64,000 bases of DNA from Caecitellus pseudoparvulus (GCA_965644315.1 CBFFRQ010000068.1:558001-622000), one strand, 5' to 3'; counted from the first letter of the stretch, positions 1 through 64,000 are shown. Translations and numbers: made by a program. The notes: a model not told the origin generated them from the sequence alone.

Positions 1-1820
1 GTGCGTTTCCTGCAGATGAGGGTGCCAGCACTGGCTCGAGCACGTGCTTGCTGCCAGCTGGGTGCAGTGCGAGCGCTCGAATGTCGTCTGACGTCAAGCC
101 CGCCACACCGCTGCGAAAGAGCTCCGCCGCGGATCCAGTCCAATGCAGCAGAGCTCCAACAACCCGTGCCCCATGAACTGACACGTAGTTCTCAGGCTTT
201 TCTTCCCCACCCATTGCACCGGGCATGGCCCTGTCCACACTTGCCGAGAGCACCCCTACCCCTGACTTTGCCGCGCCAGAGCCAGCCGCTGCTTCCGAAA
301 CGGCCTGTCCACTGCCTGGGGGAGACGAGCGCGCCCCCCCCAGATCCAGCCACCACCGAACCAGCTCAGTGTGCGAAGATGAATCTTCGTCACTCACTGC
401 AATGTACCGTTTCGCCAGCCTGACCAGTCCAGTCGCAATAGCTGTGCGGGCTCGCGTCGCCACCCCAGGCGAGTCTCCAGCGAGGGTCAACGCAGTCGCG
501 ACTCTCTCGTGCCCTACCTCCAAGGCCTTGTGCAGCAACGGAAGCACGTCGACGAGGACGCCACTCTCAAGGGCGGAGCCTGCGTGTGCAGAGGCAGCGA
601 TCATGTCCGCTGCAGCATGATGGGCAATCCTGTGCGAGAGAATGCCCCCCCAGCGCGATTCGGCGACATCTTCCAGCAGCCAAGGTACAACCAACCGAGG
701 CGCGGCTGCCATGGAAGCTTGAAGCAGCCTGCACCCGACTTCGTCCTTCATCAACTCAAGCATGCGCTCCTCAGCCGTGTCCCCGAATCGGCTCTCTTCT
801 GCACTAGCTTCAGCCGGCTCATCCACGCCCTCAACCTCATCATGCTTACGAGTGAGGATCGCGTTCACAGCAAGAGGCAGCAGGTCTCCTTCCAGCGTGA
901 CATCAAGCTGCGAACTGTTGGAGATAAGCTTGGAGCTGGAGGTCGCAGCTGCTGCCGGGTGCGACAGACGCACGCCAACGTCACTTGCGGCAGCTGCTTG
1001 CACGATGAGCTGCAGCACGGGACCAGCGTTAGAGTCGCATGCAGCAGAGCAGATGTCTTCGGCACTCCATGAGGCCACGTGTCGAATCCAGCCTTCCAAG
1101 TGCTGGCGTGTCTCGCTGCTCCCGGCAAAGCCAGGCGCCTCGCATGCGACCCCTGCAGCCTGCAATTCGCGCATCTCTGCAGCGGAGGACGCAAACGCTG
1201 CTTGGGCACGGGACTTCTTTTTCTTCTTCTTGTGCGCCCTGGCCCCTTCGAAACCGTTGCGGCGCTGCGCCGGAGGCTTCAAGCCGCCGAGAGCAGCCAC
1301 CAAGCTCCGTGCTACGTGCGTTGCGCATGTGTCGAATGCAAAGTCCTGCAAGGCTGCAGTGAGAGAGTCTGAGAGCTTGTAAATGCTTTTCCTGGCTGTG
1401 GCACTCGCGTCCTCCTCGTCTGACTCGCCACCACCCTCAGCCGCAGACCCCAGCCGTGACAGGCAGGTCTGCAGAACATGCGAGCCAAAGCGATCACAGC
1501 TCACAAACGGCAGGTAATCAGCTAAGGAAGCTGCAAATGTCGCGACAGACAGGATCGGCGCCTGAGATAGCACGTTCTCCACCAGGTAGCTGCACTTCTT
1601 GCTTGTGGCAGCACTGGCCTCCCTTCCCAACAGCTCCTCCAGCACACGGCGTGTCAAGATGTGCCGCTGCTCTGCATCCGCATCTCGCAAGGGCAGTTCC
1701 AGCTGCCGAAGGTACTCAACTGCAGAGTCGTCAAGCTTTCTTGGCTTCCTGTACTCGGAAAATGCGCAAGTGCAGCAAGAATACGACGGGTATACCCGCA
1801 CCTCCGCACCTGAACTCCAT
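1..1820 (-). CDS. NOP9: Nucleolar protein 9 (Pumilio-repeat 40S biogenesis factor), 3' end runs off the window; intron 1749-1809
   Basis: Not in the ORF track; translated by hand: MEFR|KPRKLDDSAVEYLRQLE...SCDRFGSHVLQTCL...DTCATHVARSL...LMKDEVGCRLLQ...SVHGARVVGALL...LALHPAGSKHVLE. These match Nop9 PUF-like repeat motifs. 61-nt GT-AG intron. Confidence 0.85.
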
Positions 1821-2115
1821 GACCAATTTCCGCACAGCTGCTCAACTATACAATCAAATCGTGGGGCTCCGGGAACTCAATTCAGGAAGAAAGGTTACAG
1901 GCATTCAGCATGACAAGAAAAATCCAATTGTTGGTGCCTGTTTTAGTGGGTGTTGTCAATTTGTGTGGGCCATGGGAGTCCAGTTCGACAAGTTCCGGGT
2001 ATGACACGGGTTGTCCCTGGTGCAAAACCTGAGCCGAAGGAGCTGGCGACCAACAAAGCCTCACATTGCGCAATGAATTGAAATCACACATATTTTCAAC
2101 TAGCCAGACCTTCAT

Positions 2116-5100
2116 TCACTCTGCCGGAGCTACGGATCGGTCCGCCCGACGGAGCCCAGCCGATCGAGATGGTGCGAAAGCAGTGCGTTCTGGGCCCCGA
2201 CCTCGAGAAGGACGCTGCGACGCGGGGGACGCCCGAGAGCTTCCAGGTCGAAGGGCAAGCTGCACTTGAGAAGCGTGCACCAATGGGTTCACGCCACTGA
2301 AACTCTTGACCGGCTTCGGTGTTTGTGGAAGAGATACTCCGTGCCGCCGCAAAACCTTGCCCGCCTTCTTAGACGCGGACGGCATCGCGTACCGCACGAT
2401 CCCGACCACATACGCCAAGCATAGCACCACAGCAGCCACTAAAATTGCAACAACGACAGACACCTCACGCAGGCTAATCCCGATGTTCACCGCGTTCTGC
2501 GCACTCGTGTCCTCCGCTGCCAACAACGCTCCAGGTGCATCACGCAGACCACCTCCCTCGACGCCCACCACCATGCTCTCGCGCACCATCGTCACACCCC
2601 CCACACGACCCACAAACGTCTCATTCCACCCCAACGCCGACATCCCACTGCTCACACTCACGTTCGAAGCGTAGTCAAACGCTGCCGCCGCGTCCACAGC
2701 TGGCAAGTACCGAGTCCACACACCAGACGCAGCTGCAGCCGTGCCGTTCAGCGCCTGCATCGCTGCAGCCCCCAGCTCACGGGCGCCCTCATGCAGCCAG
2801 ATGTTCACGGGGAACTGGTCTGCTGTCGTCTCTTGCGCCGTGCTGAACTCGCGCGCTGTCCCTGCCTGCACCTCCGTCGACAGCAGCGAGTCAAACTGCT
2901 GCTGGCTGGACAGGTACAGCAGCCCCATCAAGCAGAAGGCCGACACGCCCAGCGACGCCGTCTCCAACGAGTTCGCCACCGCGTACGAGAACGGACGCAC
3001 TGTCAAGTGCATCATCAACGACACACACAGCAACGCCAGCCCGATGTGCGCCTGCAGGAACCCGTTGCTCATGAACACCGACAGGAACGCAAACGACACC
3101 TTGCGAGCCAACACCACCCCCTCCCACAGGTACACACGCCCCTGCAGCCGGTACCCCGCATACAGCATCGCGTACGTGTCCCGCATGGACGGATCGGCCA
3201 GCTGGGACCGGCGGCGGTACAGCAAGTACAGCGCCGATGCGGGAATGCCCACCAGGTACACCACCACAGCCACCAGCGCTGTCGCCCACACCGCCGTGTA
3301 CTGCGGGTCAGATGTGGACACGGCGAAGTCCCCCGTCAGGTACGTCTCCCCGCCGATCACGTCACCGTAGGTGTTGAACACCATCAGCACCTGCCGCATG
3401 ATGCCAGGGTACAGGATGAAGAGCAAGGCCGTGGACACACCGATGCTGGTGCTGGCGTACGAGGCAGCTGAGGTCGAGGCTGTCGAGCGCTGGGTCTGAC
3501 TGGAAGGTGAGCCGACCACGGCCCCGCTCACATGTGACCTTGATGCCGCCCCCCTTTGATGCCGCCCTCGGACCAGCGGGTTGGACACAACAGGCATGTC
3601 TCGGGACTCACCGCGTAACCTTGAGGTGTGCTTGGCCTCCCCAGGCTCCCCAGGCTCGGCATCCACACCTGCGCTGCCCTGGCCTGCACGTGCTGCAGGA
3701 CCACGCGTGACAGCCAGTGGGTTACACTTGCTGGTGAGAGACCGGCCCAGGCGGCGATCAATGGCGGCAAAGGGCCGGCCACCATCACCCTCAGCCTCAT
3801 TCCCACCCCCACCACGGTGACAGCACACACATGCAGCGGACCCAAACTTCACAGCATACAGCAGCCACAGTGCCACAGCTGGCAACAGCAGGGCCAAGGG
3901 CGGCAGCGCCATGGTGGCCCAGAAGCGACCAAAGAAGCTCAGGCCACTCGCGCACTGCACCGGGAACAAGGACAGGTTCAGGCCCTCTGCGGAGCTGGTC
4001 ACGGAGAACAGACTCACCACCACAGCAGGTCGAGGCAGATTGAAGGCTGCGATGGACGTCAGCACCTGCACAGTGTTCAGCGCCACACGAATCAGCACCA
4101 ACGTCACAGCCTTGCCACCCTTCAACGTCCGCATCCGCTCCAACACACGTGGGTCGTGCCGCCACGCATCCTCGTCAGAGTACACCGGCGGCGGCAAGCC
4201 CTGCAGCTGGTCATACTGCCGCAGCTGACGTGCCACCTTGCGACTCTGCTTCCGGAACGGACTGCTGCTCACGTTGTTCGCCACAAACGCCCCCACTGCC
4301 AGCAGGATCAAGGCCGTCACACCCAAGTTCGCGCCCATGGACCAACACTTGAAACACTGCTCACCTGACCCCGCATATCCCTCAGCACACACCGCACACA
4401 GCGGACCTGCATACCCCTCAGCACACAGCTCCTGCTCTGCCACCTCCTCCGACCCGCTGCTGCTGTCCACCCCACCACCTGACGGCGCCACCACGCCGCC
4501 TTCCTTGCTCCGGTACACGTCGCCCCCCGCCACCAGCTCAGACACCACCACACATGCCTGGCGGTTCAGGCAGGAGTAGAAGCGGTCCCCGCTCTGCACA
4601 TCCCGCATGTCCACTGCCGGGTCAGGGAAGAACCCCTTCCGCACATACAACAGTCCGTTGTCGCAGATGGTGTTGCCTGGGCACTTGCGACAAGCGGCTG
4701 ACCCAGGGTACGAGAACTCCTCAGCCGCACATGGACCGCACTCAGCCTGGCCCCCACCACTGACATACCCCGGCAAGCACGGCTGGCAAGCCGTCACAGA
4801 CACGCCACCTGCCGCGCCCTGCACCACACCGCCCTCCACAGGCTCATACCCCACCTGGCACTCACACCGCAGCCCATCCCCCGTCACCTGTGTCCCACGC
4901 CCGCGACATGCCGCACGCTGCACCACGATCACCACCTCACCCGCACCCCCACCATCCACACCCACACCGCCCCCCACCCCCCACGGCACGCTCACACTCA
5001 CACGCAGCATGCCCGTCGATGGCGGCTGCACCTGCACCACATGCGTCGACCCCGCCACGCCACCACACTGCTGCTGCACAGCGCCTGCGTCGCTGCTCAC

Positions 5101-8046
5101 CATGACAGGCAAGGACCGCCACCCCCCCTCCACACGTGGCACGACCCCCACTGCCCTGCCCTGCCCATCAGCCAGGAAGGCTCCCTCCACCTCCACCTGC
5201 CCCAGGCCCAGTGGCGACGCCACACCCACCACATCCCGCAACGACACACACACCACAGGCTGCACATCTGCCGACACCACAGTGCGCGGCACCGTGGCAG
5301 ATGACGCCCACGGCGACAGTGCGCCATACACTGGCAGCCCCGTGATGTTCACTGACTGGGCGTCCTGCCCCACATGCTGGGTGGAGTTGGGATCAGGCGC
5401 CCCCCGCGTGCGCAGCGTCAGCTGGGCCGTGTTGGACTCCGGCGCAGCATCCAGTGCCGCCACACCCAGACCTGGCACCTGAGCACCACTCAATGCGCCC
5501 GTGCCCCCGTACCGTGCCGTCAGCCACAACGGCACAGGCGCAGCACGCGCCGCGATGGAGGCTGGCACACTGCCCGCCGCCAGCCACGACCCATCACCCC
5601 CCCCCTGCCCAGACACGCCCACACTCAGCTCCTGCGCCCGCTGAGAGTCCATGGTGTACAGCTGCAGCGGCAGCACCGACCTGGCCATGGGCGCCAGCTC
5701 CACAGCGCCGTCTGCCATGCACAGGAAGGCGCCCGTGGACCGGAAGAACACGCTGAAGCTCTGCACGACCCCGCCAGGCGGAGTGGAGCTGTACACGTGC
5801 AGCGGCACACGGTACGCGTTGACGTCATCAGGCACGATGGCAGTGGGGCCCCGCACCAGCAGCTCCATGGACTCCCCCGCACCCACCGTCAGTGCGCTGC
5901 TCAGCCGCCGCCCAACCACTGTGCCCTGCAGCGTCAACACCTCCAGCAGCTCAGTCTGCGTCACCGCACCCAGACCAGCACCCACGGGCTCTGCCACACC
6001 CACCACCACACTCACATTGCTGTCAGCCTCCTCCCCGCTGTTCTCAATGCGCAGCGGCACCGCAGAGTCGCGCACAGAGCCCTTCGCAGACACCATGTTC
6101 ACCTCCCCTGACTCCACCAACGCCACCGCCAGCACCTGCGGCCCAGTCACCTCCACATACACGGCCATACTCGCGCTCGACGGCAGCCCCGTCAGCACGT
6201 CCTCCTCCACACTGAACACCACACTGCCACTGTGCACACCCCGGGCCAAGCCACCCGTGGACACCCGCAGCGTCACCACGTCCGGCACCTGCACACGGGG
6301 GTCGCCGTACGTCACATTGCCCACATGCTGCAGCCACGACGTGTTGGTGGACACGGTGAAGGCGTACTCGTGGCACTGCACAAGCACTGTGATGTCTGTG
6401 GTGGCAGGGTGTGCAATTCGCAGGGAGACGGTGTCGTTGAGGGCGCGCACTGCACCGGGGATGCGGTTGGGGGACACGGAAGGCGTGATAGATGGAGTGG
6501 CAGTGGGTGACGGTGTAGTTGATGGAGTTGTCGTAACGCTAGGTGTCCCAGACACAGATGGTGTGACGCTGGGCGTCGCTGTGTTGCTTGGAGTGGGCGT
6601 CACGGTGCTGGTCGCAGATGGCGATGCTGACACACATGCCCCGATGCTGTCTCGCGGCAGGTTGCTCCCACGGTTGTTCGGGCAAGAGAGGCATGATGTG
6701 CGCCCGGCGTTAGGTTGGTACTCCGTGTCCTCGCACTCCGCGCACTCTACGCTGCTCACTCCGTACCTGCCTGCCGCGCAAGCACCACAAGTAGTCTGCC
6801 CCGTGGCAGTGGGAGCAGTTGCATACCCCAGCACACAGTCCAGGCATGCTGTCTCCGCTGTGACGTTTGTGAAGCGGCCTGCGACACACTCTAAGCAAGC
6901 TGATTCTCTGGTTGATGCTCCATACCGCCCCGCCTCGCACTCCGTACATGCTGTCGCTGCCCCCGTCGAGTACTCGCCAGCACTGCACACATCACACGCT
7001 GTCGCCTGTGTGGAGCTCATGAACTCGCCAGGCGGGCAGGCTAAACACGCTGACAGGCTGCTGCTGGGCCCGTACCGCCCAGCGTCACAAGGAGTACACG
7101 CACCAGCCCCAGGAGCTGCAGAGTGGAAGCCAGGGCCACATGCGGTGCACGTGGCAGGAGACACGGCGGCAGTGTGTGGTGATGCAGTGCCTGGTGCGCA
7201 CAGGTGGCAGAAGGAAGAGCCTTGCGAGGCTTGGTAGGTGCCGGGACCACATTGGGTGCATCCTGACAGGCCCACGATTTCAGCATGCAAGCCAGGTAAA
7301 CACACATCGCACGAAGACTGTTGCGCGGAGCTTTGGTATTTGCCCTTTGGACACTCAGTGCAGCTGCTTTGTGAGTGCGAGGAAGCCCTCCCAGCTGAGC
7401 AGGCTTGGCAAGTACTGTGTGCACCTCCGTCGCTTGGGGAAAAGAGCCCAGGCTGACAGGCTTCACATTGCAAAGATCCTGGCTGCCCTTGCCACAATCC
7501 CCCATTGCAGTTCTTGCACCCAGCCCTTCCTGTTTGATCTTGGTACTTGCCTCTTACGCATGCCTTGCAACCCTGGCGCCCCTTGTTGTCTTGAAACTTT
7601 CCAGCGCTGCAGTCCTTGCAATCTGATTTCCCTGCTTGGTCTTGAAACTTTCCCAGGGGGCATTTTTTGCAGCCCCCAGCTCCTCTGTTGTCTTGAAAGT
7701 CCCCCTGTGCAGTTCGAGCGGCACTGTGTGCGACGGTGCAAGGCAAACAGGCAGGATTTGGTCGCACCTTGTCGCATGCCTTGCAATTGTTGCGGTTATG
7801 GTTCTTCTTGTTCTGATAGCGCCCCTTACTGCACTTTGGGCAGTTGTTTCCAGCCTTGTACCGACCCCTGCCGCATTGGCCCAACGATCTAGCAGCCACA
7901 CCACCACCAAGGCTGGGTTGAAGTTCATCAAGAACCAAGCCTTCCTCCTGAGATTCAGCAGTTCCAAAGGGGATTCCAAGTTGAAAGAGCACCAAGAAGA
8001 GCAGGACTGGTGCGAAACTGAGCGTCAATGAGGGACGGCGCACCAT
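2116..8046 (-). CDS. Giant Cys-rich surface protein with multi-pass C-terminal domain, paralog 1 (about 1955 aa; intron 7705-7767)
   Basis: Signal peptide MVRRPSLTLSFAPVLLFLVLFQLGIPFGTA; tandem CxxCxxGx(Y/F) repeats (Ephrin_rec_like/GCC2-GCC3 type); Thr/Pro linker; beta-rich region; CAEGYAGPLCAVCAEGY..CFKC; then several hydrophobic helices with LYAGYR..YLWEGVVLARK and HLTVRPF..NSLET motifs typical of protist TRP-like multi-pass domains. In-frame 63-nt GT-AG intron. Confidence 0.85.
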   Translation of the reverse strand: MVRRPSLTLSFAPVLLFLVLFQLGIPFGTAESQEEGLVLDELQPSLGGGVAARSLGQCGRGRYKAGNNCPKCSKGRYQNKKNHNRNNCKACDKVRPNPACLPCTVAHSAARTAQGDFQDNRGAGGCKKCPLGKFQDQAGKSDCKDCSAGKFQDNKGRQGCKACVRGKYQDQTGRAGCKNCNGGLWQGQPGSLQCEACQPGLFSPSDGGAHSTCQACSAGRASSHSQSSCTECPKGKYQSSAQQSSCDVCLPGLHAEIVGLSGCTQCGPGTYQASQGSSFCHLCAPGTASPHTAAVSPATCTACGPGFHSAAPGAGACTPCDAGRYGPSSSLSACLACPPGEFMSSTQATACDVCSAGEYSTGAATACTECEAGRYGASTRESACLECVAGRFTNVTAETACLDCVLGYATAPTATGQTTCGACAAGRYGVSSVECAECEDTEYQPNAGRTSCLSCPNNRGSNLPRDSIGACVSASPSATSTVTPTPSNTATPSVTPSVSGTPSVTTTPSTTPSPTATPSITPSVSPNRIPGAVRALNDTVSLRIAHPATTDITVLVQCHEYAFTVSTNTSWLQHVGNVTYGDPRVQVPDVVTLRVSTGGLARGVHSGSVVFSVEEDVLTGLPSSASMAVYVEVTGPQVLAVALVESGEVNMVSAKGSVRDSAVPLRIENSGEEADSNVSVVVGVAEPVGAGLGAVTQTELLEVLTLQGTVVGRRLSSALTVGAGESMELLVRGPTAIVPDDVNAYRVPLHVYSSTPPGGVVQSFSVFFRSTGAFLCMADGAVELAPMARSVLPLQLYTMDSQRAQELSVGVSGQGGGDGSWLAAGSVPASIAARAAPVPLWLTARYGGTGALSGAQVPGLGVAALDAAPESNTAQLTLRTRGAPDPNSTQHVGQDAQSVNITGLPVYGALSPWASSATVPRTVVSADVQPVVCVSLRDVVGVASPLGLGQVEVEGAFLADGQGRAVGVVPRVEGGWRSLPVMVSSDAGAVQQQCGGVAGSTHVVQVQPPSTGMLRVSVSVPWGVGGGVGVDGGGAGEVVIVVQRAACRGRGTQVTGDGLRCECQVGYEPVEGGVVQGAAGGVSVTACQPCLPGYVSGGGQAECGPCAAEEFSYPGSAACRKCPGNTICDNGLLYVRKGFFPDPAVDMRDVQSGDRFYSCLNRQACVVVSELVAGGDVYRSKEGGVVAPSGGGVDSSSGSEEVAEQELCAEGYAGPLCAVCAEGYAGSGEQCFKCWSMGANLGVTALILLAVGAFVANNVSSSPFRKQSRKVARQLRQYDQLQGLPPPVYSDEDAWRHDPRVLERMRTLKGGKAVTLVLIRVALNTVQVLTSIAAFNLPRPAVVVSLFSVTSSAEGLNLSLFPVQCASGLSFFGRFWATMALPPLALLLPAVALWLLYAVKFGSAACVCCHRGGGGNEAEGDGGRPFAAIDRRLGRSLTSKCNPLAVTRGPAARAGQGSAGVDAEPGEPGEAKHTSRLRGESRDMPVVSNPLVRGRHQRGAASRSHVSGAVVGSPSSQTQRSTASTSAASYASTSIGVSTALLFILYPGIMRQVLMVFNTYGDVIGGETYLTGDFAVSTSDPQYTAVWATALVAVVVYLVGIPASALYLLYRRRSQLADPSMRDTYAMLYAGYRLQGRVYLWEGVVLARKVSFAFLSVFMSNGFLQAHIGLALLCVSLMMHLTVRPFSYAVANSLETASLGVSAFCLMGLLYLSSQQQFDSLLSTEVQAGTAREFSTAQETTADQFPVNIWLHEGARELGAAAMQALNGTAAAASGVWTRYLPAVDAAAAFDYASNVSVSSGMSALGWNETFVGRVGGVTMVRESMVVGVEGGGLRDAPGALLAAEDTSAQNAVNIGISLREVSVVVAILVAAVVLCLAYVVGIVRYAMPSASKKAGKVLRRHGVSLPQTPKPVKSFSGVNPLVHASQVQLALRPGSSRASPASQRPSRGRGPERTAFAPSRSAGLRRADRSVAPAE
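2482..7260. repeat. Copy 1 of a near-identical 4.8-kb direct repeat (coding core of paralog 1)
   Basis: Aligns base for base with 8971-13782 apart from scattered substitutions, one codon indel (PGNTIC vs PGDGVVC) and a length-variable Thr/Pro linker. Confidence 0.95.
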
Positions 8047-8619
8047 GGTCGAGGTAGGCCAGGGATGGGAAGTGCAGTGCACCAGCACCACGCGCAGTCG
8101 TTGTCGAACGCCTTGCAACGAGAGACTGTTCAGCGAGCTAGCAGGGCGGTGGATTAAAATACCTTGCAATCGTATGTAGATCACTTGATCTCCCGCCCTG
8201 ATCTCTCTCCCCCCGACACACCCACTTCAGCCTTTCGTCAGAGCCACAACGACGCACGCTGGTCCAAGCTTTGGAGCGGAGCTGGGCCTCACGAGGCAGA
8301 TTTTCCTCAGCCACCCTTGCCTCAGAAAAGCGCTCCGAAATGAAGATGCTCTGTTTTGGGGTAAAGGGTTTAGAACTTTTGCCACAGTGAAAAACCACAG
8401 GTGGGCCCCTTTTCTCCTTTGACATAGGCAGTGCACGTCTGTGTACCTCCATCTCATGGAGCACTTTGCTGACAAAGGAACAAAACAGTAAATTCAGCCC
8501 GCGGTACCAGTCCCAAAGAACTTTAACGTATTCAGCTTGTCCGCACTTTGGCTCGGAGGGCGGCCATGTGGAGGCTTCAGGAGCTGGACCTTGAGCAACC
8601 ATGTAAAGAACTGCCCTCA

Positions 8620-11600
8620 TCACGCCTTCTTCGCAAGGTGGGCGCTTCGTGACGAGGACTGAGAGGGAACGAAGGCCTGGCGGCGGACTTGCAAGCGACG
8701 AGCTCGCAAAACTGAGGAGCGGACAGCACCAGATTTCGGCATCACCTTGAGATTCAATGCTGGTAAACTTGAGCGTTGACGCTCAGATGCCGGGACAGCC
8801 TTTGCAGAGTGATCAGCGGTGGCTCGGGAGCGCAACTTCAGGACCTTACCTGCCTTCTTGGATGCAGACGGCACTGCATACCGAACCATCGAAAAAATGT
8901 AGGCCAGCAAAAGAAATACAGCTGCGATCACCATGAGAATGACCACTCCGATCTCCCGTGCACTCGCATTGATGTTCACCGCGTCCTGCGCACTCGTGTC
9001 CTCCGCTGCCAACAACGCTCCAGGTGCATCACGCAGACCACCTCCCTCGACGCCCACCACCATGCTCTCGCGCACCATCGTCACACCCCCCACACGACCC
9101 ACAAACGTCTCATTCCACCCCAACGCCGACATCCCACTGCTCACACTCACGTTCGAAGCGTAGTCAAACGCTGCCGCCGCGTCCACAGCTGGCAAGTACC
9201 GAGTCCACACACCAGACGCAGCTGCAGCCGTGCCGTTCAGCGCCTGCATCGCTGCAGCCCCCAGCTCACGGGCGCCCTCATGCAGCCAGATGTTCACAGG
9301 GAACTGGTCTGCTGTCGTCTCCTGCGCCGTGCTGAACTCGCGCGCTGTCCCGGCCTGCACCTCCGTCGACAGCAGCGAGTCAAACTGCTGCTGGCTGGAC
9401 AGGTACAGCAGCCCCATCAAGCAAAAGGCCGACACGCCCAGCGACGCCGTCTCCAACGAGTTCGCCACCGCGTACGAGAACGGACGCACTGTCAAGTGCA
9501 TCATCAACGACACACACAGCAACGCCAGCCCGATGTGCGCCTGCAGGAACCCGTTGCTCATGAACACCGACAGGAACGCAAACGACACCTTGCGAGCCAA
9601 CACCACCCCCTCCCACAGGTACACACGCCCCTGCAGCCGGTACCCCGCATACAGCATCGCGTACGTGTCCCGCATGGACGGATCAGCCAGCTGGGACCGG
9701 CGGCGGTACAGCAAGTACAGCGCCGATGCGGGGATGCCCACCAGGTACACCACCACAGCCACCAGCGCTGTCGCCCACACCGCCGTGTACTGCGGGTCAG
9801 ATGTGGACACGGCAAAGTCCCCCGTCAGGTACGTCTCCCCGCCGATCACGTCGCCGTAGGTGTTGAACACCATTAGCACCTGCCGCATGATGCCAGGGTA
9901 CAGGATGAAGAGCAGGGCCGTGGACACACCAATGCTGGTGCTGGCATACGAGGCAGCTGCGGCCGAGGCTGTCGAGCGCTGGGCCTGACTGGAAGGCGTG
10001 CCGACCACGCCCCCGCTCACAGGTGACCTTGATGCCGCCCCCCTTTGACCCCGCCCTCGGACCAGCGGGTTGGACACAACAGGCATGTCTCGGGACTCAC
10101 CGCGTAACCTTGAGGTGTGCTTGGCCTCCCCAGGCTCCCCAGGCTCGGCATCCACACCTGCGCTGCCCTGGCCTGCACATGCAGCAGGACCACGCGTGAC
10201 AGCCAGTGGGTTACGCTTGCTGGTGAAAGACCGGCCCAGGCGGCGATCAATGGCGGCAAAGGGCCGGCCACCTTCACCCTCAGCCTCTTTCCCACCCTCA
10301 CCACGGCGACAGCATACACACGCAGCGGACCCAAACTTCACAGCATACAGCAGCCACAGTGCCACAGCTGGCAACAGCAGGGCCAAGGGCGGCAGCGCCA
10401 TGGTGGCCCAGAAGCGACCAAAGAAGCTCAGGCCACTTGCGCACTGCACCGGGAACAAGGACAGGTTCAGGCCCTCTGCGGAGCTGGTCACGGAGAACAG
10501 ACTCACCACCACAGCAGGTCGAGGCAGATTGAAAGCTGCGATGGACGTCAGTACCTGCACAGTATTCAGCGCCACACGAATCAGCACCAACGTCACAGCC
10601 TTGCCACCCTTCAACGTCCGCATCCGCTCCAACACACGTGGGTCGTGCCGCCACGCATCCTCGTCAGAGTACACCGGCGGCGGCAAGCCCTGCAGCTGGT
10701 CATACTGCCGCAGCTGACGTGCCACCTTGCGACTCTGCTTCCGGAACGGACTGCTACTCACGTTGTTCGCCACAAACGCCCCCACTGCCAGCAGGATCAA
10801 GGCCGTCACACCCAAGTTCGCGCCCATGGACCAACACTTGAAACACTGCTCACCTGACCCCGCATACCCCTCAGCACACACCGCGCACAACGGACCCGCA
10901 TACCCCTCAGCACACAGCTCCTGCTCTGTCACCTCCTCCGACCCGCTGCTGCTGTCCGCGACACCACCTGACGGCGCCACCACGCCGCCTTCCTTGCTCC
11001 GGTACACGTCGCCCCCCGCCACCAGCTCAGACACCACCACACATGCCTGGCGGTTCAGGCAGGAGTAGAAGCGGTCCCCGCTCTGCACATCCCGCATGTC
11101 CACTGCCGGGTCAGGGAAGAACCCCTTCCGCACATACAACAGTCCGTTGTCGCACACCACGCCATCCCCTGGGCACTTGCGACAAGCGGCTGACCCAGGG
11201 TACGAGAACTCCTCAGCCGCACATGGACCGCACTCAGCCTGACCTCCACCACTGACATACCCCGGCAAGCACGGCTGGCAAGCCGTCACAGACACGCCAC
11301 CTGCCGCGCCCTGCACCACACCGCCCTCCACAGGCTCATACCCCACCTGGCACTCACACCGCAGCCCATCCCCCGTCACCTGTGTCCCACGCCCACGACA
11401 TGCCGCACGCTGCACCACGATCACCACCTCACCCGCACCCCCACCATCCACACCCACACCGCCCCCCACCCCCCACGGCACGCTCACACTCACACGCAGC
11501 ATGCCCGTCGATGGCGGCTGCACCTGCACCACATGCGTCGACCCCACCACGCCGCCACACTGCTGCTGCACAGCGCCTGCGTCGCTGCTCACCATGACAG

Positions 11601-14600
11601 GCAAGGACCGCCACACCCCCTCCACACGTGGCACGGCCCCCACTGCCCTGCCCTGCCCATCAGCCAGGAAGGCTCCCTCCACCTCCACCTGCCCCAGGCC
11701 CAGTGGCGACGCCACACCCACCACATCCCGCAACGACACACACACCACAGGCTGCACATCTGCCGACACCACAGTGCGCGGCACCGTGGCAGATGACGCC
11801 CACGGCGACAGTGCGCCATACACTGGCAGCCCCGTGATATTCACTGACTGGGCGTCCTGCCCCACATGCTGGGTGGAGTTGGGATCAGGCGCCCCCCGCG
11901 TGCGCAGCGTCAGCTGGGCCGTGTTGGACTCTGGCGCAGCATCCAGTGCCGCCACACCCAGACCTGGCACCTGAGCACCACTCAATGCACCCGTGCCCCC
12001 GTACCGTGCCGTCAGCCACAACGGCACAGGCGCAGCACGCGCCACGATGGAAGCTGGCACACTGCCCGCCGCCAGCCACGACCCATCACCCCCCCCCTGC
12101 CCAGACACGCCCACACTCAGCTCCTGCGCCCGCTGAGAGTCCATGGTGTACAGCTGCAGCGGCAGCACCGACCTGGCCATGGGCGCCAGCTCCACAGCGC
12201 CGTCTGCCATGCACAGGAAGGCGCCCGTGGACCGGAAGAACACGCTGAAGCTCTGCACGGCCCCGCCAGGCGGAGTGGAGCTGTACACGTGCAGCGGCAC
12301 ACGGTACGCGTTGACGTCATCAGGCACGATGGCAGTGGGGCCCCGCACCAGCAGCTCCATGGACTCCCCCGCACCCACCGTCAGTGCGCTGCTCAGCCGC
12401 CGCCCAACCACTGTGCCCTGCAGCGTCAACACCTCCAGCAGCTCAGTCTGCGTCACCGCACCCAGACCAGCACCCACGGGCTCTGCCACACCCACCACCA
12501 CACTCACATTGCTGTCAGCCTCCTCCCCGCTGTTCTCAATGCGCAGCGGCACCGCAGAGTCGCGCACAGAGCCCTTCGCAGACACCATGTTCACCTCCCC
12601 TGACTCCACCAACGCCACCGCCAGCACCTGCGGCCCAGTCACCTCCACATACACGGCCATACTCGCGCTCGACGGCAGCCCCGTCAGCACGTCCTCCTCC
12701 ACACTGAACACCACACTGCCACTGTGCACACCCCGGGCCAAGCCACCCGTGGACACCCGCAGCGTCACCAGGTCCGGCACCTGCACACGGGGGTCGCCGT
12801 ACGTCACATTGCCCACATGCTGCAGCCACGATGTGTTGGTGGACACGGTGAAGGCGTACTCGTGGCACTGCACAAGCACTGTGATGTCTGTGGTGGCAGG
12901 GTGTGCAAGTCGCAGGGAGACGGTGTCGTTGAGGGCGCGCACTGCACCGGGGATGCGGTTGGGGGACACGGAAGGCGTGATGCTGGGCGTCACTGTCGGG
13001 GTAACAGTTGAAGAGGGAGTGACGGTGGGAGTGATGGTGACAGTGGCCGTGACACTTGGTGTGACAGTTCCCGATACAGACGGTGTGACACTGGGCGTCG
13101 CTGTGTTGCTTGGAGTGGGCGTCACGGTGCTGGTCGCAGATGGCGATGCTGACACACATGCCCCGATGCTGTCTCGCGGCAGGTTGCTCCCTCGGTTGTT
13201 CGGGCAAGAGAGGCATGATGTGCGCCCGACGTCAGGTTGGTACTCTGTGTCCTCGCACTCCGCGCACTCTACGCTGCTTACACCGTACCTGCCTGCCGCA
13301 CAAGCACCACAAGTCGTCTGCCCCGTGGCAGTGGGAGCAGTTGCATACCCTAGCACACAGTCTAGGCACACTGTCTCCGCCGTGACGTTTGTGAAGCGGC
13401 CTGCGACACACTCTGAACAAGCTGATTCTCTGGTTGATGCCCCGTACCGCCCCACCTCGCACTCAGTACACGCCGTCGCTGCCCCCGTCGAGTACTCGCC
13501 AGCACTGCACACATCACACGCTGTCGCCTGTGTGGAGCCCATGAACTCGCCAGGCGGGCAGGCTAAACATGCTGACAGGCTGCTGCTGGGCCCGTACCGC
13601 CCAGCGCCACAGGGACTACACGCACCAGCCCCAGGTGCTGCAGAGTGGAAGCCAGGGCCACATGCAGTGCACGTGGCAGGAGACACGGCGGCAGTGTGTG
13701 GTGATGCAGTGCCTGGTGCGCACAGGTGGCAGAAGGAAGAGCCTTGCGAGGCTTGGTAGGTACCGGGTCCACATTGGGTGCACGATGTATGGTTCCCCAT
13801 GCTGTCTGTGAAGGTTCCTGTTGCGCATGCTTGGCACACTGTTTGTGCCAAACTGCCTTGATATGTTCCATTGTTACATGGAATGCAAGATAGTCGGTCT
13901 GGCGCAGAGATGAAACCGGGTTGGCAGGCCACACAAGCTGATCTGCCTGAGAACTGCTGTACGAAGCCAAGGGGGCAGTCTTCACACCGACTTTGCCCAG
14001 TGACGTTTTGGTACCTGCCTGGGCCGCATTGGGTGCACTGGCTGAGCCCTGGAGTCGACGTGAATGTTCCACTGGAGCAAGGATCACAGGCGGAGTGGGG
14101 CATTCCATCGGAGGGTGTGATATAGCCAGGGGAGCAGTCCTTGCAGCCAATGGCTGCCGTGCCATTCTGCCACCGACCAGCATCGCACGCTTGGCAATGA
14201 GAAGCAGGTGTCATGAGGCTGTAGCGCCCAGCTTCGCAATCAATGCAGCTGGTTGCAGCTTGACCTTGTGGTGTGTACCGGCCGAGGGGGCAAGTCTTGC
14301 ACGAGTCTTGGGCTGTAAGGTTTTGCCACGTGCCGGATGAGCACGTCAAGCAAACTGTGTCATTCGCAGCAGCTCTAAACCCAGCCACACACTCCAAACA
14401 GGTTGAAGCTCCCGGATTTGGCTGCACCTTTCCACTTTCACAGACCTGGCAGACGCTCGCGGCGGTGCTTGCACTGAACGTTCCAGGTTGGCAGGTCTCA
14501 CAACTTGAAGAGCTCGGCGCCGAAGCAAAGAGCCCTTCTGAGCACTCCGAACACGACGTCGCGGGCGATGAGGGCGGGGAGAAGTATCCGGCCAGGCAGA

Positions 14601-16444
14601 CCTTGCAATTGTCTCGCTCTGCTTGGTCTTGCCACCTTCCATTGTTGCAAGGCAGGCATGCCAAATCGTTCGGTGCTGCAGCCAACCCTGGGGTGCAAGC
14701 CGTGCAAGTTGTCTGTCCTGCAGAATTTTGCACTCTCCCAACTTGACAAGCAGTGCAGTAAGATCGGCCAGACGCGGATGAATAGCTTCCAGGCGCACAA
14801 GCCTCACAAGACGACATGGACAAGGAGTCTCCGAAAAAACCTGGTGTACACTGAGTGCAAGAGGACTGTGCTCCCGAGGGGGGGGAGTACAAGCCTGGTG
14901 TACAAGAGTCACAATACCCTCGCTCCCCAAAAGCTTGAAACTCGCCGCCATTGCAGTTGAGACATGCAGTCTTCGCCCCATTCGATCGTTTGCCAGCTTG
15001 GCATACGGTGCAAATCGTGCCACCGCTGCCAGGTCGAACTCGGCCATTTGAGCAATCCGCACAAGCCGACGATCCAGGTGCACTTGCGAACTTTCCTGCC
15101 ACACAGTCTGTGCAGCCTGACTGCCCGGCTGGGCTGAACGTGCCAGCAGCGCAGGAGGAGCACACTGACAAACCAGTTGTAGGAGCGTACAGTCCTGAAG
15201 TGCACTGTTGGCACTGGCTAGAGCCCAAGCTTGGGGAGTACTTTCCAAGCTGACAGTCAGAGCACTCCGTTTGTCCCAGAGCCGACTGGAACTTCCCCTT
15301 CGCACACTGTTTGCAGTACTGCTGTCCAAGTCCGTTCTGGTAGAGGCCGTAGTTGCAAGGGGGGCAGAAAGCTTGCCCAGGACTCGCTTGCACACGGCCT
15401 TGCGGACAAACTATGCAGCTCGTCAATCCCGCATTGTGTGCAAACCTGCCCGCCACACAGGAGATGCAAGCCGACATTGCAGATGCGGTGCCGAACCGCC
15501 CAGTTGCACATGAATAACATGTTGTGAAGCCGCTTGTACTTGGTGGCGAATACTTGCCTGGAGTGCAGCTTTCACAAACCGATGCTCCATCCGAGTCAGA
15601 GAACCACCCGTTGCTGCAAGCTTTGCAGTTGTCCGCGCGCGGGGCGTGGTCCTGATACCGGCCAGCGTCGCAGTCCTGGCATTCATCTTTGCTCCCGTTC
15701 GGGCGCCTTCCCACGGCACAGTCAGCACAGGCAGACCTCCCACTCCCATTGCCTGTGTCCTTTTGCCCCACTCCACAATCTTGGCACACCGTCGCGCTGA
15801 AGGTGTTGCTGAACTTGCCTTTCTGGCAAGCCTGACACTCCGACTGCCCAGTTGAGCCTCCATACTTTCCAATGGCACAAATTATGCACTCTGACAAACC
15901 ATCAGAAGGACCGTATCGTCCCTGAGCAAGGGATTGGGCTCAAGTGAGCGCTAAACCGACGGGCCGATGAGAAGAGAGCTTCGTTGCACTTACTGCTTGA
16001 CAAAGCTTGCATCCACTGGATCCCGTGGCGTCCTGAAACTCACCTTCATTGCACTGTGCGCAATTTTCCTCTCCGGTCTCATCCGTGTACTTTCCCTGTG
16101 ACACGCTCACGGCGTGTGCGTTCATGTAAAATGCTTGATTTCATCTGGCGTACTCTGCGACTCACCACCGCACAGGTCTTGCAAACGTTTAAGTTGTGGT
16201 TGTTCTCATTCTGGAACAACCCCACTTGGCAGTCGTTGCATATGCTGCCACTCTGCTTGTAGGTTCCAGAAGGGCAGTTGCCCAGTTGGCGCCGAGCCAC
16301 TTGCCCGGCTCTCTGCTGGCCATCCTTGGAGCCAGTCCAGCGCGACAAGCCTCTCATGAACGCTGGCCTCCAAGAGGCGGATAGCCTCAGCTGGGCGAAA
16401 GCGAGGATAAAGCCCAAGAGAAGGGCACAGCGACGGGGATTCAT
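8620..16444 (-). CDS. Giant Cys-rich surface protein with multi-pass C-terminal domain, paralog 2 (about 2560 aa; introns 16096-16165 and 15922-15993)
   Basis: Signal peptide MNPRRCALLLGFILAFAQLRLSAS, then ARRQL-GNCPSG. Spliced exons join in frame (CKTCAV|GKYTD...CKLCQA|GRYGPSDGLSEC) to the 2425-aa ORF. Same architecture as paralog 1 with a much longer Cys-repeat array. Confidence 0.85.
8971..13782. repeat. Copy 2 of the near-identical 4.8-kb direct repeat (coding core of paralog 2)
   Basis: Direct repeat of 2482-7260. Confidence 0.95.
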
Positions 16445-17011
16445 GCCGGATTACCGCTTGTCCAGTGAGCTGGGGCCTTCGAATGCGAAGCCTCTACAAA
16501 GGCACTGCACCACCACGCCACCCGACGCGTTGGATTCGTTTGCACGATTCCAAGGCGCAACCAGCTTCCCTCTTCTTCACGAGAGAGGAAATGTGATGAT
16601 AAACTTCTAAGTCGGTACAGGCGTCCAAGGGTGGCGTGCTGAGCGAGGCACGCGGCTCCGGTGAAACTTGCGTTGGGACACCCCACAAAGCCAACTATGT
16701 AGCTCGCTGGTTGCGCGGACGCAGCAATCAATGTGTCCCAACAACAATGTTTGGCATGCTTGTTTGTCATTGAAGTTGTGGAGTATTTGTAATGTGCCTT
16801 GCTTGAGGCTTTGGCTGTTGTTGGTGGTGGGCTCGACGCGTGGGAACCGCACCAGTCCACCTTGAATGTGGACACGAGCAACAGAGTGGATCAGCACAGA
16901 GCACGGATAGGCGTCGACTCCGTTCCAGCACCAGGGCTGCTTCGCACAGTTGAGTGCGCCTTGCATTTCAGAAGGTCTCATCGTCATGATGGGCCGACCG
17001 GTGGATGAGTC

Positions 17012-18355
17012 TCAGCGACTGTACTCCGGCATGTTCACAGACCTGGCGTCGTGGGCTTTGTGGTGGTGGTACACGCGGCGCCGTGCTTGCTTGCGCTGGT
17101 TCGCTGCCCTTGCCTCCAAAACCTTCGCCCGCTGGGTTCGAATGCGGCGCTGGATGCCGTCATCATGCTGTGCAGCGATGGAGTTCTGAGCCACCACGGG
17201 CAGCAAGGTCGTGCGCATGTACGCATTTTGAGACCGGCGCGCAGCCCTATCGCGCATCGCCAGCTCGCGGTCATCCACGCTCAGTGGGCCAGGCACGTTG
17301 CCGTCTGGGTGAGGCGTGAAGGACCCTGTGGCAAAGCGAGCAGCTCCTGCTGTTGGCGCCACACCCGTGGCTTGCACGGCGTCCCAGAAGTCGCCGCCCG
17401 CCCCCTCATCATCAGATGAGTCCGAGTCGGCCCCAAAGCTGATGCTTTTCAGACCCTGGCTGCCTCCCTGCTTGCTCAGCCCCGCAGAGAGCAGCATGGC
17501 GCTCGTGGACAGTGCGCTCTGTCCTCCAGTAGCTTCGGCCAGCTTCGTCCGGCGGCCCCGCTTGGTCTTGGTTGGGGGGGGCGCCCGGTAGTCAAGAGCA
17601 GACTCACCGCCAAGCACGTAGCTTTCAGCTGTCGGGTCCGTCCGCATGGCACTGCCTGTCAGGCCTGCGCCAGGGTGCACACGAGGCCGCCTGCCAAGAG
17701 CAGACTTGCAACGACGCGGGGCAGGGCGGTCCTTGCTCTGCAGAAGCCCGCCTGAACGAGCTGCCGGCGCAGCTCGTGCACCAGCAAAGGCAGCCGCAGG
17801 TGTGGTCGCTTTGGGCCCCGAAAAACCTGTGGAGAGGGAGTCGGTTTGGCTGTTGGATCTTGGTTGCGCGCGACGTGCGTGAAGGCCACTGACCTGACGC
17901 CTCATAGGCGCGAGCAACATCGCTGTGCACTTCTCCACGTGCAACCTTTTGAGCCAATGCCAGGCGCATTATCTCTGGGCGCACCGTTCCATTCCCAGCT
18001 GTGGGCAGGGGCGAGTTCGTCAGGCATGTCGCAGTGCGACACAATCGAGACGCAGCGGCAGCTCACCTCTTGAAATCGCTTCCGCATGGCTGTATTGTTT
18101 TTGGAAGATGGAGTCCGGATGAAGAGCAGCAGTGGTGTTAGGGCGAAATCCACCTCTCTGCCCCGCCCGCTGAATCGGGGAGAAAGCCTGGCTCGCAGAG
18201 GTTTGCGGCACACGCCCACGGGCGCTCCGTGCGTAAACGCCTTCTGCAGCCGCCGAGGCCCTCATCGAAGCATTCCTCTGCTGCTTGGATCTTTGCCGGG
18301 CACGCCTGGTATCCTCTCCTGAGTACACCATGTCAGCGTTGAAGGCGTGCGCCAT
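17012..18355 (-). CDS. Hypothetical low-complexity basic protein, two introns
   Basis: Three ORF pieces join through GT-AG introns: MAHAFNAD...AISR|AGNGTVRPEIMRLALAQKVARGEVHSDVARAYEAS|GFSGPKATT...NMPEYSR*. AATGCA lies about 45 nt past the stop. No recognised family. Confidence 0.55.
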
Positions 18356-18475
18356 GCTTGCCAGTGGTGGGTGCGTGGCGGCCCGAGCCTTTTGCAGGTC
18401 AAGTGCTTCAAGCAATGCACGAGGGCGGCACTGGACCACGTGGAAAAGCTGTCAGATTGGTTAGAATGATTGAAT

Positions 18476-21400
18476 TTACAGAAGCACGCTTGCCGATGTG
18501 AGGCGGATTTCGGGGGGGGGGGTGGGTGCTGCTTGCACGCCGGCCTCTGGCTGCAGATCCACACGCTGGTCCTTGCTCTCCTCCGCGCCGCTGTCGCTAT
18601 CGCCCTCGCTACTACTGCTGCTGTCGCTGTCGTTGTCGCTACTGCTACTGCTACTGCTACTGCTACTGCTGCTGCCAATTGTAGCATCGTCATCTCCACT
18701 GACTGTGGCGACGTCAGTCGTCCGCGAAGCATCGGCAGTAGCAGGTGCCGTGGCAGGCAGAGGAGGCGCAATGGTCCGTTTCGCCGCGGCTGAGCCAAGT
18801 TCGTCAGGTTGGCCACTTGTTTCCCTTGCAGCTGCTTCTGGCAAGGGGACTCCGCCAGAGAGGCACGACGCTCCAGCGGGAATGCTGAGCACTGGCACCT
18901 GCTGGAGCAGCAGCTTGGGATTCGTGTGCCAGCTTGCTCGGGCTGGGGGGGCCTTTTTCACCGAAAGCTCCAGCGCTGCAGGATTGGTAGTGGAGCCACC
19001 AGCTGCCATCCTTTCCTTGGCGTTACGTAGCTCGGCTTTCAGCTTCGCCACCTGTGCTTCTGCAGCCTGAGCTCTGGCAGTCGCGAAGTCCGCTGTAGCA
19101 GCAGGAACCAGTGGCTGCCCAGCCACGCCAGCTGCGGCGTCAAGCAGAGCAGCAGGCTCCATTGACCCTTCAGGCATCAGAACTCTGTTTGCAGCCTTCC
19201 ATGTCTCGCGCAGCAGAGAGGGTAGAAGCTCTCGCGCGAGGCGCTGCTTCAGTGGAGCCAGCTCAGACTCGGCTGCTGCTGCAGCAGCGGCCACCTCAAG
19301 CAGGCCCCGGACGTGAGCTTCGATGCTGCGGACCAAAGCCCAGTCATTGGACTGATCGACACCGTACCCGCCCTCAAGCACGGACACAAGCCGGGGCACT
19401 GGCATGGCAGAGGCGAGTTGCGTGGCGACCCACTTGAAGTCCGCTTCGCACAAGTCTAGCTGTCCAACAGGGTCGTCTCTGTGCCCGTCAAAACCTGCAG
19501 ACACGAAGATGATATTGGGAGCGAAGGATTCCACTTCCTGCAAGACGTGCGACTGGAGGCATGACCTCCACTCCGCGCTGCCGCTGCCCGGGGTGAGGCC
19601 TTTGCAGATCAGAGTAACGTTTGCCCCGCCAGCTGAAGGCAGAACTCGTGTGTCCCGTGACCGCCCGTCCTCCGCAGAGCTGATGTTACTGGCAGGGTAT
19701 TCATCTGGGAGGTATTGGTGCACGCTGGCAAAGAGCAACGAGGGGGCGCTTGGATCAGGTCCGTCGCCGGCACGCCTGGAGCGCTTCGGGGAAGGCGGGA
19801 GGCTCTCATCGTCACTGTCTGCAGGGCGCATTAGGTAGGAAAGCGTGTCTGCGTCGGCCACTTCAGATGGGGACAGAGAAGCGTTCAAGGCCTTTGCCAT
19901 GGCGAATGAGCCGTTGCCAAAGTGCACGTCGATGTCCACGACAGCAACGCGGGCTGAAGGTGAGGCACGCAAGACAGCTGCAGCTGCAACCATGACGTTG
20001 TTGACGAGGCAAAAGCCTTGGCTGCCCCCCAATCGACTGCAGCACCCAGCATGGTGCCCCGGAGGTCGCACCAGAGCAAAGGCTGACACCCGCTCCCCTG
20101 ACAGCACGGCTTGCGTGGCCGAGAGGACAGCGCCGACGCAGTGCTGCGTCGCGACGACGGATGCAGGGGAAACAAAGGTGTCCCTCTGTTCCATCGCAGG
20201 CATTGAGTCCTCTTCCTCGTCGTCTGAGATGGGCACCAAGCCGTACCCTGCACGGGGCAAGGGGGGGCTGGGCAAACGGACGTACCTCCGGCGTTTGCGG
20301 CTGCCCCTGCCGACCTGAGACACTGCATCTGCAAGCAAACTGGACTGCGAGAGGGATGCTTGTGAGCCCAGGGGACTCAGCTGCGAGACCGGTGCTGATG
20401 GTTGAGTGCGTTCGGCTCGAAGCCCTGTCCGCTGCTCAGTCGCCTTGTCTCCGGTTTGTGTCAGACTGGCCCAGTACCCCTGACCATGCACAGCCACGAT
20501 GCCTGCGGGTGAGGCAGCAGGCCCGGAAAAATGGAAATCCAGCGCAGTCCCAAGCTTCTGCTGTAGTCTGGAGAGCGGCAGAGACACGCGCAGGGGGCCT
20601 TCCACGTGGACAGGCGGAGTCTGGTGCTTCCAGCATTGCCCTGGCGCCATGATCAGCGTTCGGCGGCGCATGGAAACGGCCAACTCCGCGAGCGCGTGGC
20701 CCAGCCCAGCCCCTTGCATGCCTGCAAACTGGTGCAAAGGCTGGTCGACGCCGAGAAAAGCCAACGCAGCGCTCGTGTGCTGGGCGGCAAACAAGGAACT
20801 GGGCAACATAAGTCCACAGGGCGTGCGGATTGAGGAGCTTGGGCGAGTTGGGGGTGGAACTTCAGAGTGTGGGATGGGGGCAGACGGTGTCGAACCCACC
20901 GCTGAGCTCGCATCAGCAGGCCGTGCCACGCTGCTTGGCATGGCTACAACTGCCCTGGCAGGTGAGGAGCGAGTAGTAGGGCTCTTCAGACCCAGAAGAG
21001 ATGTTGCCTGGTCAGGTTCGTGTGTGGTCTTGGGTGCAGCAGGCTGTGCGGGAGCCGGTGCGACCAGAGGCTGAGTGGCATCTCGATGCTCTGCCCCACG
21101 TGCACCACCCCAAGAAGCAAGCTGAGAGTGCCGTGGATGCGCCCCTGGGGGCACTGCAGCTGCACTGGGTGCGGGGCCAGGAGCTGGCAGAACTGACGAG
21201 GGGAGAGTCGAGGATGCGGCCATTGCTGAGGGTTGAGCGCCACGACTTGCTTCTTGTCCGGCCAGGACCGACATGTCTGGGTGCAAAGCTGTGAACTGGG
21301 GCGCAGGGTGTGGCACAGCTGTCCCACGGCCAGTCGCTGCCACTGCCCGTGCTTGCACTCTCGTGGATGGCAAGGAATCTGGCGCTGCGAACGAGCCAGC

Positions 21401-21973
21401 GAGTCGTTCCTCTGTGGCTTCAAGCGCCTTAGCATCCACTCTGGAATACACGCAACGAATGTGGAACTCCCACACATGCTTTTTGTGGGAATACTGAAGC
21501 TGCCCTTTCATCTCAAAGGGGCCGCCAGCGTCCAGCCCCCGGCCGGCCAGCATTCCTGAGTCGTTTGATTCGATGGCAAGGCCAATCCACTGGGTCGGCT
21601 TGGTGTGGTGGCTAGTCTGGACGGTGCCATCATATGTGTCATCACAGCGGGGGAACCCGCTGGCGAAGTTAGGTTGGCTGCGCCCTCGGCTTCTGCAGAG
21701 AGGCAGTGCAGGAAGTGTGTGCAGGCACGCCACTCCACAGCAGTAAGGGACTATGGGCGCCGTACCTGATGATGAACTCAGCTTTGACCTGATGCAGCCT
21801 TGGAGATTCAGAGACAACTATCCCGTGAAACACTCCTCTCCGTTCTCCATCCAGCTGTGCCGGAGAGGGCGGAACGTAGACGGTGCCCTGCTACCAGCGT
21901 GGAGCAAGTTCCGCAGGCAACACACCGTGAACTGGCCCGTCAACGTAAAGGAAAGCTCGAAGAATGCTTGCAT
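18476..21973 (-). CDS. Class II-like Zn-dependent histone deacetylase family protein with long N-terminal extension; two 5' introns
   Basis: RPPGHHAG, GFCLVNNV, VVDIDVHFGNG, SVHQY, SAGFDGH.DDP and LEGGY catalytic motifs are intact. Start MQAFFELSF at 21973 is inferred from splice sites. Confidence 0.85.
18608..18676. repeat. (CTACTG)n/(CTGTCG)n microsatellite encoding a poly-Ser/Asp tract of the HDAC
   Basis: ctactgctactgctactgctactgctactg run; minus strand reads GSSSSSSSSSSSSDNDSDSSSSSE. Confidence 0.85.
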
Positions 21974-22450
21974 GGTCAAGAAAGGAAAAATCGGCAGTGT
22001 CTACCGCCCAGTCGAGTTCGCAGCTTTATGCGTGCCCCTGATGGAAGTGAATGGTCGATGCCAAGCCACTGCCGTTGAGCCGTTGTTGGCTGTGTGCCTT
22101 TCCTCGCAGGGATCTGACCATCGAGAACAGCACCCAAAGTGTGAAACCAATGCACCCAACAGCACCATCTTCTGCCGTCCGAATGTGTCCCACGGTCGTG
22201 GACTGTTGGATGCTCAGGTGGGCCGAAGTTCGCTTTGTTCGGGGGGCTGGCTGCGTGAATTCGCCCTTTCCTTTCCGCACAACGGAATCCAGCAGCGAGA
22301 CAAAACAATTATTGACTGCAAGAAGATGTCATATTGTACTTACACTTCTCGATCACCACTTGCTCGTGGTCTGTAGCCTTCAAGAGGCATCTCAAACCAC
22401 TTCAGCAGCGCAACTTGCGTAGGGTGCACGTGGCTCGAGTCAAGGCTGCC

Positions 22451-25400
22451 ATGGCGTTGTGTCCCAACCGCTGTGGCAGCCTGCTCAACGTGTTGTTTGC
22501 TCTTGCTTTTCTGGGCTTCTTCGCTTACTCGGGTAACCAGGTAGGAGAGCCCATGAGCCTGCGAAAGGTCCAAAAGGTGGCTCAATTACCGCTCCCGATT
22601 GCGCTCCAGATTGTTCACGTCATCTCACCACCGGCAAGTGCCAGCGGCTCTGGCACCATCAACCCCACCTGGAAGGTGCGCCATGCACTGAGGGGTGCAT
22701 TTCGCCGTGCTCAACTTCCACGCGTGTTCCGTACAGGTTGGAAGCCCGGTTCAGGTACTGGCCGCCCTGAGCACGCAGGCGACCAACGTCTCGCCTGAAC
22801 GCCTTCACTCAGCTGTCGTCGTGTTGAACGCCTCGTCAAGTTATGACTATGCCAGAGAGTCCCAAGCTGCCATTGACATAACTCTGGCACTCCCTCTTCA
22901 CGGGAAATTTCAGCCATCAAACCTGCTGCCTGGAGACTTGCCTGATCCGCACATCGACTCAGTGGCGCCCCCACCAGGGTCGCGCCAGGCCAAGGAAGCC
23001 TCCCGACTTCAAGCCTCCCTTCGCAGTGGTCATGCAGTGTTCTTGTGGGTTTGGCTTCAGCAGTTGGGTGGGACTTCACACCCGCGCTTGACGTCCGTCG
23101 TGCCCCTCATGATTCGCAAACCGTTCAAGCCGCCAGCTCACCGCAGCAAGCTGTGGGAGGCGGACCCCTCAGCTTGGCTAGGCTTTCGTCTTCTGGCATC
23201 TGTCCCGCCACCACCTGCCTGGTGGCCTGCAGAAGGCGCTGATACAGCCCAGTGGCTGGGTGCGGCAGACATTCGCGTATCCGTGGACACAACGCGGTAT
23301 CCGGCTGGAATGGCAGGCATGAATCCCTTCCAGCGCTCCCTGCTGTCTCAGAACCTGGTACATGCAGAGGGCTATGCACCCGCGCTCTCAGTCAACTCCA
23401 TCCGACCAGTGGCAGAGCGCAGGCGCTGGGCGCTGGCGGCCAACTCCAGCGCTGTGGCGCTGCCGCTGCACATCACAGCAACCTTCACTTCTCCGCAGCA
23501 GGCAAACCTGCTGCATATCATGGACGCCAGTCTCTCACAGCAGCAGGATCAGATGGGCCTGGCAGACTCTGACACGGACGATGTTGTGCGGCTACTGGTG
23601 GATACGCCGCTGTGGCTGTTGGGGCTGACCTTCCTCATTTCAGCCGTGCACCTCTGCCTTGACGTGCTGGCTTTCGCCAACGATGTCAGCTTTTGGAGTG
23701 CTGTGTCAACTTCCACCCTTTCCCGTCTCTCCTTGCGAGCGCTGGCTGCTGACCTGCTGTGCCAGAGCATCGTGGGGGCGTACCTGTGGCAGAATGCGGC
23801 CTCTGTCTTGCTGCTCATCCCAACCGCCCTTGGCATCGCTGTTGGAGCGTGGAAACTGTCCAAGACCCTTGCTAGTAGTCAAGGTGCTTCTTTCACCACC
23901 CCGGCCACGCCAAGTCAGCGGTACGATGCGGAGGCGGCGCAGTACATGCTATGGCTCCTTGCGCCGCTGTTGCTTGGTTGGGCAGCGTTTGCGTTGATTA
24001 TGAATGGTGCGTGCCTTTGCTCCGATGCCTCCACTTTCGCCAATGACGAGGAGGTAAAAGGGCTGACCAGTGGCAGCCACCTTGCGCTTGCAGCCTTGCT
24101 TCCCCTGCTCGTGTGTCTTGTGTTTACTGTTGTGTGTTGCTGCTGACAAGCTGGGTGGCGAAAACAGGCCACTGTGTGCGTGCTGACAGAAAGGCAAATC
24201 TGAGGCGATAAACTTAAATCCTGCCGGAAGCCAAGAATCAGCGTACTCTACTCAGCACCCCCGCCCTTCCCGCCCTTGCAGAACACCAAGGCTGGGGAGA
24301 CTATGCGCTGAGCACGGCAGTGGCGGCGGTGTACGCCTCCGGGTTTGCGCTGGCCTGCCCCCAGTTGCTCATCAACTACCGCCTAAAGTCTGTGGCGCAC
24401 ATGCCTTGGTCTGTGCTGTTCTACCGCTGGTGCAGCGTTTGCATTGGTGAGATGCGCCGGTGCCTGCCGAAGCCAAGCTGCGCCACCCATGCATGTGCCA
24501 CCCTTGCTGCCCACTTGCGCAGACGATGTCTTTGCATTCATCATCAAAATGCCGACATTGCACCGCCTTTCTGTGTTCCGTGACGACGTGGTGTTCCTCC
24601 TGTACCTGGCTCAGCGCTGGTACTACCCAGTTGATTCCGGGCGCACTGCCACCGTGACAGGGGAGGGGGAGCTGCCCCCACCCGCGGAAGCTGGACCCGC
24701 AAGCGATCATCCAAAGCCAAGGAAGGGTGCGTGCTCCGCAAGGGAAGCCTACGCGACGCTGTTGACGTCAGATTCGTTCCTGCCTGGGGTGCAGGCACTA
24801 GCGTTCAGCCTGCGCCGCTTTGACTCCACCAGGCCTCTGCTGGTGCTGCACACGCCAAGTGTCAAGCGCCACACACGCATTATGTTGTCCAGACTGCAAG
24901 GCGCGCAGTTAGTGCCAGTGGATGACATCCCCTGTCCACATGCGGAGCAAGTGCATGTGGACGGGTGGGTGAACTCTGGCTACACCAAGCTGCACATTTG
25001 GAGTCTCACTGACTGGCATCGCATCGTGTACCTGGATGCGGACACGCTTGTCATGGCTGACATATCTGATTTGTTCACCTGCCCCACCCCTGCAGCAGCT
25101 CCAGACGTCTTCCCTCCGGATAAGTTCAACGCTGGGGTACTTGCCATCACGCCCAGCACATCAGAGTTCGAGCGGCTGCGACGGGCAGTGCCCACAGCGC
25201 CTTCACACGATGGCGGGGACACAGGATTCTTGAACAGCATGTACCCTGGCTGGTTCTCGGGGGCAGAGGGTCACCGGCTGCCCTTCGGGGACAATGCCCA
25301 GCGCATCTTGCACTGGTTCACTGCCGAGCAAGCGCCTGGGTACTGGGAGGCTGTGCAGCCGCTCCGGGTGCTGCACTTCAGCAGCTCGCCAAAGCCCTGG

Positions 25401-25544
25401 GAAGGCGAGGGCGCCCGGCGCAAGGGGGAGCTGGAGATGCTCTGGTGGCGGACGTGGATGGCAAGCAAAGTGCCACCCGGGTTGGGGCAGCTTCTGGCGG
25501 GCGGAGGCGATGGCTCCGCGCCGCAGACAAATTCGTCAAAATGA
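22451..25544 (+). CDS. CLPTM1-family lipid scramblase fused in frame to a C-terminal glycogenin-like GT8 glycosyltransferase (870 aa; exons 22451-22540, 22610-22675, 22737-24006, 24282-24446, 24523-25544)
   Basis: CLPTM1 motifs: LAFANDVSFW, EHQGW, PQLLINYRLKSVAHMPW, DDVFAFIIKMP.LHRL..FRDDVVF.LYL.QRW.YPVD. GT8 motifs: EAYATLL, YTKLHIW, YLDADT, FNAGV, DGGDTGFLN, HF.SSPKPW. No stop between the domains and no Met before the GT8 first strand. Exon lengths sum to 2613 nt = 871 codons. Confidence 0.88.
24037..24208 (+). ncRNA. Intronic box C/D guide RNA (scaRNA-like), predicted to direct 2'-O-methylation of U5 snRNA G37 and U41 (human numbering)
   Basis: Terminal stem TCGCC/GGCGA; box C ATGACGA 24043-24049; D' CTGA 24063-24066; C' GTGCTGA 24180-24186; D CTGA 24200-24203. 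Guides GGTAAAAGG and GAAAGGCAAA are complementary to U5 loop 1 GCCUUUUAC. Long internal hairpin with a UG-rich apex. Lies in an unusually long 275-nt intron (24007-24281). Confidence 0.85.
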
Positions 25545-25639
25545 AACCCATCTAGCGCCTGCCGTGCATCTCCCACGAGCTGATGTATCAGTGAAGCACC
25601 CACGCCTTCGCTGCAAGTCCTCCCGCTTGAGCCAGCAAG

Positions 25640-26731
25640 ATGGCCGAATCGCGAGCAAAGCGCCGCAGGATGAGGCAGGAGGACGAGGACATTGGCCAGG
25701 ATGCTGCCGATCTCGCAGAGGAGATGGCGGCCGCTGGATTGGTCGCAGTTGTGCCGGGGAAAGTCGTGAACAACGTCGTGCGTGAGGGTGCTACGAGTGT
25801 TCCGTAGGGGTGCTTTCAGCCAATTTCCGCTCCCCACGCCGTCGCTCAGGCTGGCCTGAAAACCGCTCTGCGGGGCTTCCGCCAAAAGCTTCCCTGGATG
25901 GAGCGCTTGGATGTCACGTCAGGCGATCCTCTTGTCGTGCCTGATGTCAACGATGACCTCCAGCGCGAGCTGCAGTTGTGAGTGGCAAGCTGCCTGGCAC
26001 GCCTGCTAGTTCCTGGCTCAACCCTGCACGCTGCGCCCTGTTCTGCGCCTTTCCCCAGCTACAACCAGGCCCTGGCAGCAGTCAAGGCCGCTCGTACCGA
26101 GTGGGACCGCTTGGGCCACGTGCACTTCCGTCCAGACGACTACTTTGCGGAGATGCTCAAGTCAGACTCCCACATGACGAAGGTGAAGAAGCGCCTGCTT
26201 GCGGAGCAAAAGCGCATGGAGGCGTTCGAGGAGCGTCGGCGAGGCCAGGCGGCGCGCAAGTTCTCCAAGGCTGTGCAAGCCGAGCGCACCAAGTCCCGCG
26301 CTGCAGACAAGAAGAGCAGCATGGCAGCTATCGACGCCTGGCGCAAAACCAAGGCGAGTCGAGGCGGTGCGGTCGTGGACGAGGCGTCCTCTGCGCAGCT
26401 GGAGGCCATGCTGTCCAGCACAGGCCACGACATCAAGGCACCTGCAGTGGCAGCAGCACCCAAGCGTGGCGAGCCTGCGGGCAAGCCACGTTCCGCTGAA
26501 GCAGCGCGCCGGGCGGGTCGGCGCAGCTACAAGAATGCCAAGTACGGCTTTGGGGGCAAGAAGCGATTCGCCAAGAGCAACGATGCGAAGAGTTCCAACG
26601 ACCTGAGTGGCTTCAGCAGCAGCGCCAACCGAGCACTGCCTCGTGGCTTCAAGGGGACTCGCAAGCCCAGCGCATCTGGTGCTGCTCGACCTGGCAAGCG
26701 CAGGCGCGCAGCCATGCGGGGGGGCAAGTGA
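25640..26731 (+). CDS. EBP2: rRNA-processing protein Ebp2, two introns
   Basis: LPWMERLDVT..DVNDDLQRELQF|YNQAL..RPDDYFAEMLKSDSHM..KNAKYGFGGKKR..KSND motifs. Confidence 0.95.
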
Positions 26732-26846
26732 GCTCGTCAGGTGCGGGCTGATGGCAGCCCGGTTCGCTGTGCAGTGCATTGGGGCATGCGGGTGGCGCAG
26801 GGAGGCGCCGCTGGGCTCGCCATGCGCCACTTAACACCGATCCGCC

Positions 26847-28260
26847 TCAAACCAGGTTGCCTCGCTTGGCCTGCTCCCGTTCGATGGCTTCGAAGAGGGA
26901 CTTGAAGTTGCCTGCACCAAATCCTTGGTTACCTTCGCGCTGAATGACCTCCAGGAACACTGTGGGGCGGTCCTGCAGAGGCTGCGTGAACAGCTGCAGC
27001 AGGTATCCCTTGTCATCGAAATCCACTAGGATGTTGAGGGACTGAATCACGGCCAGATCCTCCTTGACCTTCACGCCTGCCGCGTCCATGCGCGCCTGCA
27101 GGGAGGCATAGTAGCTCTCGGGCACCTTGAGGAAGGACACGCCACGAGCGCGCAGGTGTGTGATGGCGTCGATGATGTTGTCCGTGCGCAGGGCAATGTG
27201 CTGCACACCCTTGCCACCATAGTGCTCCACGTACTCCTGGATCTGGCTCTTGCGCTTGCCAGCCGCAGGCTCGTTGATGGGCATCTTGATCACCTCGTCG
27301 TGGTCAGCCATGACGATGGAGCGCAGGCTGGAGTACTCGGTGTGGATCTGCTTGTCATCCACGCTCCAGAAGCGGTGGAACTGCAGCACCTTCTCGTAGT
27401 ACTCCACGACGGGCAGCATCTGCTGGTCGGGCATGTTGCCCACGACGTGGTCGATCACGCCCAATTTGGGGGAAGGCGTCACGCCAGCCAGGGGGTCCGT
27501 GGACTCCAACACCTTGAACCCAGGCAGGAAGGGGCCAGTGTACCCCGCCCGCTGCACAAAGGTGTGCACGGTGTCGCCGTACGTCTTGACGGTGGCCAAC
27601 ACCACGGTGCCGTGCTCGTCGCTCAGCTCGGCAGGCTCCCGCACCACCTCGGCGCCACGCGCCACGGCGCTCTCAAACAGCTTGCGGCAGTCCGTCACGG
27701 CAAAGGCGACGTCCTTCACGCCATCGCCGTGCTGGGCCATGTGCTCACCCATGTCAGCACCCAGCACCGGCTTCTGGGTCTCCTTCGGGTTGAGGGGGGA
27801 GCTGAACGCGAACAGGATCTGGGCAGCAGAGAAGCAGGCAGAGGCGGGGTGAAGGCATTCGTGGCGGGCAGGGAACACTGGCGCTGCACAGGGCCACGCA
27901 CGTCTCCCTGGCGCACCACCCATGTGGCACAGTCACGGTTGCCCGTCTCCAGGCCACTGTATGCCACTGGCTCGAAGCCAAAGCGCACGACGTACCAGCT
28001 GGCTGCGCACGCGTTCGGGCGATGGCCGAGTGAGGTGCACGTGACACGGGGCCAGCTTTCCCTCGCAATGAAGAACGCACCTGTCATCTTGGCGTTGCCA
28101 ACCCACCAGTGGACGTGGTCGAAACCAGTGAAGGAGCCATAGTCAGGCTGTGAAGCGGGGCACAGCGGCAGGTCAGACATGCATGCTGGCTGCATCGCAA
28201 GTGCAGTGCACTTGCAGGGCCGGCACGTACCTTGGGGCCGGTGGACTCGTAGGAGGTCAT
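26847..28260 (-). CDS. HPD: 4-hydroxyphenylpyruvate dioxygenase, three 5' introns
   Basis: MTSY..GPK|[83 protein letters not shown]. Confidence 0.97.
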
Positions 28261-28608
28261 GGTGGGCACTGGAGTGGCAAGGCGGGGGCTAGAAGGCAGG
28301 CTCGTGTGCTAGCGCGGCGGTGAGTCTTCTGTGGTGCTTGGAATGTAGATTGCGGCTCCGCTCTTCCGGTGCTGCCGACACGCTGATGTCTGGCGTGCTG
28401 ACGATGATGGGCCCGAGCAAGGACCGCCGCGTGCTCAATCTTCTGCTGCTTCGTTCAACCCGCCGTGCACGCTTACCAACATCCACCGGAAACCCTGCCC
28501 GTCTCCCCCACTGGAACCCGCTCACCTGTTCTTTTCCGTGCGTGCCAGCGCCGTTCGCTGGCCAGTGCAGGCGCGGCATTCACCCCCCGGCGTCTCTCTC
28601 CACAGACA

Positions 28609-29358
28609 ATGTTGGCACGTGCAGCAAGCATGGGCATCGCTACTGCCGGCGTGGCAGCTGCTGGCTTCAGCTTTGTGCGCTGCGCCAGCACCGCCGCGGC
28701 GACACAGGTGCGTAGTACAGGCGCGCGGAAATTGGGCGCCTGTGCAGGCCCCGCATCCAGCCCTGCGGCGCTCCCTGCAGGTGTTCCTTGACGTGAAGGT
28801 GGGCAAGGAGGAGCCTGGGCGCATTGTCTTCAAGCTGTACGGCGACGTCCCTAAGACTGTGAGTAAGCCCCCTGTTCGCTGTCGTGCCTGGCCCTTTGCA
28901 CACGTCACTGGCGCCACGCACAGGCTGAGAACTTCCGCGCACTGTGCACGGGCGAGAAGGGCGTGGGCAAGAGTGGCAAGCCTCTGCACTTCAAGGACAG
29001 CGCCTTCCACCGCGTAATCCCCGGGTTCATGTGCCAGGGCGGCGACTTCACCCGCGGCAACGGCACCGGCGGCGAGAGCATTTACGGCGCCAAGTTCGAG
29101 GACGAGAACTTCATCCACAAGCACACCAAGCCAGGCCTGCTGTCCATGGCCAACGCCGGCCCTGGCACCAACGGCTCCCAGTTCTTCATCACCACCGCGC
29201 CCACGCCCTGGCTGGACGGCGGGCACGTTGTGTTCGGGGAGGTCGTGTCCGGCATGGACACGGTGGAGGCCATGGAGGCGCAGGGCAGCCCCAACGGCAC
29301 CCCCCGCCAGCCCATTGTCATTGTGGACTGCGGAGAGGTGACTGAGGACCGGGCCTAA
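28609..29358 (+). CDS. Cyclophilin-type peptidyl-prolyl isomerase, probably mitochondrial; two introns
   Basis: Presequence-like [18 protein letters not shown], then [22 protein letters not shown]|[57 protein letters not shown]. Confidence 0.95.
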
Positions 29359-29422
29359 ATGCATGCATTCCGCTGCTCCCACACGGACAGCACCCCCCCC
29401 AAATGACCTGCAGCGGGGGAGG

Positions 29423-30498
29423 CTACTTGTGCCGGGTTGCCCCCCCCTCTCCACCTGCAGCAGCTGCTGGAGACCTGTTAGCGCTCGCACGGAGGTTGGC
29501 CAGGGCGCGGTTGGACTGTTGTGACACCTTCTCCAGAGAGTGGCCTGCCATGGCCAGCAACACCTCCGTGCCGCCCAGCTTCAACAGGCACTCTTTGTTG
29601 GCGGAGTCCACGCTGAGGTTGCGCAGGGCTCGTGCACACTGTGCCAGGAGCTCCCCATCCTGGGTCCCCTGCGCAGCAGCCAGGATCGGCTCCAGCCCCC
29701 CCTGCTCCCCGATGCTGCGTTCATTGTCATCGTTCACCGCCAGGTTTGCCAGGGCGGCGATGGCTTCCAGCCGCACTTTGGCATGGGGGGAGGCGGCATG
29801 CTGGATGAGAGGTGGAATGCCTCCCGCGGCAGCGATGCTGGCCTTGTTGTCTGAGTTGACACCCAGGTTGGCCAAGCCCTTGGCAGCTTGCTGCACTACT
29901 TTCTCCGACGTGCTGCCCAATAGCTTCACCAAGATGTCAATGCCGCCCTCTGCCGCAATGCTGGCTTGGTTGTCGGGGCTCACGCTCAAGTTGGCCAGGG
30001 CGTGCGCCGCCAAGCGCTGCACTTCTGTGTCTGGGCTTTCAGCCAGCGGCAGCAGCAGCTCCAGGCCGCCCAGCTTCACGATTTGCTCCCTCCGCTCGGC
30101 TGCGCAGGGGGGGGGCGAGCTCAATGAACAGCTGCAAGGTGGGGCGCTGCACCAGGCTTCCGTACGCTTCACTGCTTCGTTTGCTGTGACAGGCAGGCGA
30201 TGAAGGGGCTGTGACCAGCTTGAGGCGGCAGGCGGTAGCACATGCACTTACCCAGCCGCTCCGCGACAGGCCGCTGCAGGCCAGAGTGTGTGTCTTGTGC
30301 ATACACAATGAGGCGTTGCAGGTGCACCTTCATCACCTCCGCAAAGTCGCCCCCTGCGCGCACGAGGGAAGCAAACGTGTGGCGTTGGCACGCTGCCTGC
30401 ACCACCGGGCCCTGCAAGGTACCTTGCATGCTGGGCGTCTTCCCCACATCCCGCCCATCACTTGCAGATCCAGCAGCTGAGCTGGATGAAGACCCCAT
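29423..30498 (-). CDS. Short armadillo-repeat protein (Vac8-like), N-myristoylation-type start; three introns
   Basis: MGSSSS start; repeats GGLELLLPLA.S.DTEVQRLAAHALANLSV, GGIDILVKLL..QAAKGLANLGV, GGIPPLI..EAIAALANLAV. Confidence 0.85.
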
Positions 30499-31092
30499 GG
30501 TCTCCCTACCCGCCCCACGTTGGGGTGCGAATCAGTGATGAAGCCCCTGCGGAAATCGCTTTGAAGCCTTGCGCAGCACACGGCCTTCCCAGCAGGTAGC
30601 CCGGGTCAAGGCTTGGAACTGCAATGCTGCAGGGATAGCAAAAGCAGGCTAAGGTCTCGCACATTATGTTGTCGCCTTGATTTGCCCCGGCGCCGCAGCT
30701 GATCTGTGGGACTAGCGCTTCGGGTCAGCGTCATCTTGCCGCACTGCACGTGGAGCAGCATGAGCTGGACGTGAACGCTCAGATACGCACTCTGTGTGGC
30801 GTGATGAATCAGTCCCTGTCAGTGCAGCCCAGTCAGGCGAAGGCTTGCAGTCATCTGCACGCATCTAGAGCAGACAAGCAGGTGCCTTCCCCGTCACACC
30901 TCCTGGTGCACAAATCCAAAATATCTGACGAGTAGCCTCGACAGCTCACCTCAACAGGAGCTGCTTCGTTGCAAGTGGTGTCTGCCCAGTCCCCTTGCCT
31001 GCTGCAGACCCAGGGACAAACAGGCCTGCCTGCCGTCAGCAGGGCACAGCTCGCGCTTCGTCCCCAGTTCCACTAAGCACTCAGGACTGAAC

Positions 31093-32497
31093 ATGGCAGC
31101 TGGGGAGTTTTTGGAGACGCAGGCTGCATTGCATCCGGAGCTGGAGGCAGAGTACTTCGAGTTCAGGAAGCTGTTTAACCGCAAGTGCGTTGGCGTTGCG
31201 GAATTGGAGGCTGAAACGCCATCAACCCGCACGTGAAGAGCCGAAGCACGATGCCTGCATTGCTGCCACGCAGACTGTGGCACCAGCTGACAGTTGCTTT
31301 GGTGGAATTCACTGGCTCGCCCCAGAACAGCAAGGGGCAGAACTTTCTTGAGGTGCGCAGCAGGGCAGTCGCCGTCCTTCCCCACCACGCCAGCGTGCAC
31401 TGTCTGCCTTGCTGCTTCACAGCTGTATGAAGGGTTCGTGACGAAGTTTGCGCACAGGCTGAACCAGCTGGAGCTCACCCGTGTGACCGTGGCAGCAAGC
31501 TCACAACTGACTCCCTCCACACCGCCCTCTGCCACTGGTGCGTCGCGTGGTCCTGAGGCTGCACACCCCCTCATTGGCAGTGGCCTGGTGCCTTGCTCTG
31601 TGCGCAGAGCTGCAAGCTGGAGTAGAGTTCTTGGATAAGGCACGAGAGAAGCGTGGGGAGATCGGGGAGGAAGCATGGATCGTGCTGAGCATGGAGTCCG
31701 CCGCCCTGCGCATGGCAGGTGGAGGGGGCGGCTTGACGGAGGGCAAGGAGCTGATGGAAGAAGCCAAGGGCGCCCTAGAGGCACTGGCGTCAGCTGCACC
31801 CCTCGTGCACAGCACGGCATACCGAGTCGCTGCCGAGTACCACAAGCGCGTGGGGCCAGCTGAGGCGTTCTTTACTAACGCGCTGCTGTTCCTGAGCCAC
31901 ACGCCACAAGCGTCCCTGCCGCCGGCAGTTGCCGCAGACTGGGCAGCCTCCCTGGCCATGGCTGCTTTGGTGGGCAAAGACGTCTTCAACTTCGGGGAGA
32001 TCGTGGAGCACCCGATCCTGGCCGCTCTGGAAGGCACCCCAGATGCGTGGCTGACGGACCTGCTGGTGGCATTCCAGACCGGCGACATTGACTCCTTCAA
32101 CGCGCTGGTGTCGGACAACACAGAGGCGTTCCACGCCAACGCCGCCTTGCAACAGGGCCAGCAAACCATGAAGGAAAAGCTGACGCTGCTGTGTGTCATG
32201 GAGCTGGCTGCGAACCTGCCTGCCTCCCAGCGAACCATCCCCTTCGCCACCATCGCTGAAGCGACACGCCTGGGCCTGGAGCAGGTGGAGTGGCTGCTCA
32301 TGCGGGGCATTTCACTGGGCCTGATCAAGGCCACCATGGATGAGGTGGCGCAAACCGTCTCCATCACGTACGTGCGCCCCCGGGTGCTGCACCAGCCCCA
32401 AATCGCAGCACTGCAAGGCAAGGTGGCAGATTGGGCTGCACGTGTGAAGACCACCCTGGTCAGCGTGGAAGAGCAGACTGGCGAGTTGTTCACGTGA
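31093..32497 (+). CDS. PSMD13: 26S proteasome lid subunit Rpn9 (PCI domain), three introns
   Basis: FNRK|LWHQLT..LYEGFV..LNQL..AALVGKDVFNFGEIVEHPIL..EKLTLLCVMEL..VEWLLMRGISLGLIK..VRPRVL. Confidence 0.95.
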
Positions 32498-32502
32498 CGC
32501 AG

Positions 32503-32512
32503 CAATGCATTG
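32503..32512. terminator. Palindromic CAATGCATTG: candidate bidirectional polyadenylation signal shared by convergent PSMD13 and Hook
   Basis: Occupies the 21-bp gap between the two stop codons and gives AATGCA on both strands. The same hexamer follows 14 of 24 stop codons in the window. Confidence 0.6.
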
Positions 32513-32518
32513 CCAGAA

Positions 32519-34732
32519 TCAGGAGCCGGGAGTGCGGGGGGCAGAGCGCGCCGGCGTCCCACTCTGTGCCGCCAAGCTGCGCAGCATGGGAGACTGCAAG
32601 CCCCTGGTCCTGGCCAGCCAGCTGCCACCCGGGCTGGCCCCTGCCACCCCTGCGCGCCCGCCGTACATGTCCTTGACCAGGTGCGACCCAAGGTTGTACA
32701 CAGCTGCGGCCATGTGGTCTTGCTCCTTCCGCGCCGCTGCCAGCTGCCCCTGCAGCAGCTCCAGCTGCCCCTGCAGCTGCTTCATCTGGGATGCCTTGGC
32801 AGCTCCCGCGGCCCTCTCGCGCTTGACCAGGTCCAGCATCTTCCGGGTGCCAACTTCCAGCTTTTCATTCCTTTCTTCTACCTTTTGCAGCTTGGCCTGG
32901 GCTGCTGCAGCTTCCTCTTCCGCGGCACCAACACGGCCTTGAAGCGCAGCCTCGGCATCCGCAGCCGCAGCTGCTGCTGCCGCTGCCGCCTGCTTCTCAG
33001 CTTCCAGTGCCGCTTTCGCCTCCTGCAAAGCAACTTGGCTCCCTGATGCCTCTGCTGCTCCACTGGCCTCTGTGTGGTGTGCCTTCAGCTCGGCCTCTGC
33101 GGCTTTGGCTTCAGCGGCAGTGGTAGCCTTGGTCAAGCGCGCAATGACGGCCTCCTTGTCCTGTACCTGTTCACGCAGGGCCTCCAGCTCCTCTGCAGCG
33201 CTACCTAATGCACTGGCCTTCAATGCCGCATTCTCTCGCTCCAGACGCAGGAGCCGCTCGGCGTCGGACGAGGACAGGACGCCGGCCGCACTGGGACCGC
33301 CGCCACTCGTGTCTCCTGCTGCGGCAGCCGCAGCAGCCCGCGCAGCCTTCAGCTCCACTTGTGTAGCCTCCAGCTGCTCCTGCACGTGGGCGCTGTGCTC
33401 CTTGGCGGCCCGTGCGTCATCCCGGGCGGCGGCCAACAGCGACTCCTGCGCACTGGCCTTGGACGTCGCCGAGGCCAGAGCCGCCTCCAAGTCTGCGACC
33501 TTGCCCTTAGCTTCCTCCAGGCGCTTCTGCAGCGCAGGCAGGGCTTTCGTCTCCTCTTCCAGGTCAAGCACGCGCTGCAGGTGTCGCTGGGCATCTGCTT
33601 GGACCCCCTGCAGCTGTTGCTGTGCCTCCTGTGCCTCCTCCATCTTGCGCTGCAGGCGTCCGAGATCCTCTTGCGCCACCACTAGCTGCTGCGCCTGCCC
33701 CTTGGCCACGTCCAACTCGTCGCGCAGCGTGGCTATCTCGGCCTCCGTCTTCTCCCGGGCGGCCTGGCTGGCCTGCAGCTCCTGCTCTGCCGCGCGCAGA
33801 TCTTGCAGGAGGCTGTCCAGGCCCTGTCCGCTGGGGGCGGAGGCGGGCGCAGAGCCTGCACCTAGGCTCGCCTTGCGGGCGTGTGGGGCGCTCTCCATGT
33901 CAGCTGCCAGCTGCGCCAGCTGCTCACTCTTGTCCTCCTGTGTGAAAGGGGGGGGGGCAGGGTCGCGGTGGCTAGCGGCTGGAGTGTGGCGCGGAGGGGG
34001 CACGCACCAGCTCTAGCTTCAGCTGGCGCACTTGAGCGCGGAGGTGCACAGCCTCCTCCTCGCCGTCCCACTCCGCCTCGGCTTCCTCGCCACTGGGCTG
34101 GGCCATGCGCTCCATGAGGGTCTTGGTGGCAGTCATGAGGGCTTGCTGCTGTGCCTCAGGCAGGTCCATGATGATCTGCACGAACTCCTGGCGCCCATCA
34201 CTGCGCAGGGCCGCCACCAGGGTGCATGCTGCCAGCACCACGAGGGCTTGCGTGTCGCCTGCCGCCGCCTTGGCCGCGTCGAAGCCCAGTGGTGCCAGGT
34301 GTGGGTGCGTGAACTGAGCATGCACGTCCAAGAACCCCTCCAGGTCGGCCTGCAATGCAGACACTGTGGCTTCATCAGCCATGCTGCCTGCTTCTCCTTT
34401 GTGTGAATCCTCCTCTATGCCCTCCACGCCGCTGCGCAGGGAGGCCAGGGAGTCTGAAACGCCAGTGGAACGCTGCGCGCTCCATTCACTGGGCCACGCA
34501 CACATCGTGGAGCAGCATGCACAGCGGGAGCAAGCCCTCTGCATCAAAGGTGACGATGCCCTCGATGCCTGACAGCTGGGCATCCCCTGACCAGCCAAGA
34601 GCTTGGTTGCACCACTCCACCAAAGCCTGCAGTGAGGTGAGGAATGCTGCTGTGGTGGTAGTACCTCACGTGGGCCTGCGCGCCTCGGTCACGCACTGCT
34701 TCGTGGTCAGGCGATGACTCAAGTGCCGCCAT
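32519..34732 (-). CDS. HOOK: Hook-family dynein adaptor (Hook domain plus coiled coil), several introns
   Basis: LVEWCN; LVAALRSDGRQEFVQIIMDLPEAQQQALMTATK (Hook domain); ERLLRLERENAALK; C-terminal EQDHMAAAVYNLG...SWLARTR, as in Hook proteins. Confidence 0.8.
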
Positions 34733-34994
34733 GCCAGTCGATAGAGCTGTCCTGCTACTGGATCAGAGTGGTCAGCTCCCTGGCAGTCACGGCACGCGGG
34801 GAAGCATGCAAAGCCTGGCCAAGGCACGCGACGATGCACACTTATGGCAATGGAAGGAAGGACGCAAATGCGCACACTCAGCCCAATGTGGGTATGCTTG
34901 GCGTGCACGGCATGGCGGAAACGTTTTGACCCACGACGTGCCTCGGTTCGGGCCGCAACAGTGCAGCGCGTGCGCGGAAATTACTCCGCTGCAC

Positions 34995-36722
34995 ATGGCT
35001 TCAGAGACGGACACTGTGCGAGTGGCAGCGGTGGGCTGCTGCCATGGAGAGCTGGACACAGTGTACGAGACCCTGAAAGAAGCAGAAGCTGCTTCAGGTG
35101 GCAAGCCGGTGGACTTGGTGCTCATCTGCGGTGACTTTGAAGCCATGCGGAATGAAGCCGACTTGGAGTGCATGGCCTGCCCCCCGAAGTACAGGGCCAT
35201 GGGCGACTTCTGGGCCTACTACAGCGGTGCAAAGGTGGCCCCTGTGCCCACCATCATCATTGGCGGTAACCACGAAGCCTCGGCGTACTTCCAAACCCTC
35301 CCCTACGGCGGCTTCGTGGCTCCCAACATGTACTTCATGGGCTACGCTGGCGTGGTGCAGTTTGGCGGCCTGCGCATCGGCGGGCTCTCCGGCATCTACG
35401 AGCGGCGGGACTACTGCAAGCCCCACTTCGAAGCACCGCCCTACGACCGATCTTCCATGCGCAGCGTGTACCACTCCCGCGAACGGGACGTCTGGCGCCT
35501 CGCACACGTGGGCAGCCCCTTGGACGCCTTCCTCTCCCACGACTGGCCCGCAGGTATTGACCGAGTGGGGGACCACGCCTGGCTCATGCGAAAAAAGAAG
35601 CACTTCCGGGCTGACAGTGCGAAGGGCGAGTTGGGCTCGCCAGCCCTGTGGGACTTGCTTGCCCACCTGCGGCCGGCTTGCTGGTTCGCCGCCCACCTCC
35701 ACGTCAAGTTCCCTGCGCTGGTGCAGCACACGCCCCCACTCCCTCTGCACGCGGCACACTCCCCTTCTTGGCTCGTGCAGTGCATGGCAACTGCGGGGGC
35801 GGGGCAGGCCAGCCAGCCAGCGCACACATCGCAGGCGGGCAGAGGAGCGGAGGCAGCGCCACCGGGGACCGAACACGACCAGAGCGGGCCGCCCCAGGCG
35901 CAGGCGGACGCCCCTCTTTTCGCCGGCCACGCGTCCACGCGCTTCCTGGCCCTGGACAAGCCGCTGCCTGGCCGAGGCTTCCTCCAAATCCTGGACATTT
36001 GCCCCTCTGAGCTGCGTGAGGGGCGCCTGTCACCAGCAGGGCAGGCGGCACGGGAGCCCACCCAGCGCAAGGTGATCTCCTTTGACCCGGAGTGGTGTGC
36101 TATTGTCGCTGCCACCCACACCATCGCCATGCAGCAGGGCCGGGGGCCGCCCTTGAGCCCCCCTGCCCCCCCCTCCCAGGAGGAGGTCGACGCGGCAAAG
36201 GCTGCACTGGTAGCCGCCTTCGGTGCTGCAGAGGATGGAAGCGTGCCCATCCCACCCACACCACGCAGCACTGCCCCGGCGTTTGTCGCCCCAGAGGGCT
36301 ACGAAACGCACTACGATGCCAAGGCGGCTGCCCTCCGCCGCCAGCGCCAGGGTGCCGCCAGTGCCGCAGATGCGCTGCACACGGAGTGGGGGTATCCTGG
36401 CCCACGCGTGCAGCAGCCTGGACAGGAGGGGAATGCCTTCACTGATGATTTCCTCGCCGCGCTGGCGCTGCCCCACCTGGGCACAGTAAGCGTTCAGCAG
36501 GGGCAGGCGGCAGTCGGCAGAAAGCCCCCCGCAGCGGCGGCTGCGCCGGACATGGATGCTGCCTTCGCACTGGCTTCTACGAGCTCCAAGCCCGTGTATG
36601 GAAACCTTGTTCCGGTGCAAGCCATGTACAGAGATGCTCCTGCGCCCGCGCCAGCGCCAGAGCCAGCACCTGCTCCTCAAGCGTGGGCAGATGAGGCTGA
36701 GCTTGACATAGACGACTTGTGA
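34995..36722 (+). CDS. DBR1: RNA lariat debranching enzyme
   Basis: GCCHGELD, ICGDF, CPPKYR.MGDF..YY.G, IGGNHEAS, RSVYH.R, LSHDWP, WFAAHLHVKF, TRFLALDK.LP.R.FLQ. Confidence 0.97.
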   Translation: MASETDTVRVAAVGCCHGELDTVYETLKEAEAASGGKPVDLVLICGDFEAMRNEADLECMACPPKYRAMGDFWAYYSGAKVAPVPTIIIGGNHEASAYFQTLPYGGFVAPNMYFMGYAGVVQFGGLRIGGLSGIYERRDYCKPHFEAPPYDRSSMRSVYHSRERDVWRLAHVGSPLDAFLSHDWPAGIDRVGDHAWLMRKKKHFRADSAKGELGSPALWDLLAHLRPACWFAAHLHVKFPALVQHTPPLPLHAAHSPSWLVQCMATAGAGQASQPAHTSQAGRGAEAAPPGTEHDQSGPPQAQADAPLFAGHASTRFLALDKPLPGRGFLQILDICPSELREGRLSPAGQAAREPTQRKVISFDPEWCAIVAATHTIAMQQGRGPPLSPPAPPSQEEVDAAKAALVAAFGAAEDGSVPIPPTPRSTAPAFVAPEGYETHYDAKAAALRRQRQGAASAADALHTEWGYPGPRVQQPGQEGNAFTDDFLAALALPHLGTVSVQQGQAAVGRKPPAAAAAPDMDAAFALASTSSKPVYGNLVPVQAMYRDAPAPAPAPEPAPAPQAWADEAELDIDDL

Positions 36723-36911
36723 CGGCGCAGCACTTGGGCCAAGGCCGGCAGATACACTGCATGAATGCACACACATTTTTACCGCCCTCGACACTGCCTT
36801 GCAGTGCCTCTGCTCCTGAAGTAGTCGCAGGCGCTGGCTCCCGTTGGCAAGCAGGACCCGGCTCGGCGGCCAGCTTGTTCGCCGCCAGCAGGGACAGCAA
36901 CCGCTGCAGCC

Positions 36912-38871
36912 ATGAGCCAGCAGGGCTCCTCTGGGCCTCCCCCAAGGCCAACAAACAGCCGGTGCGTGCTCTTGCGAGCTGGCCCGTCTCCTGCGCTTGC
37001 TGGCGGTCACCACCCAGCGCACCTCCGCCTGCACAGAGCCAGCCGAGGCCGCGGCGGATTGGTGGTGCGTGCAGCGCCATGCACGCAAGCGGTCCGAAAG
37101 GCACAGGACGGCTGAATGCACCTCGCCTGATAATTCCCTGCGCAGATTGCTCCGAACCCCAACAAGGCCAGGACGGCGGCAGGACGGTGAGTGCTGTTCC
37201 CTTGCGGTCTTTGAGTGGCAGGACGTTTCCCACACCCTCGCCTGGCATGCCTGCTGCACCCATGCCTCCAAACCACGCGCCCATGTATTCCTATCATTTC
37301 TCAGGGGTCGCTCTTCGTCTGCTCGTTCCGGGGTCGCCCCTCGGCCAGCTGCAGCATCCAAGCGCCCTGCCAGCTCTGGCGCTGCGCCAGGCTCGGCGGG
37401 CAGTGGGGCCGGTCGGGGCCGTGGGCGCGGCGGCCGTGGGCGAGGACGCGGGCGAGGGCGTGGTCGCGGGCGAGGCGGTGCCCAGGCTGCCATGCCTCAA
37501 GGCCGAGTCGCCTTCGCAGCGGGAGGGGGCGACGAAGCCGCCGCCGATGTCGGCACAGCGGCCTTCACTGAGGCCCTGCGCCGGCAGCAGGACTCGGAGC
37601 GTGCGGCCGCGGCAGCCGCCAAGCAGCGCCGCAGCGCAGCCAAGGAGGAAGGGAGCAAGGCGTCGCCTGCTGTGGCAGTGCAGGCGCCGGCGGAGGCGGC
37701 TGGCACAGGCATGCCGTCCTTCCTGGCACCCGCCCCCACACCCACAGCCCCGGCCAGAGAGGGGCAGCAAGGCGCAGCAGCTAGTGCCCACGCCAGCGGG
37801 GGGGGTGGAGACGCCTGGCCCCCCGCCTTCGACAGCCCCAACCCCCCTGTGGCCCTGCCCTTCATGCGCCTGCCGGGCGATGCCTTCTCCGGCGAGGCGG
37901 CAGCCCTGCCTCGCCTGCGAGCTCGGTCTGCCTCCACGGCGTCCGCCGGCACGACGGACAGCAAGCAGGCAGCTGCTGCTGCAGCGGCGGCGTCAGGGCG
38001 TGTTGCCATGGATGACGCCACGCTGCTCAGCGTGTCGGCGGCGGCGGGCGTGCTGCCCAACCCGGCCCTCGTCAGGGACTCGGCAGCCCTCGCGACGGCG
38101 GCGTCGTCCCATGTGGGGCACCTCTTCCAGCGTGATGGCAGCCTGGCCCTGCCGGACGGCGAGCTGCTGCTGCTGCAGCTGCCCACTCGACTGCCTGTGC
38201 GAGAGGCGCTGGACCACAGCCAGGCCGCGTACGAGTTTGACGCCACCATTCCGCCCGAGGCGCGGCCCAGTGGTGGGCAGCAAGCCAGTGGCGGCAGTGC
38301 TGCGGCGCCCGCTGCGGGGCTGGATGAGCGGCAGAGGGCGGCCCTGGATGAGGCCCGCGGGCTCGGACACCGGCGCATGGACCCCCATGGCCTGCGAGAC
38401 AGCTGGGCCAAGGCAGGCAGTGGGGGGCGCCTGGGCACTCTGCGGGTGCACGCATCAGGCAAGGTGACCCTGGTAGTGGGCGACGTGACACTGGATGTGG
38501 CCTCCGGCACCATTATGCGGCACGCTGTGGACGCCGCCGTCATCACCACCTCCACGGTGCAGGTGCCGCCTGAGGACGGCGAGGAGGGCGATGCCGGCGT
38601 GAGCAAGCGCGTGGGGGACATGCACATGCTGGGGCGAGTGACCCACAAGCTGGTGGCCACGCCTTCCCTTGAGGGCATGCTGCCAGCGTGGGCTACCAAG
38701 GCTGGCATGGTGGAGGCCGCATCGCAGAGCAACCGCGAACATGAAAAGCTGGCTGCCAGCATGCCAGGCGCCATTGGGCGTGCACCACCAGCCACTTCAG
38801 CGCCCCAGAGCAAGGCCACCTCTGCACTTCTGGAGGGCTCGGACAGCGACGAGGATGCAGTGCTGGGATAG
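36912..38871 (+). CDS. POLR3D: RNA polymerase III subunit RPC4/C53, three 5' introns, RG-repeat N-terminus
   Basis: LLLLQLP..GRLGTLRVHASGKVTLVVGDVTLDVASG..LGRVTHKLVATP matches the RPC4 C-terminal dimerisation domain. GRGRGRGGRGRG tract at about 37410-37480. Confidence 0.85.
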
Positions 38872-38966
38872 GCACGTGCCGTGAAGGCACACAATGCATG
38901 CGCCTGCACACCCCTCCGTTTTCGGCCGCCACGCGCGGGCCCCTGAGTGACGCAGTGTGTGCAACC

Positions 38967-41900
38967 ATGTGGCGGCCAGGGGCTGCGGCGCCTGACGTGT
39001 CGGACACGCCAGGCACGCTCGAATCCACGCACCTGACCTACAATGCAGCTGGAGGGCAGTCGTTCCAGGCGCAGCGGCGTGCGCTACCCATCGCAGCGTA
39101 CCGCAGCACCATTTTGTATGCAGTGGAGACACACCAGGTGGTCATCCTCGTCGGCGAGACGGGCTGTGGCAAGACGACACGTGAGTGGCTTGCCTGCGGT
39201 AATTGCATGTGCCAGCCAGCGCATGCACCCTCCTCCCCCCCCCCCTGGCATCTGCCTGCACCGCAGAAGTGCCCCAGTTCTTGCATGAAGCAGGGTGGTC
39301 TGCGGGTGGTCGCACCATTGCCTGTACGCAGCCCCGCCGAGTAGCAGCAGCCTCCGTCGCTGCCCGGGTGGCCGACGAGATGCACGCGAGGTTGGGAGAA
39401 CGTGTGGGATACCGAGTCCGCTTCGAAGACGCCAGCCATCCGACTGAAACCCGAGTGTTGTTCCTCACTGACGGCATGGTTCTACGGGAAACCCTGCGCG
39501 ACCCTCTTCTCAGCCGCTACAGCGTCCTCATGCTGGACGAAGCCCACGAACGCAACGCCAACACTGACCTGCTCCTGGCCATGCTGCGGCGCATCCTGCC
39601 GCGTCGGCCCGACTTGCGCCTCATCATCTCTAGCGCTACCCTGCAAGCCGCATCATTTGTCAAGTTCTTCTCCGCTGCGACCCTGCTGCCTCTGCAGGCA
39701 CCAGAACCTTCGGCCGGCCGGGCCCCTTCCCAGCCCTCGAAGTCTCGGTGGGGACCCTCCACCACGGCGGCCACACCAGCTGACTCCACTGCCAAAGGCA
39801 CTTTACAAGTCCCACAGCACCCTGATGCTGCGCCTCACAGCGGCACACCTGCCGTCGTCGCCGTGCCGGGGCGCACACACCCCGTGGACGTGCAGCACCT
39901 GGCCAAGCCTGCACGGGACTTCCTGCAAGCTGCCGTGGACACGACGCTGGACATTCACAGCCGTGAGCGCCCGGGGGACATCCTGGTGTTCCTTCCTACC
40001 GCGGCATCCATCGATGAGGTGGTGGAACGCCTGCGCAACGCAGCGGAGGCGCCAGCCACTACCAGCGTGCACCGCAACCCCGACACTCACGCAGGCTCCT
40101 TGGGCCATGGCGGCGCAGTGCTGCAGGTGGCCCCTCTGTACGCTGCACTGCCCCCTGCGGCCCAGACCTCCGCCTTGACGCCACCCAAGCGACGTGACGC
40201 GGCTGGGCGCGCCGTGCGGAAGGTGGTCGTCGCCACGAACATCGCCGAGACCTCCGTGACCATTCCTGGCGTGCGCTACGTTGTGGACAGCGGCTTCGCC
40301 AACCTGCCCGTCTTCAACCCACTCACTGGCCTAGACGCGCACATTGTGCAGCGCATTAGCAAGGCGTCTGCCGCCCAGCGGGCAGGGCGAGCGGGGCGCA
40401 CTGCGCCTGGCAAGGCGTTCCGCCTGTACACACAAGCCGACCATGACGCCATGCCTGCAGCCAGCATCCCTGATGTGCTGCGGGTGCCACTGGATGGCCT
40501 GGTGCTGCAAATGAAGGCGCTGGGCATCCGCAACCTGGCCACATTCCCCATGCTGGCCACGCCGTTCCCACTTGCGTTGCAGCGGGCACTGGAACACCTC
40601 GCTGCCCTTGGCGCCCTGGATCCTGGGACGGGCGACCTGACTTCCCCGCTGGGAGAGTTTTTGGCAGAGTTTCCAGCGCCAGCCCCAATGGGCGCCATGC
40701 TGCTGTGGAGTGCCGTCTGTGGCTGCGCTGAGGAAGCCCTCACTGCCGCTGCAATGCTGGCCGTCAAGACCATCTACGCCCATGGCCCCGCGGCAGCTGC
40801 CAGGACGAAGGAGCAGCTGCCTGAGATAGCCGCCACCTCAGGAGACCTGGTGACGTTTGTGAACCTGTACAATGCTTGGCAAGAGGAAGGCTACGCGAAG
40901 ACATGGGCTGTGGAGCGCGGGCTGCATTTCATGGCTCTGCGCCGGGTGCGGCAACTGCGCAAGCAGCTGCGCAAGTACCTCGTGCGCATCCTCATCACAG
41001 CCCGTGAGCGCGTTCGTGAAAGCGGCGATGAGCAGGGTGCAGAAGACGCGCAGGAGGCTCCCGCTGCAGCGCCCACTGCCCGCGGCGGCACCCTCGTGCA
41101 GCCGCTTTCTGCAGAGGAGGCGACACATTGGAAAGCTCGCCTAACGCTGCGCTCGCTGGCCTCCAGCAGCATTGAAACATGCGGCGAGGAAGAAGGCGTC
41201 TTCCGGCGGTGTGTGGCCCGTGCCTTCTTTGCCAACGCAGCTGTCCGCCTGCCAAATGGGCGCTACCGCACACTGAAAGATGGGCGCAGTGTCGCAGTGC
41301 ACCCCTCTTCGGTCCTGCATCGCTTCGGCATGGCACCGCGCTGGGTGGTCTTTTGCAATGCCTTGCTGACTGACGATGAATATGTGCAGCACGTGTGTGA
41401 GGTGCAGCAGCAGTGGCTCGTCACAGCGGCTCCCCACTTCTTCCGCTTCGTGGACGCGGCGGGTGCTGGGCAGTGGTCCTCGTCCACCACCCTCACGCAC
41501 CACGACTTGTCCCGTGCCTCTGCGACTGATGGCCGGGCAGTGCGCAGGGAGCCCGAGGCACAGGAGCCGGCGCCACACTTGAACCCTGCCGCTGCCCTGG
41601 CAGGCCCCATATCCACTGCCCTGGCTGTGCACTCCGCCCAGGACAAGGCTCTGGTGGCCACTCACGCTGCGGCAGGGCAGACAGCTAGGAAGCCTCATGG
41701 GCCCTCTGCCACAGCCCAGCAGGAGGCTGACTTGTCCGCTGTGGATGCTCTGTGGGCTGGCGGGCGCGCCGAGGAGGTGGGCGTCGCTGCCTCGGCCGCC
41801 ACAGGCCCTGCAGTCCCAGGGCACAGCATGGCAGCAGTAGTGCGCGGGGTGCAGGGGGGAGCAGGCGCTCTGCAGGGCAAGGCTACCTTTGTTCCTCGCT

Positions 41901-42031
41901 CCCAGCGTGCAGGGGGCGGCAAGCGCCCTCGCTCGGGAACTGGTGCTGCCGCGACACATGGCCAGCGGGGGCAGCGCAAGGCCAAACGAGGCCTTTCCAG
42001 CATCTTGGCCCACCTGCGCGACGAAGAGTAG
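38967..42031 (+). CDS. DHX35: DEAH-box RNA helicase, DHX35-like; intron 39182-39266
   Basis: MWRPG start, [16 protein letters not shown]|[39 protein letters not shown], then HA2 and OB-fold motifs. Confidence 0.85.
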
Positions 42032-42365
42032 CGGCGTGCGCGGAATCAAATGCATGTCCTGGAGCGAAGCTCCTTGCTGCGACGTCGATCCATGCAAGAG
42101 TGCACCCACACTGCAGGCTGTGCCCAAGGCATGCATTGAGCTCCCACACGACGCGAAAAGCTTGTCGCTGCCTGTACACGAGGCACAGGCAGCCTGAGGG
42201 CCCCACAGTTGCCCAACCGCATAGCACAACAGAGGGGCGCGTGGGGGATCCCCAGGCACGACGAGCACGCCACATGGAAGCCTCCCGAGGGAGCCTGGCG
42301 GTGGCACCGGTATGCCGCACCAAACTCCCCCGAGTTGCCGCATGCGGGGGAGGAGGCCACCAGGC

Positions 42366-43505
42366 TTAGAAGTAGATCTGCTGGACGGGGCCCATGGTGC
42401 TCTTGATGTACAGGGCCTTGACGTTCTGCCAGTTCTTCTTCAGCAGGGACACCAGGAAGTTCACGGACAGGGTGACGTTCTGGCGCAGCTGCTCGGCATC
42501 CAGCTCCACGGAGCCGATGGCGGCGTTCAGGCACAGCACCTTCCTCATCTGGAACTTGACGGTGGACTTGAGCTCGTCGACCTTGGGGGCGATGGAGTCA
42601 GCCTCAGGGACGGGCACGGGCATCTTGCCGGCACGGTTCAGGCCAGGGCCGATAAGACGGGGCACCTTCTTGGACAGCTTCTGGGAGGCGAGGAAGACGT
42701 CGAACTTCTTGGCCAGGGTGCGCTTCACCAGCTTCTTGTTCTTGTTCAGCTTCTTCAGGTCAGCCTCGGAGCGGGCCTCCACGGTGTAGCCCTCCTGGGC
42801 GCCCAGGGCGCGGGCCTCCTCGCAGTGCTTCTCGTTGCCGAGCACGCACACGCTCAGGCTGGGGCGGCTGGGGTTGGGCAGGCGCACGGCGCCGTTGAAA
42901 CGCTTGTCCTTAGCGGGGTCGTAGTTCTTCAGGCCTGAGGTGGGGGGGGAGGGGGGTCACGTGTGAGCAAACCGTGTGGACGACATAGGCGTGTGAGTGC
43001 AGGGCCTTCCAGAAACAGTGACGGCAATCACACAGCAAGCGGCCGCCACCGGGGGCGTGCAGAGTCGGGATGGCGTCGGACACCACACCAGCAGGCAGCG
43101 TTCCGCACGCCAGCGGAACTGCCCAACCGACACGCACACCCGCAGCGCTGCACGGCACAAAAAACCCTCCCGCAACGTAAACGAATCGTGTTTAGGGCAC
43201 TGGCAAAGTTCTGGGCGCGGGGCCCCGCCCTGCCATGCGCTGCAGCCCGGAAAGGCAGCGCAGCTCTGCGGCGGGAGTGCACTCACTGATCTGCAGCTCC
43301 ACGGTCTCCAGGAAGTTGCGCTTCTTGCCCTTGACGGCCTCACCGTCAACCTGGATCTCCTTGCCGGCGGAGAAGGCAAGGATGTTCTCGATGCTCTGCA
43401 TGAGCAGCTCCTGGTCAAGCTTGCTGTGAGTGGCGCAGGGGGGAGTTTCGTGCAGCGGAACGCAGGCAAAGCAGGCGCAGCCGCGGCAGCTGGAACGCAC
43501 GACAT
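42366..43505 (-). CDS. RPL10A: 60S ribosomal protein L10a (uL1); short first intron and long second intron 42935-43286
   Basis: MS|KL...[13 protein letters not shown]|[63 protein letters not shown]. Confidence 0.97.
42996..43233 (-). other. Highly structured RNA element inside RPL10A intron 2 (function unknown)
   Basis: Nested complementary pairs on the transcribed strand: GCAGGGC/GCCCTGC, CCAGAA/TTCTGG, GTGCAG/CTGCAC, GTCGG/CCGAC, GGCAG/CTGCC, TTCCGC/GCGGAA, CGGTGGCGGC/GCCGTCACTG. The intron is 352 nt versus the usual 60-90 nt. Confidence 0.55.
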
Positions 43506-43862
43506 GGCTGAAAGGGTGGGTGGTGTGTGTACGGGACAACAACAACACGGGGACTCGGTATGTGCTATGTACCGGTGAACGTTTGAAAGTGAACCGTGGT
43601 GCGGAAGTGCGGCGGCCAGGCCCCAATGCCAGCCACAGGCACAAGCCCGGGTCGGGACAAGCGGGGGGGGGGGGTGGTCTCTCAGCATGCCCCACGAGAA
43701 TGCTGCTGTGCCCTGCTCATGGCACTTCTTAAGCAAACGCCAACCGCGCCCATTGCAGTGTCGCTCACCACCTTGAGCCAGCGTGCCACCAGCGTTTCGT
43801 GCGGACTTTGAGCCTTGCAAGAGCGCCCACTTCACCCGCTCCCCTCCCCTCACGCACCCGCT

Positions 43863-44873
43863 ATGGACGGCTTGCACCTGTCCAGCAGCACTCCCTTGGA
43901 GCTTCAGCTGCACCCAGTTGCGTTGTTCTCCATCCTGGACCACCACCTGCGCCGCCACCAAGAGCAGACTCGTGTCATCGGTGCGTGCCTCAGCCAGCGC
44001 TGTTGAGGGCCCGAACACGTCCCGCGGCAGCCTCGGCGGCAGGGCTCGGGGCATCGCACTGCGACAGCTACACCATGTGCTGTTGCTCTTCACTGTGCAC
44101 TGCTCTGATTTCGCGCAGGCGCGCTGATGGGCCGGCGGAATGGCCGCACTGTGGAGGTGCTGACTGTGCTTCCAGTGAGGCACGAGGAGGATGAGCAGCA
44201 GGTGCAGGTGGGGCAGGAGGAGCTCGCCACGTCCATCGAGCTGCACGGCGAAGTGTTCCCAGCTGAGCAGCTCGTGGGCTGGTACGCCACCTGCGTGAAC
44301 GGCAAGCCCCTTTCTGACACAACCGTCGCCCTGCACCACTTCTTTGAGGACAAGTGCGACGGGCAGGCGCTGCACCTGAGCGTGGACACGTCCCTGAAGG
44401 TGGCGCACTTGCGCTGCGACGCCTTCGTCAACTCCGGCATCCCCATGCTGGCAGACACCCTGGAGCACTTCACGACGGTGGGCGTGCGCATGGTGGTGGA
44501 CGAGGCTGCCCGGTGCGGCCTGGACGCCATGCTGCGCGGCACGGAGAGCTTCACACAGACAGAGGCCATCACCTCCCTGTCCTCCAGCCTGGAGACACTG
44601 GACACCAGCATGTTGAAGCTGAAGGACATGCTGTCCTCTGCCATCACCTACGTGGACAGTGTCGTGGCAGGGGCCAACCCGCCTGACGCAGCCATCGGCC
44701 GTGCGCTGGCTGATGCCTGCTCTGCAGTGCCCCATGTGGACCCAGACCAGTTTGGGGCCATGTTCAACACCGGCCTGCACGACCTGCTCATGGTTGCTTA
44801 CTTGTCCTCCGTCGCCCAGACGCACGTCACGCTGGCTGAGCGCTTGAGCCGCAGCATCAAGCCGGGGCAGTAG
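43863..44873 (+). CDS. EIF3F: Eukaryotic translation initiation factor 3 subunit F (MPN domain); intron 43981-44118
   Basis: LHPVALFSILDHHLRR..QTRVIG|ALMG..VGWYAT..LHLSVDTSL..IGRAL..FN..LHDLLMVAYL....QTHV.LAERL. Confidence 0.92.
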
Positions 44874-44959
44874 TGCCCGCACAGCAAATGCAGCGTCGCG
44901 AAACAACTGCGCTCCCCCTCACCACTGCGCCCTTTTGACCAACTTGGGTGCCGTTCGGC

Positions 44960-46903
44960 ATGGCTCAGGTGCTGCCAGGCGGGATGGCAGGGCAGCCACC
45001 TCCCCTTGGGGCTGTCACTCGCGTGGACCCCACGACAGGTCTGCCAGTCGGCCTAGTACCAGCCGGCCATGACCACAGTGCAACCCAATCGGCGCCAGTG
45101 CCAGCACCAAGTCTGCCTGTGGAACGTGGATCAGGGGCGTCGCTGCTGGCAGCCCTGACAGGCGGCGGGCCGACCGCCCCTGCAAGTACTGGCGTGTCAG
45201 AGGTGGCGTTTCCGGAGCCCGTGGCACCGGCGCCTGCGCCGAGCCAATCAGAGCCCACAGCTGTACCTGAGCTGAGCTCAGCAATTCTGGAGCTGTATAG
45301 TCGCTGCTCTGTGGACGGTGCAGCCCGAGCCTTCAATCCTCGAGCTGGCACCATCCAGGTTGGCCCGTGTGCCACAAGTGGCCCCAACCCAACCGCCAAG
45401 TACCGCCTCGACATGCTGCTCGCCATGGAGCCTGTCCGTTTCGACGGGAGAGACGATTGGCCAGCAGGTCTTGCCCCGTTTGTCATGGTCTTTCCAGAGC
45501 CTGTTGCCGCCAGAACAGCCGACCGCAAAACACCTGCCTCCCAGCGCAGTGCCCGCCGTGCTCGCACAGCTTCCGGAGGCCGGGATGCTGACTTCTCCAC
45601 CATGCGCGACCATGCCGATTCCCGGGCAGCTCGCCAAGGCCGAGACGCGACCAGGCGGCCAGGACGAGGCGGGCGGCGCCAGGCAGCGGCAGATGCCGCC
45701 TGGGAGGCGGGTGACGACATTGAGCACGACGACGTTGGGGACGTGGCCACCCTGCCGGCCTTCTTCCAGCCCGCCCCTGAGGATGCGGAAGGGGGGCTGG
45801 AAGACGCTCTGGAGGGCGGGCTGGAGGACACCCCGCCACGCCCCTCCCCCGCCGTGCAGCGGGTGGACAAGCTGCGACAGCGCTTTGAGGCAGACCGGCT
45901 GCGCACACGGGAGGGGTGGGAGAAGGACATGCAGCCCCTGGAGCCGGAAGGAATGCCGCCCGGACTGGAGGCGCATGAGTTTGCCGCCGCCGCACCTCCC
46001 TCCGCTACGCCGCCCCTGGCCCCACAGCCCGACTCCGCGCCACCCTCCTCAGCCACCTCCACTGGCTCACGGGGCTTTGCAGGGGGCCTGTTCCTGACTC
46101 CTTCCAAGGGTGCGGACTCTTCTCGGCTCGGTATGCTGGACAGCACACTGTCTCGGGCCTTCGGCGGCCCAACGATTCCCACCCTGCCCCCAAGCCCTGT
46201 CCCCCACTCAGCACCAGCCCCAGCTCCAGCTCCAGCCCCAGCTCCAGCTCCAGAACCTGCTCAGCGGCGAGGAAGGGGTGTTGCCAGACTGCTGGCTGCC
46301 GCCAGGGGCCCGGGTGGGCCCGCCACCCCGCCTGGCCTGGGGCCTGGCCTCGGTGCGGCACAGGGCAGCAGCACCCTGAACATGCTGCTGTCCAGTGCTG
46401 CCTTGCGCCGAGCCAACCACGCACCAGCAGGCGGTGGCGGCCCACAACAGCACCAGCACCAGCAGGGGGCGTACGGGTATGGCCCTGTGCCACACGGGCA
46501 CGCTGCAGTGCCTCCCGGGCACCACCTACCACAGGGACTGGGGGACCAGGGGACACTGCCCCAGCCGGCGCAGCGGCAAGTGCCGCACCCGTCCAGCCTT
46601 CCACAGGGGGGGCAACCAGGCAGCTTTGCACCTGGGCCGACCAGCGCACCTTTCACGGCGCCAGCGCCGTGGAGCCAGGCAGGGGGTGGGACCAGCCACG
46701 CACCAGGCAGCTTGCAGGCAGCACAGGCACACCAGACAGCCACTGCCGCTGCTGCCAGCCAACGGCAGGCTGCAGCAGCCGCCAGAACTTCCTCTGCAGG
46801 AGCCCTGCTTGCCAAGTTGGGGGGCTCCTCGGGCCGTGGCGCGCCTCGTTCGCGCATGCTGCCCTCTGCGCTGTTGCGGCCGGCAGCGTCCCAGGGTCAG
46901 TGA
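44960..46903 (+). CDS. Intrinsically disordered protein with a YxxxxL-phi eIF4E-binding-type motif (4E-T/GIGYF-like candidate)
   Basis: Single long ORF rich in P/A/G/Q; KYRLDMLLAM at about 45398-45427; C-terminal MLPSALLR. Family assignment is inference. Confidence 0.6.
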   Translation: MAQVLPGGMAGQPPPLGAVTRVDPTTGLPVGLVPAGHDHSATQSAPVPAPSLPVERGSGASLLAALTGGGPTAPASTGVSEVAFPEPVAPAPAPSQSEPTAVPELSSAILELYSRCSVDGAARAFNPRAGTIQVGPCATSGPNPTAKYRLDMLLAMEPVRFDGRDDWPAGLAPFVMVFPEPVAARTADRKTPASQRSARRARTASGGRDADFSTMRDHADSRAARQGRDATRRPGRGGRRQAAADAAWEAGDDIEHDDVGDVATLPAFFQPAPEDAEGGLEDALEGGLEDTPPRPSPAVQRVDKLRQRFEADRLRTREGWEKDMQPLEPEGMPPGLEAHEFAAAAPPSATPPLAPQPDSAPPSSATSTGSRGFAGGLFLTPSKGADSSRLGMLDSTLSRAFGGPTIPTLPPSPVPHSAPAPAPAPAPAPAPEPAQRRGRGVARLLAAARGPGGPATPPGLGPGLGAAQGSSTLNMLLSSAALRRANHAPAGGGGPQQHQHQQGAYGYGPVPHGHAAVPPGHHLPQGLGDQGTLPQPAQRQVPHPSSLPQGGQPGSFAPGPTSAPFTAPAPWSQAGGGTSHAPGSLQAAQAHQTATAAAASQRQAAAAARTSSAGALLAKLGGSSGRGAPRSRMLPSALLRPAASQGQ

Positions 46904-47124
46904 CACCGCCCCTTGGAATGGCCGTCAGACGTGGATGGGGGGGCGCACCCCCTTTCATTGCAGCCGCCCAGCAACCCAAGCGAATGCTCGCGCTCAAATT
47001 CAACACATTCCCCCTCCCCTCCCGTTCCCTTGTGCACGTGGGCTTAGCCACACCTGTAGCGTTTCATCCGCGTGTTTCGACCGTGACCCCGCGCTGCGCC
47101 ACCCCGCCGCGCCTCTCATCCACC

Positions 47125-47948
47125 ATGCTGGCAGCACGAGTGCGCGCTGCTTCCTCCAGGGCAACTGCCGCCGTCAGCCGCGTGATGCAGGCTCGCAGCG
47201 TGGCCCCTGCTGTCGTCGTCCCAGCTGCGACGGCGCTGGCCTGCCTGTTCCCCGCGGGGCCAATTTCCGCTGGCCACGCACGCCTTGCCCACGCCACGGC
47301 CGGGACAGACGCCGCGGCTGAGGCGGCCAAAGGCGAAGAAGAGGATGACACCACACAACAAGCTTCCCCTGAGGATGCCTCTGAAGGTGCTCCTGCAGCC
47401 GAGGTGGACGTCGCTGAGCTGCAGAAGGAGCTGCAGGAGCTGCGCAACACCAGGGTGCGGCTGCTGGCCGAGATGGAGAACACCCGCGAGATCGCGCGCC
47501 GGGATGTGGAGAAGGGCAAGACTTATGCCATTCAAAAGTTCGCCAAGGAGCTGCTGGACGTCTCCGACAACTTGGAGCGCGCTGTGAGCGCCGTGACGCC
47601 CGAGCAGATGGAGGAGCGGGACGACCACCTGCTCAAGAACCTGCACTTCGGCGTGCTGGCCACGGAGAAGGAGCTGCTGAAGCTGTTTGAAAACCATGGA
47701 ATCACCAAGGTGCGTGCCCCCGAAAGCGGCGCCTGTGCGCCCACCATCGCATTCGCCTCCCCGCCCCCGCCACACAGTTCGGCAAGGTCGGGGAACCCTT
47801 TGACCCCAACCGGCACGACGCCATGTTCAAGATGCCCCCCAGCGATGAAGCGGCGCCTGGCACCCTGGGGCAGGTTCTTCAGTGCGGGTACACGTTCAAG
47901 GACCGCATCCTGCGGCCTGCCAAGGTGGGCGCCGTGGCCGACGAATGA
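47125..47948 (+). CDS. GRPE: Mitochondrial GrpE nucleotide exchange factor; intron 47710-47777
   Basis: Presequence MLAARVRAASSR; RLLAEMENTR..YAIQKFAKELLDVSDNLERA..HGITK|FGKVGEPFDPNRHDAMF..GYTFKDRILRPAKVG. Confidence 0.95.
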
Positions 47949-47980
47949 AATGCATGGAGTGCTTGCTGGCGCCGCCTGCC

Positions 47981-50145
47981 TCACACGCCGTCCTCAAAGA
48001 GGCCATCTTCACTAGCCTCGGCCATGCTGGCTGTCGCGGCTCGCGGGGGCGAGCGCCTTCGAGGCACGGGGCTGTGCACCAGTCGAACGGAGCCTGGCGC
48101 GGCCCCTGCGCTGGCTGCCCGGCGCGCCGTGGCCGTCCCCGCAGGCTGCCTGCGCGGCGCGAGGGCTCCCATGGGCACAGGGCGCCGTACGAGGGCCTGG
48201 GTGCGGGTGATGGCTGCCGTGTCAGGCGCAGCTGCCATGACCGCCGCTTGGTCTGCTTCCAACACATCGAACATGTCTGTCAGCACCTTGCCGACAACAT
48301 CAGACAGAAGCGTGGAGCCTGGGAAGGCTGCAGCTGCGCGCTGCACTCGCGGGAGCAGCGCCAGGTCGTGACAGCGCGCCTTCAGTGGCTTGTCCAGCGT
48401 GCTGGCGTAGAACTGCAGGCTGCCCAGCGCCGCGCAGGCCACGCTTTCGTCGGCAGGGTGCGCATCCAACGCGTCCACCACGGCAGACGCCCCGTCACAG
48501 GCGAGAAAGTCGTCCTTGTTCCGGCGGCTATTCGAGCACAGTGTGCTCAAGGCAGCCATGCCCTTTTCCTGCACGCCTGCGTGAAGCGTGGCCTTGCGAA
48601 GCGTCGTCAGGATGGCCGGCACAAGCGCCGCTGTGTGGGCCGCATCTTTGAACTCCGGCGAGTACCCCATCCTGAACACGAGGGACAGGACCGCTGCAAG
48701 CATGCTTGGTGACCCTGCGTGCTTGTCCATCAAGTGCAAGATGGTGGACAGCACGTCGGCCTCCAGCGCGTCGCGGCGGTACAGGTCATCGCACAGGCAG
48801 TTTGCCAGCGCCAGGCATGCTGCGTGCACAACACCGTCCCGGTCAAGGTTTTCATGCAGCACCCGAACCAGTGATAGCCCTGCCCCGTGGCGACACGCTT
48901 CGATTTGGTTCTCCGCTGCGCAGGTGAAGGTGGGCCCAGGTGCAGGAGGCAGCGTGCATAGGCAGAGCCCTGCGCGCAGCCCCACGCACGCATCAAGAGT
49001 GTGAGGTTCGCCAAGGCTGCACAAGCAGCCTCTAGAATCCCTGGGTGTGCCTTGTAGTACCTTGATGCCTCACAGAGCGCAGCAATGATGGGCAAGGAAG
49101 CCACCTGCTCCTGCGCCGTGCCTGTGGTGCGGGAAACTGGTGCGCTGCAGGCACAAGCAGGCGCCGATCGACCTGGCAACTCACGGTTTCCTGAACTGAT
49201 GTTCGCCAATGCCCCGCAAGCCCACTCCGTCACCTGAGCGTCGGCTGTGTGGGCCTCCATGGCTGCCAGGACTGCCTTCACACCCCCCACTTGCAACGCA
49301 GCATCCCGCATGTCATCTGCAGGAGGTGAGGGCCTCACCAGCAGTGTGACGCACTGCGTGGGCATCCTTTGCACTGCAAACGCACCAGCATCAGCGGCAA
49401 AGTTGCCCATGAACCGCATGCCTTCAGCCTGGATGTTGCTGACGTCCAGGTGCTTCTCCAAAACCCTGACCACCTGTGGCAACACCTTCGCGTCAAGCAG
49501 CTGGGCCTGGCGGGAGAGGCTGCTTGTTACGAGCAGCCTCGCGAGCTTGACGGCACTGAAGACGATGTGGTGATTGCCAGCGTGCACTTTCAGCACCTTC
49601 CGCAGCATGTCCCCCGCGTCTTCTGCGGCAATGGAGGCACGAGCCTCCTGGCTTCGCGTGGCCAGCACGATGAGGGGCAGCAACGCTGCATCCACCAGAC
49701 TGTGCCGACTCATGGCATGCTTGATGCTCTTCAAGCAGCTGCTTACGATGTCAAAGCGAAGGGCGGTGTCCAGGGCGCCCTCTGGCTGCAACACTGTCTC
49801 TCTGGCCTGCGCCAGCAACTCTGCCCTGGCAAAGTTGAACCCTGCAGCAGCGCAGTACGCAGCTTGGTCCTCGGCGTCAAACACACCCGCAGCGGCTGTT
49901 CCGCTTCCGGCTTTGTCGATGGAGGCGATCTGGGCCAGCACATCTGCCAGCTCACGGAGCCGCTTGCAGAGGCGGACCACACCACGGGAGTCAACCAGCT
50001 TGCCTGGCACTCCGCCAGCAACTGCTGTCCACTCCTGCAAGACATTGATGCGCTGGAGCCCTGCCTGAATTGCGCCCCACCTCGCCGAGAACCCTGCCGG
50101 CGAACTGGATGTGCCTGCCTCTCCGGCCGGCTGCTGGTGTGCCAT
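47981..50145 (-). CDS. Armadillo-repeat protein (LRRK2-ARM/aardvark-like repeats), several introns
   Basis: Repeats GGVKAVLAAMEAH.ADAQVTEWACGALANI, ILEAACAALANL, VQEKGMAALSTL, GASAVVDALDAHPADESVACAALGSL. Confidence 0.75.
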
Positions 50146-50291
50146 GAGCCCCGAGTGGCGGTCAGCGCAACGCACGCGAAACGACAGCAGGGTGCCACAG
50201 GTGCGGGACGCTTCGCTGCAGGCCTGCAGCAACGAGGGAGGAGCGGTGTTTTTGAACAGTGCATTTTCGTTTGAGGCGGCGCTCAGCGTCG

Positions 50292-53200
50292 CTACTCTTC
50301 GGTTGGAATCTTGGGCGCTGGGACGGCTGAGGTGGCCGGCTTGCCATCAACTGTAGGGGCAGCCACGTGCCCTGGCAGCAAGAACGTCGGCAGCAGCGGG
50401 CGGTTGGCCTTGAGGAAGGCTATCAGGGCAGCTTCCACTTCAGCCCGCACTTCAGCAGGCAGTGCAGCTCCTGCAGTGCCGACCTCCTTCCTGCACAAGC
50501 GCTCCACGGCAGCGTCCCCCTTCGCGTCGGCCGAGCCCTGCATGCCGCGCACCAACTGCCCGACACTCTGCACCATGGCCGCCACTTGTGGGTGGCGCAA
50601 CAGGGACTTGCGCAGGCTTTGAATCAACTGCCCGAAGCGGTCGTGCACGGCAGCCACCGCCCAGTCCTGCCGGAAGAAGGCCACCCAGTCCGACACACGC
50701 CCGTCGTCAAAGTCGCGCTCTGCGGCGTTCAGCAAGGACGCGTGGCGCCCGACGAGGGAGGCGATGTTGCGCACTTCGATGCGCTGCGCGCCGATGTGGT
50801 TCACTTCGCTCAGCCGCTTGAAGCGGTCCAGCGTCACTGCCATGCGCCAGCCCACCGTGCTGCCCACTGGCTTGAAGGGGGGCAGCTCCCCCAGCACAGC
50901 CTCCAGCGCCAGCGCCGGCACATGCGCAGCGGCGCCCGCCTCTGCCGGCAGCCCTGCCACCGCCGGTGCACCGGCTGTGGCCAGGGACATGGCCTCTGCC
51001 GCGGCGCTGGCGGGCGGCACCGTGATGTCCCCTGCCAGGGCGGCCGCCAACACCTCAGCCTCCCCCAGGGGGGCTTCCAGCGCCTCTGCTGGCAGGCTGG
51101 GCAGCATGGCCGGCAGCGTCGCCGTGTGCATGGTGCGCCCCACAGTGCCTGGCTCGTACGCGGGCAGGCGCGCATGCAGCCAGTGCAGGCCGCCCGGCAG
51201 CACTGCCGAGAGGACCTTGGCAGCCTGGAACTCGGGCAGCATGTGGGAGCCGCGTGCGTCGGTGTTCTCGGGCCCCGCCAGCACCAGCTCCTCCCCCGCC
51301 GCCTCCGCCTCTGCCCGGGCCAGGGGGTCCACCAGCTTCAAGACACAGGCCGCCGCCGCGGCACCAACCTCCGCTGAGTTGTACGCCTGCATGGGCAGCG
51401 GCGCACGGTACCTGCGGGAGAACTTGGTGACGGTGCCACCTGCGAAGATGCTGCCGTCGGTGGTGCAGAAGTAGTGGTTCACCACCAGGCGCCCATCGTA
51501 CACCAGGCCGCAGTCGTTGACGGCGTTGAAGAAGCCGGCCTCCACGGCGCGCTTGTCCCCCGCGATGACCAGCCGGGCGTCCAGGGCCATGCTTTGCGGT
51601 GCACGGGGCCCGCTGGCGCCCGCCCCCTCCCCGCCCTTGCCCTCCTCCGCATCCAGGGAGAAGCCGCCCAGGTCCCCCAGCCCGTCGTCCTCCTCCTCCT
51701 CCTCCTTGTCTGCCTGGGAGTCCTCCTCCTCCCCCGTCAGGCCGGCGGCGGCCGTGGCCAGTGCCGCCTCCGCCGCCACGCCCTCCGCGTCCAGGGTGGT
51801 GGTGAAGCGCAGGGTGAGGGGGGGTGGCGTGCCCGGTGCGTCGCCGCCCTCGCCCTCCTCCACGCTGGACAGCTCCCAGCCCACGAGCTGCTGCACGCCC
51901 AGAGCTGCCAGGCTGGCTGCCGCCAGGTTCTCCACGTACCCTGCCTCCACAGCCTCAGTGGGGCCAGCCCCGCTGCCAAAACCCATGCCCGCGCTGCCAG
52001 CTGCCGCCCCTGCCCGCAGCGCGTGCAGGGTGCGGTGCCGGCGCACGTACGAGATGCGGCTGGGGGCGACGCCTCGGTGCAGGAGCGCTGCGATGGACAC
52101 CAGCGCCTCCAAGCCCTCCCCCACCACCACCACGTCCCGCCCCGCGGCGATGCCGGAGAGGGGCGGCCGGAAGTCTTCCCCCTCCACCACCGCCCCCGCC
52201 CCACTCTCGTCCTCCTCCCCTGCCGGCAGCAGCGCCGCGGCCGTCGCCTCGGCTGCGTCTGGGAAGGGCACACGGTGCACCAGGAGCCGCACCGCCTCCT
52301 CCACCTCTGCCAGGCACCCGGCGTGGGTGAGGGGGTACAGCCCTCGGGGGGGGCGAGCCAAGCCCAGGCGGCCAGTGGTGCTCTCCGTGAGGCCGGGCGC
52401 CAGCATGAGGATGTCGTAGGGGATGCAGCCGCCACCAGCGAGGTGGATGCGCCCCGCAGGCCTGTCTATGCCCACCATGGCGGCGTCCACCACCTGCACG
52501 TTGGAGGGCAGGCCCAGCCGCGCCATGGTGGCAGGGTTGAACTCCGTGCTCTGCGGCAGGAACGGCGCCGCCCGCAGGGGCAGGGAGCCGTGCTGCAGCT
52601 GCAGCGTGGGGGCCCACTCCTCCCCTCGTTGGGGGGGGCGCATGGCAGGGGGCGTGGGCGGCGGCGCCAGGCCGCCCGGCGACACCAGGCTGACGTGTGT
52701 GAAGCGCAGGTACGGCACCTTGAGCAGGGCGGTGAGGAAGGCGAGGCCCGCCTCGCTGGCCCCCACCACCACGATGCGGGTGTTGCTGATGGCCTTGGGC
52801 TCCGCCAGGAACCGGCGCGTCGTGACGTACAGCGAGTGCACCAGCTCCTGGGGGTTGCTCAGGTCAGTGCAGGTCTCGTCCCGCGCCCCGCCGCCGCCCG
52901 GCAGGGCCCCCGTCATGGCGTCCACGTACCCGAAGCCGCGTGCGCGCAGTGCCGCCATGCGTGCTTCCCTGTCCTGCACGGCCGCCTCGTCCTCGGGGTC
53001 CAGCGCGGAGCCGTGCATGGCCAGGGTGGGCGGCAGCGGCGTGGCCCGGGAGCCCGCCCCCTGCTCCGTGCCCCGCAGCGGCTTGACGCCCTTGCGCCCC
53101 AGCGCCACCCCCGCCACCTCACGGGAGATGGCGCTGGTGATGGGCAACCCTGCGTCTCGGGGGGGTGCGCCCGGCAGCTCGTGGGGGCGCTGCTGCGGCA

Positions 53201-56200
53201 TGGAGCGGGGCGGCACCAGCACCATGTCCCGCACCGCCTGCGGTAGGGGGTCCGTGTCCCCCGCCGCGCCGGCCGCCGCCCCACGGCTGATGGCCCCCGC
53301 AGCCGTGGAGGCTGCTGTTGCCGGGTCAGCTGCAGGGGGCAGGGCGGACACGCCCACTGCACCGGATACCGCTGCGCCCCAGTGCCTGTACAGCAGGGCG
53401 GAGGCGCCCGTCAGAGCCATGGCCCGGCGCATGACGGCCCGCAGTGCGCAGGGGGAGGAGAAGAGCGGGTTCAACTCCAGGTGGTTCAAGGCGCGCCAGG
53501 TGCCGCCTGTGGCGGGCGGCACGCCGTCTGCCAGCCGTGCGCCGCCTGCCACGTACTGGTCCGTGGCCAGGTACCGCTGCAGGTCGAAGGCGGCGCCGGC
53601 TGCCGTGAGCTCTGGGGCGCCGCAGCCGGCTGTGGAGAGGGAGACGACGCCCACCACCTGCCCCTCCACTTCCACCAGCAGGGTGGTGGGGGACGCTGAT
53701 GCCGCCAGTGTGCTCATGAGGGGGGGCGGTTGGTCCTGCGGCGCGGCGGCCAGCAGCGCCTCCCTGCGCTCCGTGGCGGCCACGGCGTCCGACATGACCG
53801 ACACGAAGGTGGCGGGGGACAGCTGCGAGGCGAAGTCGGCGAGGGCCAGGCGGTCTGCTGCCTCGACGGGGCGCAGGCTGAGCGTGTGCGGCGCGCCCAG
53901 AGCACACCGGTGCATGACGTACAGCACGTGGGGCAGGGTGGAGGTGGTGCGCGGGGGCACCCGGGTGAAGAACTGCAGGAGGGGCGACTCTGGCGCCGCG
54001 TGGGGCTGCGTCAGCACGGCGTAGGAGGAGTTCGGGAACAGCGCGAAGATGGCGGGCAGGAAGTCCGCTGCCCGGGACTCCAGCGCCTCCTGCAGGCAGA
54101 ACATGGTGATGGCGAAGGCGTCCGGCACGCCGTCGCCCTCCACCAGCGCGTCGTCAAACGCCGCCTCCTCCGCGTTCACGGGGTCGGCCAGGGCCGTGCT
54201 GCCGGCCCGGCCACTGCGCTCAGCGGCCGCCAGACGCCGCGCATCTGCCACCTCCAGGCGCGCCTCAGACACCAGCCCTTCCCGCACCAGGGCTGCCAGC
54301 AGCACTTCCCGGGTGTGCACGAGGGCAGCGGCAGCAGCATGGGTGCGCCGGGGTCCTGCCGTGTCCTGGAACCCCGTCACGATGTCCGGGACGAACTCCA
54401 CGCTGACCCTGACGCCGGCCGTGCCAGCCGGGTCCAGGAGGGAGAACGGCACGGACTTGTGGGGCGGCACGGGGGGCGCCTCCTCGCCCTCCGCCGGCAC
54501 AGGGGCGCGCTTGGGCCGCTTGCCCGCTGCCACCCGTGCTGCCGCCTCGGCCGCCTCCGCCTCTGCCTCTGCCTCTGCAGTTTCCGTCAGCAGGGCGACC
54601 TGCTCTGGCACGATGCCCGCCACGACGGAGCCCAGCCCCGTCACGCTGAGGTCCACCTCCACCTCCACGCCCCGCTTGGCCAGCGGCGGTAGGCGCGGGG
54701 GGCTGGGCTCCTCGGCAGGGGCGTCCTCTGCGCCAAAGTAGGTGAGGGTCAGGCCGCTGGGGGCTGCAGCAGCTGCGCGCAGCATGGTGAAGCCCTGCCT
54801 GGGAGCGGCCTCCTCGCCCCCCGCCCCGCCGTCACCACCCTCGCCTTGCTCGGCGGCAGCAGCGGCGGCACTGGTGGGCGCAGAGCCAGGGGACACCTGT
54901 GGCTGCAGGCCGGCGGCCTCCGCCGGCAGGGTCACCCGCAGCAACAAGCCTGACCCCAGGTCCTGCGCAAAGCTGGGGATCGCTCGGGGTGCAGCCTCCC
55001 CCGTGGGGCTGATGGTGGGCGCGTCCAGCAGGAGGAGGGCCTGAGGGATGAGGGTGCCGGTCGTGAGGGGGATGGTGCTGCCATCCGCCCGCACAGCGGG
55101 GTCTTCGTACTCCTCCTCGTCCTCCTCCTCCTCCAAGACCAGGCCTACACCCACGCCAGAGATCGGCGCAGCGGCGCCCTGGGCGGCAGCGCCCCCCCCA
55201 CCCGCCAGCGGCACGGGCAGCTCCATCTCTTCCAGGAGCAGGGCGGTGACCTTGTCCAAGCCCACCCGCAACTCGGCGGTGTCCACTGGCGCGGAGCCGG
55301 GCCCCGGCAGGCCTGTCAGGATGTACCCACGTGAGCACAGCGGCGAGGCCAGCACCGACACCACCCCCGCGTACTGCCCCTTGTACAGAGCAGCCTCGGC
55401 CGCTGCCGCCTCGGCTGCTGCCGCCGCCGCTGCCGCCTCGTCCTCCTCGTCCTCCTCATCGCTGTCCTCGTGCTTGGGGGCCAGGCGCATGCGCCGCTTG
55501 CGCCGCTTGGCCTCCTCCACGCGCCGCTTCTCCTCTGCCACACTCGCCTTCTCCGTCGCGTCCACCGCCTCGGCTTGCAGCTGTGCGGTGACTTTGGCCA
55601 CCACCGTGGGCAGGTGCACGACGGGTACGCCGAGGGCTGCAGACAGCAGGGCGCCAGCGACAGCTTCCTGCTCCGGCGGCACGCCCTCGGCACGGGCGAT
55701 GGCCAGGCGTGTGGCGCGGGCAGAGACGACGGAGCCCAGCAGCGCGCCCTGCCCCGGCGCTGACGCCAGCCCCTCCACGCCCTTCAGCAGCGTGTCCTCT
55801 GCCCCAGCCATCACCACAGCGTCAGCGGCGGAGGAGGACGCCACGGCGGCAATGGACAGGGCGCCCTCCAGGCGGTCCAGCGCCACCTCCAGCAGCAGCC
55901 GGTCCGTCGTGTGGTCGCCGTGGATGGCCTGCTGGGGCAGCTCCAGGGAGGCGGTGGAGGCGGAGGGGGCCAGGGAGCCCCCCGCCCCGCCACCAGCACT
56001 GCCTTCACCGCCTGCCTCGCCGCCGTCGCCTGAGCTATCCCGTGTCACCATCCGCTCGCCGTCACCAGGCAGACTGGCCTCGTCGTCCAAGTGCGCCGCC
56101 AGCACCGTGTCCCAGCCCGCCCTGCCCAGCACACAGGCCAGCTCCAGCACCAGCTCCTCCCCCGCGCCGACGTCCGGCGCCTCGCCCGTGTACGCCACAC

Positions 56201-58095
56201 CCGCCTCGCTGACGGCCGCCGACACAGAGGCGGCCAGCTCCAGCACTGGCACGCGCACTGACTCCAGGTCCACCTGCACGCCCTCCTCGCTGCCCGCCAC
56301 GCTGCCGGAGGGGGAGGCGGCGCCGGGCGCCGGGGCGGGCGGGAACGCGTCTGCGCTGACGCCGCCCTCACCCTCCAAGGCCCCCAGCCCCACGCCGCCC
56401 ACGAAGCCATCCCGTTCCCGCCGCTCGGCCTCCTGTGCTTCGAAGGCCGCCCGGGCCTCGGCTGCCGCGCGCTGGGCGGCCTCCCGCGCCGCGCCTGCCG
56501 CCAGACTGCGCTCCTGGGCAATGCTGCTCTGCAGCGTGTCAAACTCGCCCAGCACCAGGTCGCGCAGGGCGTCCATGCCGCCCACTTCGCGGCTCGCGGT
56601 GACCTCCGCCAGACGGCGCTGGCGCCGGCGCCGCTCCCGGGCGGCCGACACCGTCGCCACCGCCGCGTTCATGCTGGCGCGGGTGACGGCGGAGGCGGCC
56701 GCCGCTGTGACGGAGGTGGTGCCTTTGAGGGAGGGCAGGGCACTGCTGGCCAGCATGTCGGCCACCATGGCTGTGCCCAGCCCCACTCCGCCCGGGTGGG
56801 CGTACCCCCACGCCCGCCCCCGCACATCCAGCGCGGACATGACGGTGGACAGGGGCACGGCGCCGGTGTCCAGGGAGGAGGCGGAGGCCGAGGCCGCCGC
56901 AGCTGCAGCTGCCCGCACCGCACCCAGGCCGCCGCCAGCGGCAGAGGGCGCCGTGATGGCGTCAAACAGTGCCGCCACCTCCGCTGCGTGGGTGGTGAGG
57001 AAGGCCAGCCAGTCGTGAGAGGCGCGCCCGGCGTCCCGCGCCGATGCGGCCTCCACGCGCGCCTGCGCCACGGTGCGGCGCTGCAGGCCGTTGAAGGCCT
57101 CCAAGTGGAAGGCCCCCTGCAGCGTGGGCAGGTCCACTGCGGAGGAGGCGGCCATGAGCCCCACGGCGGTGTTGCCCACGGTGCCGACGATGGAGTGGCT
57201 GCCCTGCGCCTGGCCCTCGATGAGCTCGGCGAGGAAGAACTCGCCCACGTCCGCCGACACCACCTCGCTGTGCGCGTCGAAGACGGGGATGAGGTCGTCG
57301 TGGTCCTCCACCGCTGCCATGCGCATGGACAGCCGGGGGATGAGGGTGGTGGACGCCAGCAAGCCCAGCCGGCTGCCAGCCCGCAGGGGGCCAGCGCCAG
57401 GTCCCTCAATCAAGGAGCCGACACTGGCGCTACCTGCGCTGGGCGCCTGCACCTGTAGCAGGTCGCCCCACAGCGGCGTGTACGGGTCCACGCCAGGCGG
57501 CAGCACGCCGGCAATGAAGGCGACGTCCGGCTGCGATGCCAGCACACTGCGCAGCATGTACGCCAACGCGTCGCTGTCGATGCCGTGCTTTGCTGCATGT
57601 GCACAGTGGGCGATCCACAGGGTGTTGGACACCTGCGGTGTGTGGAAGGGGCAGATGTGTGGGGTGCTGGGCAGGCGGCCGATGTGTCATCGCGCTGAAC
57701 CCATTTCCGCAGCCTGCCCGCGCCCAGCCACCTGCTCACAGGGCAGCTGCGCACGCCCCCTGCTGCCCACGCGCAGAACAAGACGCCTTGGTGACCCAGC
57801 CGCCACGCACCTTGACCTCCTCTGCCTTGCAGCCTTGCTGCAAGTACTGTGTTGCGACGTCGGCGTCCAGGCCTGGCGTCGCTGGGGTGTCGGTGAGGCA
57901 CAGGAAGGCCACCACTTCTCCCTGGTCCACGGCCACGAGGGACGTGAAGGCAGTCTCAATCAACTGCCCCACGCTGACATGCCCGAAGCGCTCTGTGTAC
58001 ACTGGCAGCTCCTTGGACAGCAGCGCGTTCACAGGCCCTGCGTCCGTGCCAACTGCGCGGCGCACTTGCAGGCCGCTCTCGCCGCCTGCCTCCAT
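50292..58095 (-). CDS. CFAP61: Cilia- and flagella-associated protein 61, expanded; one intron of about 177 nt (about 57633-57810)
   Basis: RFG...LIETAF, RMAAVEDHDDLIPVF..GEFFLAELI, AFAITMFCL, NTRIVVVGAS..L.FL..L...YLRFTHVSLVS, YDILMLAPG, VNDCGLVYDGRLVV..F.TTD.SIFAGG..TKFSRRY, DWVAFFRQDWA.A.VHDRF. Confidence 0.9.
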
Positions 58096-58440
58096 GCCTC
58101 CCCTGCCGGATGCGTAGCACCCACGTGCAAAGAGAAAGAAAGGGGGCGCCAGTGCAGGCGCTGGCTCTGTACTCTTTCTTCTAGGTTGGTTGATTTGCGC
58201 GGTGTGTCGTCTTGAATCACGCTCGACGTGTGTGCTCTCTTGCGGCATGGCCTGTGCTCTGAACATCAACATGCACAGCGCACATCAAACACGCCCCTTG
58301 AATGTGCACAAGGTGCAGTGTTCTAGCGCAGCCCTGGTCTTTTCCGAAACCAACGAACGCCTCCCCTGCGCGGCTCGCTTGCTCGGGTCCACCCAGCTGC
58401 TGCCCGAGTGCTGGGCTGGCTCCCTTGCTGCACTCACGCT

Positions 58441-59697
58441 ATGGATCACTTCCGGACTGTTTCGGGGGACACAGCCAAGGAGTTGCTAGCAGAAGCAGAT
58501 TTCCGGGAGCAGGATGCCGTGCGTTGCCTTCCCCCAGCGCCGCGGCGTGTAACTGTCTGCCGCCGCTGAAACGCTGAAACGCTGGTCTTCGACCACTCGC
58601 CCACACCGCCGCCGGGCCCTCCCCCTTGCAGAGCGGGATGACTCTCCTACATGTCCTCATTCAGTCACACAGTGCTGAGATCACACGGGCCGCCGTCCAG
58701 GCTGGTGCGCTCGTGGACGCCGGAGGTGCTCGCACCGCTGCCGCTGCGACCCCGGTGGGCAGTCCCCTCCACGCAGCGGTGCAGCGAGGCTCCCTGCAGC
58801 ATGTACAAGTGCTACTGGACGTGGGCGCATCCCTCAGCCTGGTGGACAGCGCAGGCGACACGCCCCTGCACCTGGCTGCACGCGCCAACGATGCCGGCAT
58901 GGTGGCAGCTCTGGCGTCCCACGGCGCCCCCACACACGCCACCGACCGCATGCAGGGCACGCCCCTGCATGCAGCTGCCAGTGCCGGGGGACACGAAGCC
59001 TGCGATGCGCTGCTGGAGTGCGGTGCAGACGCAGCAGCCTTGGACGATGTGCGTGCTTCCGAGGTGCACTGCCCGCGCCCACCCGCTTGCACTGCCAGCC
59101 TGCTTCGCCCCTCCTCACCCACAGAGGCAACGCGCGCCGTTCCAAGTCGTCTCTTCTGCCGCACGCAACCGAGCGGCCCTCGTGAGCAAGCTGCAGCGTG
59201 CCGCCGAGGCCAAGGGTTGGAAGGCGCCGCCCCCCCCAGACGCAGATGTTCAACTTCCCCCCATGCCGGCTGGGGCAGAGGCGGCACCTGCTGCTCCGGA
59301 GCAAGCCGCCAGTCCCGCTGCCAGTGCTGCAGAGTCCGCTGAGGGCGAGGGGGATGGCGAGGAGGAGTTGGACCCTGCGCAGCTGGCGGCGCTGACTGTG
59401 GCGGCGCTGCATGAGAAGATCCAGAGCAGCCTGGAGAGCGGCGCCATTGGCGGCTACGAGGACATTTACAGGGCCCTGGACGAGCCCGGCGCGGGGTGGT
59501 TCGAGGGGCACCACCTGTCCACCGTCTGCAACGAGATCGACATCCCCGTGGACGACTCCATCATCCCCACCATGATGCAGCTGCTGGCGGAGCCTGCGGG
59601 GCTGCAGGACCCCAGCGCGGAGGGCGGCATCACGCGTATTACGTGGGACGAGTTCAAAGTCTTCTGCGAGCAGAGCAGAGACGCCGTGCAGGGCTGA
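58441..59697 (+). CDS. Ankyrin-repeat protein with C-terminal EF-hand-like pair; two introns
   Basis: GMTLLH, GSPLHAAV, GDTPLHLAA, GTPLHAAA repeats; IYRALDEPGAGWFE..RITWDEFKVF. Confidence 0.75.
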
Positions 59698-59736
59698 GCG
59701 CCTGGCAAGCAGCATGCATTGACGGTGGTGGGAGCG

Positions 59737-60661
59737 TCAGGCGGCGCCGCCCACCTCCACCCCCAGCGCCTCCCCTCGTGCCTCCACCTCCTTGGCGATC
59801 TTGGTGTAGTACTGCAGGCGCACGAGGAGCTTGCTGGCCTCCCCCAGGTCCTCCTGCTCGAATGCACTGCGCAGGCCGGCCAGGCTGCTGTCTTGCTTGG
59901 CCTTGTTGACCCGGGCGATGTCCTTCAGCTGCTCGGCGCTGACGGCAGACGAGAGGGCCTCCCGCGCCTCCATCACCGCCATCAACACGTCGGGTTCCAC
60001 GGGCGCCCGTGAGTCCTCGGCCAGCGGGTCGTCTGCCTTGAGGGACAGCTGAGCAAGGCGGGGGCGGGGGTGGTGGCGGACGGCGGAGCGCGGCCGGCGC
60101 GGCTGTGCCACGCACCAGGTGCTGCGCGCGCTGGATGGGGTCCCGCAGCACTTTGTACGCATCATTGAAGTGGGCAGACACGTCGTCGGCCAGCTGGCGC
60201 TCCACCTGGAGGGGGTGGGGGGCGGCGGCACCTGTGTGAGGGATGGCTTGGGCCACGTCACGTGCCCGTCACACGCACGTCTTCGCGTCCAGACTGGAGG
60301 TCTGGGTGCACACGCTTCTGTATGTCCTTGTAAGCAGCTTCGAGTGCGCTGAGATCAACGTCGTACGCGGTCGGGCTGCACGTGCAGGTGGAGGGGGCTT
60401 GCGCCGCGGTTCTCGGCGGTGCGGAAATCGGCGCAACACGCACAGCTCAAACATGGCAAAGTAGTCCACGCCTGACGGAGGCGGCTGCAACGCGTCACAG
60501 GAGCCGCAGAACAACTTCCACTTGTTCTCGCACGTGCCACACCTCCAGCAGTCGTCGCCTGGCGGAGCGGCGGCCGTGGAGGCGAGGCTGCGACGAAGGG
60601 GCAGACGCTGCACCGCTCCCTGCAGGGGGCGGCGGCACACCGCCAACGCAGCCAACGCCAT
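59737..60661 (-). CDS. HSCB: Mitochondrial Fe-S cluster co-chaperone HscB/Hsc20; three introns
   Basis: CWRC..FCGSC.ALQPP..DYF.MF; J-domain HPD; SAHFNDAYKVLRDP..RAQHL; LMAVMEARE; RLQYYTKI. Confidence 0.93.
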
Positions 60662-60805
60662 TGGACAAATCGATGTAGCCTCCTCAACGAAGTCGGGTGA
60701 TCTGACTCGCCTGTGCGTAAGGTGGGATCCTGCAGGTGCTGGGTGAGGCGCCGGGTGATTGGTTTTACCAGGCCATCCACGTTGCAACCAGTTTCCGCAG
60801 GGCCC

Positions 60806-61207
60806 ATGGCCGTGCCACCCACCGCAGGTGAGCATGAGCCTGGCGACGCGGCATCAGAGCGCGACGGGAGGCATGTCAACATCACTGCCACTGCTGAACG
60901 GCCCTGGTGGCAGCGCGTTCACGAGGTGCCCTCGCTGCAGGTGCACTGCGTTGCCTGCCTGGTGCAGCACCCCTCCCACATCCAGCGGCTGCATGAGCTG
61001 CCAGAAGAAGCGGCAGTGCTGCTCCTGCGTGGCATCCTGTCCAAGTGTGCCCTCACGCCCGAGCTGGTGCAAGTCTTTGCAGGTAGCGAGCACGAGCGGG
61101 TGCTGGAGCTGCTGGGCAGCCTGAACCTGGATGTTGGCGCCGGCATGTACGTGCTGACAGACAAGCCGCCCCCTCGCCAAGTGGGCGACAGCGGCTCTCC
61201 GCACTGA
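60806..61207 (+). CDS. Small protein with an Elongin BC-box-like motif
   Basis: VPSLQVHCVACL fits (S/T)LxxxCxxxL and is followed by LHELPEEAAVLLL. Codon usage is typical of the window's genes. Confidence 0.6.
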   Translation: MAVPPTAGEHEPGDAASERDGRHVNITATAERPWWQRVHEVPSLQVHCVACLVQHPSHIQRLHELPEEAAVLLLRGILSKCALTPELVQVFAGSEHERVLELLGSLNLDVGAGMYVLTDKPPPRQVGDSGSPH

Positions 61208-61231
61208 CAGGCAGTGTGCATTGCTGGACCA

Positions 61232-64000
61232 TCACGCGATGGACGTAGCTGTGCTGGCGCGTGTGCGGGCAGACAGGCTGGCCAGGAGCGGCGGCGCGTC
61301 CAGCTCGCTGTCCAAGCACGCCAGCACCTGCGCCGCCGCCGCCGCGTGAGCCTGCCCCTGCACGCCGTCCTCCTGGGCAGCCTCCTGCGCGGCGTCCCCC
61401 AGGTACGCCAGCATGCCGTGCAGCAGCTGCAGCCACTGCTCCTTGGGCACGCCCTGCGCCGCCAGCTCTGCCTCCCACTCCGGCCCGTGCCGCTTGGCCA
61501 GCGCCGTGGCCAGGGTGGCCGCCGCCTCCTGCGAGCCCTGCATGAGGGGGCCGTTGTCGAAGGAGAAGGCGTGGCCGCCTGCCGCCTCCATGAGGTCAGC
61601 AGCGACGTCCACTTCGCCCTGCGCCGCGGACCGCAGGAAGGCGGACATGGTGGGGCCCGTCTCGTCCACCAGGCTGCTGAAGACGCTGTGCGGGTCCGCC
61701 AGCAACGCCTTGGGCGTGTCGAACTCCAGCACCCTGCCCGCGTCCAGCACCATGATGCGGTCGCAGTCGATGATGGTGTCCAGGCGGTGGGCGATGGTGA
61801 TGGTGGTGCGGTCCCGGAACTCCGACCGGATGGTGGCCTGGATCAGCGCATCCGTGCGCATGTCCACGTTGGCAGTGGCCTCGTCCACCACCAGCACCTT
61901 GGTGTGCCGCAGCAGGGCGCGAGCCAGGCACAGCAGCTGCCGCTGCCCGACGGACAGGTTGCTGCCGCCCTCGTACAGCACCATGCCCAGCTGCTCTGGC
62001 TGGCGCTTGACCATGCCCGCCAATTGGGCCTTGGCCAGGGCACGCCACACGTCTGCGTCGCTGTGCTCGTCGAAGGGGTCCAGGTTGCTGCGCACGGTGC
62101 CGGAGAACAGCGTGGGTTCCTGGGGGATGATGGCCAGGGCACGCCGGCGCAGGTCGTGCAGGCCCAGCGTGGACACGTCCACGCCGTCGATGGAGATGCG
62201 GCCGCCGCTGGGCTCCACGATGCGGTAGAGGCCCTGGAAGACGGTGCTCTTGCCGGCGCCAGTGCGGCCGACGAGGCCCACCTTCTCCCCTGCGCCCAGG
62301 GTGAAGCTGACGCCCTTGAGGACGGGGGGCAGGTCGGGGCGGTACTTGAGCTGCACGGCGTCAAAGGTGACTTCGCCTCGCTGGGGCCAGGAGGGCGGCG
62401 GCGCGCCGTCCTCCACTGCCAGGGGCGCCTCCTCGTCCACGTCAATGTACTCCAGCACGCGCTCCACGGAGTTGAACGTGTTCTCAGCCATGGTGGAGAA
62501 GCGCACCAGCTGCCCCAGCTGCTGGGCGAAGGTGAGGGCGTAGGAGAGGGAGAGGCCCACCAGGGACGCCTGCAGGGAGTCCCGGGACAGGATGGCGAAG
62601 ACGGCAGCCGCCAGGACCAGGACGGCGGAGAGGGACTCCAGGCGCAGGCTGAGCCAGCGGTTGGTCTGGAAGTACAGCAGGACGACGGAGATGTTGGTGT
62701 CCAGCTTGCCCTCGTTGTCGGCGCGCATGCGGTCCTCGGCGCCGTACGCCCGGATGACAGCCATGCCGTCCAGCGTCTCGGTGAAGTGCGCGTACAGGGG
62801 GGAGCGTGACACGGCGTCCACGCGCTTGAGCTCACGGGACGTGCGGCGGAAGAGGTCCTGGATGATGAAGAAGGCGGCGCCGGCGGGGACGAAGAGGACG
62901 ATGGTGTAGGGGGACACCACCGCCACCACCACTGCCGTGCCCAGCAGGGAGAAGACGGCGCCCATCCACAGGATGATGTTGAACAGCACCTGCGTGTCCA
63001 TCTCCCGGATGTCCTTGGTGGCCCGGTTCAGGACGCGGCCCAGGGGCGTGGAGTGCATGAACGCCATGGGCACACGCAAGAGGGAGTGCAGGAGGCTGCG
63101 GTGCAGGGCCTCGGACGCGGCCAGGGTGCCCAGGGCGAAGATGAGGGAGGTGGCCAGGGCGGTGAGGGAGAAGACGATGGACAGGGCGAAGTACACGCCC
63201 ATGTACACGTCCACGCCCAGGCCCAGGGTGTCGTCGCTCCACTCTGCCAGCCAGAAGTTGGAGCCCACGCGGGCAGCAGTGCCCAGCACTTGCAGCAGGA
63301 GCAGCACGACCACCAGGCGCACGCCCCCCGCTTGCTGTGCGTAGCGAAGGTACACGTCTGAGGAGATGGCGCCGGTGGCGCGTTGCTCCACCTGCGTAAT
63401 ACGCGCCTTGGCAGCCTCCTCCTTGCTCAACACGCCACCACGGCGCCGGGGCTTGGCCCTGCTGCCACCGACAGGCGGGGGCGCCGCACCGCTGGAACTC
63501 GCGCCAGGCGGTGCTGGAGCAGCCGCCGCCTTCGGGGCAGGCGCAGCAGCCCCATCCAGGCCGCCCGCCGCTTCAGCAGCGCCATCCACCTCCGCCGCAT
63601 CCCCCTCTGCCTCCGCCTCGGCTGCCGCCACCTCAGCCATGAGGGCCTGCAGGTGCCCGTCGCTGCGGGCCATGAGGTCTGCGTAGGAGCCGCTCTCAGC
63701 CACGGTGCCGTCCGCGACGACGACGACCTGGTCGCAGTCGGCGAGGAAGTGCAGTTGGTTGGTCGCCATCACACGCGTGCGGGTGGACAGGAAACCCTTG
63801 ACGCACTGCCGGAAGAGCTGTGCGCCCACCTTCGCGTCCAGCGCCGACAGCACATCGTCCATGATGACGATGTCACTGTTCGCGTACACGGCGCGGGCCA
63901 TGTTCACGCGCTGGCGCTGGCCGCCGGACAGGTTCACGCCCCGCTCACCGATCTCCGTCAGGTCCCGGCCAGCCCACTGGTCCAGGTCGGGCTCCAGGCA
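61232..64000 (-). CDS. ABCC/MRP-family ABC transporter, 5' part outside the window
   Basis: NBD1 end (EIGERGVNLSGGQRQRV..MDDVLSALD), TMD2 (TPLGRVLNR..SRSPLY.HF.ETL.G..NRWL..RLE), NBD2 (GRTGAGKS, IIPQEP.LF.GTVRSNLDPF, NLSVGQRQL, DEATAN, IAHRL). Confidence 0.95.
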   Translation of the reverse strand, partial: CLEPDLDQWAGRDLTEIGERGVNLSGGQRQRVNMARAVYANSDIVIMDDVLSALDAKVGAQLFRQCVKGFLSTRTRVMATNQLHFLADCDQVVVVADGTVAESGSYADLMARSDGHLQALMAEVAAAEAEAEGDAAEVDGAAEAAGGLDGAAAPAPKAAAAPAPPGASSSGAAPPPVGGSRAKPRRRGGVLSKEEAAKARITQVEQRATGAISSDVYLRYAQQAGGVRLVVVLLLLQVLGTAARVGSNFWLAEWSDDTLGLGVDVYMGVYFALSIVFSLTALATSLIFALGTLAASEALHRSLLHSLLRVPMAFMHSTPLGRVLNRATKDIREMDTQVLFNIILWMGAVFSLLGTAVVVAVVSPYTIVLFVPAGAAFFIIQDLFRRTSRELKRVDAVSRSPLYAHFTETLDGMAVIRAYGAEDRMRADNEGKLDTNISVVLLYFQTNRWLSLRLESLSAVLVLAAAVFAILSRDSLQASLVGLSLSYALTFAQQLGQLVRFSTMAENTFNSVERVLEYIDVDEEAPLAVEDGAPPPSWPQRGEVTFDAVQLKYRPDLPPVLKGVSFTLGAGEKVGLVGRTGAGKSTVFQGLYRIVEPSGGRISIDGVDVSTLGLHDLRRRALAIIPQEPTLFSGTVRSNLDPFDEHSDADVWRALAKAQLAGMVKRQPEQLGMVLYEGGSNLSVGQRQLLCLARALLRHTKVLVVDEATANVDMRTDALIQATIRSEFRDRTTITIAHRLDTIIDCDRIMVLDAGRVLEFDTPKALLADPHSVFSSLVDETGPTMSAFLRSAAQGEVDVAADLMEAAGGHAFSFDNGPLMQGSQEAAATLATALAKRHGPEWEAELAAQGVPKEQWLQLLHGMLAYLGDAAQEAAQEDGVQGQAHAAAAAQVLACLDSELDAPPLLASLSARTRASTATSIA

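Follow-up and report, generated by a model that had tools for sequence, protein, structure and literature searches.

A predicted intron-encoded box C/D RNA with guides for two positions in loop 1 of U5 snRNA in Caecitellus pseudoparvulus

An RNA of the box C/D class predicted within an intron of a CLPTM1-family gene of Caecitellus pseudoparvulus is very probably a functional guide that directs 2'-O-methylation of U5 snRNA at two positions, the equivalents of human G37 and U41. Both positions lie in loop 1, the part of U5 that holds the exons during splicing. The RNA was located in a 64,000-nt stretch of genomic DNA (the window), and its assignment is based upon the sequence of the intron, the U5 gene of the same genome and orthologous introns in four further lineages. 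U5-directed C/D guidance of both sites is already known, and the core result is, as far as sequence can indicate, what would be expected from the conservation of U5 methylation. Two traits are uncommon: the presence of both loop-1 guides on one RNA, an arrangement not found in the surveyed literature, and a GU-rich hairpin tip of vertebrate type, here in a lineage of marine protists. A putative localisation element outside the vertebrates would be of specialist interest. One intronic RNA serving both U5 sites would represent a compact solution kept over deep divergence, and this two-guide RNA would provide an additional case of RNA-guided snRNA modification outside animals and plants.

The guide RNA, its host intron and its U5 target

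The host gene encodes a membrane protein of the CLPTM1 family, as established by a Pfam match (PF05602) on the exon product and by a protein atlas search, which returned the CLPTM1 family only. Splicing of the intron that carries the RNA (Table 1) was observed in a metatranscriptome contig that joins 24005 to 24281, skipping 275 nt with GT..AG ends. The RNA runs were analyzed as Logan contigs, from which splicing is readable and none of which covers the intron itself. The guide-bearing intron is unusually long for this gene, since the next intron (24447-24522) comprises only 76 nt.

The features that characterize the box C/D class are present within the intron, i.e. a box C near the 5' end, a box D near the 3' end and a short stem joining them. 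The fifth base upstream of box D' is A24058 and the fifth base upstream of box D is C24195, while the 3' splice site lies 78 nt past the end of box D. An earlier note on this DNA, made from sequence without database searches, had described the 275-nt intron, the TCGCC/GGCGA stem, boxes C, D', C' and D, the two fifth bases and the 78-nt spacing, and all of these were recovered when the sequence was read again, with the intron ends additionally borne out by the spliced contig. The folding energy of the whole RNA was no better than that of shuffled sequences (z = 0.22), a non-significant score being usual for C/D RNAs.

Table 1. Coordinates of the host intron and of the predicted guide RNA features, counted from the first letter of the window.
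Feature	Coordinates	Strand	Remarks
Host intron, CLPTM1-family gene	24007..24281	+	275 nt; GT at 24007, AG at 24280-24281
Predicted mature box C/D guide RNA	24037..24208	+	172 nt; bounded by the terminal stem
Terminal stem, 5' strand (UCGCC)	24037..24041	+	5 bp with 24204-24208
Box C (AUGACGA; C at position 5)	24043..24049	+	read from sequence
D' guide, 13-nt spacer	24050..24062	+	24053-24061 pair with U5 C36-C44 (own numbering)
Box D' (CUGA)	24063..24066	+	read from sequence
Long apical hairpin, D' to C'	24067..24179	+	single hairpin on folding, in all orthologues
GU-rich hairpin tip, candidate G.U/U.G wobble stem	24110..24139	+	GT/TG content
Box C' (GUGCUGA; imperfect)	24180..24186	+	read from sequence
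D guide, 13-nt spacer	24187..24199	+	24189-24198 pair with U5 U32-U41 (own numbering)
Box D (CUGA)	24200..24203	+	read from sequence
Terminal stem, 3' strand (GGCGA)	24204..24208	+	complementary to 24037-24041

The Rfam U5 model identified a single U5 gene (contig C68:1260445-1260562; 41.5 bits, above the gathering score of 40), located 638 kb beyond the window, and a DNA search of the genome detected no second copy. The loop context of this U5 is CAACUUUGCCUUUUACCAAGUUG, containing UUUGCCUUUUACC, and its 11-nt loop extends from U34 to C44 (own numbering) above the closing pair U33-A45. The D' guide forms nine Watson-Crick pairs with this U5 and the D guide ten pairs, one of them G.U; the D guide duplex can form only if the closing stem opens at its two uppermost pairs. 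According to the D+5 rule, the methylated base is the partner of the fifth nucleotide upstream of D or D'. On the D' side, A24058 faces U39, which corresponds to human U41; on the D side, C24195 faces G35, which corresponds to human G37. Both guides have the form expected of antisense elements, with at least eight pairs ending one base before D or D' and the target at position 5.

The same earlier note had predicted the host U5 loop UUUGCCUUUUACC from the guides alone and had placed the two guides in register with U41 and G37. The only U5 gene of the genome contains exactly this loop and pairs with both guides, with the two equivalents at the fifth position. Six U5 bases are common to the two duplexes, so one U5 molecule cannot hold both guides at once, and the sequential engagement that had been proposed would follow from this overlap.

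From these data we infer accumulation of the RNA, binding of the core proteins, methylation, the order of the two events and a nuclear location. The CLPTM1 intron would be spliced out and then trimmed by exonucleases to a guide RNA of about 172 nt, which would assemble with the C/D core proteins fibrillarin, Nop56, Nop58 and Snu13. Pairing of the D' guide with U5 loop 1 would direct 2'-O-methylation of U39 (human U41), and pairing of the D guide with the overlapping stretch, once the two uppermost stem pairs had opened, would direct methylation of G35 (human G37). Modification of both sites on one U5 would involve two separate binding events.

Conservation in other lineages

In order to find orthologues, an exhaustive protein search was performed with the upstream exon alone as query, along with follow-up searches, the exons being searched separately. 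Four further lineages were found (L019, L020, L028 and L029), with a host exon 48-55% identical to that of the window; the identity is 55% for L019 and 48% for L020, and L028 and L029 are 66-70% identical to L020. The gene order histone deacetylase, CLPTM1, Ebp2 is kept in L020, L028 and L029, the L019 contig being too short for a gene-order comparison. Each of the four contains an intron of 217-271 nt at the identical codon position, and each of these introns contains an orthologous RNA.

Conservation of boxes and guides in relatives had been named in the earlier note as a point on which the proposal would stand or fall, and they are conserved in the four further lineages. Two modules, stem-C-guide-D' and C'-guide-D-stem, span 29-30 nt in all five lineages, with mean pairwise identities of 0.78 and 0.76 and with 19 and 17 invariant columns, respectively. 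In the two intron flanks and in the internal part, the corresponding identities were 0.34-0.36. Before D', GUAAAAGG is invariant and stands at an exact distance from the box in five of five lineages; before D, AAGGCA is likewise invariant in all five. The fifth base is A upstream of D' and C upstream of D in every lineage.

The inner three pairs of the terminal stem are fixed in the five lineages. At the outer position, U-A alternates with G-C in two lineages and with a C.A mismatch in two others, and at the second position C-G, U-A, G.U and an A.G mismatch all occur. The stem thereby includes covarying pairs. A single base separates the stem from box C in all five lineages. Box C retains UGAC throughout, always with C rather than U at position 5, and is degenerate in L029 (GUGACUU). 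Box D is CUGA in four of the five lineages and CCGA in L019. The end of box D is found 66-76 nt from the 3' splice site in the four orthologues, and the range of 66-78 nt is the spacing favoured for processing of mammalian intronic C/D RNAs.

Boxes C' and D' occur at conserved positions, with one of the two imperfect in every lineage. Box D' is CUGA in the window and in L019 and CUGC in L020, L028 and L029, while the C' position in the four orthologues, 13-14 nt upstream of D, is occupied by UUGACGA, GUGAUGA, GUGAUGA and GUGAAGA. Given this recurrent imperfection, the main residual doubt regarding the proposed function is that the D' guide might act more weakly than the D guide.

Carried further, this doubt would leave the D guide (G37 equivalent) as the only catalytic one, with the D' element conserved for some other reason, e.g. 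recruitment of U5. Such a division is compatible with the C' sequence of the window, where GUGCUGA loses the A of the sheared G.A pair, with the CUGC form of D' in L020, L028 and L029, and with the C'/D' kink-turn, for which no clean geometry could be drawn from the sequence. Active eukaryotic guides, however, often possess degenerate C'/D' boxes. Furthermore, neither GUAAAAGG nor the exact spacing between it and D' varies among the five lineages, and position 5 of the register always falls on the U41 equivalent, a base that carries methylation in human, fly and Arabidopsis. The two duplexes also overlap, hence the D' element would be unable to add simultaneous pairing. An RNA with the D guide alone active is considered unlikely, and guidance of both sites is the reading retained here.

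Four additional loci (L002, L016, L017 and L018) represent population variants, 97.4-99% identical over the 311 nt compared. Seven differences fall inside the intron, all of them within 24067-24144, in the internal part. This clustering is weakly in agreement with constraint on the boxes and guides, the flanks being equally unchanged. The more distant CLPTM1 loci of L003 and L021 were set aside, having no intron at the position, as were L022 and L023 (39% identity), in which a long intron is present there with a (GT)n run and with no recognisable guide or D box. For L019, the guides predict U5 loop flanks of approximately GCUGCCUUUUACGAU; guide sequences would in this manner forecast U5 loop flanks in uncultured relatives.

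Other targets, other roles and chance

Among U5 and the organism's own rRNA, the only strong target was loop 1 of U5, a spliceosomal snRNA. An ordinary nucleolar snoRNA directed at rRNA or at another target, with an incidental complementarity to U5, could account for the D guide to some extent, as this guide forms at best 8-9 pairs, with one or two G.U, in the SSU and LSU rRNA. There is also precedent in fly, where some scaRNAs have dual snRNA and rRNA targets (PMC3884663). The rRNA matches of the D guide are, however, shorter and contain more wobbles than its U5 duplex, and the D' guide has no match of at least eight pairs in the mature SSU and LSU rRNA of the organism. Both guides fall on one 13-nt loop, at two sites methylated elsewhere, and the conserved guide cores are the exact complement of the invariant U5 loop. 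A nucleolar snoRNA is thus very unlikely.

Two conserved U5-complementary segments in an unusually long intron might also constitute a regulatory element that binds the U5 snRNP through loop 1 and modulates splicing of the host intron, rather than a guide. Each segment lies one base from its D or D' box, the canonical offset, within a C/D skeleton with its terminal stem and with fixed 13-14 nt spacers, and a simple U5 decoy would have no need of a C/D skeleton. An intronic splicing regulator is accordingly held to be even less probable than a nucleolar snoRNA, and a methylation guide for U5 remains the preferred interpretation.

Estimates of chance expectation were obtained from the window and from the genome. 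When the window was scanned for C and D boxes flanked by a perfect 5-bp stem, one occurrence was obtained on the plus strand (24037-24208) and one on the minus strand; in shuffled windows the same C/D skeleton occurred with a mean of 0.08 per window, both strands together. Pairing with U5 over nine or more pairs, no more than one of them G.U, was found for 10 of the 519 CTGA sites in the window. Only two of these ten sites have loop 1 as the target, both of them in the 24037-24208 RNA, and the other eight are directed to GC-rich parts of U5. Either guide-plus-box pattern has two occurrences in the 30.6-Mb genome, and only in the 24007-24281 intron are both found together. That short motifs should merely have come together by chance in a long intron is exceedingly improbable. 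The box motifs are indeed short, and a 9-pair match somewhere in U5 is found for about 9% of the CTGA sites of this GC-rich window when G.U pairs are tolerated. Against this, the skeleton is expected 0.08 times per window, loop 1 is matched by the two sites of this RNA only, both guide patterns occur together at a single genomic location, and the footprint across five lineages refutes a chance origin.

Matches to the single-guide patterns in L005 and L007 were rejected, C/D context being absent. The two-guide pattern had three matches in metagenome contigs, which were attributed to chance; all three lack both a C box and a stem and are situated in bacterial-looking or coding sequence. A search of the genome for a guide to the C45-equivalent site, C43 in the organism's own numbering, gave a 5' splice site as its sole match, which was also rejected.

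Known U5 guides and the GU-rich hairpin tip

In order to relate the RNA to described families, the region 23900-24400 was scanned against Rfam at permissive settings, a scan that the earlier note had called for. The only notable match was SCARNA6 (human U88), at 24038-24207 with 20 bits and an E value of 0.0011, a weak end-to-end match, below the gathering score, to a guide for U41 of U5. The alignment runs from the first to the last position of the model and covers the C box with the U5-U41 guide and D', as well as box D and the stem; the L019 orthologue matched the same model, likewise end to end, with 18.3 bits. Membership in SCARNA6 (RF00478) was rejected: the match falls well short of the 68 bits set as gathering score, the alignment passes over 161 central positions of the model, and the composite C/D and H/ACA architecture of the family was not found. 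The skipped positions correspond to the human H/ACA domain. The RNA is a predicted functional analogue of SCARNA6 that stands outside the family, and the similarity may have been imposed by the common target, not by descent.

Three U5 loop methylations are common to human, fly and Arabidopsis (PMC7960923, PMC13228274, PMC8053127), and the guides reported for them provide the closest comparisons. In human, Um41 is guided by scaRNA5/6, while Gm37 has no listed guide in a 2021 review of snRNA modification (PMC7960923). SCARNA5 and SCARNA6 (U87/U88) resemble the present RNA in being intron-encoded and in possessing a guide before D' that matches the U5 loop through the GUAAAAGG core and addresses the same uridine. 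In contrast, the model consensus indicates that the D-side guide of human SCARNA6 lacks complementarity to the region around G37. In Drosophila, U5 Gm38 and Um42 have been mapped (PMC13228274) and the scaRNAs mgU5-38 and mgU5-42 described (PMC3884663). Compared by description, these address the equivalents of the same two U5 sites, but with two separate RNAs in fly where a single RNA is found here. Arabidopsis U5 contains Gm40, Um44 and Cm48, of which the first has SnoR102 as its assigned guide, the last SnoR130, and Um44 none (PMC8053127, Table 3). SnoR102, again compared by description, is similar in guiding methylation of the G37 equivalent, whereas no RNA carrying both guides is reported for Arabidopsis in that study (PMC8053127).

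The interval between D' and C' ranges from 68 to 113 nt and folds as one long hairpin in every lineage. In vertebrates, intronic C/D scaRNAs possess an apical hairpin with a GU/UG-repeat terminal stem-loop, a Cajal-body localisation element that is needed for WDR79 binding (PMC4041459). The predicted RNA resembles vertebrate U90 and mgU2-47 in being an intronic C/D RNA with a long apical hairpin and a GU/UG tip, and its tip is GU-rich in all five lineages. It differs in that the targets in vertebrates are U2 and U1, as opposed to U5, and in that the element has been described as a vertebrate one. Localisation of fly C/D scaRNAs involves an extended CAB-like motif (PMC4041459), in place of which a GU-rich tip is found here, and localisation of plant guides is uncharacterised (PMC8053127).

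By analogy with the vertebrate wobble stem, the GU-rich tip probably serves as a localisation or protein-binding signal. The odds that it is, strictly speaking, an RNA of Cajal bodies are about even, with the snRNA target and the conserved GU-rich tip as support. A more far-reaching proposal would combine a true wobble-stem localisation signal, either far more ancient than the vertebrates or arisen twice, a WDR79-like reader in this protist lineage, and one RNP that serves the two U5 sites successively; this combination is advanced tentatively, as somewhat short of an even chance. The conserved GU-rich tip offers a testable handle on the age of the localisation signal of vertebrate C/D scaRNAs. 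A Pfam search for Coilin_N gave no match in the genome, nor in any control genome, and is therefore uninformative.

The tip corresponds to the most GT/TG-rich 32-mer on the plus strand of the window. The hairpin tip alone gave no significant folding z-score, the energy model crediting wobble stems little. Three further genome copies of the shared 13-nt GU motif were rejected, none being in a C/D context. Among L020, L028 and L029 the sequences of the hairpin stem are nearly all different, and compensatory double changes were observed in 9 of the 26 predicted hairpin pairs. The sequence of the tip is partly conserved (UGUUGUGU or UGUGUGUGU). The L020 tip permits seven wobble pairs and one Watson-Crick pair, and the tip of L002, a variant of the same species as the window, permits wobble pairs at 9 of 13 positions, the window copy being less regular. 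In L019, eight consecutive wobble pairs with a 3-nt loop are possible atop a GC stem.

Relatives of the guide-RNA host gene

The last exon of the gene that hosts the predicted box C/D guide RNA for U5 encodes, in frame with the CLPTM1 C-terminus, a glycosyltransferase family 8 (GT8; glycogenin-like) domain. The exon was considered together with L029, a further lineage with the orthologous RNA in the same intron, and with protein P0008. An intronless relative (845 aa) and the syntenic relatives suggest that CLPTM1-GT8 is a conserved fusion or a very tight linkage.

In a CLPTM1 relative with 39% identity, represented by the more distant loci L022 and L023, the codon position of the guide-RNA intron is also occupied by a long intron. 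Within this intron are a (GT)n run and a stretch reading AUGACGG-GUAAGAAG; neither a D box nor a U5 guide was found in it at either locus. It may be a version of the guide RNA that has decayed or been replaced.

Coordinates of the features described in the window, in related sequences and on other contigs of the genome
Feature	Location	Strand	Content
Host gene last exon	24523-25544	+	CLPTM1 C-terminus, then GT8 domain
Stretch considered with the last exon	L029:3759-5258		
Long intron, CLPTM1 relative	L022:4571-4811		
Long intron, CLPTM1 relative	L023:2160-2385		
Guide-RNA apical part	24067-24144		
G/V-rich coding stretch, copy 1	~2580-6240	-	
G/V-rich coding stretch, copy 2	~9070-12730	-	
Second C/D skeleton	19609-19815	-	C box, D box, 5-bp stem
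SSU-like sequence	C91:18239-19866		
SSU, organelle or bacterial type	C213:27842-29337		1496 nt

Within-species variation of the apical part

Between the window and its population-level variants (L002, L016, L017, and L018), the apical part of the guide RNA differed at 7 of 79 positions, compared with a within-species difference of ~1.2% across the surrounding 8.6 kb. One of these changes was an indel through which the GU run becomes more regular in the other haplotype.

Additional features of the window and genome

Another C/D skeleton lies within a histone-deacetylase reading frame; no U5 complementarity was found in it, and it is probably a chance occurrence. The window scan for GT-rich runs also surfaced a long G/V-rich coding stretch that is present twice, in nearly identical form, at a spacing of ~6.5 kb; the pair looks like a tandem duplication of part of a large gene.

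Nuclear rDNA was present as a tandem array on contig C81, with a repeat of ~8.45 kb and a short SSU of 1697 nt. Two other contigs contained SSU or SSU-like sequences, and that on C91 was matched by the model in four separate pieces.

Follow-up and report, generated by a model that had tools for sequence, protein, structure and literature searches.

Gat1, or UDP-galactose:glucoside-Skp1 alpha-D-galactosyltransferase, is a glycosyltransferase of CAZy family GT8 which, in Toxoplasma and Pythium, adds a terminal alpha-galactose onto the glucose-capped glycan carried by a hydroxyproline of Skp1, a ubiquitin-ligase subunit. Fusions are known among the enzymes of this pathway, namely the two-domain PgtA and the dual-function PhyA/Gnt1 enzyme of Pythium. 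The plant enzyme IPUT1/PGSIP6 combines a GT8 domain with transmembrane (TM) segments in one chain and is a glucuronosyltransferase with inositol phosphorylceramide as its substrate. The recognition of CLPTM1L as a lipid scramblase of the ER is recent. Published work describes Gat1 as a soluble protein of the cytoplasm that has one domain and serves Skp1 alone (10.1101/764241), and known examples are about 250-350 amino acids long. It forms a homodimer and binds Skp1 tightly, even non-enzymatically (10.1101/764241, PMC13278062). In vitro it accepts any non-reducing terminal glucose, alpha or beta, and no target besides Skp1 was found in Toxoplasma extracts (10.1101/764241). Glycogenin, which primes glycogen by glucosylating itself, is the sister lineage of Gat1 and has the same GT-A fold, DxD motif and His. 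GT8 enzymes other than these two lie farther from Gat1 than glycogenin does, and a Gat1 orthologue is recognised by scoring far better than glycogenin (10.1101/764241). Human CLPTM1L has both its N and C termini in the cytosol and scrambles GlcN-PI, PI and other phospholipids (PMC9169118).

The locus described here lies in a 64,000 nucleotide stretch of DNA from Caecitellus pseudoparvulus (the window) and joins a CLPTM1 domain to a Gat1-type domain in a single reading frame. The fusion is real and conserved within a small lineage, and it appears to be undescribed.

Gene structure

The gene has five exons between 22451 and 25544 on the plus strand and encodes a CLPTM1 domain, a linker of 38 residues and a complete GT8 domain, all in frame (Table 1). 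Local scripts run on the exon coordinates gave a coding sequence of 2,613 nt (870 amino acids) with no internal stops and four GT-AG introns. All homology searches were run exon by exon, and the exons were joined only for length, frame, hydropathy and Met positions. A Pfam scan placed CLPTM1 (PF05602) in exon 3 with 147.8 bits (cut-off 22, model positions 211-433 of 434) and Glyco_transf_8 (PF01501) in exon 5 with 30.6 bits (cut-off 24.3). No match was returned by the NCBIfam search.

Intron 1 is 69 nt long. One RNA contig stops 4 nt short of exon 2; this is compatible with the splice and does not demonstrate it. Intron 2 (22676-22736, 61 nt) was spliced out in a metatranscriptome contig of run X1, and intron 3 (24007-24281, 275 nt) was likewise confirmed by an X1 contig. 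Intron 4 is predicted at 24447-24522 (76 nt), where it was placed by continuity of the motif …CIDDVFAF… with homologues. The start Met and first TM segment of exon 1 are also kept in the relative P0268.

The original prediction had the last exon running without a stop from the CLPTM1 signature through a linker into GT8, and this was confirmed. The frame is open from 24523 to the TGA at 25542-25544. The CLPTM1 C-terminal motif lies inside the exon and ends with ...RWYYPVD at 24635, the E of EAYATLL is at 24744, YATLL begins at 24750 and the DAD motif occupies 25035-25043. The same prediction held that GT8 lacks a start of its own. In agreement with this, Met is absent between that of IIKMPT (aa 540) and aa 651, which is 44 residues inside GT8.

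Table 1. Features of the CLPTM1-GT8 gene, in window coordinates
Feature	Position	Strand	Evidence
Exon 1: start codon, short cytosolic N-terminus (predicted), first TM (aa 8-26)	22451..22540	+	ORF, hydropathy
Exon 2: 22 codons, luminal region begins (predicted)	22610..22675	+	Exon 2-exon 3 splice in metatranscriptome contig
Exon 3: luminal domain (predicted) and most of the CLPTM1 TM bundle	22737..24006	+	PF05602, hydrophobic segments, RNA contigs X1/X4/X7
Exon 4: last TM helices, PQ motif (…CPQLLINYRLKSVAH…, aa 502)	24282..24446	+	Motif read directly; exon 3-exon 4 splice by RNA
Exon 5 (whole): CLPTM1 end, linker, GT8, tail	24523..25544	+	ORF
Exon 5, first part: conserved CLPTM1 C-terminal segment up to RWYYPVD	24523..24635	+	Aligned with CLPTM1 C-termini of 80 metagenome loci and the genome's canonical CLPTM1
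Linker, 38 residues, rich in Ala/Pro/Gly/Glu	24636..24749	+	Comparison of fused loci
Candidate retained intron ('exitron') at the junction, GTGCGTGC…GTGCAG, 68 nt	24727..24794	+	Conserved donor; unproven
GT8 catalytic domain, Gat1 type, DxD at 25035-25043	24738..25472	+	phmmer against PDB, signature residues, tree, RNA
C-terminal tail, short, with the TGA stop; lacks the KKxx-type end that many unfused CLPTM1 tails have	25473..25544	+	ORF

The CLPTM1 domain

Membership of the CLPTM1 family was indicated by PF05602, which was above cut-off here and in a whole-genome family scan, together with the expected architecture. As in human CLPTM1L and CLPTM1, an N-terminal TM segment is followed by a large luminal region, a C-terminal TM bundle with a PQ motif and a …FRDD.VF..YL.QRW.Y.VD segment (FRDD…YxVD). 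Hydropathy gave one hydrophobic segment at aa 8-26 and five within aa 346-538, with the CLPTM1 segment ending at aa 568. The nearest ESM Atlas cluster of the CLPTM1 part was 'Lipid scramblase CLPTM1L family' (0.94), which was taken as a lead only. A PDB search with the CLPTM1 exon gave no match.

The genome also has a separate canonical CLPTM1 copy with 333 bits. The copy in the window, at 148 bits, is a divergent paralogue, and it is likened to CLPTM1L and CLPTM1 at family level. Only four relatives of it were returned by a length-limited word search. The closest named relatives were just ~52% identical and came from green algae, plants and oomycetes. One 100% match, on an 8-kb contig, carries the label 'Symbiodinium sp. 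KB8' and is probably a culture associate.

Other CLPTM1 proteins end 44-165 residues past DLFAF in a short, often acidic tail which is commonly Lys-rich and of KK type (e.g. KKDK, KKTE). In the window's protein an enzyme domain stands in place of this tail. By homology to human CLPTM1L the C-terminus would be cytosolic, which would put the GT8 domain on the cytosolic face of the membrane. The membrane is probably that of the ER, judged from the human protein. Lipid scramblase activity of the CLPTM1 half is likewise predicted by homology to human CLPTM1L.

The glycosyltransferase domain

The closest PDB match by phmmer was 6mw5, the Gat1 of Pythium ultimum (E 3.8e-74, 253 bits, chain residues 6-261), compared to just 112 bits (E 3e-31) for glycogenin-1. 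Identity to 6mw5 is ~55% across the whole catalytic domain, and a crystal structure at this identity settles the predicted GT8 fold. In PuGat1 the residues D117, D119 and H231 coordinate Mn2+, D176, T180 and S233 serve UDP-Gal, and F143, Y220, W221 and S234 form an acceptor set unique to Gat1 (10.1101/764241). All of these, and D141, are kept in the window and in the three further fused sequences described below (PuGat1 numbering). The acceptor-site position 208 is Ile in all four and Thr in most standalone Gat1s. K216 and N217 vary in the fused loci, as they also do among standalone Gat1s.

In the tree the fused GT8 domains form one clade (SH-aLRT 98) nested in a Gat1-like clade, which is separated from the glycogenins with SH-aLRT 97. 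The branch length of the window's domain was 0.65 against a median of 0.62, an ordinary rate. Because of the 6mw5 match, the Gat1-specific residues and the position inside the Gat1 clade, the domain is assigned by sequence as a Gat1 orthologue and predicted Skp1-glycan alpha-galactosyltransferase. It is the only Gat1-like locus in this genome. As to unfused copies, a separate CLPTM1 is present and no second Gat1-like GT8 was found in the genome.

The window's Gat1 differs from the known enzymes in having no start of its own, in making up the C-terminal third of a multipass membrane protein of 870 aa and in the Ile at 208. It is not a soluble single-domain protein and is predicted to face the cytosol nonetheless.

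The original prediction had called the domain glycogenin-like and drawn a parallel with IPUT1. Neither was borne out by the 6mw5 score, the residues or the clade. Glycogenin identity was rejected because, where the window has F143, T180, W221, S233 and S234, aligned glycogenins have G/K, Q, a variable residue, L/F/I/W and G, and because of the E values and a position outside the glycogenin clade. The window's protein also has no glycogen-synthase-binding tail. An IPUT1-type identity is disfavoured by the assignment to Gat1, by the architecture and by the published GT8 distances. In IPUT1/PGSIP6 the domain order is the opposite, with an N-terminal GT8 followed by C-terminal TM segments, and the membrane part is unrelated. 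Labels in the style of 'IPUT1 [Symbiodinium]' on some matches are automatic names on Gat1-like proteins.

Conservation of the junction and transcription

The same in-frame junction was found in three further syntenic loci from related uncultured organisms (L001, L011 and L012/L013/L025), where the gene order is HDAC-…-CLPTM1::GT8-Ebp2-glyoxalase. The linkers are 38 residues in the window and 43, 40 and 42 residues in the others, and each of them keeps the frame and is free of stops and of Met. Their first 13 residues (S/T-R-T-A-T-V-S/T-G-E/D-G-E-L) are conserved as protein. A near-identical strain (P0001, 99%), assembled independently, has the same frame across the junction. An open spacer of 38 codons is by itself unremarkable in 60% GC DNA, and it is the retention of the junction in the three further loci and in P0001 that lifts the fusion above chance. 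The fusion is confined to a small lineage of heterotrophic marine protists that is apparently uncultured.

Contigs from four metatranscriptome runs were compared with 22400-25600. They confirmed introns 2 and 3, and both the CLPTM1 and the GT8 half were expressed, with 24905-25415 of the GT8 part covered by contigs in X1, X2 and X4. Over the junction, where an RNA check had been proposed, no contig or read in the four runs crossed 24433-24860. This limits the finding, and the fused mRNA is inferred from conservation across the loci. No plus strand copy of the AATGCA poly(A) signal was present in 22149-26200, so this signal is uninformative on transcript ends here.

It is very improbable that no fusion protein is made, with CLPTM1 and GT8 arising separately through an internal transcription start and a non-AUG start, through proteolysis of the linker or as a sequence artefact. 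The missing junction RNA and a linker that is probably disordered and cleavable are in favour of such an outcome. So is the very compact genome (<100 nt from the stop of the fusion gene to the ATG of the next), which makes a former 114-nt intergenic spacer plausible. However, the four orthologous loci and the independent strain hold the frame through four linker lengths, the start of the linker is conserved as protein, and the stretch from the CLPTM1 motif to the GT8 core is devoid of ATG in all four loci and in P0001. Assembly error is excluded because independent assemblies carry the same junction.

A second reading concerns the element at 24727-24794. If this is a true intron, removed from part or most of the transcripts, splicing would give a CLPTM1-only protein and retention would give the fusion as a conditional or minor isoform instead of a constitutive product. 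In the window, splicing would cause a frameshift and a stop after 9 codons, and across the four loci every spliced form stops within 2-9 codons. The donor GTGCGTG is identical to that of the RNA-confirmed intron 3 and this heptamer is kept in all four loci, despite a different codon frame in the window compared to the other three; GTGCGT occurs just 28 times on the plus strand in 64 kb. The acceptor …GTGCAG is conserved, and the element length of 68 or 70 nt is close to that of the gene's other short introns (61-76 nt). Against this, the element encodes the first GT8 beta-strand (YATLLTSD…FLPGVQ) and its substitutions are mostly third-position, which indicates protein-level constraint and would explain the conserved acceptor by coding alone. 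The argument was also made post hoc, the four loci include three that are closely related, and the RNA contigs leave the element uncovered, giving no support either way. Two products from this gene are considered possible and rather unlikely. Such an arrangement is compatible with an ER-anchored Gat1 and is not opposed to it.

An all-length HMMER search of 1.84 billion representatives returned no full-length CLPTM1 and GT8 protein. The search did return two junction-containing fragments, P0148 and P0153. Fifteen long GT8 matches were scanned and had JmjC, GT64, DUF6492 or GT32 as partners, with CLPTM1 in none. The word searches were length-limited and the 870-aa model is beyond their range. 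A literature search on CLPTM1 and glycogenin returned only unrelated papers. The architecture was found in no annotated protein and no paper and is apparently undescribed. This accords with the original prediction, in which the architecture was described as not known from other organisms.

Skp1 modification genes in the same genome

Other genes of the Skp1 pathway are present in the genome. A PhyA-Gnt1-type fusion has P4H and GT60 in one ORF, and Skp1 genes carry the target proline (…NDFTP / …KDFSPEEE). A Glt1-like GT32 candidate ORF shares 33% identity (E 7e-27) with the GT32 domain of the environmental ORF P0121, which there is fused to a Gat1-like domain. For PgtA, the GT2 scan gave only a 963-aa GT2-containing candidate, with no confident identification. 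The window's domain resembles Gat1 in its DxD motif and Mn2+-coordinating His, UDP-Gal-selecting residues, Gat1-only acceptor residues and clade, and it shares its genome with these known or candidate Skp1-modification genes.

Proposed role of the fused protein

The best reading, at a probability of about 0.55, is an ER-anchored Gat1 fused to a CLPTM1-type domain and still serving Skp1. The N-terminal 568 residues are a divergent CLPTM1/CLPTM1L paralogue in which a signal-anchor TM precedes a predicted luminal domain and a TM bundle of PQ-loop type. The flexible linker would tether the organism's only Gat1 orthologue, a predicted retaining alpha-galactosyltransferase, at the cytosolic face of a probable ER membrane, with both UDP-Gal and Skp1 within reach. 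Both partners are known to self-associate, Gat1 as a homodimer that makes up the acceptor site and CLPTM1L as dimers or oligomers, so that a tethered Gat1 dimer is geometrically plausible. Skp1 is most likely retained as substrate. If the tethered domain still galactosylates and binds Skp1, the membrane would be the site of the last glycosylation step and of some of the Skp1. A single origin of the fusion is probable, in which two adjacent genes on one strand of this very compact genome lost the stop and the spacer that had separated them.

Several observations weigh against this reading. A membrane anchor is unprecedented for Gat1 and serves no evident purpose in an enzyme acting on Skp1. All four fused sequences carry Ile in place of Thr at position 208, and for PgtA, which is required to build the acceptor glycan, the search yielded just the 963-aa candidate. 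The conserved intron-like element could strip GT8 from part of the product, and the RNA gap at 24433-24860 bears on this reading as well.

The original prediction had favoured an enzyme that glycosylates an inositol lipid and then flips it. In a wider form the tethered GT8 would add sugar to a lipid of the cytosolic leaflet, which could be an inositol lipid or any lipid with a terminal glucose, and the CLPTM1 domain would then scramble the product to the opposite leaflet in a new glycolipid pathway. The arrangement would keep a glycosyltransferase permanently beside a scramblase-family domain on the cytosolic side, the site of early lipid glycosylations. The anchor is hard to account for in a Skp1-only enzyme, the lineage-specific T208I change lies in the acceptor subsite, and the published substrates of CLPTM1L (GlcN-PI, PI, other phospholipids; PMC9169118) and tolerance of Gat1 for any non-reducing terminal glucose (10.1101/764241) are consistent with a lipid acceptor. 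However, the domain is assigned to Gat1 and not to the IPUT1/PGSIP type, its rate is ordinary, and the residues docking the Skp1 tetrasaccharide (F143, Y220, W221, S234) are intact. It is also the sole Gat1 of a genome that retains known or candidate upstream Skp1 enzymes, and the Toxoplasma extracts held no other Gat1 target (10.1101/764241). No lipid-binding feature was found; the sequence has no pointer to a lipid acceptor and inositol lipids have no terminal glucose. The inositol lipid proposal has no specific support, and lipid glycosylation in the wider form is judged improbable. A terminal-glucose glycolipid (e.g. glucosylceramide or a sterol glucoside) as acceptor, with the CLPTM1L-like domain flipping an alpha-Gal-Glc lipid, is held at the same low level. 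Such a pathway would be undescribed and would for the first time connect lipid scrambling functionally with the Gat1/glycogenin lineage. In a weaker variant, the fusion may tie the metabolism of ER lipids or GPI physically to the oxygen-dependent regulation of Skp1/SCF.

As a 'Rosetta stone' clue, the conserved natural fusion of Gat1 and CLPTM1 can be read in two ways. One is that a membrane can organise the final step of oxygen-dependent Skp1 glycosylation and the binding of Skp1 by Gat1, and the other is that Gat1-type enzymes have a second, membrane-bound substrate. Since the enzyme domain has to lie on the side of UDP-Gal, the fusion also gives a natural means of reading the topology of CLPTM1.

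The Skp1 pathway is prone to fusions, as PgtA and PhyA/Gnt1 illustrate. Those fusions join pathway enzymes together, whereas here the partner is a lipid-scramblase-family protein with no known Skp1 link. In P0121, JMJD6-like, Gat1-like and GT32 domains are joined.

Structure of the fused gene

The fused gene CLPTM1::GT8 (22451-25544, plus strand) was comprised of five exons. The four introns of 69, 61, 275 and 76 nt were all GT-AG. The 2613 nt coding sequence had no internal stops and encoded 870 residues. Database searches were made per exon. Met was absent from the stretch that separates residue 540 (CLPTM1 motif) from residue 651 (within the GT8 domain). The original prediction had described an open frame that joins the CLPTM1 motif to GT8 by way of a linker and lacks a Met there, and its statements on the sequence of 22451-25544 were all correct.

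Intron 3 (24007-24281, 275 nt), confirmed by RNA, was far longer than the remaining introns (61-76 nt). Less than 100 nt (25545-25640) lay between the stop of the fused gene and the ATG (25640) of the next ORF on the same strand, which is upstream of an Ebp2-like ORF (25982-26731). No copy of AATGCA or AATAAA was found on the plus strand between 22149 and 26200.

Features of the fused gene, with two further loci of the assembly
Feature	Position	Strand	Remarks
Exon 1	22451-22540	+	
Exon 2	22610-22675	+	
Exon 3	22737-24006	+	CLPTM1 PF05602 match (Pfam, 147.8 bits)
Exon 4	24282-24446	+	
Exon 5	24523-25544	+	Glyco_transf_8 PF01501 match (Pfam, 30.6 bits, cut-off 24.3)
Conserved CLPTM1 C-terminal segment	exon 5 start to 24635	+	last residues RWYYPVD
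Linker	between RWYYPVD (to 24635) and GT8	+	38 residues, Ala/Pro/Gly-rich
First GT8-fold strand, YATLL	from 24750	+	
DAD motif	25035-25043	+	
Stop codon	25542-25544	+	
P4H+GT60 ORF	L006 (G000:C81:253314-257348), ORF 1081-3801	-	
Canonical unfused CLPTM1	L004 (G000:C34:58825-62103), ORF 7-2262	-	

Evidence for the fusion

A 38-codon open spacer would by itself be little evidence in DNA of 60% GC, and the comparative evidence was much stronger. The 99% identical protein P0001, from independent metagenome assemblies, had the same frame as the window, which excludes an assembly error. Three loci more distant than P0001 (L001, L011 and L012, with L013 and L025 being the same contig as L012) each ran in a single frame from the CLPTM1 motif through the linker into GT8, and their GT8 parts were 58-64% identical to that of the window. 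The gene order histone deacetylase, CLPTM1::GT8, Ebp2, glyoxalase was common to the window and these loci. The four linkers were 38, 43, 40 and 42 residues long and all in frame, implying several indels, each of them frame-preserving. Linker residues 1-13 were conserved at the protein level. No ATG for a separate GT8 was present in any of the four fused sequences.

Contigs of the seawater metatranscriptome X1 were spliced precisely at introns 2 and 3, and thus represent genuine RNA. The GT8 part (24905-25415) was covered by contigs of metatranscriptomes X1, X2 and X4, and the region 24433-24860, junction included, by no RNA contig. The originally observed fusion was confirmed by an independent strain (P0001), three syntenic loci and a frame kept across linkers of 38-43 residues, and is very probably real. 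These points and the lack of a GT8 ATG make it highly improbable that CLPTM1 and GT8 are separate products or that the junction is an artefact.

The junction contains an intron-like element (24727-24794). Its donor, GTGCGTG, was identical to that of the confirmed intron 3 and was found in all four fused loci, though the codon frame of the window there differs from that of the others. The element was 68-70 nt, matching the other short introns of the gene, and splicing would cause a frameshift and a stop within 2-9 codons. A CLPTM1-only isoform produced in this way beside the fusion is conceivable but unlikely.

An extra intron within the GT8 domain, 3' of the GWVNSG motif, was present in the other fused loci (L001:4680-4740, L011:6664-6715, L012:6514-6574) and absent from the window, pointing to intron gain or loss inside the lineage.

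Distribution and origin

When 1.84 billion representative proteins of any length were searched with HMMER, the junction was seen only in the fragments P0148 and P0153. None of the 15 long GT8-containing matches scanned contained CLPTM1. Among the 80 best-matching CLPTM1 C-terminus loci from JGI metagenomes the frame entered GT8 only in the L012 contig; in 76 further loci it ended 44-165 codons past the DLFAF motif. A literature search for the CLPTM1 and GT8 architecture found nothing. By maximum likelihood, the fused GT8 domains of all four loci grouped in one clade (SH-aLRT 98) with the unfused 350-residue protein P0004 as its sister, which indicates that the fusion arose once, in a small lineage. 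The terminal branch of the window was of ordinary rate (0.65, median 0.62). Unfused members of the divergent CLPTM1 subgroup of the fused gene were also found (P0273 and P0270). The fusion is a new domain architecture from two known families, conserved in a narrow lineage. The sequencing runs containing the window's sequence were marine.

Tails of the unfused metagenome CLPTM1 loci were usually acidic with a KKxx-like end. Most of the unfused proteins (L026-L104) had such an end (KKDK, KKTE, KKER and similar), suggesting ER retrieval, and the fused proteins had none. The C-termini of these loci were of two subtypes, Y-R-V-D and Y-P-V-D, and the fused paralogue was of the YPVD type.

Identity of the GT8 domain

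The closest solved structure was Gat1, the UDP-galactose:glucoside-Skp1 alpha-galactosyltransferase of Pythium ultimum (6mw5, E 3.8e-74, chain residues 6-261). Glycogenins were next, with E about 3e-31. In published comparisons Gat1 orthologues outscore glycogenin by far and all remaining GT8s score lower still (10.1101/764241). Gat1 uses D117, D119 and H231 for Mn2+ and D176, T180 and S233 for UDP-Gal, and F143, Y220, W221 and S234, conserved uniquely in Gat1, dock the Skp1 tetrasaccharide (10.1101/764241). All ten residues were kept in all four fused sequences, and T208 to Ile was the sole lineage-specific change. Judged by its sequence, the fused GT8 is a Gat1 orthologue.

The domain had originally been labelled glycogenin-like and compared with IPUT1. 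Glycogenin identity was ruled out by the E-values and by five signature positions (143, 180, 221, 233 and 234) at which aligned glycogenins differ from the fused GT8. An IPUT1-type identity is made unlikely by the Gat1 match, the Gat1-only residues and the published score criterion.

Skp1-pathway genes and candidates in the genome

The assembly (30.6 Mb, 215 contigs) was found to contain a separate canonical CLPTM1 (333 bits, normal end), one of the unfused copies that the original prediction proposed to look for; the fused gene was the only Gat1-like locus. A single ORF of 906 residues encoded a PHD-type 2OG-Fe(II) prolyl hydroxylase (aa 274-377) and a GT60 GlcNAc-transferase (aa 423-767). 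This is the PhyA-Gnt1 arrangement, and the product is a predicted bifunctional Skp1-modifying enzyme of that type. A dual-function enzyme of this type has reportedly been found in the plant pathogen Pythium. Two Skp1 genes retained the target proline (NDFTP and KDFSPEEE). The Glt1 candidate was a GT32 ORF with 33% identity (E 7e-27) to the GT32 domain of the environmental protein P0121, which is fused to a Gat1-like domain. The search for PgtA gave a single 963-residue GT2 ORF, a candidate at most.

P0121 (L105:753-3875) was a continuous ORF of 1040 residues with a JMJD6-like JmjC domain (PDB JMJD6, E 6e-22), a Gat1-like GT8 and a Glt1-like GT32. Each of these domains has been tied to Skp1 in the literature, so that P0121 is another 'Rosetta stone' fusion within this pathway. 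The annotated Pythium oligandrum protein P0030 (512 aa) combined a TM7S3/TM198-like multipass domain with a Gat1 domain C-terminal to it. Since a Met directly precedes the GT8 core (...SKMNDARRVYATL...), it may be a merged gene model and not a second membrane-tethered Gat1.

Topology and proposed role

The fused protein had a TM segment at 8-26, a long hydrophilic stretch, five strongly hydrophobic segments between 346 and 538 and a PQ motif at 502, the same layout as human CLPTM1L. Antibody and tag accessibility showed the N and C termini of CLPTM1L to be cytosolic and the TM1-TM2 loop luminal; CLPTM1L assembles into dimers or higher oligomers, and the lipids it scrambles include GlcN-PI, PI and further phospholipids (PMC9169118). 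The acceptor site of Gat1, an obligate homodimer, lies across the dimer interface (10.1101/764241), and tight, non-enzymatic binding of Skp1 by Gat1 is also reported in a 2026 preprint (PMC13278062). As the layout is homologous to that of CLPTM1L with its cytosolic C terminus, the Gat1 domain is predicted to face the cytosol. This is the normal workplace of Gat1, with UDP-Gal available.

The favored reading, with a probability of roughly 0.55, is that Gat1, anchored to the membrane, continues to galactosylate and bind Skp1. A CLPTM1 dimer could carry a Gat1 dimer on two 38-residue tethers, and the final step of the Skp1 pathway, plus some Skp1, would be placed at the membrane, presumably that of the ER. 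A CLPTM1-only isoform is compatible with this reading. The original prediction proposed instead an enzyme that glycosylates an inositol lipid and then flips it. The odd membrane anchor, T208I and the tolerance of Gat1 for any terminal glucose in vitro would fit, but nothing specific supports the lipid pathway, and it is opposed by the Skp1-docking residues, which are all intact, leaving it rather improbable. The fusion stands as genuine and apparently undescribed, with Gat1 activity on Skp1 as its most probable role in place of the one proposed, so that the original interpretation is upheld in part. It would be a surprise for Skp1-glycosylation research and offers a testable link to CLPTM1 biology.

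Canonical CLPTM1

Over the 391-residue region searched, the canonical CLPTM1 was 100% identical to a protein on an 8-kb contig annotated at NCBI as 'CLPTM1 [Symbiodinium sp. KB8]'. Its next relatives were at most 71% identical. The KB8 assembly probably includes sequence from this organism or one very closely related to it, most likely present as a culture associate.
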